DNA of 31,431 bases from Minisyncoccota bacterium (lineage in GTDB: Bacteria > Patescibacteriota > Minisyncoccia > UBA6257 > XYB1-36-10). Of the stretch, positions 1 through 31,431 are shown piece after piece. How positions within the stretch are numbered: the stretch's first letter is position 1; each line of letters starts with the position of its first letter. Where the stretch lies: NCBI GenBank assembly GCA_028709185.1, contig JAQVXM010000001.1, positions 1 through 31,431 on the forward strand, read 5' to 3'. The position numbers were made by a program, and so were the translations under genes. The notes under the pieces are model-generated. The model was not told the DNA's origin and made no database searches. It saw only the letters and a list, made by a program, of their open reading frames with translations.

Positions 1-420
1 TTTCTTTATTTTAAAGGAAAAGTGACAGAAGTTATGGCAGACGAAAGAGATTACGAGGCAGGAGGAGTGGCGGCGAGATGGGCGATTCAGATATTTGGAA
101 TAGCGGCGGTTGTTATAATGTTTATTTTTTATACTTATCGAGATATTAATCCTTTTTATGAAGTGGTAGCGGGAACTTTGGCATATTCGGTTTGTTTTCT
201 TTTGATTCTTTATTCGTTGATTTTTCATTATTACGAGAAGGCAAAGTTTTTTAAATGGAAAACTTCTTATATAGTTTTTGCGGTGATTTTAGGAATAGTT
301 GTTTTTCTAGCCGGAGTGAAGTTATTTTCCGGAGAAGACGATTGGATTTGCAGAGGAGGAGAATGGGTGAAACACGGCAATCCGAGTTTTGAAGCGCCAA
401 GTGTTCCATGCGGAAAATAA
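1..420 (+). CDS. DUF2178-like membrane protein, probably 5'-truncated by the window edge, with a C-terminal extracytoplasmic Cys-pair mini-domain
   Basis: The frame is open from base 1 (FLYFKGK precedes the annotated GTG at 22). It has a 'DER..' motif followed by hydrophobic helices and ends in [20 protein letters not shown]. It sits directly upstream of an XRE HTH gene, a common pairing for DUF2178. Confidence 0.6.
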
Positions 421-424
421 AAAT

Positions 425-613
425 ATGAAAAACAGAATAAAGGAACTTAGAGTAAAAAGAGGAATGACGCAGGAGGAATTGGCAGAAAAAGCGGGAGTGA
501 GGAGAGAGACGATTGTTTTTTTAGAGCAGGGGAAATATAATCCGTCGCTTAATTTGGCGCACAGCGTGGCAAAAATCTTAAAAACAAAAATAGACGATTT
601 GTTTTTGTTTTAA
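425..613 (+). CDS. XRE/Cro-C1 family helix-turn-helix transcriptional regulator (62 aa)
   Basis: [42 protein letters not shown] is a canonical HTH_3 pattern. The ATG at 425, 4 nt after the upstream stop, is preferred over 389. Confidence 0.9.
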
Positions 614-641
614 AAATAAAAAAGCCCGAGGGAGTCGGGCT
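612..641 (-). terminator. Intrinsic terminator for the minus-strand small-ORF cluster
   Basis: Stem AGCCCGA (623-629) / TCGGGCT (635-641) with a 5-nt loop. On the minus strand it is followed by TTTTTTATTTTT, and it overlaps the stop codon of 640..912. Confidence 0.75.
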
Positions 642-912
642 AAGAGGGGAGAGATTCAAGTTTTTCTAGGATGTCTTTTAAAAGGTCTTTGTCGCGAAGA
701 GCGAGTTTTCTTGAAGATTCAAGCCATTCTTCCGGGGTTATCTCATCAGTTTCTGGGATTGATTCATCGAGAGAAGCTAAAGGATTAGTTTCTATCTTGA
801 CTGGCAGGTTAAGGGAGGAGAAGAGATTATTCGGGTCGATACCGTGATTTTCCTCAAAGCGCTCAAAAAAGTTTTCGTTCATATAGGGTTTCCCTTTGTA
901 AATATCGGGCAT
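640..912 (-). CDS. Small acidic hypothetical protein (90 aa), paralog of 948..1139
   Basis: RBS AGAAAGGAG upstream and a terminator directly downstream. Its N- and C-terminal blocks align with those of the adjacent ORF. Confidence 0.75.
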   Translation of the reverse strand: MPDIYKGKPYMNENFFERFEENHGIDPNNLFSSLNLPVKIETNPLASLDESIPETDEITPEEWLESSRKLALRDKDLLKDILEKLESLPS

Positions 913-947
913 AATAGTTCTCTCCTTTCTGTTTTATTGGACTCCGG

Positions 948-1139
948 TCAAGGTTTTTGGAGCAACTCTTCTGTTATTTCGCGAAGCAGAGGCGTATCTC
1001 TTATAACCAGGGTTTGAAAATTTTCTGAAAATTTTGGTCCAAATGGGCAAGGGTTGGGATTATTTGAAGGATTAGAAGGATTAAGATTTTCAAAAAATTT
1101 TTCATTCATATATGGTTCAGCAGTTAAAATTCCAGGCAT
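948..1139 (-). CDS. Small hypothetical protein (63 aa) with an Asn/Pro-rich core, paralog of 640..912
   Basis: RBS AGAAAGGA 8 nt upstream. Shares PYMNExFFE and RDxxLLxxIxExL with 640..912. Confidence 0.75.
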   Translation of the reverse strand: MPGILTAEPYMNEKFFENLNPSNPSNNPNPCPFGPKFSENFQTLVIRDTPLLREITEELLQKP

Positions 1140-1312
1140 AGCAGTTTTCCTTTCTTTTTATTAGATTTAAGAGCGAGAGCTGTTTCTTTCTCTAATTCTT
1201 TCCAAAATTTTCTAACTTTCGGGTCTGAATAGGGGATTTCTTCGGAGAAAATATTCTCAAGACTTTCAGGTTTTTTTAGCTTTAAATCGGAAGTTTTTAA
1301 CTTTCTACTCAT
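1124..1312 (-). CDS. Small basic hypothetical protein (62 aa), first gene of the small-ORF cluster
   Basis: RBS AGAAAGGA 8 nt upstream. It overlaps the start of the next ORF by 16 nt and has weak ExIPxxDxxxxxxWxE similarity to 640..912. Confidence 0.6.
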   Translation of the reverse strand: MSRKLKTSDLKLKKPESLENIFSEEIPYSDPKVRKFWKELEKETALALKSNKKKGKLLCLEF

Positions 1313-1481
1313 GTTGATATTCCTTTCTAGGTTCTGATTAAATAATAAGAGTTTTTTAAAAAAAGAAAAGAAATGTAATCTTTAGACAAGCTTAGGAACT
1401 AATTTTGTAAAATAGGAAAGGCAGTTGTTTTTAAGAAGAAGCGTGGTAGAGTAAAGGAAAATTATAATTAGCTTTAAAAAT

Positions 1482-2246
1482 ATGGAAGGATTACTTTTTT
1501 ATGGAGAGATTGTTTTAGGGATTATTGTTTTCGCGGTGTTATTTTTGAGGCAGATAAATCAGTATGAAAGAGGCGTGAAATTCACGATGGGAAGGTTTAC
1601 TGGAATAAAAAATTCGGGATGGAGAATTGTGGTGCCGATATTCCAATCAATGACAAAAGTGGATATGAGAATAAAAGCAGTGGATGTGCCAGATCAGAAG
1701 GCAATAACCAAAGATAATATATCGGTTGGAGTGAATGCGGTTATTTATTATAAAGTGATGGATGCAGGAAAGGCGATTATAGAAGTGGAAAATTTCCGTT
1801 ATGCCGTTTCGCAGCTGGCGCAGACAACAATGAGAAATGCAGTAGGAGAAGTGGAGCTTGATGAACTTTTAAGTTCAAGAGAAAAAGTTTCAGAGAGAAT
1901 AAGAACGGTAGTGGATATAGCGAGCGATCCATGGGGGATAAAAGTAGATAATGTGGAATTGAAAGATGTATCTTTGCCGGAAAATATGGAAAGAACAATC
2001 GCCAAACAAGCGGAAGCGGAAAGAGAAAAGAGAGCGGTGATTATAAAAGCAGAAGGGGAAGTGGCAGCGGCGGAAAATATGGCAAAAGCAGCAGAAATAC
2101 TTGCATCTTCGGAAGGGGCTTTGCATTTAAGAACTTTACAATCTATAAATGATATAAGTTCGGATCAATCGAATACGGTGGTATTTGCAATTCCACTTGA
2201 AGTATTACGAGCATTTGAAGGATTGAGGAAAAAAAGAGAAGAGTAG
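1482..2246 (+). CDS. SPFH/band-7 (stomatin/slipin-like) membrane protein
   Basis: N-terminal TM helix, then YERGVKFTMGR, ITKDNISVGVNAV, LAQTTMRNAVG, WGIKVDNVELKDV, KQAEAEREKRAVIIKAEGE and LRTLQ. These are stomatin-family hallmarks. Confidence 0.93.
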   Translation: MEGLLFYGEIVLGIIVFAVLFLRQINQYERGVKFTMGRFTGIKNSGWRIVVPIFQSMTKVDMRIKAVDVPDQKAITKDNISVGVNAVIYYKVMDAGKAIIEVENFRYAVSQLAQTTMRNAVGEVELDELLSSREKVSERIRTVVDIASDPWGIKVDNVELKDVSLPENMERTIAKQAEAEREKRAVIIKAEGEVAAAENMAKAAEILASSEGALHLRTLQSINDISSDQSNTVVFAIPLEVLRAFEGLRKKREE

Positions 2247-2253
2247 AAATAAG

Positions 2254-2287
2254 AAAAAAATACCCTGATATAATCGGGGTTTTTTTT
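2254..2287 (+). terminator. Intrinsic, possibly bidirectional, terminator
   Basis: ACCCTGAT / ATCGGGGT stem with one G-U pair, flanked by an A7 tract and a T-tract, just after the SPFH stop. Confidence 0.7.
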
Positions 2288-2314
2288 ATTTTTATTTGGC
2301 GTTAAAATTAAGAG

Positions 2315-2848
2315 ATGAATATTAAAAAAATTCTAGGGATTATATTAATATTAATAGTAATAGCGTTAATCGGATTTTATTTTTATAACAATGAGAGTGG
2401 AAGTTATAAAAATGAATTGTTTAATAGCGAAATTAATCCTCTAAACGCGGTTTATGAAGTAGAAGGAGGAATTTTTTCCATAAAAGGAGGAGTAGCTGAA
2501 GAAAAGGTCAATTCAATGAGCAGAGACGCAGTGGAAGTAAAAATTTTTGGACAGCCGGTTTTTGGAGATTTAAACCAAGACGGAAATGAAGAAGCGGCAG
2601 TTATAATCAGTTATAAAAACGATAGAGGAGAGGCATTTTATGTGGCGGCGGCAGTAAGAGAAAAAAATGACCAAGAAACAAAAGGAACAAACGCTTTAGT
2701 TTTAGGAGAGGGAGCGATGCCTAAAAATATTTTAATAAAGGAAGGAAAAATACTGGTGAGTTATGAAGTGAAGACAAAAGATTCATCTTTAGTGGAAATA
2801 GAGGGAAGATTTAGGTTGGAAGGAACAGAGCTTAAGCCATCTAATTAA
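2315..2848 (+). CDS. Membrane-anchored exported hypothetical protein
   Basis: N-terminal basic-plus-hydrophobic anchor, and an FGDLNQDG (FG-GAP/EF-hand-like) turn in a beta-rich domain. Confidence 0.75.
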   Translation: MNIKKILGIILILIVIALIGFYFYNNESGSYKNELFNSEINPLNAVYEVEGGIFSIKGGVAEEKVNSMSRDAVEVKIFGQPVFGDLNQDGNEEAAVIISYKNDRGEAFYVAAAVREKNDQETKGTNALVLGEGAMPKNILIKEGKILVSYEVKTKDSSLVEIEGRFRLEGTELKPSN

Positions 2849-2930
2849 TCAAAAGAAAATAAAATTCTTGCAAAAGAACTTCTTTTTGGGGCATACTTAA
2901 AAAGAAGATTGTTTTTGTTTTATTATAAAA

Positions 2931-3440
2931 ATGACCAAAGTAAAAGTACCATTCTTCAAACAAGATACTAATTATTCCTGCGGCCCGGTGGCTTTGCAAA
3001 TGGTCTTTCTTTTTTTTGGAAAGATGAAAAGTGAAAAAGAATTAATAAAAAAACTGAAAACAAGAAAAGATGAAGGAATAAGTCACACAAAAATGAAAGA
3101 GGGAGCAAAAAAATTTGGTTTTAGAGTAGTAATAAAAGAGGATGCAACAATAACAATGATAAAGAATTTTTTAAAAAAGAAAAAGCCGGTAATTGTTAAT
3201 TATATAGAACCGGATTATCAGGAGGGACATTATGCGGTTGTGACCGGAATAAATAGGGGGGTTATTATAATGAATGATCCGTGGCATGGAAAGAATTTTA
3301 AGATGGAGAAGGAAGAATTTGTAAAAAGATGGAGGAGCGAATACGAAAAAAGCAAAAGATGGTTAATGGTTATTTCTAAAAAAAAACGAAAAAATAAATC
3401 AACCGGTATCAGAAAAAATAATCTTAAAGTATTAAATTAA
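2931..3440 (+). CDS. Stand-alone C39-like (papain-fold) cysteine peptidase
   Basis: VPFFKQ...SCGP (oxyanion Gln and catalytic Cys), GHYAVV (His) and NDP (Asp). Confidence 0.85.
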   Translation: MTKVKVPFFKQDTNYSCGPVALQMVFLFFGKMKSEKELIKKLKTRKDEGISHTKMKEGAKKFGFRVVIKEDATITMIKNFLKKKKPVIVNYIEPDYQEGHYAVVTGINRGVIIMNDPWHGKNFKMEKEEFVKRWRSEYEKSKRWLMVISKKKRKNKSTGIRKNNLKVLN

Positions 3441-3550
3441 TTGGTTTTTAAAACAACGAAAGGTGTATAATAACGACAGAATCTTAAAATAAAAATTCCT
3501 TCGTTGTTTAAAGTTTTAAAAAGACAAAGGAAAGATAAGGGAGAAAGATA

Positions 3551-4087
3551 ATGAAAGATAAAAGGAAGTTTTTTGGAAAGAATAAAAATATTTTACTGAT
3601 TGGTGGCTCTATAATTATTCCTCCATTTGAAAGTTTTTTTGAAGGAAAGGAAAAAGGGTGTTTTACAAAAAGAAATGGAATAAAAATAAAAAATGGAGTG
3701 GGGGAAAGGTTATGGATAAAAGGGAGATACCCGAAAAAGCCGGAAACTGAAGTTTTAGTTGTTGAGGTTTTAGAATCATTAATGGCTGTTGATTTTGTGA
3801 AATCTGAAAAGAGGGAAGAGTTTTTGAAAAAGAGACCTTTAACTCCTTTTCAAATATCAAATCTTTTGAATTCAAGCAGAACTAGAAATTTAATTCAGAA
3901 AAAAGAGGGAAAAAATTATCTGTTTTTTATTTTTAATCCTGATTTTGATTTGAATAGCGGAAAAGGAGGCCTTTTTGTTTTAAACGTGTATTGGTTTTCT
4001 TCGGAAAATATGTGGATCGGATCTTTAACCGGAGAAAAATCAACAGAAAAAAGAATACCTGGAAGTTTAGTTTTTTTAGGAAATTAA
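3551..4087 (+). CDS. Hypothetical protein (178 aa)
   Basis: Long ORF with SD-like AAGGGAG 7 nt upstream, a TATAAT at 3466 and a terminator hairpin downstream. No recognised function. Confidence 0.7.
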   Translation: MKDKRKFFGKNKNILLIGGSIIIPPFESFFEGKEKGCFTKRNGIKIKNGVGERLWIKGRYPKKPETEVLVVEVLESLMAVDFVKSEKREEFLKKRPLTPFQISNLLNSSRTRNLIQKKEGKNYLFFIFNPDFDLNSGKGGLFVLNVYWFSSENMWIGSLTGEKSTEKRIPGSLVFLGN

Positions 4088-4105
4088 TAATAGGAACTAT
4101 TTTAT

Positions 4106-4141
4106 TCCTCCGACGCAAAAAGCGCGATCGGAGGATTTTTT
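4106..4141 (+). terminator. Intrinsic terminator with a bulged stem
   Basis: TCCTCCGA-CGC-AAAAA-GCG-cga-TCGGAGGA followed by TTTTTT. Confidence 0.7.
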
Positions 4142-4211
4142 ATTAAGTTTTTATCTAGTTTGACTTTTTTAAAAATAATGTTATGTTTAAAAGAAAAGTG
4201 TTGGTAAAAAA

Positions 4212-4238
4212 TGGAATTTTAGCTTTATTTTTTTGTAT
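4212..4238 (+). promoter_or_regulatory. Candidate autoregulatory ECF-sigma promoter
   Basis: TGGAAT-N16-TGTAT ends 6 nt before the ATG. It has the same spacing as TGAAAC-N16-AGTAT upstream of the htrA-like gene. Confidence 0.3.
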
Positions 4239-4244
4239 TTATAA

Positions 4245-4814
4245 ATGGAATTAGAAAATAAATTAGAAAAGAGCGACGAACAGCTTGTTTCCCTTATAAA
4301 AGAAGGAGAGGTTGAGTATTTTCGGGAAATTGTCGAAAGATACGAAAAAAAGATATTTTTTTACGTGCGGAGATTTTTAAATAATCAGGACGATGCGAGA
4401 GATTTGACGCAAGATGTTTTTGTAAAAGTTTATAAAAACATACAAAGTTTTGATTCAGAGAAAAGATTTTCTCCGTGGATTTATAGAATTGCTCATAATG
4501 AAGCGGTAAATATTATAAAGAAAAAAATAAGAGAACCTCTTAATTTTTTTGATCCGGAAGTTTTATTTCCACATCCTGTGGCAAATGAAGATCCTCAAAG
4601 TGATGCAGAAAAAAATGAAATAAAAAAAGCACTTGAAGAATGTTTAGAAGATATGGATGAAAAATACAAAGAAGTATTGATTTTAAGATATTTTGAGGAT
4701 ATGGATTATAAAGATATTGCGGAAATTTTAAAAATTCCAGTCGTGACTGTCGGGGTGAGATTAAATCGAGGAAAGGATAAATTAAGAGAAATTTACGAAA
4801 AAAAATTTAAATAA
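4245..4814 (+). CDS. ECF (group IV) RNA polymerase sigma factor, RpoE/SigW-like
   Basis: Region 2 DARDLTQDVFVKVYKNIQSFD...FSPWIYRIAHNEAVN and region 4 KYKEVLILRYFEDMDYKDIAEILKIPVVTVGVRLNRGKDKL. Confidence 0.95.
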   Translation: MELENKLEKSDEQLVSLIKEGEVEYFREIVERYEKKIFFYVRRFLNNQDDARDLTQDVFVKVYKNIQSFDSEKRFSPWIYRIAHNEAVNIIKKKIREPLNFFDPEVLFPHPVANEDPQSDAEKNEIKKALEECLEDMDEKYKEVLILRYFEDMDYKDIAEILKIPVVTVGVRLNRGKDKLREIYEKKFK

Positions 4815-4817
4815 AAA

Positions 4818-5519
4818 ATGGAAAACAAAAAACAAAATAAAATCGCGGACGAAATTATCGAGAAAATAAAAAAAGGAGAGGTAAAAATGTTGCCGAAATC
4901 TTATTTTTTAATGAAGTCGGTTCTTTATGCGGTTGTCTCAATTTTTGCTGTTATTTTCGCTACATTTTTTATAGCTTTAGTTTTTTATGTTTTAAAAATA
5001 AACGGATTTTTAAATTTGTCGCAATTTGGTCTTAAAGGGTTGCGTGATTTTATTTTGTCTTTGCCGGTTCTTCTTTTAGCGGTTGCTATTTTATTTATAG
5101 TGGTGGCAATAATGTTTTTATCGGAGTATCCGGCGACTTACAGGAGACCGCTTATATATTCCGTCGGCAGTTTATTGGTTATTTTCAGTTTGGGACTTTT
5201 ATGCATAACAAAAGCAGTTTCTTTCAGGAGAATGGTTTATAACGAAATAGAGAGCGGAGAGGTGCCGGTTATTTCTGATTTTTATGATTACATAAAAGAA
5301 ACAAATCCGAGAAATGTTTTAAAAGGAAGAGTGGAAAATGTTTACAGCAGCAGCTTTTTAATGGATGTAGGAGACGGGGAGAATGTGAGAGTGGTTTATG
5401 GACCGCAGACATCATTTTATTTTGAAGAGTTGATAAGGAGCGGAGATTATGTAATAGTGCATGGAAGAAGAAATGGAAATTCAATAGGGGCATTTGTAGT
5501 AGAGAAGGTGGAGGAATAA
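4818..5519 (+). CDS. Putative anti-sigma or membrane sensor partner with several TM helices and a C-terminal OB-like (DUF5666-like) domain
   Basis: Starts 3 nt after the sigma stop. Has about 3 hydrophobic segments and a C-terminal KGRVENV...VRVVYGPQTSF...GDYVIVHG beta pattern. Confidence 0.6.
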   Translation: MENKKQNKIADEIIEKIKKGEVKMLPKSYFLMKSVLYAVVSIFAVIFATFFIALVFYVLKINGFLNLSQFGLKGLRDFILSLPVLLLAVAILFIVVAIMFLSEYPATYRRPLIYSVGSLLVIFSLGLLCITKAVSFRRMVYNEIESGEVPVISDFYDYIKETNPRNVLKGRVENVYSSSFLMDVGDGENVRVVYGPQTSFYFEELIRSGDYVIVHGRRNGNSIGAFVVEKVEE

Positions 5520-5670
5520 AATATTTTTGAAAAGAAGGTTGATTGGTTTGATATAGAGTTAGAGTTGAATATCAGATTTATTTTTTTAAATAAAAAATAG
5601 TATTTAAAACAAAAAGAGGTTGAGGATGTTTTTTACGTAAAAGAGATATAATATTAAGAAGATAGAAAAA

Positions 5671-6996
5671 ATGAAATTCAACTATTTAGATAAAAAAGAT
5701 AAAAAATTATCCGGAATTATTAAAAAGGAGATAAAACGACAAGAAGAGACACTAGATTTGATTGCTTCAGAAAATTTAGCTCCAAAAGGAGTTTTGGAAG
5801 CTCTTGGATCTCCTTTAGTAAATAAGTATTCAGAAGGATATCCTGGAGTAAGATATTATCCGGGAAATAAGTTTTATGACGAGATAGAAATTTTGGCACA
5901 AGAGAGAGCTCTTAAAGCTTTTCAGTTAAAATTGGAAGAATGGGGGGTAAATGTGCAACCTTATTCAGGATCGCCGGCAAATTTGGCGGTTTATATGGCT
6001 TTAATTCAACCGGGAGATATGATTATGGGGATGAAACTATCTTCGGGAGGACATCTGACTCATGGTCATAAGGCATCAGCAACGGGAAAATTTTTTCAAT
6101 CAGTTCAATATGGAGTGAGAGATGATGGCAGAATAAATTATGATGAAATTTTAAAGTTAGCTATAGAGCATAAGCCAAAAATAATTATAACAGGGGCGAC
6201 AGCTTATCCGAGAGAAATAGATTTTAAAAAATTAGGAGAGATAGCTAAAAAAGTAGGGGCATATCATGTAGCGGATATTTCTCATATTGCGGGCCTTGTG
6301 GCGGCAGGAGAACATTTGTCGCCTTTTCCATATGCAGATGTAGTAACAATGACAACGCAAAAGACTTTAAGAGGACCGAGAGGAGCAGTGATATTTGCGA
6401 GAAAAAAATTGATTAAAACAGATTCTCGAGTAAGTGGGAATGAAAAAAAAGATAGTAAAAGCGAAAAAGGAAAAAAGAATAAAAAAGAAGAAACAATTTT
6501 TGACAGAAAAAACAAAGCGGTATTTCCGGGATTACAGGGAGGACCACATAATAATCAGACGGCGGCGATTGCTTATATGTTTTTAGAAGCAGCTAAACCA
6601 GAGTTTAAAAGAATACAAAAACAAATTATTAAAAATGCAGCTGTTCTGGCGGAAAAATTAAAAGAAAAAGATTTTAATTTGGTAACAGGAGGAACAGATA
6701 ATCATTTAATTCTTATAGATGTGAGAAATTTTGGATTAGACGGATGGGAGGCAGAGCATTTATTAGAAGACATCGGGATAGTGGCAAATAGAAATTCGGT
6801 GCCGGGAGATGATAAACCATTTCATCCATCGGGAATACGGATGGGAACGGCTTTCTTATCCAGTCGGGGAATGAAAGAAAAAGAGATGAAAAAAATAGCG
6901 GATATAATTTTTAGAAGATTAGTTCATAAAGAAGCGGCGGAAAAATTAAAAAAAGAAGTTTTTGTTTTGTGTAAAAATTTTCCATTAGAATACTGA
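5671..6996 (+). CDS. glyA: Serine hydroxymethyltransferase
   Basis: LIASEN, NKYSEGYPGVRYYPG, NVQPYSGSPAN, GGHLTHG, ADISHIAGL, TTQKTLRGPRG (PLP Lys), FPGLQGGPHN, TGGTDNHL and SGIRMGT. Confidence 0.98.
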   Translation: MKFNYLDKKDKKLSGIIKKEIKRQEETLDLIASENLAPKGVLEALGSPLVNKYSEGYPGVRYYPGNKFYDEIEILAQERALKAFQLKLEEWGVNVQPYSGSPANLAVYMALIQPGDMIMGMKLSSGGHLTHGHKASATGKFFQSVQYGVRDDGRINYDEILKLAIEHKPKIIITGATAYPREIDFKKLGEIAKKVGAYHVADISHIAGLVAAGEHLSPFPYADVVTMTTQKTLRGPRGAVIFARKKLIKTDSRVSGNEKKDSKSEKGKKNKKEETIFDRKNKAVFPGLQGGPHNNQTAAIAYMFLEAAKPEFKRIQKQIIKNAAVLAEKLKEKDFNLVTGGTDNHLILIDVRNFGLDGWEAEHLLEDIGIVANRNSVPGDDKPFHPSGIRMGTAFLSSRGMKEKEMKKIADIIFRRLVHKEAAEKLKKEVFVLCKNFPLEY

Positions 6997-6997
6997 T

Positions 6998-7026
6998 TTG
7001 ACTTTTATCATTTTATTTATTATTGT
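6998..7026 (+). promoter_or_regulatory. Candidate sigma70 promoter for the Nudix gene
   Basis: TTGACT-N17-TATTGT immediately after the glyA stop. Confidence 0.45.
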
Positions 7027-7078
7027 ATAGAAAGACAAGAAATAACTTTGACATATATTTTAGAAAAGGGAGATTGAA

Positions 7079-7474
7079 ATGGATAAAAAGAAATCAGTCG
7101 TGGCGTTAATTGTGAAAGGAAAGAAAGTTTTAATTGGAAAGAAAAGAAAAAAGAAGGGAAAAAATCGAGACGGGGCGTGGCATATTCCAAGTGGAAAAAT
7201 AAAAGAAGGGGAGAGAAGAAAAGAAGCTTTAGAAAGGGAAATGAAAGAGGAGTTGGGAGAAGATTCTTCGATAAAAATTTTGGAATTTTTAGGTAGATAT
7301 GAAACGCAAAAAGGCGTGGCTAGTTGGTATAAATGTTCTTTTTCCGGAAAAATATCTCCAGCAAGCGATTTAGAAGAAGCTGTGTTTGTTTCTGGAAAAA
7401 AAGCTTTTGAAATTTGCGGCAGAAGATCGGGAGAATGGCCTCAAATAGTGAAAAAAATGTTGAAGTGTTTGTAA
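7079..7474 (+). CDS. Nudix hydrolase
   Basis: Nudix box GKIKEGERRKEALEREMKEELG (GX5EX7REUXEEXG), preceded by an SD-like AAGGGAG. Confidence 0.92.
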   Translation: MDKKKSVVALIVKGKKVLIGKKRKKKGKNRDGAWHIPSGKIKEGERRKEALEREMKEELGEDSSIKILEFLGRYETQKGVASWYKCSFSGKISPASDLEEAVFVSGKKAFEICGRRSGEWPQIVKKMLKCL

Positions 7475-7489
7475 AATGAGTTTTTTAAT

Positions 7490-7515
7490 AAAGCGGCTCC
7501 AAAGCCGCTTTTTTT
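7490..7515 (+). terminator. Intrinsic terminator
   Basis: AAAGCGGCT-CCAA-AGCCGCTTT perfect stem running into a T-tract. Confidence 0.85.
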
Positions 7516-7593
7516 AATTAAATTGAGAGTATTAAAATTCTTAAAATAATTTTATTTGCTCATTTTTTTAAAATGAAGTAAATTAAAAAAGAA

Positions 7594-8418
7594 ATGAAAA
7601 TAGACGGAAAAAAAATAGCGGAGGAAATAAAAGAAAAAATAAAGAATTCTTTTGATTTTGTTCGAGAGGCAAAAAGACCGCATATTTTGGCAGTGGTTTA
7701 TGCAGGAGAAAATCAAGCGTCAGAAACTTTTATAAAAATAAAAGAAAAAACAGCAAAAGAGCTAAAAATTGATTTTAGAGTTTATAAGTTTAGCGAAAAT
7801 ATTTCCAGTAAAAAATTGAGAGAAGAGGTGGTAAAAATTGGAAAACAAGAATTAGTCAAAGGTTTAATAGTTCAGTTGCCATTGCCTGAAAAAATTAATC
7901 GGCAAAAAATTTTAAACGCTATACCAGAAAAAAAAGACTTAGATTGTCTCTCGGAAAAAAATTGGGGTAAATTAGTGTTGAAAAAAGAAGGAGTTTTGCC
8001 GCCGGCCGTTGAGGCGGTAAAAGAAATTTTAAAAATAAAAGAAATAGATTTCAGTTTACAGGGAAACAATATGAGAGTGGCGGTGGTAGGGGCTGGATTT
8101 TTAGTAGGGAAGCCGGTAGCGGTGTGGATGATGGGGAAAGTGGGGGAATTGGCTGTGTTTGACGAGGGAAGTGATTTAAACGAACTTAAAAAATATGATT
8201 TAGTAGTAACCGGAGTAGGAAAGGCGGGAATAATAAAAACTGAATTTTTAAAAGAAGGGGCGGGAGTGATTGATTTCGGATATGATGGAGGAAAAGGAGA
8301 TTTAGACGTAAATAATGAAAAAGAATTAGAAAAGTTATCTTTTTATACACCAACTCCCGGAGGAACCGGGCCAATATTAGTGGCAAAACTGTTTGAAAAT
8401 TTTTTCAAATCGGTTTAA
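7594..8418 (+). CDS. folD: Bifunctional methylene-THF dehydrogenase / methenyl-THF cyclohydrolase
   Basis: MKIDGKKIA, GLIVQLPLP, KDLDCL, VGKPVA, VIDFG and TPTPGGTGP (canonical TPVPGGVGP). It lies close to glyA. Confidence 0.93.
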   Translation: MKIDGKKIAEEIKEKIKNSFDFVREAKRPHILAVVYAGENQASETFIKIKEKTAKELKIDFRVYKFSENISSKKLREEVVKIGKQELVKGLIVQLPLPEKINRQKILNAIPEKKDLDCLSEKNWGKLVLKKEGVLPPAVEAVKEILKIKEIDFSLQGNNMRVAVVGAGFLVGKPVAVWMMGKVGELAVFDEGSDLNELKKYDLVVTGVGKAGIIKTEFLKEGAGVIDFGYDGGKGDLDVNNEKELEKLSFYTPTPGGTGPILVAKLFENFFKSV

Positions 8419-8518
8419 AAAAATAATCATTTTTATTAGTCAGCGGTTGTTAGTTAATTTTAGCTGTGTTTTTAAAACAGTTTTTTTAGATTGCTAGGTT
8501 GATTTTTTTGAATAATAG

Positions 8519-8547
8519 TTGACAAAATAAAATAATATGTATATATT
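8519..8547 (+). promoter_or_regulatory. Sigma70-type promoter
   Basis: Perfect TTGACA, a 17-nt spacer and TATATT, about 40 nt upstream of ORF 8588. Confidence 0.65.
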
Positions 8548-8587
8548 CTAGAAAGAATCAAATAAAATAAAAGGAAGGAAGAGAAAC

Positions 8588-8830
8588 ATGAATAAATTTG
8601 CGGTTCTGATTTATCGGAAAGTTAAGGAAAAAGCAAGAATAAGTATTATTTTTTGTTCGTCATGTTCTTCGGCAGAATATTATGTTTCCTCTTTCACTCA
8701 AGAGGAAAACAATAAGATTGTCGCTTTGTTAAACGTTGAACAAAGGGTTATTAGCTTGAAGAAGGGAGAAAGCGTAGTTCCTTTTCTTAACTGGTTAAAT
8801 AAAAATGTCCCAAATTGGAAAGCAAATTAG
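8588..8830 (+). CDS. Small hypothetical protein (80 aa) with a CxxC motif
   Basis: Has its own promoter, a purine-rich SD (AAGGAAGGA) and a terminator. Contains CSSC. Confidence 0.7.
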   Translation: MNKFAVLIYRKVKEKARISIIFCSSCSSAEYYVSSFTQEENNKIVALLNVEQRVISLKKGESVVPFLNWLNKNVPNWKAN

Positions 8831-8852
8831 AAAATGGGATAGCGATTTTTAC

Positions 8853-8884
8853 AAAAGAGGTGAAAAAAATCACCTCTTTTTTTT
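8853..8884 (+). terminator. Intrinsic terminator
   Basis: AAAAGAGGTGA-A6-TCACCTCTTTT 11-bp perfect stem running into a T-tract. Confidence 0.85.
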
Positions 8885-8955
8885 ACTAAATAGTGTCAAA
8901 AGTTGATAAAAATAATAAAGTTATTATAATTTGGTTTAAGATTTAATTTTATTTT

Positions 8956-10311
8956 ATGGCAAGGCGTCATTTTTACGGTTATATTTTTTTGACGGCAGTC
9001 TTAGCTTTTTCTGCCGGTTTTTTATTTTGGAATTATTCAAAAGGGGAAGAGATATTTAATTTGAATCCAATTATTTTTCAAGGAGGAAATGGAAAAAGTT
9101 TCCAATATGGAGCTTATCCAGAACTTGGCAATGCTGATTTTTTTAAAAAAGTGAAAGAAAGAATAATGAAAGAGGGACAAAAATTCATAGAAGCGGATTT
9201 GTCGGAAATGAAAATAAGGTTTTATGAAGGAGAAAAAATGATATTTGAGGCGCCAATAAAGACGAAGGGAAAAGAAGGTTCATGGTGGGAAACACCGGCA
9301 GGAATTTATGAAGTAAAAGAGAAAGAAAAAAATCATTTTTCTTCTTTTGGAAAAGTTTATACGCCGTGGAATATACAGTTTCAGGGAAATTTTTTTATAC
9401 ATGGATGGCCTTATTATGAAAACGGAACTCCGGTTAGTTCTGAATACTCAGGAGGGTGTGTGAGATTAGGAGATGAAGATGCTAAAAAGATTTATGAAAT
9501 GGCGGAAAAGGGAATGCCGATTTTGGTTTTCGAGAGTCATTTTGGAAGTGATAATTTTAAACCAATAATAAAGGAGGAAATAAAGGCAACAGCGGAAGCA
9601 TATCTTGCGGCAGATTTAAAAAGTAATTTTGTGTATGCAGGAAAAAATACCGAAGAGATAAAACCGATAGCATCAATCACAAAACTTGCAACAGCTTTAA
9701 CGGCAGCGGAATACATAAATTTAGAAAAAGAGATAGAGATTTTTCCGGAAGCAATAATTTATACTTCTAAACCGAGACTTGAAGTTCAAGAAAAATATCG
9801 AGTTTTTGATTTGCTTTATCCGATGCTTCTTGAATCTTCAAATGAAGCGGCAGAAGCAACCGCAATAAATTTTGGAAGAAACTATTTTATTAAAAAAATG
9901 AATGAAAAAGCTGTGGCTCTTGGCATGGAAAAAACTATATTTGTTGATCCAACCGGAGCGGGGGAAGGAAATGTGGCGACAGCGGAGGATTTATTTAATT
10001 TGGCAAAATATCTTTATTTTAATAGAAGTTTTGTTTTGGATATTTCTTCAGGAGGAGCAAAAAATACAGCTTATGGAGATACGGCTTTTGAAAATTTGTC
10101 CAATTTTAATGATTTTTTGCTGGAGGGATTTAAAGGGGGGAAGGTAGGAAAAACAAATGTGGCTAAAGAAACAGCTTTGATGATTTATGAAATTGAAATA
10201 AACGGAGAAAAGAGACCGGTAGCGGTGATAGTTTTAGGAAGCGAAAATAATAAGGAGGACGTGAAAGAAATTTTAAGAGTGATAAGAGAAAAGTATAGTT
10301 TGGCTGAATAA
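8956..10311 (+). CDS. Fusion of an L,D-transpeptidase (YkuD) domain and a D-Ala-D-Ala carboxypeptidase (peptidase S11) domain, with an N-terminal membrane anchor
   Basis: YkuD motifs are ETPAGIY and FFIHGWP...SGGCVRL (His/Cys). S11 motifs are PIASITK (SxxK), ESSNEAA (SxN), FVDPTG and GGKVG (variant KTG). Confidence 0.88.
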   Translation: MARRHFYGYIFLTAVLAFSAGFLFWNYSKGEEIFNLNPIIFQGGNGKSFQYGAYPELGNADFFKKVKERIMKEGQKFIEADLSEMKIRFYEGEKMIFEAPIKTKGKEGSWWETPAGIYEVKEKEKNHFSSFGKVYTPWNIQFQGNFFIHGWPYYENGTPVSSEYSGGCVRLGDEDAKKIYEMAEKGMPILVFESHFGSDNFKPIIKEEIKATAEAYLAADLKSNFVYAGKNTEEIKPIASITKLATALTAAEYINLEKEIEIFPEAIIYTSKPRLEVQEKYRVFDLLYPMLLESSNEAAEATAINFGRNYFIKKMNEKAVALGMEKTIFVDPTGAGEGNVATAEDLFNLAKYLYFNRSFVLDISSGGAKNTAYGDTAFENLSNFNDFLLEGFKGGKVGKTNVAKETALMIYEIEINGEKRPVAVIVLGSENNKEDVKEILRVIREKYSLAE

Positions 10312-10329
10312 AAAATGGAATTGCTTGAT

Positions 10330-10392
10330 AAAAAAACAACAGCTAAAAAAAACAGGGCTAATCACCAATCGTTTTTTAGCTGTTATTTTTTT
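10330..10392. repeat. 21-bp inverted repeat (20/21 complementary) enclosing GGGCTAATC
   Basis: AAAAAAACAACAGCTAAAAAA (10330-10350) versus TTTTTTAGCTGTTATTTTTTT (10372-10392), in the convergent gap before the recA stop. Confidence 0.8.
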
Positions 10393-10519
10393 AGATAATT
10401 TCTTAGTAAGGGGTAGAGTGATGATAAGGTAATTGTCTAACCGACAATTTTTATTGAAGAAAAATTAAAGATATGAATAAAAAATAGAAATAGTTCTTCA
10501 AAATGGGGCTAATCGTCAA

Positions 10520-10539
10520 CCTGCCTGCCGGTAGGCAGG
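10520..10539. repeat. GC-rich REP-like palindrome CCTGCCTGCC/GGTAGGCAGG
   Basis: A near-perfect 20-bp palindrome (one G-T pair) in AT-rich intergenic DNA. It resembles a short palindromic repeat I recall from Parcubacteria genomes; copy number cannot be assessed here. Confidence 0.7.
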
Positions 10540-10627
10540 AATTTTCTCAGAATTGTCGGCAATTTAAATAATTTTTCCGTGAAAGGGAAAAGCGATAATA
10601 ATACAGTTATTTTCGGTGACTTCGAAA

Positions 10628-11644
10628 TTATATTTGTTCTTCTTTTATTTTTTCTAAAACTTTCTTTTTTATAGAATCAAGAAGTTTTTTATCTTCTTTT
10701 AGCTTGTTTTTGGCGTTATCAAAACCGACAGCAATTTTTTCTTTTTCAAAGGAAAGGGTGGAGCCGGATTTTGTGACGATGTCATATTTTATGGCGGCAG
10801 TCAGAACGTCGGCTTCATAAGATATTCCTTCACCCCACATAATAAAAAATTCGGCAATTTTAAAAGGAGGAGCAACTTTATTTTTAACCACTTTAACTTT
10901 AACTTGACTTCCGACAATTTCTTCTCCTTTTTTGACTTGAGCGATGCGGCGAACGTCGATGCGGACAGAGGCATAGAATTTGAGAGCGCGGCCACCAGGA
11001 GTAGTTTCGGGATTGCCGAACATAACGCCTATTTTTTCACGAAGCTGATTAATAAAAATAATAAGCGTTTTACTTTGATTAGCGATGGCTGAAATTTTAC
11101 GGAGAGCTTGACCCATCATGCGGGCTTGAAGGCCCATATGCTGAGCACCCATTTCACCTTCAATTTCAGCTTTAGGAGTTAGAGCGGCAACAGAATCAAC
11201 AACAACAACGTCAATGATTTTTGAGCGAACCAAGCTTTCTAAAATATTTAAAGCTTCTTCGCCATTATCCGGTTGAGAAATGAGCAATTCATTTATTTTA
11301 ACGCCTAGTTTTGCGGCGTAGTCAGGATCCATGGCATGTTCAGCATCAATAAAAGCGGCTTTTCCTCCTTTTTTTTGGGCTTGAGCGATTATATTTAAAG
11401 CAAGAGTGGTTTTTCCAGATGATTCCGGTCCATAAATTTCAACAATGCGTCCTTTTGGGAGACCATTAACACCAAGAGCGATATCAAGAGAAAAAGAACC
11501 AGTAGGAATAACATCAACATTAACTTTTCTGACTTCTCCTAAGGTCATAATGGAACCCTCGCCAAAACGACTTTTTAATTCAGAAAGAAGAGATTCGATA
11601 TTTTCTTTAGGTTCAATATGCGCGGCTGATTTCTTTTTTGCCAT
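10628..11644 (-). CDS. recA: Recombinase RecA
   Basis: [29 protein letters not shown] (Walker A), [43 protein letters not shown] and [11 protein letters not shown]. Confidence 0.99.
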
Positions 11645-11745
11645 AGATATTCAAAATATAATCCATTATCTGCTGATAAAGAATTATTGATAAATAATAA
11701 TGATATTATTATACGATTTTTGATTTTGATTGCCAATTTAAGAAA

Positions 11746-12441
11746 TTATTCCGATGGTATGGCGTCAGGAGAATTTTCATTTTCAGTTTCGGAAGAAGAA
11801 GGAGAAGAATCAGTTTTTTCGAAAATTATTTGGCGAGAGACAGAAGTTTCACGTCCGAGAAATTTTTTAGTTTTTATTTCGAAAGTGTTAACACCTTCCT
11901 GAAGAAGAACGCTTTTTTCAAAAGAACCATCTTCTTTTATATCAACAAGTTCGTTGTTGATGGAAAGTTTATTTTCCAACTCGGCATTTCCTCTTAAAAC
12001 ATAAGTTTCAATGTTGGTAGAAATATTTGATTCAGCCGGATCAAGAACGACAAGATAAGGTTTTCCAAAAAGAGCGTTAAAACGAAAAATAAGATAAACA
12101 AAAACAAGGACGACAAAAGAAGAAATAGTAAATATTTTTGTATTATTAATCGGTTCGAAAGCAAAACGGTTCTTAGGAAGAAGATCTTTTTCTCCGGAGG
12201 TTCTGATGTCGAATTCTTTTTTGAAAACTTGCCAGACTAGTTCACTTTCAAGATTAAGCGTTTCAGAAAGGCGGGTAAAATAGCCATGCAAATAAGGAGA
12301 CGAGGGAAGTTTTTCATAATCACCGCGAATAATGAGTTCAACATAATGTTCCGGAACACGGCTTAATTCGGCAAGTTTTCCAATACTTAAACCTTTATGT
12401 TCTATAGCATCAATGATTATTTCTTTAAACGGTTTATCCAT
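11746..12441 (-). CDS. rodZ: RodZ-like protein: N-terminal HTH, one TM helix and a C-terminal Ig-like domain
   Basis: KGLSIGKLAELSRVPEHYVELIIRGDYEKLPSSPYLHGYFTRLSETLNL matches the RodZ HTH. It has a single TM helix and lies between ftsK and recA. Confidence 0.7.
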   Translation of the reverse strand: MDKPFKEIIIDAIEHKGLSIGKLAELSRVPEHYVELIIRGDYEKLPSSPYLHGYFTRLSETLNLESELVWQVFKKEFDIRTSGEKDLLPKNRFAFEPINNTKIFTISSFVVLVFVYLIFRFNALFGKPYLVVLDPAESNISTNIETYVLRGNAELENKLSINNELVDIKEDGSFEKSVLLQEGVNTFEIKTKKFLGRETSVSRQIIFEKTDSSPSSSETENENSPDAIPSE

Positions 12442-12526
12442 AAGATAAAAATAAAATAAAAAGACATCACTTTTTTAATACAAAATATGGTGTATTAAAT
12501 ATATTAAAGTATGGTTTTTACGGAGA

Positions 12527-14692
12527 TTATGCGTCTTTATTTATTTCGCCAAAACGAGAATCACCTTCATTACCGAGAAAAACTTCTCTTGGTTTGGCTC
12601 CCTCTCCTGGTCCAATTATGCCTTTTTCTTCCATAATATCAAGCAGGCGAGCAGCTCGGGCATAACCAACTTTAAGGCGACGTTGAAGAAGGGAAGCGGA
12701 AGCTTTTTGAGCTTGTTTAACAGTTTCGATGGCTTCTTCGAGCATATCATCTTCATCTCCGCTTGTTTCAAAATTGTCAAAAAGATCTTTTTTGTCAATT
12801 TTTTCTTTTTCATCGCTATTTTCTTTTGATTTTTCGAATTCCGGTTTTTCTTCACCTTCAGCAATTTCATCAGTTATTTCTTTATTGTTTTCTCTAATGA
12901 AATTGGCTATTTCCTGGATTTCATCTTCAGTAACAAGAGGAGATTGAATTCTTTTTGGTTTGGAAAAAGTGGGGCTAATAAGAAGCATGTCTCCTTGTCC
13001 TAGAAGTTTTTCAGCTCCGGAAGTATCTAAAATAGTGCGGGAATCAATTTGGCTTGCAACTTTAAGGGCGACACGAGTAGTGATGTTAGCTTTAATCAGA
13101 CCGGTAATAACTTCAACGGATGGTCTTTGAGTGGCGAGAATCAGGTGAATGCCAACAGCGCGGGCCATTTGAGAAAGGCGGATGATATAACCTTCCACTT
13201 CTTTTCCGAAAGAAGACATTAAATCGGCAAGTTCGTCGACAGTAATTAAAAGATAAGGCATTTTTTCTCCTTCTTTAGACTTGGAGATTTTTTCGTTATA
13301 GCTTTTTATGTCGCGAGCGCCTGAATTATGAAGAATCTCATAACGTTTTTCCATTTCGCTAATAGCCCAACGGAAAACGCCAACAGCTTTTTTATTTTGA
13401 ATAACAACAGGAGCGACGAGATGGGGAATGCCTTCATAAACGGAAAGTTCAACGCGTTTCGGGTCAATAAAAATAAAGCGAAGATTTTCAGGAGAATTTT
13501 TATAAAGAAGAGAAATAATAATGGAATGAAGAGTGACGGATTTTCCGCTGCCGGTTGAACCGGCAATCAGCATGTGAGGCATTTTATCAATATCCGTATC
13601 AATCGGTTCGCCAGTAACATCACGGCCTAAAATGACGCTTAAAGGAGAAAGATCTTCAAAATTCGAAGTGGAAAGAAGATTTCCGAGACGAACTATAGCG
13701 GCGACTTTGTTTGGAACTTCGACTCCGACTAAAGATCGGCCGGGGATAGGCGCTTCAATTCTAATAGGATGAGCAGCAAGGGCGAGAGCAAGATCTTGGC
13801 TTAAAGCAACAATTTTGGAAAGTTTGACACCTTCGGCCGGTTTTAAAGTATAGCGGGTGACTTTAGGTCCGACATTAATTTCTCCCATTTCAACAGGAAT
13901 ATTAAAACTTTCGAAAGTGCGTTTAATAATATTGGCGTTAAGGCGAAGATCTCCGGCAGTCGCTTTTTCATTAGAAGATTTTAAAAGAGAAAGCGGAGGA
14001 GGGACATAATTTTTAAAATCGATTTTTTTAACTTTCTTTTTAAAAACGGAAAAAATAGGTTCTTTGACTTCAAGGTCTTTTTCTTCTTCCTTTATTTCTT
14101 CTTTGGACTCTTTTTCTGATTTGGTGTCTTTTTCGGCTTCAGTAATTTTTTTCATTTCCTGATTAGTAAGTTTTTCTTCTGTCTGGTTGTTTTTATTTCT
14201 TCTAAAAAAGGAAAGAATTGGGAGGTTTAAAATAAAAATAAGAGAAGAAAGGAGAATAGCAACAGAAATAAGAAGAGCGGCAATAAAGCCAAAAGGAATT
14301 TCAATCATGCCGGCGAGATTACCAGATAAGCCACCTTTTCCGGGAAGGATGAGGTCGATAAAACCCAGCCCGGAAATAATAAAAACAATTCCTCCAAAAA
14401 GGGTAGGACTTAAAATTTTTTCGTGACCGGAAGTAATTAATATAATAGAGATAAGGAGAAAGGCTATGGGAAAAAGATAAAAACCGAAGCCAAAAAGATA
14501 AGAAAGCCAGGAAAAGATAAGATTGCCGGCAGGACCAGAAGAGCCAAAAGCGGAGAGAATAAGGATAATGGATGTAACAAAAAGAATGATAGAAACAATT
14601 AATTTTTTAGTTTCGGGATGAAGAAAGCTCCATTTTTCTCTTTCTTCATCTTCATATCTTTCTTTTTTTAATCTTTTTTTGCGGCGGGACAT
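12527..14692 (-). CDS. ftsK: DNA translocase FtsK/SpoIIIE
   Basis: N-terminal 4-TM domain, IRIEAPIPG, HMLIAGSTGSGKS (Walker A), IDPKRVEL, VDELADLM, ARAVGIHLILATQRPS and the gamma domain ASASLLQRRLKVGYARAARLLD. Confidence 0.98.
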   Translation of the reverse strand: MSRRKKRLKKERYEDEEREKWSFLHPETKKLIVSIILFVTSIILILSAFGSSGPAGNLIFSWLSYLFGFGFYLFPIAFLLISIILITSGHEKILSPTLFGGIVFIISGLGFIDLILPGKGGLSGNLAGMIEIPFGFIAALLISVAILLSSLIFILNLPILSFFRRNKNNQTEEKLTNQEMKKITEAEKDTKSEKESKEEIKEEEKDLEVKEPIFSVFKKKVKKIDFKNYVPPPLSLLKSSNEKATAGDLRLNANIIKRTFESFNIPVEMGEINVGPKVTRYTLKPAEGVKLSKIVALSQDLALALAAHPIRIEAPIPGRSLVGVEVPNKVAAIVRLGNLLSTSNFEDLSPLSVILGRDVTGEPIDTDIDKMPHMLIAGSTGSGKSVTLHSIIISLLYKNSPENLRFIFIDPKRVELSVYEGIPHLVAPVVIQNKKAVGVFRWAISEMEKRYEILHNSGARDIKSYNEKISKSKEGEKMPYLLITVDELADLMSSFGKEVEGYIIRLSQMARAVGIHLILATQRPSVEVITGLIKANITTRVALKVASQIDSRTILDTSGAEKLLGQGDMLLISPTFSKPKRIQSPLVTEDEIQEIANFIRENNKEITDEIAEGEEKPEFEKSKENSDEKEKIDKKDLFDNFETSGDEDDMLEEAIETVKQAQKASASLLQRRLKVGYARAARLLDIMEEKGIIGPGEGAKPREVFLGNEGDSRFGEINKDA

Positions 14693-14814
14693 AAATAAAG
14701 GAATAGAAAATTACAATAAACGGGTATAAAGCACATAATTAATGATTATATTATATAATGACTGGTTATAAATTTCTAATGATAAAGCAAAAAAGATATA
14801 ATAAACAGTAATAA

Positions 14815-16191
14815 ATGAAAGAAAACGTTTTTAAAGAATATGATATAAGAGGAAGATGGGAAAAAGAAATCGATGAAAAATTCGTGGCGGATTTTGTAAA
14901 AGCGTTTTTAGAATATTTAAGAAATGAAATTTTATACTCCGCAACAGATGAACTTCGATTAAAAAATAAAAATTTGAAGATTTTAATCAGCAGAGACAGA
15001 GAGTTGGTTTCAAAGAAAGCATATAATGTTTTAAAAAAGGAACTTATAAGTAATGGATCAAAAGTGATTGATTTTGGAGAAACGGCAATACCACTTCATA
15101 ATTTCGCGTCGGGAAAAGAAAAAACAGACGGAGCGATAATGGTGACGGCATCGCATTTGTCAGAAAAATATACAGGATTTAAGATTTCAAAAAACGGAAC
15201 AGAACCAGTAAGACTTGAAGAATTAAAAAATAAAATAATAAAAAAAGAGTTTTCAAATCGGATTGAAAATGAATTTTTAACAAAAAAACGTTTCAATAAA
15301 AGTGAAACAGACGTTAAAAATAATTATTTAAAAAAATATATAAATTCTTTAGAAAAAAAGATAAAAATAAAAAAGAAATGGAGAGTGGTTATTGATGCCA
15401 GCGGAGGAGAAACCGGAATAATTTTGAATAAAGTTTTTAAAAAAATTTCAAAATTAGAAGTAAAAAAAATTTGCTTTCAAAAATGCAAACATAATGACAA
15501 TCCTCTAGAAATAAAAAATCAAAGAGAAATAAAAAGAACCATAAAAAAAGAAAAGCTTGATTTAGGAGCGATGTTTGACGGAGATGGCGATAGAATTATA
15601 TTTTTTGACGAGAGAGGAAAATTTGTCAACCCAAGTTCAATTTTAGCAATACTTATAAAAGGAATGAAGCCAAAAGAATTTATTGGAAATACGAGCGTGG
15701 GGATGGCGGCTAGAGAAATTGCTAATAAATTTATAGAAACAAGGACGGGGCATGTATTTATAAAAGAAGAAATGAGAAAGAGAAAATCAGAGATGGGAGG
15801 AGAACATTCCGGACATATTTATTTTAAAGAAAATTTTTACACGGAAGATCCAATTTTCGCTTTTTTAAAATTATTGGAGATTCTAGAAAAAAGTGGAAAA
15901 AAAATGAGTGAATTTTTGAAAGAAGCAGATCCATATTTTAAATCAGAAGAAAAAAATTTTAGATTTTCAGAAAAACATTTTCAAGAGGTAAAAGAAAGGA
16001 TAAAAAGAAGTTTTAAAGCGGAAAAAATTTCAGAAATTGACGGGATAAAAATTAAAGAACAGAATTGGTGGTTTAATTTGAGAGAGTCGGGAACGGAAAA
16101 TAAAGTCAGATTGAATGTGGAAGCAAAAAGCAAAGAAGAGTTGAAAAAAATAAAAAAAATAGCAACAGCATTCATACAAAAGAAATCTTAG
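14815..16191 (+). CDS. Alpha-D-phosphohexomutase (phosphomannomutase/phosphoglucomutase family)
   Basis: FKEYDIRG, VTASH (catalytic Ser), FDGDGDR (metal loop), GGEHSGH (sugar-binding loop) and RESGTE. Confidence 0.95.
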   Translation: MKENVFKEYDIRGRWEKEIDEKFVADFVKAFLEYLRNEILYSATDELRLKNKNLKILISRDRELVSKKAYNVLKKELISNGSKVIDFGETAIPLHNFASGKEKTDGAIMVTASHLSEKYTGFKISKNGTEPVRLEELKNKIIKKEFSNRIENEFLTKKRFNKSETDVKNNYLKKYINSLEKKIKIKKKWRVVIDASGGETGIILNKVFKKISKLEVKKICFQKCKHNDNPLEIKNQREIKRTIKKEKLDLGAMFDGDGDRIIFFDERGKFVNPSSILAILIKGMKPKEFIGNTSVGMAAREIANKFIETRTGHVFIKEEMRKRKSEMGGEHSGHIYFKENFYTEDPIFAFLKLLEILEKSGKKMSEFLKEADPYFKSEEKNFRFSEKHFQEVKERIKRSFKAEKISEIDGIKIKEQNWWFNLRESGTENKVRLNVEAKSKEELKKIKKIATAFIQKKS

Positions 16192-16353
16192 AAGATATTT
16201 TTTATTTTTTAATTTTAGTCGGGGTTATTTTGCAAAAAACCTGAATTTTCTGTAGAGTTTTAGGATTGGATAAATATTTAAAAGAAGATAATTTTGTCAA
16301 CATGAGAGCGACAGGAAAGAGATGAAAAAAACGTAATAATAAATGATAAAAAT

Positions 16354-16926
16354 ATGGATAAAATAGTAATAGACGTAGAAACAAAGAATTCTTTTGCGGA
16401 TGTCGGCGGGCAGCAGTTTATAAAAGACTTACAAGCTTCTTTTGTGGGGGTTTATTCTTATAATAAAGACAAGTATTTTTCTTTTTTTGAAGACCAATTT
16501 AAAGAATTGGAAGGGTTTTTAAAAGGAGCCGGATTGATTGTGGGATTTGGTTTAACCAGATTTGATGTGCCAGTAATGGATAAATATTTTGAAATGAATT
16601 TTTTTTCTGTTCCAAGATTGGATATTTTAGATGAGATAGAAATGACAGCAGGAAGAAGAATAAGTTTGAATATCCTTGCTAAAACAAACATAGGAATAGA
16701 AAAAACACAGGAAAGCGGATTGGAAGCTATAAGATTGTATAGAGAAGGAAAAATGGAAGAGCTAGAAAAATATTGTTTGCAGGATGTAAGAATAACAAAA
16801 GAGATTTATGATTTAACAAAAAAACAAGGATATTTACTTGTTCCAAACAGAGTGACAGGAGAAAATGAAAGAGTGAGTCTTAATTTTAACGAAGGAGAAA
16901 TGATAAAAAGCCAAAGCTTATTTTAA
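16354..16926 (+). CDS. RNase H-like DEDD 3'-5' exonuclease domain protein (YprB/RNase_H_2-like)
   Basis: VIDVET, VGFG..RFDVPVM, LDIL and YCLQDV acidic motifs. Confidence 0.85.
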   Translation: MDKIVIDVETKNSFADVGGQQFIKDLQASFVGVYSYNKDKYFSFFEDQFKELEGFLKGAGLIVGFGLTRFDVPVMDKYFEMNFFSVPRLDILDEIEMTAGRRISLNILAKTNIGIEKTQESGLEAIRLYREGKMEELEKYCLQDVRITKEIYDLTKKQGYLLVPNRVTGENERVSLNFNEGEMIKSQSLF

Positions 16927-16946
16927 AAAGAGGTAATTTTAAATAA

Positions 16947-16973
16947 TGAAACAAATAAGACTTTTTTTAGTAT
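16947..16973 (+). promoter_or_regulatory. Candidate ECF-type promoter, overlapping a TATAAT, for the htrA-like gene
   Basis: TGAAAC-N16-AGTAT, with a T-tract just before the -10 element. It resembles the SigW-type consensus TGAAAC-N16-CGTA. Confidence 0.35.
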
Positions 16974-17010
16974 AATTATACAATAAAGTTTAAAGTAGAA
17001 AAAATAAAAA

Positions 17011-18333
17011 ATGAGGAAAAAATTATTTTGGTTCAGCGTAATTTTATCTGGAATTTTAGCGGTGCAAATGTTTGTTCCGCTTTCGATCGCTCAGGCGAAT
17101 TTTATAACAGACTTTTTTGATTCAATTAAAGAAAAACTTCAGCCAATCGGGGAGAGCGTAAAAGAGGGACAGGATGCCTTAAAAGAGAAGATATTAGAGA
17201 AGAACGTGGAAGAAGCAGTGACTGGAATAAAAAAAGATGAAAAGACGGAAGAGGTAAGTTTGTATAAGCCAGCAGCTGATTATGAAAATGCGATAATAGA
17301 AGCGGTAGAAAAAACTGACCCGGCAGTGGTTTCTATTATAGTAACAAAAGATTTGCCTGTGATAGAAAATTGTCCTGTTGATTTGTTTTCTAATATACCA
17401 CAAGAATTAAGACAATTTTTTGAATTACCGGAAGGAACTTATTCACAACCATGTCAAAAGGGAGTGAAAAAGCAGGAAGTGGGCGGGGGAAGCGGATTTT
17501 TAGTTTCAAACGATGGATTGATACTTACGAATAAACATGTAGTAAATGATGAAACAGCTTCTTATACAATTTTAACCAATGACGGAAAAAAATACGAAGC
17601 AAAAGTTTTAGCGAAAGATCCGCTTGCGGATATTGCTATTGTAAAGGCTGATATTTCAGGACTTGCGACAGTTAAATTGGGAGATTCTGATTCCGTAAAA
17701 TTAGGGCAAACGGCAATTGCTATTGGTAATGCTCTTGGAGAGTTTAGAAATACCGTTTCGGTTGGAGTGATATCGGGGCTAGCGAGAACGGTGACGGCTA
17801 CAGATGGAAATGGAGGGGGAGAAACTATAGAGGGAGTATTTCAAACCGACGCAGCGATAAATCCTGGAAATTCCGGTGGGCCACTTTTGAATTTAAGAGG
17901 GGAAGTAATAGGAATAAATACAGCAATAGCATCAGGAGCTGAGAATATTGCTTTCACTATTCCAATAAATATGGCAAAGAAAGCAATAGATTCAGTAAAA
18001 ACAACAGGAAAAATATCAACTCCTTATATCGGAGTGAGATATTATATTTTAAGCGAAGAAGACGCAAAAGAAAAAAATATTCCGTATGCTTACGGAGCTT
18101 TAATAGTGAAAGGAGAAAATGGGGAGACGGGAATATCAGCAGGATCGCCGGCGGAAAAAGTAGGACTTAAGGAAGGGGATGTAATTTTGGAAATCGGAGG
18201 AGAAAAAATAGATTTGAATCATTCTTTAATGTTATTAATCAGAAAACATGAAGTGGGAGAAAGAGTGGGAATAAAAGTTTATAGAGAAGGAAAGGAAATA
18301 TTTCTTTACCCGGTTTTAGAGGAAAGAAAATAA
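17011..18333 (+). CDS. htrA: HtrA/DegP-family trypsin-like serine protease with a PDZ domain
   Basis: Signal or anchor sequence, GSGFLV, TNKHVV (His), DIAIVK (Asp), QTDAAINPGNSGGPL (Ser) and a C-terminal PDZ (PAEKVGLKEGDVILEIGG). Confidence 0.95.
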   Translation: MRKKLFWFSVILSGILAVQMFVPLSIAQANFITDFFDSIKEKLQPIGESVKEGQDALKEKILEKNVEEAVTGIKKDEKTEEVSLYKPAADYENAIIEAVEKTDPAVVSIIVTKDLPVIENCPVDLFSNIPQELRQFFELPEGTYSQPCQKGVKKQEVGGGSGFLVSNDGLILTNKHVVNDETASYTILTNDGKKYEAKVLAKDPLADIAIVKADISGLATVKLGDSDSVKLGQTAIAIGNALGEFRNTVSVGVISGLARTVTATDGNGGGETIEGVFQTDAAINPGNSGGPLLNLRGEVIGINTAIASGAENIAFTIPINMAKKAIDSVKTTGKISTPYIGVRYYILSEEDAKEKNIPYAYGALIVKGENGETGISAGSPAEKVGLKEGDVILEIGGEKIDLNHSLMLLIRKHEVGERVGIKVYREGKEIFLYPVLEERK

Positions 18334-18406
18334 ATAATATCAAAGGAAAGATTTATCGGGATAATTTATGTTTTAAGAAAAAAGCGAGACGGTTTTTATA
18401 AATCTT

Positions 18407-19612
18407 TTATTTATCCAGTTCTTTTTTGAGACAGGAAATAAAATATTCAATTTCTTTTTTAGTGTTGTAAAAAGAAAGAGAGAGACGGATAGCTTTTTTT
18501 ATTTTCTTGTTTTGAAAGTAAAAATTATTACAGAAGAAACCGCTTCGGACAGCAATGTTGTATTTTTGATCAAGGCGAATAGCGAGAGAATGGGAATCGA
18601 TATTTTCAATAAAGAAAGAAATAATAGGAGCGCGAGTTTCTAAATCTTTTTTTATCGGTTCATTAATAATCTTAAGGCGAGGAATTTTTTTGAGTTCTTC
18701 CGTTAAAAAATAAAGAAGCTCATTTTCGTATTGTTTTATGTTTTTCATTCCGATTTTGTTTAAAAAATCTATAGCTGTTTTCAGACCGAGGATGCCGGAA
18801 TAATTTTGAAGTCCGGGTTCAAATTTTCCCGGACCGGAGAGAAGATTGTTTTTTTCATCAACAGTTCCGCCGCCAACAAAAAATGGTTTTAGATTAATTG
18901 GATTTTTAGCCAAATCTTTTATATAGAGAACACCAACGCCGGTTGGACCATAAAGCTTATGACTAGAAAAAGCGAGAAAATCAGTATTCAGGTTTTTAGC
19001 ATCTATTTTGCCATGAGGGAGAGCTTGAGCAGCATCAAGAAAAAGATGAGCTTTATATTTTTTGACAATTTTACTGATTTTTGAAGCAGAAATAGAGATT
19101 CCATCAAGATTAGAAGTAAAAGCAAGAGAAACTAGACGAATATTTTTATTTTTTTGAAGGATTTTCTCAAATTTTTTCAAATCAATAATACCATTATCGG
19201 TCTCGAAAATTATAAGTTTAATCTTATTTTCGGCGGCTAATAATTTCCAAGGAAGAAAATTAGAATTATGTTCTTTGTCTGAAATAAGGACAGAGTCATT
19301 TTTTTTAAAAGGGAAAGAGCGGGCGATGAGATTTATGGCTTCGGTGGTGTTTTTAACAAAAATGATTTCTTCTTGACGGACTCCGATAAAACTGGCTACG
19401 GTTTTTCTTGATTCAGACATTTTTTTATCAACAAGAGATGAAAGTCGATGGAGAGAACGGCTGGCGCAGGAGGGATATTTTTCATAATATTCCACAATAG
19501 ATTTTATAACTTCGGATGGTTTTAAGGAGCCGCAGGCGGAATCAAAAAAAACCGGAGGATTTTTTCCGGCTAAAATAGGAAATTTTTTTCTTATCTGATC
19601 CGTATTAAACAT
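18407..19612 (-). CDS. Class V PLP aminotransferase, cysteine desulfurase-like (SufS/CsdA group)
   Basis: IRKKFPIL, NTTEAINL, EHNSN, DAAQ, SSHKLYGPTG (PLP Lys) and VRSGFFC (catalytic Cys loop). The start is placed at Met16 of the ORF track (MFNTDQIRKKF). Confidence 0.88.
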   Translation of the reverse strand: MFNTDQIRKKFPILAGKNPPVFFDSACGSLKPSEVIKSIVEYYEKYPSCASRSLHRLSSLVDKKMSESRKTVASFIGVRQEEIIFVKNTTEAINLIARSFPFKKNDSVLISDKEHNSNFLPWKLLAAENKIKLIIFETDNGIIDLKKFEKILQKNKNIRLVSLAFTSNLDGISISASKISKIVKKYKAHLFLDAAQALPHGKIDAKNLNTDFLAFSSHKLYGPTGVGVLYIKDLAKNPINLKPFFVGGGTVDEKNNLLSGPGKFEPGLQNYSGILGLKTAIDFLNKIGMKNIKQYENELLYFLTEELKKIPRLKIINEPIKKDLETRAPIISFFIENIDSHSLAIRLDQKYNIAVRSGFFCNNFYFQNKKIKKAIRLSLSFYNTKKEIEYFISCLKKELDK

Positions 19613-19793
19613 AAATAATGTTTTCTTTAATATAAAATAAAGATTTTTTATTTGCAATCAGTGATTTTTTGTTTTATTATAAAAAAGATTTAAGGCAGAA
19701 GAATGGATAACTTAATTAAGGGAGTTTTTACGCCTTATTATCTGATTATGAGGGAGAATTTAACGAATCAGAAATTAAAATAAATAAAAAAGT

Positions 19794-22439
19794 ATGCCTC
19801 AATTCAATAGATTCACTATAAAAGCTCAAGAAGCTTTGCAAAATGCGCAAGAATTGGCGCAAAGAGAAAATCATGGAGAGATGAAAGCTTTGCATTTGTT
19901 GGCTTCATTAATAGCTGATCCGACAACTTTAATACATCCGATTTTAGTTCGTTCGGGAGTAAAAGCGGATAACTTAGAGACGCAAATTGAAGAAGCGTTG
20001 AAGACTTTACCAAAGATAGTTTCAAATTCTTCTATCGGACAATTGTATCTTTCAAATGAAGTGATGCAAATTTTGGATCGATCAGGAAAGATAGCTTTTT
20101 CCATGAAGGATGAATTTGTTTCGTGCGAACATTTATTGTTTGCCATTATGGAAGTGCCGACGGAAGCAAAAAAAATTTTGGATTCTTTTGGGTTGAAAAG
20201 AGAGACTGCACTTCGGATACTTTCTCAACTTCGAGGAACAGCAAGAGTGACAGACGAAACACCGGAAAACAAATTTCAAGTTTTAGAAAAATATTCCGTT
20301 AATTTAACGCAAAGAGCAAAAGAAGGAAAATTAGATCCAGTAATAGGAAGAGACGAGGAATTGCGAAGATTGATACAAATTTTATCAAGAAGAACAAAAA
20401 ATAATCCGGTTTTAATCGGGGAGCCGGGAGTTGGAAAGACAGCAATAGTGGAAGGATTGGCGCAAAGAATTGTGACGGGAGATGTGCCGGAAACTTTAAA
20501 AAATAAAGAAATAATAATGCTTGATCTCGGGTCTTTAATAGCCGGGACTAAATTTAGAGGAGAATTTGAGGATCGACTGAAAGCTTTTATGAAAGAAATA
20601 CAACAATCAGGAGGGAAGTTAATTCTATTTATAGACGAAATTCATACAATTGTCGGAGCGGGAGCGGCGGAAGGAGCGGTGGATGCTTCTAATTTACTTA
20701 AGCCGGCTTTAGCTCGAGGGGAACTTAGAGCAATTGGAGCAACAACAATAAAAGAATATCAAAAATATATAGAAAAAGATCCGGCTTTGGAGAGAAGGTT
20801 TGCGCCGATAATTGTGGAGGAGCCAACAATTGAAGATAGTATTGCCATTCTTCGCGGTTTAAAGGAAAAATATGAAATTCATCACGGGATGAGAATAAAA
20901 GATGAAGCTATTCAGGCGGCGGTGAATTTATCGGCGAGATATATTATGGATAGATTTTTACCAGACAAGGCTGTTGATTTAATAGATGAAGCGGCGGCGG
21001 CAAGAAGACTAGAAACAGAAAGTTTGCCAAAAGAAATAGATAAAATAAGAAGAGAAATTACGCGTCTTGAAATAGAAAAACAGGCTCTTTTAAAGGAAGA
21101 TAAAGATGTTGCAAAAAAGAGATTGAAAGAGATTGATGAAAAGTTAGCAGAAATAAAAGAAAAAAACGATGGATTATCAGGTAAATGGCATGCAGAAAAA
21201 ATAACTTTTGAAAAGTATCACAGTTTAAGGCAAAAGCTTGATGATTTGAAGTTTGAAGCGGAAGTGGCGGAAAGAGAGGGAAATTTAGAAAGAGTGGCGC
21301 AAGTTTTATACGGGGAATTACCTGAGGCGGAGAAAGAATTAAAAAATTTTGAGAAAAAACATCTTTGGGGTGAAAAAAAGAATCGCAAAGAAGGGGGAGA
21401 GGAACAGTTTATAAAAGAAGCGGTAGATGAAGAAGATATTGGAGCGGTGGTTTCTAGATGGACGGGAATTCCGGTTTCTAAAATGTTGGAAGGAGAAGCG
21501 GAAAAACTAACAAAAGCGGAAGAAGTTCTAAAAGAAAGAGTAATTGGTCAGGAAGAGGCAATAGAAGTGATTGCGAAAGCTTTAAGAAGAGCGCGTTCCG
21601 GATTAGCTGATGAAAATCGACCATCGGGTTCTTTTATGTTTTTAGGTCCAACAGGAGTGGGAAAAACAGAATTAGCAAAAGCGCTAGCCAGTTTTATGTT
21701 TAATGATGAAAAAGCGCTTATTCGAGTAGACATGTCTGAATATATGGAAAGACACGCCGTTTCGAAATTAATCGGTTCTCCTCCGGGATATGTTGGTTTT
21801 GACGAAGGAGGACAATTAACAGAAATTGTAAGGCACAGACCATACAGCTTAATACTTTTTGATGAAATAGAAAAAGCTCATCCAGAGGTTTTTAATATTC
21901 TTCTTCAAGTTCTTGATAATGGAAGATTGACAGATAGCAAAGGGAGGACGGTGAATTTTAAGAATACAATTATTATAATGACTTCAAATGCGGGAAGCGA
22001 GATAATAAAAGAAATGTCTTCAATCGGATTTGCTTCATTATCAGAAGATAAAAAAGAAAAAGAAGAAAAAGAATATAAGAATAATATAATGGTATCTTTA
22101 AAGGATTATTTCCGACCGGAATTTTTAAACAGAATTGATGATATAATAATATTTAATCCTTTGACACCGGATGATGTAAAAGAGATAGTGGAGCTACAAT
22201 TAAAAGAAGTAGAGGAAAAACTTTTAAAGAGAGGAATAAAATTGTTTTTCAATAATACGGTAAAGAAATATATAGCGGAGAGAGGATTTGATCCGGAATT
22301 TGGAGCAAGACCGGTTAAGAGGATGGTGCAAAAGGTGATTTTGGATGAATTAGCGGATAGAATTATAAGAGGAGAGATAAAACATGGAGCGAAGATTAAA
22401 GTTGATTTTAAGGGAGGAGTACTTGTATTTAGCCATTAA
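19794..22439 (+). CDS. clpB: Hsp100/Clp AAA+ ATPase with a ClpB-type long M-domain and an additional IGF loop
   Basis: N-terminal Clp repeats, NBD1 ([13 protein letters not shown]), a long coiled-coil M-domain ending LYGELPE, NBD2 ([12 protein letters not shown] pore loop, FDEIEKAH) and [10 protein letters not shown]. Confidence 0.93.
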
Positions 22440-23100
22440 GGCCGCTTTTTTAGCGATAATTTTTATACAAGCTTCCGCTTGGGTTTTTATAGCACTTTCT
22501 TTGTTTGTTTTTTTTTATAGCGCTCAAAATTCTTCTGTTTCTTATTTTTTTACTTTTCTTTCTTTTATTTTTTCTTCATATTTTGCTTTATTTTTCTTTC
22601 CAGAATATTGGTATTTTTTAGGAGTTCTTGTTTTTTTGGGATTTTTTACAATATTAGGATTGAAAAATTTAGCTTTTATTTATAAAAAGGAAATATACAA
22701 GTTATTGAGTTTTCTTATACTTGCTTTAATTTTTTTAGTTTTCTTTTGGGCGGATTTTTTTTATGAGACTCATTTATTTTTATTTATACTTCTAACTTTT
22801 GGAATTTATTTTATTTTTTTTGATTCCTTTTCGTTATTATTTAAAGAGAAAGAAAAAGCGGGAGTTTTTAGTTTGTTCTCCACTTTTATGATTTTAGAAG
22901 CGGTTTGGTCTATTAAAATGTTGCCTATAGGAATAATCAATCAAAGCGCAATAGCGCTTATTTTCTCTGTAGCTTTTCAAGAATTCGCATCTTTAGTTGA
23001 AGAAAAGAAAATTAATTATAGAAGAATACTTTTGATTTTCACTTCATTTATTTTTGTTTTTTTAATAATTATGGCTTTTTCCAAATGGACGGTGAATTAG
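22384..23100 (+). CDS. Polytopic membrane hypothetical protein (start uncertain; overlaps the 3' end of clpB)
   Basis: Phe/Leu-rich ORF with about 7-8 hydrophobic segments. Confidence 0.7.
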
Positions 23101-23139
23101 AAAAAATATCAGAGTTTGTAAAGCTAATAAATTTAAAGA

Positions 23140-24723
23140 GTGAAGAATTTTAATTTTTTAAAATCGGGCAGAATTAAAGAAGTTTGTTTTATAGCTTTTC
23201 TTTTAATAATCTCTCTTTTTTTTCACTTTTTTTATAAAAATTTTGCGGATAATGACAGCTTTTTTTATATAAGGGAGGCGTGGCGGTTAAGAACGGAAGG
23301 TATTTTTACAACCGATTTTCCATGGACTTATTTTTCGATGATAAGAGAATATGGAATTTCTTTATGGTGGGGATTTTTGATAATTCTTCAGCCTTTTACT
23401 TATTTTTCCGATTTAAGAATAGGAATAAAAATGGCGGGAGTTATTTTTACCTTTTTAGGTCTTTTAATTTTTTATTTAACCATAAGAAGAGAAAAAGTAA
23501 TTTGGCCTTTTATCTGGCCTCTTTTTTATTTATTCTCAGCACCTAATATTCTTTATCGATTTTTAATGGTGCGACCGCAAATTATTTCAACAGCGTTATC
23601 TTTTTTATTGTTATCAGTTTTAGCAAGGGGATCTATTTATACAGTGATAATTACTTCATTTCTGATAACTTGGATACATTTTAATTTTTTTTTCGTGCCA
23701 ATAGTTATATATGCCGTTTATTTTCTTGCAAAACTGGCAGTAGAAAAGAAGGCGGATTTTTGGAAGGGGGCGGGGGTAATAGTCGGGGTGGTATTAGGAT
23801 GGGTGGCGCGGCCCGATTTTTGGTTAGCGGGAAAACTTGTTTATATTCAGATTGTCGATTTATTTCTTACAAAACAAGCAAAAATTCCTCTTCTCTTTGG
23901 CGCAGAAAATGAACCGTTATTATGGATTACTTTATTAAGAAATTTTTGGCCGACTATTTTAATTTTTATCTTCGGTGTTTTTGTGTTGGCGAAGTTTTAT
24001 TTTGAAAAATATAAGAAAGGGGAGATTTTTAAAGCAGGGGATGGAGAAGAGATATTTACCTTAGCAAGTTTTATTTTGGCAAGCGGATTTTTATTTTTAA
24101 CGATGTTTTCGGCGAGGAGGGCATATGATTTTTGGGTGGGATTTTCAATGCTTTTTTTAGCGTCTATTTCTACTTATCTTTTACCTAAAATTTCTTTTAA
24201 AACAAGAGAATTATTAGAAAGTGTCTTTAAATACGGAATAATTGTTTTGTTTATTTTTTCGCTTTTTTATTCCATTTATAAAAATGACAGAAGCATGAAA
24301 GAAGAGGCTTTTAGACCAGACCGATTAGAAGAAGCATCTTTGTGGCTTAGGGAAAATTCAAAAGAAAAAGATATTGTTTTTAATTTGAATTGGGCGAGGT
24401 TTTCTCAAATGTTTTTTTGGAATCAAAAAAATTATTATATCGGAGGATTGGATCCAATATTTCAATATATCTACAACGAAGATTTATATTGGAAATTTCA
24501 TTATTTATCGACTGATCTTGTAACTAAAAAAACATGCGGAAAAGAAGAGTGTAAAGTAGAAGATCTTGAAGACACTTATGAGGTTTTAAAAAATGATTTT
24601 AAAGCAAAATTTGTGTTTTTAGAGAAAGAACAAAATCCGGCGGTTTATTGGTATTTAGAGCAGGACGAGAGATATGAGAAGAAGTTTGAAAATAAAAAAG
24701 AAGTTATTTTTGAAGTAAAATAA
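23140..24723 (+). CDS. Polytopic GT-C superfamily glycosyltransferase-like protein
   Basis: First external loop ADNDSFFYIREA, many TM helices and a C-terminal soluble domain beginning SLWLRENSKEKDIVFN. This is the typical GT-C (STT3/PMT/ArnT-like) layout. Confidence 0.6.
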   Translation: MKNFNFLKSGRIKEVCFIAFLLIISLFFHFFYKNFADNDSFFYIREAWRLRTEGIFTTDFPWTYFSMIREYGISLWWGFLIILQPFTYFSDLRIGIKMAGVIFTFLGLLIFYLTIRREKVIWPFIWPLFYLFSAPNILYRFLMVRPQIISTALSFLLLSVLARGSIYTVIITSFLITWIHFNFFFVPIVIYAVYFLAKLAVEKKADFWKGAGVIVGVVLGWVARPDFWLAGKLVYIQIVDLFLTKQAKIPLLFGAENEPLLWITLLRNFWPTILIFIFGVFVLAKFYFEKYKKGEIFKAGDGEEIFTLASFILASGFLFLTMFSARRAYDFWVGFSMLFLASISTYLLPKISFKTRELLESVFKYGIIVLFIFSLFYSIYKNDRSMKEEAFRPDRLEEASLWLRENSKEKDIVFNLNWARFSQMFFWNQKNYYIGGLDPIFQYIYNEDLYWKFHYLSTDLVTKKTCGKEECKVEDLEDTYEVLKNDFKAKFVFLEKEQNPAVYWYLEQDERYEKKFENKKEVIFEVK

Positions 24724-24833
24724 AAAAAGGAGGATTAAAAAATGGAATATAATTTTAAGAGAGCGTTTTAAGATTGGTAGACTGATTTTATTCTTAATTT
24801 GACATAAAAGAAGAGGAGAAATATATTAGAGAA

Positions 24834-25544
24834 ATGAATTCGGAAAATTTTAAAAAAGAGGTGTATAGGATTTCCTATGCTTTGTTTATGGTTTCCGAAC
24901 AAATTAAAAGGGTTTCCGTGGCAAAGAAAATTGCCGAATACGCAGTTTTTTTATTAGAAGACGTATATAATAATGATTTAGATAAAGCTTTGAAAGATAA
25001 TGAATTTTTAAGCAGTTTGGTTTATTTTTCTTCTGACACTGGGTTATTAGATTATGAAGATAGAGAGGTTTTAATTGAGGAACTTATTAGTTTAAAGGAA
25101 GTAATAGAAAGAGAGAAAAAAGAAAATAGAGGAGCAAGGGAGTTTTTAAAAAAAGATTTATCAAGTCCACTTCCAATATTTTTAGGAAAAAGAGAGGGTG
25201 AAGAGAATGTTTTCTTTAAGGAAGGTATTTTAGATGGATCTGAATTATTAGAAAAAGACAAGGTTTTAATTAGTTCGGAATTAGGAAATTCGGAAATTCG
25301 GAAAGATAGTTCGGAAATTAGGAATTTAGAGAAAGCTTCGGATGGAACTTTAAAAAGGAGGGAAGATATATTAAACAGAATAAAGCAGAGCGGAATTTGT
25401 TTTTTAAAAGATTTGTCAGTTTTTTTCCCTAATTGCAGTGAAAGAACATTAAGATATGACTTAGAGTGGCTTTCGAAGCAAAAAAAAGTGGAAAAAATAG
25501 GAAGTAGCGGACCAGGAACATTTTATAGGGCAAAAATAGAATAA
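24834..25544 (+). CDS. Four-helix-bundle N-terminal domain plus C-terminal DeoR-type winged HTH (putative DNA-binding regulator)
   Basis: The C-terminus RREDILNRIKQSGICFLKDLSVFFPNCSERTLRYDLEWLSKQKKVEKIG fits the DeoR HTH pattern (SExTxRxDL). The N-terminus is helical. Confidence 0.7.
   Translation: MNSENFKKEVYRISYALFMVSEQIKRVSVAKKIAEYAVFLLEDVYNNDLDKALKDNEFLSSLVYFSSDTGLLDYEDREVLIEELISLKEVIEREKKENRGAREFLKKDLSSPLPIFLGKREGEENVFFKEGILDGSELLEKDKVLISSELGNSEIRKDSSEIRNLEKASDGTLKRREDILNRIKQSGICFLKDLSVFFPNCSERTLRYDLEWLSKQKKVEKIGSSGPGTFYRAKIE
25271..25324 (+). repeat. Intragenic array of 7-8-bp TT(C/A)GGAA(A) units
   Basis: Units at 25274, 25281, 25289, 25297, 25310 and 25318, in the linker between the two domains. 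Confidence 0.8.
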
Positions 25545-25677
25545 TAAGAAAAAATTTTTTAATTGATAACTTTTAGAAGAATATATAATAATTTTAATAA
25601 CTAAAGTAATAAAAAGGAGTAACTAAAAAGATTTATTTCCGTTTAATATTAATGAAAATCGGAAATTTTAGTAACTA

Positions 25678-25706
25678 TTGATTTTGATTGTCTGATTTGT
25701 TAATGT
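25678..25706 (+). promoter_or_regulatory. Candidate sigma70 promoter for the structured RNA element
   Basis: TTGATT-N17-TAATGT, with a TGn extended -10 at 25698-25700. Confidence 0.45.
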
Positions 25707-25856
25707 TAGGAACGGTTTTAGCATTTTAAATAGTGCTTAAAGTTCTTAGTGTGAGGCTGAGAACATAAATAAGAGGATATTTCCTCTTATTTAAAAGCTT
25801 TAGTTAAATAAAAATTTAACAAAGAAAAAAGCCTCGTTCTAAGAACGGGGCTTTTT
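25707..25856 (+). ncRNA. Candidate structured sRNA or attenuator leader upstream of the surface-protein gene
   Basis: Stacked hairpins (12-bp perfect stem 25766-25793; 7-bp stem 25803-25820) end in a terminator. A 17-nt upstream segment is complementary to the terminator arm. Confidence 0.45.
25826..25856 (+). terminator. Intrinsic terminator 157 nt upstream of the large surface-protein ATG
   Basis: AAAAAGCCTCGTTC-TAA-GAACGGGGCTTTTT with one G-U pair. Confidence 0.8.
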
Positions 25857-26013
25857 AAGTAAATGATATTAAAGGTTTGTCGCTTATTTAACCCTATCTC
25901 TTACCCCTCACAAGGTCAGCGGTTTGGTCGATAATTAGTTGCAAACTTTCCAGAAAATTATACATTATAAATTTAGAATTAATTACACTAGATAACGAAA
26001 AAAAGAAAGAAAA

Positions 26014-29000
26014 ATGAGTAAAAAATTGGTTTCTATAGCGCTTTCTTTAACTACTGTAGTTTGGCTTTCTGGAGCAGCAATGGCAGTTCCAGTAGCACAA
26101 GCTCAATCTACGACTGATTTGCAGTCACAGATTGCGGCTTTGCTTGCTCAAATACAACAGTTACAAGCGCAGTTAAATGCGGCAGGAGGTTCAACAACTA
26201 CGGGAACTTCAGTTGCATGCTCTTTCACCCGCTCCCTCACAGTGGGTTCGACAGGAGCTGATGTGAAGTGCTTGCAGCAATACCTTAATGCCAGCGGATT
26301 TACAATTGCCACGACCGGAGCCGGTTCGCCTGGAAATGAATCAACATATTTTGGTTCATTAACAAAAGCGGCGGTTGCTAAATGGCAAGCGGCAAAAGGA
26401 GTTTCTCCAGCAGTGGGATACTTCGGTACAATTTCAAGAGCCAAATATACTGAAATTGCTTCAACAACCACAACAACCGGAACAACAACTACAACAACCG
26501 GAACAACAACCACAACAACTACATCCGTAGGTTCAGGTTTAACAGTAAGTTTGGCATCGACTCAGCCAACAGCGGGTCTTTTCGGAGAAAATTTTGCCAG
26601 CAGACCTTTCACTAACTTAACCTTCAGAGCTTCAAGCGATGGAGATGTTACAGTTGATGAAGTGACTGTTGAAAGAACCGGACAAGGTGCTGATCAGGCT
26701 TTTTCCGGAACAGTTCTCTTAGATGAAAATGGAGTCAGAATCGGAGATGCAAAAACCTTTGGTTCGACACATAGAGCTCGCTTGACTGAAAATTTTGTGA
26801 TTAAAGCCGGACAATCAAGAACAATAACATTGGCCGGAGATTCTGATAGTGATCAGAATGATTACAATGGACAGCTTGTATCCCTCTCTCTTGTTGAAGT
26901 CAAAACAGTTGGTTCAACAACAGTGACGGCCAGCTATCCTATGACTGGAACAGTTCACACAGTTAACAGCACGCTTTCTATCGGAACAGCGACTTTAACT
27001 CGCGGACCATCTGATCCAGGATCAGGACAGACAAAGGAAGTGGGAACAACAGGATATTTGTTCTCAGCTCTTAAAGTGACTGCCGGATCACAAGAAGATA
27101 TAACAATGAAATCCGTGCAATTTAATCAATCCGGTTCAGCGGCAGAAACTGATCTTGAAAACGTAAAAATTTACGTTGATGGAACAGCTTATAATGCGAC
27201 TGTAACAGGAGATTATTACCAAGCTTCTCTTGGAAATGGAATTGTTATAACAAAAGGAAATTCAAAGGAAATATTAGTAAGAGGTGATATCGTCGGAGGT
27301 TCGGCAAGAACGATTGACTTCGATCTTTACCGCTACGCCGATGTTCAGCTTACTGGTAATACTTATGGTTACGGAATTCTTCCTTCAGCTTCAGAAGTAG
27401 CAGCTAGCGCTGATGATGGAAAATTCCACGCAGCTCAGCCAAATTTCGATGCTTTCGAGGTGACAGTTTCAGCTGGAACTTTGACAGTGTCTAAGGCTTC
27501 TTCAGTACAAGCTCAGAATATCGCCATTAATTTGTCCGATCAGCCTCTTGGAGGATTTGAAATCGATGTAAAAGGAGAGGATGTGTCGGTTGCTTCAATG
27601 ATATTCGGTCTTGATATAGCTGTTGATGGATCACCAGATGCAAGCAATATTACATCTATAACTTTGGTTGATGCTAATGGAAATGTAGTTGCGGGACCAG
27701 ATGACGGAGTTTCAACAGGAAAAGTAACTTTCTCAGATACAGTAACTTTCCCAGTTGGAAAACATATTTACACTTTAAAGGGAAAGATCGGAACTAGCTT
27801 CTCTAACGACCAGACAGTTTCGGCTTCGACTACTCCTTCGGGATGGTCAACAGTTAAAGGTGTAACAACCGGACAAACGATTTCCCCAACTCCTTCATCG
27901 GCAGTTGCGGCAAGTACGATGACAATAAAGGGAGCAGCGCTTTCTATTTCAACTTCAGCGACACCAGTTGCTCAATCAGTGGTTCGTGGCGTAACTGGTT
28001 TTACATTCGCTAAATTTGTTTTAGATGCGACTGGTTCCGGAGAAGATATTCGGGTAAATTCAATGTATCCGGAATTATCAACTCTTGGTACAGCTAATAC
28101 AGCTGATGACCTGACAAATTGTCAGATGTGGGATGGATCAACATCTCTTAATACAGGAACAAATATCGCTAATCCGACCAATAATAATGCGGCTGGAGAC
28201 GATATAACGGTTCTTTTTGACACAGGTCTTACAATTAGCAAAGGAACAACAAAGACTTTGGATTGGAAATGCGATATCGCGGCTAATGGAACTGGAACAA
28301 CTTACGCTTTCGGATTGGAAAATACAGCCGGAAGAGTGGTTTCAACCGGATTTACTTCAGGCCAAGATGTTACTGAAAATATTACCGATTCAAATGGTCA
28401 GATAATGACAATGGCGGGAGCAGGAGCATTAACAATCGCTCTTGATTCTTCAAGTCCTTCTTTGAAACTTGTTAATGCTAATACAACCAATAACATTATT
28501 TCGGCTTTGAAATTGACATCTTCTAATGAAGATATCAGTGTTTCGCAAATTTCTTTGCAGTTGACCAATACAGCTTCAAATACACCTCAGGACTTAGTAA
28601 AGGTGACTGGATGGTTGACGGGAGGAACGAGCGCAGTAGGAGAAGCGATCTTTGTCGGCGATTATGCCACAATGACTTTGACTGGAGTGACGATTCCTAA
28701 AAACAGCGATTTAGTCTTAACTCTTAAGGCAGATATCGCTCAGATGGGAACTGATCAGCCGGCCAGACCGGGACACACTGTAAAAGTTGACTTTGATACC
28801 GATGATAAAACCGGATCAAACAGCAATACAAAGGGTGTCGGATCATCTTCTGGAACAACAGTTTATGCTTCAGGAGCAGACACAGCTTCAAATGGAGTCA
28901 AGATCTATAAAGCAGTTCCGACTCTTGCTAAAGTTGATTTGTCATCCTCGGAGAGAACGCTTGTAGCCGGAACGAGAACACTTTATAAGTTCTCAGTTTC

Positions 29001-29592
29001 AGCTCCGTCAACCGGAGGAGTAGGACTTTACAAGTTCACTTTTGACACAGCGTCACAAGGAGGAGACTCAGCTATCTCTTACAGAACAACATCTTTCAAG
29101 GTTTACGGATATTCCGATTCTTCGTTTAGTCAGACAGCTTTCAACACCAGTGGACTGTTAAATAATGACGGTTTAGCGGTGTCTGGAGCGGCCTCAACCG
29201 GAGAATTTGAAGTTCGTTTCAATCCAGTAGCGGAAACTGGTTCAACGGCGGAAGCTATTCAGGTTCCAGCCGGACAGACCCGTTACTTCAAACTGGTTGG
29301 AGACGTAACCGGAAAGACTGCAACAACAACATTGAGTGTTAATCTCTTAGGGGATACCTACGCGATTAATTCGGCAATGACAGCTGGAGATGATAACTTT
29401 ACCGGAGCTAGCGCTGGAGCTTATGCTTTTGCGACAACAGCAACGATAATTCACTCGTCCGAATACAATAACTTTATTTGGTCAGATAACGCGACAACCA
29501 CTTCTGGTGTTTCAACTTATGACTGGTCAAATGGTTATTCAGTATCAGGATTACCATCAGCTGGTATGGATTCTGAAACTTTAACTCCGTAA
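26014..29592 (+). CDS. Large secreted peptidoglycan-binding surface (S-layer-like) protein, 1192 aa, with about six ~160-aa beta-rich repeats
   Basis: Signal peptide (AQA|), short coiled coil, PG-binding_1-type domain (FTRSLTVGSTGADVKCLQQYLN...YFGSLTKAAVAKWQ...GYFGTISR), Thr-rich linker and Ser/Thr/Gly/Asp-rich repeats. It uses many C-ending codons, unlike its neighbours. Confidence 0.85.
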   Translation: MSKKLVSIALSLTTVVWLSGAAMAVPVAQAQSTTDLQSQIAALLAQIQQLQAQLNAAGGSTTTGTSVACSFTRSLTVGSTGADVKCLQQYLNASGFTIATTGAGSPGNESTYFGSLTKAAVAKWQAAKGVSPAVGYFGTISRAKYTEIASTTTTTGTTTTTTGTTTTTTTSVGSGLTVSLASTQPTAGLFGENFASRPFTNLTFRASSDGDVTVDEVTVERTGQGADQAFSGTVLLDENGVRIGDAKTFGSTHRARLTENFVIKAGQSRTITLAGDSDSDQNDYNGQLVSLSLVEVKTVGSTTVTASYPMTGTVHTVNSTLSIGTATLTRGPSDPGSGQTKEVGTTGYLFSALKVTAGSQEDITMKSVQFNQSGSAAETDLENVKIYVDGTAYNATVTGDYYQASLGNGIVITKGNSKEILVRGDIVGGSARTIDFDLYRYADVQLTGNTYGYGILPSASEVAASADDGKFHAAQPNFDAFEVTVSAGTLTVSKASSVQAQNIAINLSDQPLGGFEIDVKGEDVSVASMIFGLDIAVDGSPDASNITSITLVDANGNVVAGPDDGVSTGKVTFSDTVTFPVGKHIYTLKGKIGTSFSNDQTVSASTTPSGWSTVKGVTTGQTISPTPSSAVAASTMTIKGAALSISTSATPVAQSVVRGVTGFTFAKFVLDATGSGEDIRVNSMYPELSTLGTANTADDLTNCQMWDGSTSLNTGTNIANPTNNNAAGDDITVLFDTGLTISKGTTKTLDWKCDIAANGTGTTYAFGLENTAGRVVSTGFTSGQDVTENITDSNGQIMTMAGAGALTIALDSSSPSLKLVNANTTNNIISALKLTSSNEDISVSQISLQLTNTASNTPQDLVKVTGWLTGGTSAVGEAIFVGDYATMTLTGVTIPKNSDLVLTLKADIAQMGTDQPARPGHTVKVDFDTDDKTGSNSNTKGVGSSSGTTVYASGADTASNGVKIYKAVPTLAKVDLSSSERTLVAGTRTLYKFSVSAPSTGGVGLYKFTFDTASQGGDSAISYRTTSFKVYGYSDSSFSQTAFNTSGLLNNDGLAVSGAASTGEFEVRFNPVAETGSTAEAIQVPAGQTRYFKLVGDVTGKTATTTLSVNLLGDTYAINSAMTAGDDNFTGASAGAYAFATTATIIHSSEYNNFIWSDNATTTSGVSTYDWSNGYSVSGLPSAGMDSETLTP
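26470..26511 (+). repeat. Two tandem 21-bp copies encoding the Thr-rich linker (TTTGTTT)
   Basis: ACAACAACCGGAACAACAACT followed by ACAACAACCGGAACAACAACC. The repeat is in frame. Confidence 0.9.
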
Positions 29593-29636
29593 TTTGAGTT
29601 AAAAAGAAATATCTTTTAGTTAAAGATCTAAAAGAG

Positions 29637-29670
29637 AAACAACCCCGACTGAAAAGTCGGGGTTGTTTTT
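29637..29670 (+). terminator. Strong intrinsic terminator
   Basis: AAACAACCCCGACT-GAAA-AGTCGGGGTTGTTT, a 14-bp perfect stem with a GNRA loop running into a T-tract. Confidence 0.92.
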
Positions 29671-29698
29671 ATAATCAGTTTCTGATAAGTTTCTTATT

Positions 29699-30484
29699 AT
29701 GAAAAAGACATTAATAATTTTTTTAATTGTGATTTTGGCTGTTTTTATCTATTTAGGAGGAAAGTTTTTAAATAGCAATAAAGTTCAAGAAAATAATAAT
29801 TTTTCAGAATTAGAGGAAATTTTAAACGCGACTTCGACAGCGCCTCAAGCGGAGATAAAAGAAATAAAAGAAGATTTTGAAAATACTTTTACTCCATATA
29901 GAGGACAGGACTTAAGTGAGATAGGAAACGATGCTTTTATTGAAAAAGTTCCGGAGAAAATATTAAATGATTCAAAAGCGGAGCTTGCAAGATTAAAAAG
30001 CAGTTTAGAAAAAAATCCGGAAAATGTCGATGAATGGATAAAAGTAGGAATGATAAAGAAATTTTATAACAACTATATCGGAGCAAGAGATGCATGGGAA
30101 TACGCAAAGTATCTAAATGACACAAATTCTTCGGTCTACTACAATTTAGGAAATCTTTACGGAATGTATCTGAAAAATAATGTAGAAGGAGAAGAAAATT
30201 TCAAAAGAGCATTAGAATTGGAAAAAGGAGAAACAAGTTTTTATATAAACTTTGCTGATTTTTATAGAAATTTTTATATAGAAAAAAAAGCGGAAGCGGA
30301 AGCGGTTATTCAAGAAGGATTGAAAAATATGCCAAACGACGGGAGTCTGCTTGTTTATGCCGGCGGATATTATGAAGAATTAGGAGATAAAGAAAAAGCT
30401 CTTTTATATTATAAAAAAGCTTTAGATTTAGATCCGGATAATCAAGAGTTAAAGAATGAGATAGAAAAATTATCCGTAAATTAG
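29699..30484 (+). CDS. Membrane-anchored tetratricopeptide repeat protein
   Basis: N-terminal anchor and TPR-like helices (YYNLGNLY...GEENFKRALELE; YAGGYYEELGDKEKALLYYKKALDLDPDN). Confidence 0.88.
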   Translation: MKKTLIIFLIVILAVFIYLGGKFLNSNKVQENNNFSELEEILNATSTAPQAEIKEIKEDFENTFTPYRGQDLSEIGNDAFIEKVPEKILNDSKAELARLKSSLEKNPENVDEWIKVGMIKKFYNNYIGARDAWEYAKYLNDTNSSVYYNLGNLYGMYLKNNVEGEENFKRALELEKGETSFYINFADFYRNFYIEKKAEAEAVIQEGLKNMPNDGSLLVYAGGYYEELGDKEKALLYYKKALDLDPDNQELKNEIEKLSVN

Positions 30485-30601
30485 CGCAGAGATTTTTTAA
30501 AAGGGAAGGGAGCCGGGAGCAACAATTTGTTTTTAAATTTTTCACTGATTTTTTTGAGTTGAAATTGAAATAAAAAGGCTTGACAAAAGGTATTAAATTA
30601 A

Positions 30602-31431
30602 ATGGAAAGAAAGAAAAAAATAGTTTTTATTGCAACGAAAGGAGATCAAGGGGGAGCGCAAAAATACATTAAACAATTAGTTTTTGGAATAGACAAAAAT
30701 AAGTTTGAGCCGGAAATTATTTCCGGAAATTATGGCGCTAGTTTAGTGGTAAAAAATAAATTAAAATGGCTTGGAAACGAATCCGGTTTTTTGTTTTATA
30801 AAGATTTTTTAGCTTTAATTGAACTTTTTAGAGTTTTAAAAAAAGAGAAACCGGAAATTGTTCATTTAAATAGTTCAAAAGCGGGGGTAATCGGAGCTTT
30901 AGCTGGAAAGCTGGCTGGAGTGAAAAAGATAATTTTTACGGCTCACGGATGGGTTTTTTCAGATGAAAATTTGTCTTCTTTAAAAAGATTTTTTTATATT
31001 TTAGCGCATAAGGCGGCTGGATTTTTTCAGGATAAAATAATAAATGTTTCCGAATATGACAGAAAATTAGCTATTAAATATAAAGTAGCGCCGGAGGAAA
31101 AACTAGTGACGATAAAAAACGGATTAGATATAAATTATTTTTTTAATAATTTATGTTCCAAAGAAGAGGCAAGAAAGAAGATAACAGATATAATTTTTAA
31201 TGACGAATTTCTAATTTCTAAAATTAATAAGCAACAAAAAGATTTAGGAGGATTTTGGATAGGAAGTATTGGAAGACTGGTAAAGGAAAAAAATTATCAA
31301 TTATTTGTGGAAGCGGTAAAAATTTTAAAAGAAAATTTTCAAAAAGAAGAGGAAAAACTGAGTTTTTTTATAATTGGCGATGGATATGAAAAGGAAACTT
31401 TAAAGTTAAAAATGAAGAATTTAGAGCTGGA
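30602..31431 (+). CDS. Glycosyltransferase family 4 (GT-B fold), 3'-truncated by the window edge; absent from the ORF track because it has no stop codon
   Basis: My translation reads MERKKKIVFIATKGDQGGAQKY...PEIVHLNSSKAG...IFTAHGWVF...IGSIGRLVKEKNY...IIGDGYE. Confidence 0.9.
   Translation, partial: MERKKKIVFIATKGDQGGAQKYIKQLVFGIDKNKFEPEIISGNYGASLVVKNKLKWLGNESGFLFYKDFLALIELFRVLKKEKPEIVHLNSSKAGVIGALAGKLAGVKKIIFTAHGWVFSDENLSSLKRFFYILAHKAAGFFQDKIINVSEYDRKLAIKYKVAPEEKLVTIKNGLDINYFFNNLCSKEEARKKITDIIFNDEFLISKINKQQKDLGGFWIGSIGRLVKEKNYQLFVEAVKILKENFQKEEEKLSFFIIGDGYEKETLKLKMKNLEL

Follow-up and report, generated by a model that had tools for sequence, protein, structure and literature searches.

A candidate RNA switch and small RNA upstream of the main surface-protein gene across an order of Paceibacteria

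Gene regulation in the uncultivated, ultra-small Paceibacteria (CPR) is almost unexplored. These bacteria lack most of the classical regulators, and the lineage studied here appears to be without the anti-Shine-Dalgarno tail of the 16S rRNA. We analysed a stretch of 31,431 nucleotides from a Minisyncoccota bacterium (hereafter, the window), in which a structured intergenic region separates a helix-turn-helix (HTH) gene from the main surface-protein gene, whose product is probably the most expressed envelope protein of the cell. The question raised by this locus is what the intergenic region does. Our best reading, to which we give a probability of about 0.5, is that of an undescribed, order-wide RNA regulatory module of Paceibacteria, predicted to function as an RNA switch and a small RNA that act through GUGAGG:CCUCAC pairing. 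Whatever its function, it is a strongly covarying structured RNA module tied to a surface-protein gene across a whole order, and at the minimum it provides a new RNA family for annotation resources and a marker of the order.

Gene context and distribution of the module

Comparison of more than 100 related Paceibacteria loci showed one order of parts: HTH gene, promoter P1, hairpin HP2, variable hairpins, intrinsic terminator, promoter P2, structured leader and surface-protein gene (Table 1). Orthologues of the HTH gene were found by tblastn directly upstream of the element in 24 of 27 loci. When 80 loci were fetched independently via the HTH protein, the HP2 hairpin was located just 3' of the HTH gene in 66, and a surface gene followed the hairpin in 55 of the 60 checked. 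Homologues of the surface protein were present in 118 of the 151 genomes of the order, and the gene was expressed in three metatranscriptomes; its mRNA was carried by metatranscriptomes of activated sludge. The HTH protein gave no informative match to PDB sequences.

Table 1. Coordinates of the features of the locus in the window.
Feature	Position	Strand	Description and basis
Upstream gene	24834-25544	+	236-aa protein with a C-terminal DeoR-like winged HTH; Pfam HTH_DeoR
Promoter P1	25678-25706	+	-35 TTGATT (25678-25683), extended TG (25698-25699), -10 TAATGT (25701-25706); predicted start ~25713
Predicted non-coding transcript	25713-25856	+	~144 nt, from P1 to the terminator; sequence reading and fold
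HP2	25742-25764	+	5' arm GUUCUUAG, loop U-GUGAGG (25750-25756), 3' arm CUGAGAAC; covariation across loci
Antiterminator alternative	25742-25846	+	25742-25758 pairs with 25830-25846, enclosing HP3 and HP4
HP3	25766-25793	+	Perfect 12-bp hairpin; RNAfold
HP4	25803-25820	+	7-bp A/U hairpin; RNAfold
Intrinsic terminator	25830-25856	+	Stem AGCCTCGTTC (25830-25839), loop TAA (UAA in RNA), stem GAACGGGGCT (25843-25852), U-run (U5) to 25856
Promoter P2	25864-25872	+	Extended -10 box TGATATTAA; follows immediately on the terminator U-run
Long imperfect leader hairpin	25872-25949	+	Apical loop CCUCACAA (25906-25913), closed by ACC (25903-25905) with GGU (25914-25916)
Surface mRNA 5' leader	25881-26013	+	~133 nt; metatranscriptome contigs and alignment with G001
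GGUCGAU motif	25926-25932	+	In the leader; conserved in most loci
Surface-protein gene	26014-29592	+	1192 aa; signal peptide and PG_binding_1 domain

Matches of the HP2 model at E <0.01 were on the same strand and up to ~800 nt upstream of a surface-gene homologue in 45 of 55 cases, and 150 genomes from other orders in the phylum yielded no match to the model with E up to 0.001. The match in G093 corresponded to the same locus, at a contig end, and the off-locus matches (G115, G019, G122, G084, G064, G037 and G078) were set aside for their inconsistent contexts. A repeated or mobile element was ruled out, the region being single-copy in the genome. Literature searches found no description of the element.

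Hairpin HP2, the terminator and their alternative pairing

HP2 was present in 26 of 26 loci belonging to many families, with GUGAGG invariant. In the stem, 84.4% of the cells were paired as compared with 60.2% in shuffled alignments, double changes occurred at 8 of 8 pairs, and the covariation was 0.735 against 0.279, with 0 of 500 shuffles as high. Twenty-eight of the paired cells were G-U, which shows that selection operates on the RNA of the + strand. Model R1, applied beyond its training set, placed HP2 at the corresponding position in many genomes, and the genome holds only this one hairpin with a GUGAGG loop of the HP2 kind. The comparison strongly suggests that HP2 is an anti-antiterminator that displays the invariant loop; the segment AGAAC (25760-25764), which the first-pass annotation had proposed to hold 25742-25758, does so as its 3' arm. 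Two other explanations of the loop were discarded, i.e., a Shine-Dalgarno mimic, since the 16S 3' end of this genome is without CCUCC, and a T-box-like or tRNA reading of a GAG codon, since T-box features were absent and the internal region was variable.

The two perfect hairpins described earlier (HP3 and HP4) were both found, in the stretch that separates HP2 from the terminator. In G001, a genome of the same genus, the HP3 pair A25774-U25785 is replaced by G-C and the sequence of HP4 differs; HP3 was unconserved between families and HP4 had no counterpart in other families. Across loci this region ranged from about 25 to more than 200 nt, and the hairpins varied in number and sequence. The multi-way junction suggested for the window was not upheld: the 16/17 pairing encloses HP3 and HP4, but there is no conserved core, and the internal hairpins differ in number, length and sequence. 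A small-molecule aptamer is therefore unlikely, and a riboswitch was rejected because no conserved ligand-binding core was found in the HP2-terminator region across loci.

The promoter predicted upstream of HP2 was supported by its conservation. P1 is kept in G001, there with a -10 box TAGTAT, and 43 of 75 loci had promoter-like sites (score of at least 9/13) no more than 75 nt upstream of HP2, the figure for control windows being 6 of 75. The -10 box ended 3-16 nt before HP2 in many loci, which leaves no room there for the short upstream ORF (25703-25729) reported in the window. This uORF is not conserved (its start codon is AGT in G001) and is located outside the likely transcript. Leader-peptide (ribosome-mediated) attenuation was accordingly rejected, the uORF being unconserved and beginning upstream of the predicted start site, and TAGGAAC (25707-25713) lost its proposed role as a holding segment because it sits at or upstream of that start (~25713). 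ATG and TTG are both missing from the predicted transcript, and the few GTG codons that it contains lead directly into stops. RNAfold of positions 25700-25862 gave five hairpins at -58.9 kcal/mol (z = -8.3; 0 of 200 shuffles as good). No contig of the small transcript was present in the low-depth assembled contigs of RNA runs X3, X6 and X7; the region 25200-25880 was empty in the assembled contigs of three metatranscriptomes holding the surface mRNA, from libraries that may lose small RNAs; and words of 25690-25875 were found in zero public RNA runs.

Sequence reading and folding both agreed with an intrinsic terminator, as annotated. Its stem has 10 bp, one of them G-U, and the terminator stops 157 nt short of the ATG at 26014. 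The HP2 loop and two further bases are complementary to the 5' arm (AGCCUCGU), so that two mutually exclusive folds arise. For the comparison among loci, 38 terminators were strictly defined by a stem and T-run rule, which replaced a lowest-energy picking that mis-assigned internal hairpins. In this independent locus set the terminator 5' arm paired with UGUGAGGC at -8 kcal/mol or better in 35 of 38 cases, compared with 6 of 214 genome-wide, and CTC[AG]C was present in the 5' arm of only 2 of the 214 terminator-like hairpins of G000. G-U pairs made up 23 of 186 terminator stem pairs across loci, and the deviations of the arm from CCUCAC were mainly changes keeping G-U pairing with GUGAGG.

The long pairing that would destroy the terminator was found as announced, at 16 of 17 positions (14 Watson-Crick, 2 G-U and one mismatch, U25750/U25838). 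The antiterminator duplex had an energy of -23.1 kcal/mol and ranked 1 of 24 against unrelated loci; tests of matched versus mismatched duplex energies were only moderately significant. The minimum free energy (MFE) structure of the nascent window RNA ending at 25846 was the antiterminator, and the antiterminator pair 25748:25840 changed from A-U to G-C in G001, one compensatory change. Across loci the antiterminator conserved a 6-nt core with an extension of 3-5 nt (0 of 1000 permutations reached the observed extension count), and when the terminator 3' arm was blocked, 44 of 46 loci had an MFE structure in which four or more of the six GUGAGG bases paired with the terminator 5' region. The two folds differed by a median of +0.5 kcal/mol, with 29 of 46 loci within 3 kcal/mol, and the equilibrium probability of the terminator helix was below 0.2 in 37 of 46. 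In the window and in G001 the terminator fold was favoured by 10-18 kcal/mol (terminator probability of 1.0 in the window); thus the unit probably terminates by default in this genus, and switching there is doubtful. The succession of anti-antiterminator, antiterminator and terminator first noticed in the window is conserved with covariation across the order, and the locus shares with intrinsic-terminator attenuators a same-strand terminator between promoter and gene and conserved, mutually exclusive pairings.

Promoter P2 and the leader of the surface mRNA

Contigs of the surface mRNA from two samples started at 25881 (X3) and 25887 (X6), 9-15 nt past P2, and continued into the gene with 100% identity. 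These contigs begin after the terminator, and therefore the surface gene has its own promoter, P2. GATA-type boxes 3-15 nt past the U-run were found in 25 of 46 loci, as compared with 23% of control windows. The surface-gene promoter previously placed at 25939-25966 has to be abandoned, since it lies inside the transcript, downstream of the starts that follow the conserved -10 box. No contig spanning the terminator, i.e., no read-through, was seen among the assembled RNA contigs, whose depth was low (3.5-7.6).

The leader is ~97% identical to that of G001, a higher value than for the small unit. The imperfect stem-loop noted at 25871-25949 exists, although as a whole it folds no better than shuffled sequences (z 0.2). 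Its apical loop holds CCUCAC, the exact complement of the HP2 loop. Between terminator and ATG, an exact CCTCAC was present in 50 of 55 independent loci, and in 37 of 56 loci the whole motif fell within a hairpin loop, which was true of 18 of 336 control hexamers; no other convincing 5'UTR site with CCUCAC in a loop was found in G000. GUGAGG and CCUCAC are both invariant, and for this reason the loop-loop pairing draws no support from covariation. A seventh loop-loop position paired in 33 of 54 loci where 29.9 were expected, no more than chance. In some families (e.g., L038) this second motif, CCUCAC, was placed after the terminator but before the P2-like box, so that the P2 transcript would not always include it.

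Proposed mechanism and competing explanations

According to the mechanism that we propose, P1 would start a short non-coding transcript whose 5'-terminal HP2 displays GUGAGG, and this loop with its adjoining bases can alternatively form pairs in the terminator of the same unit, with its 5' arm. The fold with HP2 and terminator would release an RNA of ~145 nt, and the antiterminator fold would allow read-through towards the surface gene. The P2 leader presents CCUCAC in its apical hairpin loop, perfectly complementary to the HP2 loop, and the two loops may kiss. The terminated small RNA might then act on the surface mRNA leader; or else the leader, or a protein, bound to the GUGAGG loop might keep HP2 closed and decide between termination and read-through of P1 transcripts. 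The first-pass annotation had considered both a cis-attenuator as the main control of the gene and an independent sRNA of ~145 nt with a separate surface promoter. The former has lost weight, since the mRNA begins beyond the terminator and read-through was not seen. The latter fits the architecture better, with its own promoter and terminator recognised in silico and a conserved seed facing a conserved complementary target site, but the small RNA was undetected in RNA runs, and the bistability of the terminator still points to a termination that is regulated. A more specific scheme, which we hold to be quite unlikely, is an RNA-sensing attenuator: the leader CCUCAC loop would kiss the nascent GUGAGG loop, HP2 would stay closed and the P1 transcript would terminate, and when leader RNA is scarce the loop would invade the terminator 5' arm and transcription would read through into the surface gene. 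If true, it would amount to a homeostatic feedback in which the mRNA controls a back-up promoter of its own gene via a trans-encoded, same-strand, 6-nt loop-loop contact. The module offers defined parts, namely two promoters, one bistable terminator and a pair of complementary loops, that are open to in vitro tests with no need for a culture.

Two competing explanations, both unlikely, retain part of this mechanism. One is a purely cis-acting, protein-dependent attenuator of the PyrR kind, in which a protein on the HP2 loop would stabilise the anti-antiterminator and force termination, P1 reading through into the surface gene without it; the co-conserved winged-HTH protein would be the candidate binder, and the leader CCUCAC either unrelated or a cis partner in the read-through RNA. 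The layout is identical to that of PyrR attenuators (RF00515), in which the anti-antiterminator is a 5' hairpin whose conserved, purine-rich loop ends in GAGGCU, followed by an overlapping antiterminator and an overlapping intrinsic terminator. In addition, HP2 is aligned by the PyrR model to the binding loop of that family (...GAGAGGCU vs GUGAGGCU), the terminator is bistable, the same-strand position before the surface gene is conserved, and the adjacent HTH gene has orthologues of which 7 of 21 weakly match the RNase R winged-helix family. However, the loop here is GUGAGG and not CCAGAGAGG, the downstream gene encodes a surface protein instead of a pyr function, and a second, conserved promoter past the terminator starts the surface mRNA, with no read-through seen. 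Assignment to the PyrR binding site was rejected: the window scored 24.3 bits, below the gathering score of 54, and nine orthologous loci gave no match at E up to 1. A pyrR gene was likewise absent: in this genome, 93.7% complete, only two ORFs had a Pribosyltran domain (one of them ComF-like, the other unassigned), both far below PyrR cut-offs. DeoR-type HTH proteins normally bind DNA, and the near-universal CCUCAC in a leader hairpin loop is left unexplained. The other explanation is a plain trans-acting small RNA, with GUGAGG as the seed for the leader CCUCAC loop, unregulated termination, and a complementarity to its own terminator that is incidental or serves to mask the seed. The unit with its own promoter and terminator, P2 being separate, the invariant seed-like loop with its conserved complementary target loop, and the very stable terminator fold of the window all agree with it. 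Yet in most loci the predicted equilibrium leaves the terminator helix as the less populated fold, and conservation of the antiterminator includes an extension of its own, a situation unexpected for a constitutive terminator; action in trans needs no strict same-strand adjacency, and the RNA was undetected in RNA runs.

The remaining explanations dispense with RNA pairing. The invariant 6-mers might be DNA operators through which the adjacent HTH regulator controls P1 and P2, the RNA hairpins serving only transcript stability and termination; GTGAGG reads forward in HP2, is inverted in the leader and forms an inverted repeat in the terminator. The conserved HTH gene is adjacent, the motif, taken as double-stranded DNA, is present in either orientation shortly past both starts and upstream of P2, and two sites have an even prior chance of being oppositely oriented. 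The pattern is nevertheless the reverse of that of an operator, with an invariant centre, covarying arms and many G-U pairs. Changes in the terminator arm mainly preserve G-U pairing with GUGAGG, both motifs occupy apical RNA loops at a frequency far above that of control hexamers, and no such site precedes the HTH gene itself, so we regard operators as very unlikely. As for the possibility that the terminator is merely the 3' end of the HTH mRNA, with hairpins due to chance or to generic 3'UTR structure and no dedicated function, the HTH gene shares its strand and lies 285 nt upstream, and the RNA data do not separate the two units. The comparative data contradict it: an invariant loop and covarying stems persist across more than 100 genomes, promoter motifs are enriched directly before HP2, and the complementarity of the terminator to the loop is specific, leaving this explanation a negligible chance.

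The search of known families agreed with the earlier impression that no known aptamer is recognisable. Rfam 15 at the gathering threshold gave no match in the whole window, sub-threshold matches being terminator-driven, and nine orthologous loci gave nothing beyond terminator-driven noise at gathering and permissive thresholds. The RNA switch and small RNA proposed here can also be compared with antisense systems. Plasmids pT181, pIP501 and pAMbeta1 use antisense-RNA-mediated transcription attenuation, and CopA/CopT and RNAI/RNAII are kissing-loop antisense pairs. As in these systems, a loop-loop contact could choose between the terminator and an alternative fold, the complementary loops measure 6-7 nt, and the target loop CUCA fits the YUNR U-turn pattern. 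In contrast, their regulator is encoded on the opposite strand and fully complementary, whereas the two RNAs of the module are in tandem on the same strand and share only 6 complementary bases. If the loop-loop contact does control termination, antisense-mediated attenuation would be extended from plasmid copy control to the control of a chromosomal surface protein.

SreA and SreB, from SAM riboswitches, are leader-derived small RNAs with dual function. Listeria Rli51 is another leader-derived dual-function small RNA (PMC11394854). The likeness is that a terminated 5' transcript could act both as a cis attenuator and as a trans small RNA; the difference is that those RNAs lie in a 5'UTR with no intervening promoter, whereas the module has a conserved promoter after the terminator and no conserved aptamer. 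Concerning surface proteins, we know of no S-layer leader described with an upstream partner RNA carrying a complementary loop. The S-layer genes slpA of Lactobacillus and slpA of Thermus have long structured leaders thought to stabilise the mRNA or to bind protein, and the locus resembles them in its highly expressed surface-protein gene and in a leader of more than 100 nt that starts with a stable hairpin.

Locus and conserved hairpin

We studied the 469-nt intergenic spacer between a gene for a helix-turn-helix (HTH) protein and a surface-protein gene; a genome search showed the element in it to be single-copy. The window corresponds to contig C60; the genome it comes from has 0.73 Mb in 104 contigs and is 93.7% complete. 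Related records bear the names Candidatus Paceibacterota or Parcubacteria, with Liptonbacteria, Harrisonbacteria and Jorgensenbacteria among them. No tRNA was found in the window. The surface-protein gene region (26001-29000) has 41-44% G+C and nearly no GC skew, and the rest of the window 28-39% G+C with a very strongly positive skew (0.2-0.45). Of 151 genomes from the order, 118 encode a homologue of the surface protein.

Features of the spacer and its flanking genes
Feature	Position	Strand	Description
Upstream gene	24834-25544		236 aa, C-terminal DeoR-like winged HTH
P1, predicted promoter of the small unit	25678-25706	+	TTGATT, 17 nt, TAATGT; TG upstream of -10
HP2	25742-25764		Hairpin, loop GUGAGG
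HP3	25766-25793		Hairpin
HP4	25803-25820		Hairpin
Terminator	25830-25856		Read from the sequence: stem 25830-39 with 25843-52, loop UAA, U-run to 25856
P2, surface-mRNA promoter	25864-25872		TGATATTAA
Leader hairpin	25872-25949		Long, imperfect; apical loop CCUCACAA (25906-13)
Surface-protein gene	26014-29592		1192 aa, signal peptide and PG_binding_1 domain

The terminator (10-bp stem) and the hairpins HP3 and HP4 described in the first-pass annotation were all found in the sequence, as was its proposed pairing of 25742-25758 with 25830-25846 (14 Watson-Crick and 2 G-U pairs, one mismatch). The region 25700-25862 folds into hairpins in series at -58.9 kcal/mol (z = -8.3 relative to shuffles), and reading of the predicted RNA (25713-25856) revealed no plausible ORF.

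HP2 is conserved as an RNA hairpin, and its loop is invariant. In the 26 loci with complete upstream regions collected from surface-protein homologues, a hairpin with the loop (U/A)GUGAGG was present in every case, 205-615 nt 5' of the ATG; the stem sequences vary among lineages and the loop is kept. Stem covariation was found in a gapless alignment of these loci (27 columns): 84.4% of stem cells were paired versus 60.2% in shuffles, two-sided changes affected all 8 stem pairs (61 cells), and the covariation score was 0.735 versus 0.279 in shuffles, with 0 of 500 shuffles reaching the observed score. Shifting the pairing partner abolished the signal. Because 28 of the paired stem cells are G-U, the constraint acts on plus-strand RNA rather than on a palindrome in the DNA.

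Within the order (151 genomes), a covariance model of HP2 gave 55 matches at E < 0.01. Of these, 45 lie on the same strand and up to ~800 nt upstream of a surface-gene homologue, about 20 of the 45 coming from genomes outside model building; 150 genomes from elsewhere in the phylum (other orders and classes) gave no match at E 0.001. In an independent set of 80 loci retrieved via the HTH protein, the plus-strand hairpin lay just 3' of the HTH gene in 66, and the surface gene came next in 55 of 60 loci checked, the remaining five stopping at contig edges. Away from this locus, matches sit between mraZ and rsmH in G037 and follow FtsX-like permease genes in G122 and G084. One locus, L049 (G115:C4:67800-72300, minus strand), has a second, high-scoring GUGAGG-loop hairpin (30.6 bits, ~500 nt from the reverse-complement start) with a U-run immediately 3' and no adjoining surface-protein gene, ~2 kb upstream of a stretch resembling 23S rRNA.

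Terminator complementarity and alternative folds

The terminator is linked to HP2 by specific complementarity. A search for the best HP2 partner in the next 300 nt, blind to terminators, led in 21 of 26 first-set loci and 34 of 55 second-set loci to a site overlapping the 5' arm of a hairpin with a U-run after it. A strict rule identified a terminator in 38 second-set loci, 35 of which have a terminator 5' arm that pairs with UGUGAGGC with an energy of -8 kcal/mol or lower. Among 214 terminator-like hairpins of the source genome, CTC[AG]C is present in the 5' arm of only 2, and 6 attain this pairing energy, so the loop complementarity is no general property of terminators. Beyond the 6-nt core, the HP2 3' arm pairs with the bases immediately upstream of the core (89, 82, 80, 60 and 53% at positions 1-5; at least 3 contiguous positions in 33/45 loci), with 164 extension pairs in total (148.6 after permutation), and 0 of 1000 permutations attained the observed total; whole-duplex matched-versus-mismatched tests gave weaker support.

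Most lineages have two folds of near-equal energy. Over 46 distinct loci the terminator and antiterminator folds differ by a median of +0.5 kcal/mol (up to 3 kcal/mol in 29). At equilibrium the terminator helix has a probability under 0.2 in 37 loci, and with the terminator 3' arm blocked the minimum free energy (MFE) fold joins four or more of the six loop bases to the terminator 5' region in 44. Termination would therefore hinge on HP2 forming first and lasting, an anti-antiterminator logic suggested by these fold models. The genus of the window is an exception. Here the HP2 5' arm and loop do the pairing, as first annotated. This 17-mer duplex (-23.1 kcal/mol, rank 1 of 24) is the MFE structure only for nascent RNA ending at 25846, and in the full-length RNA HP2 plus terminator is favoured by ~10 kcal/mol. 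A same-genus genome, G001, is 88% identical and shows a compensatory A-U to G-C change in HP3; the pair 25748:25840 also changed from A-U to G-C with both local hairpins kept, a single event that is only weak evidence for the 17-mer pairing. The terminator region (25824-25856) has an A-run at its 5' side and a U-run at its 3' side, so it could act in both directions; no minus-strand gene lies near it.

Two promoters and the surface-mRNA leader

P1, already proposed as a promoter, is kept in G001. In 43 of 75 distinct loci, versus 6 of 75 control windows, a promoter-like site (score of at least 9 of 13) occurs no more than 75 nt upstream of HP2. The gap between the -10 box and HP2 is mostly 3-16 nt, which places the hairpin at the 5' terminus of the predicted transcript or close to it. 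For this reason, and because the ATG of the proposed uORF is AGT in G001, we discarded both the uORF and the alternative pairing with TAGGAAC.

The surface mRNA starts separately from the small unit. The gene is present in three activated-sludge metatranscriptomes, where RNA contigs identical to the window (100%) start at 25881 (run X3) and 25887 (run X6), 9-15 nt downstream of P2, and extend into the gene. In 25 of 46 loci, versus 23% of control windows, a GATA-type box lies 3-15 nt past the terminator U-run. From these starts and conserved boxes, a separate promoter for the surface gene stands directly 3' of the terminator; the promoter formerly assigned to 25939-66 falls inside the transcript. 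No RNA contig covers 25200-25880, all of which is covered by one DNA run, and words of 25690-25875 occur in no RNA run, an absence that, given low-depth contigs, is not conclusive against a small RNA or read-through.

The leader (25881-26013) is ~97% identical to that of G001, more than the small unit. The imperfect stem-loop annotated at 25871-25949 is present, and the region 3' of the terminator as a whole is no more stable than shuffles (z 0.2). A loop complementary to that of HP2 is present in this leader, its CCUCAC being perfectly complementary to GUGAGG. In the independent set, 50 of 55 loci carry an exact CCTCAC somewhere from the terminator to the ATG, against a rough chance estimate, not a computed value, of ~6% for a hexamer in a stretch of that length. 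The local MFE fold places it entirely in a hairpin loop in 37 of 56 distinct loci versus 18 of 336 neighbouring control hexamers. Both 6-mers are invariant, hence no loop-loop covariation was seen, and pairing at the position next to them is no commoner than expected. No comparable site was found in other 5'UTRs of the source genome. In a few families (e.g. L038) the CCUCAC hairpin stands between the terminator and the P2-like box, so its relation to the P2 transcript is not uniform. Two further leader motifs are kept across families: GGUCGAU (25926-25932; GGUCGGU in some) and a second motif of the UCCAGAAA / UUCCGAAAU type ~50-60 nt upstream of the ATG (CTTTCCAGAAAAT in the window, 25950-25962), which resembles TTCGGAAA-type repeats in and after the HTH gene. 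The 16S rRNA 3' end (...GUCGUAACAAGGCACGUGUAGCGGAAGCUGUGCGUGGAACAAUUAAAU; contig C58, outside the window, minus strand, ~2141 from the reverse-complement start) is without the CCUCC anti-Shine-Dalgarno tail, which fits the A-rich stretch lacking a Shine-Dalgarno sequence before the surface-gene ATG (25995-26013).

Interpretation and alternatives

We give a probability of about one half to a combined reading: a termination switch that yields a ~145-nt RNA when it terminates and whose invariant loop acts by pairing with CCUCAC. The unit would be transcribed from P1, its termination would be regulated, and the GUGAGG and CCUCAC loops may interact. A protein-dependent attenuator of the PyrR type is a minority possibility, and we hold a plain trans-acting small RNA to be equally improbable. 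A feedback by which the leader of the surface mRNA governs termination of the upstream unit is somewhat less probable still; this leader-controlled termination would be analogous to the antisense-mediated attenuation of pT181 and pIP501. The kind of device, whether terminator switch or kissing-loop RNA pair, is already known; this RNA family, its loop, the tandem-promoter setting and the link to a CPR surface protein are new. The first-pass annotation had recognised no known riboswitch aptamer. No Rfam 15 family matches the window or nine orthologous loci, the sub-threshold matches all depending on the terminator, and no description of the element was found in the searchable literature.

That the region is the 3' end of the HTH mRNA and has no function of its own is very improbable beside the covarying HP2 stem. 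It is also improbable, to a lesser extent, that the conserved sequences are DNA operator sites for the HTH protein, given the G-U pairs in that stem. An inverted pair, ATTTCCG...CGGAAAT (25635-25666), lies just 5' of P1 and may be an operator at which this protein acts on P1; TTCGGAAA-type repeats also occur within the HTH gene (25274-25324).
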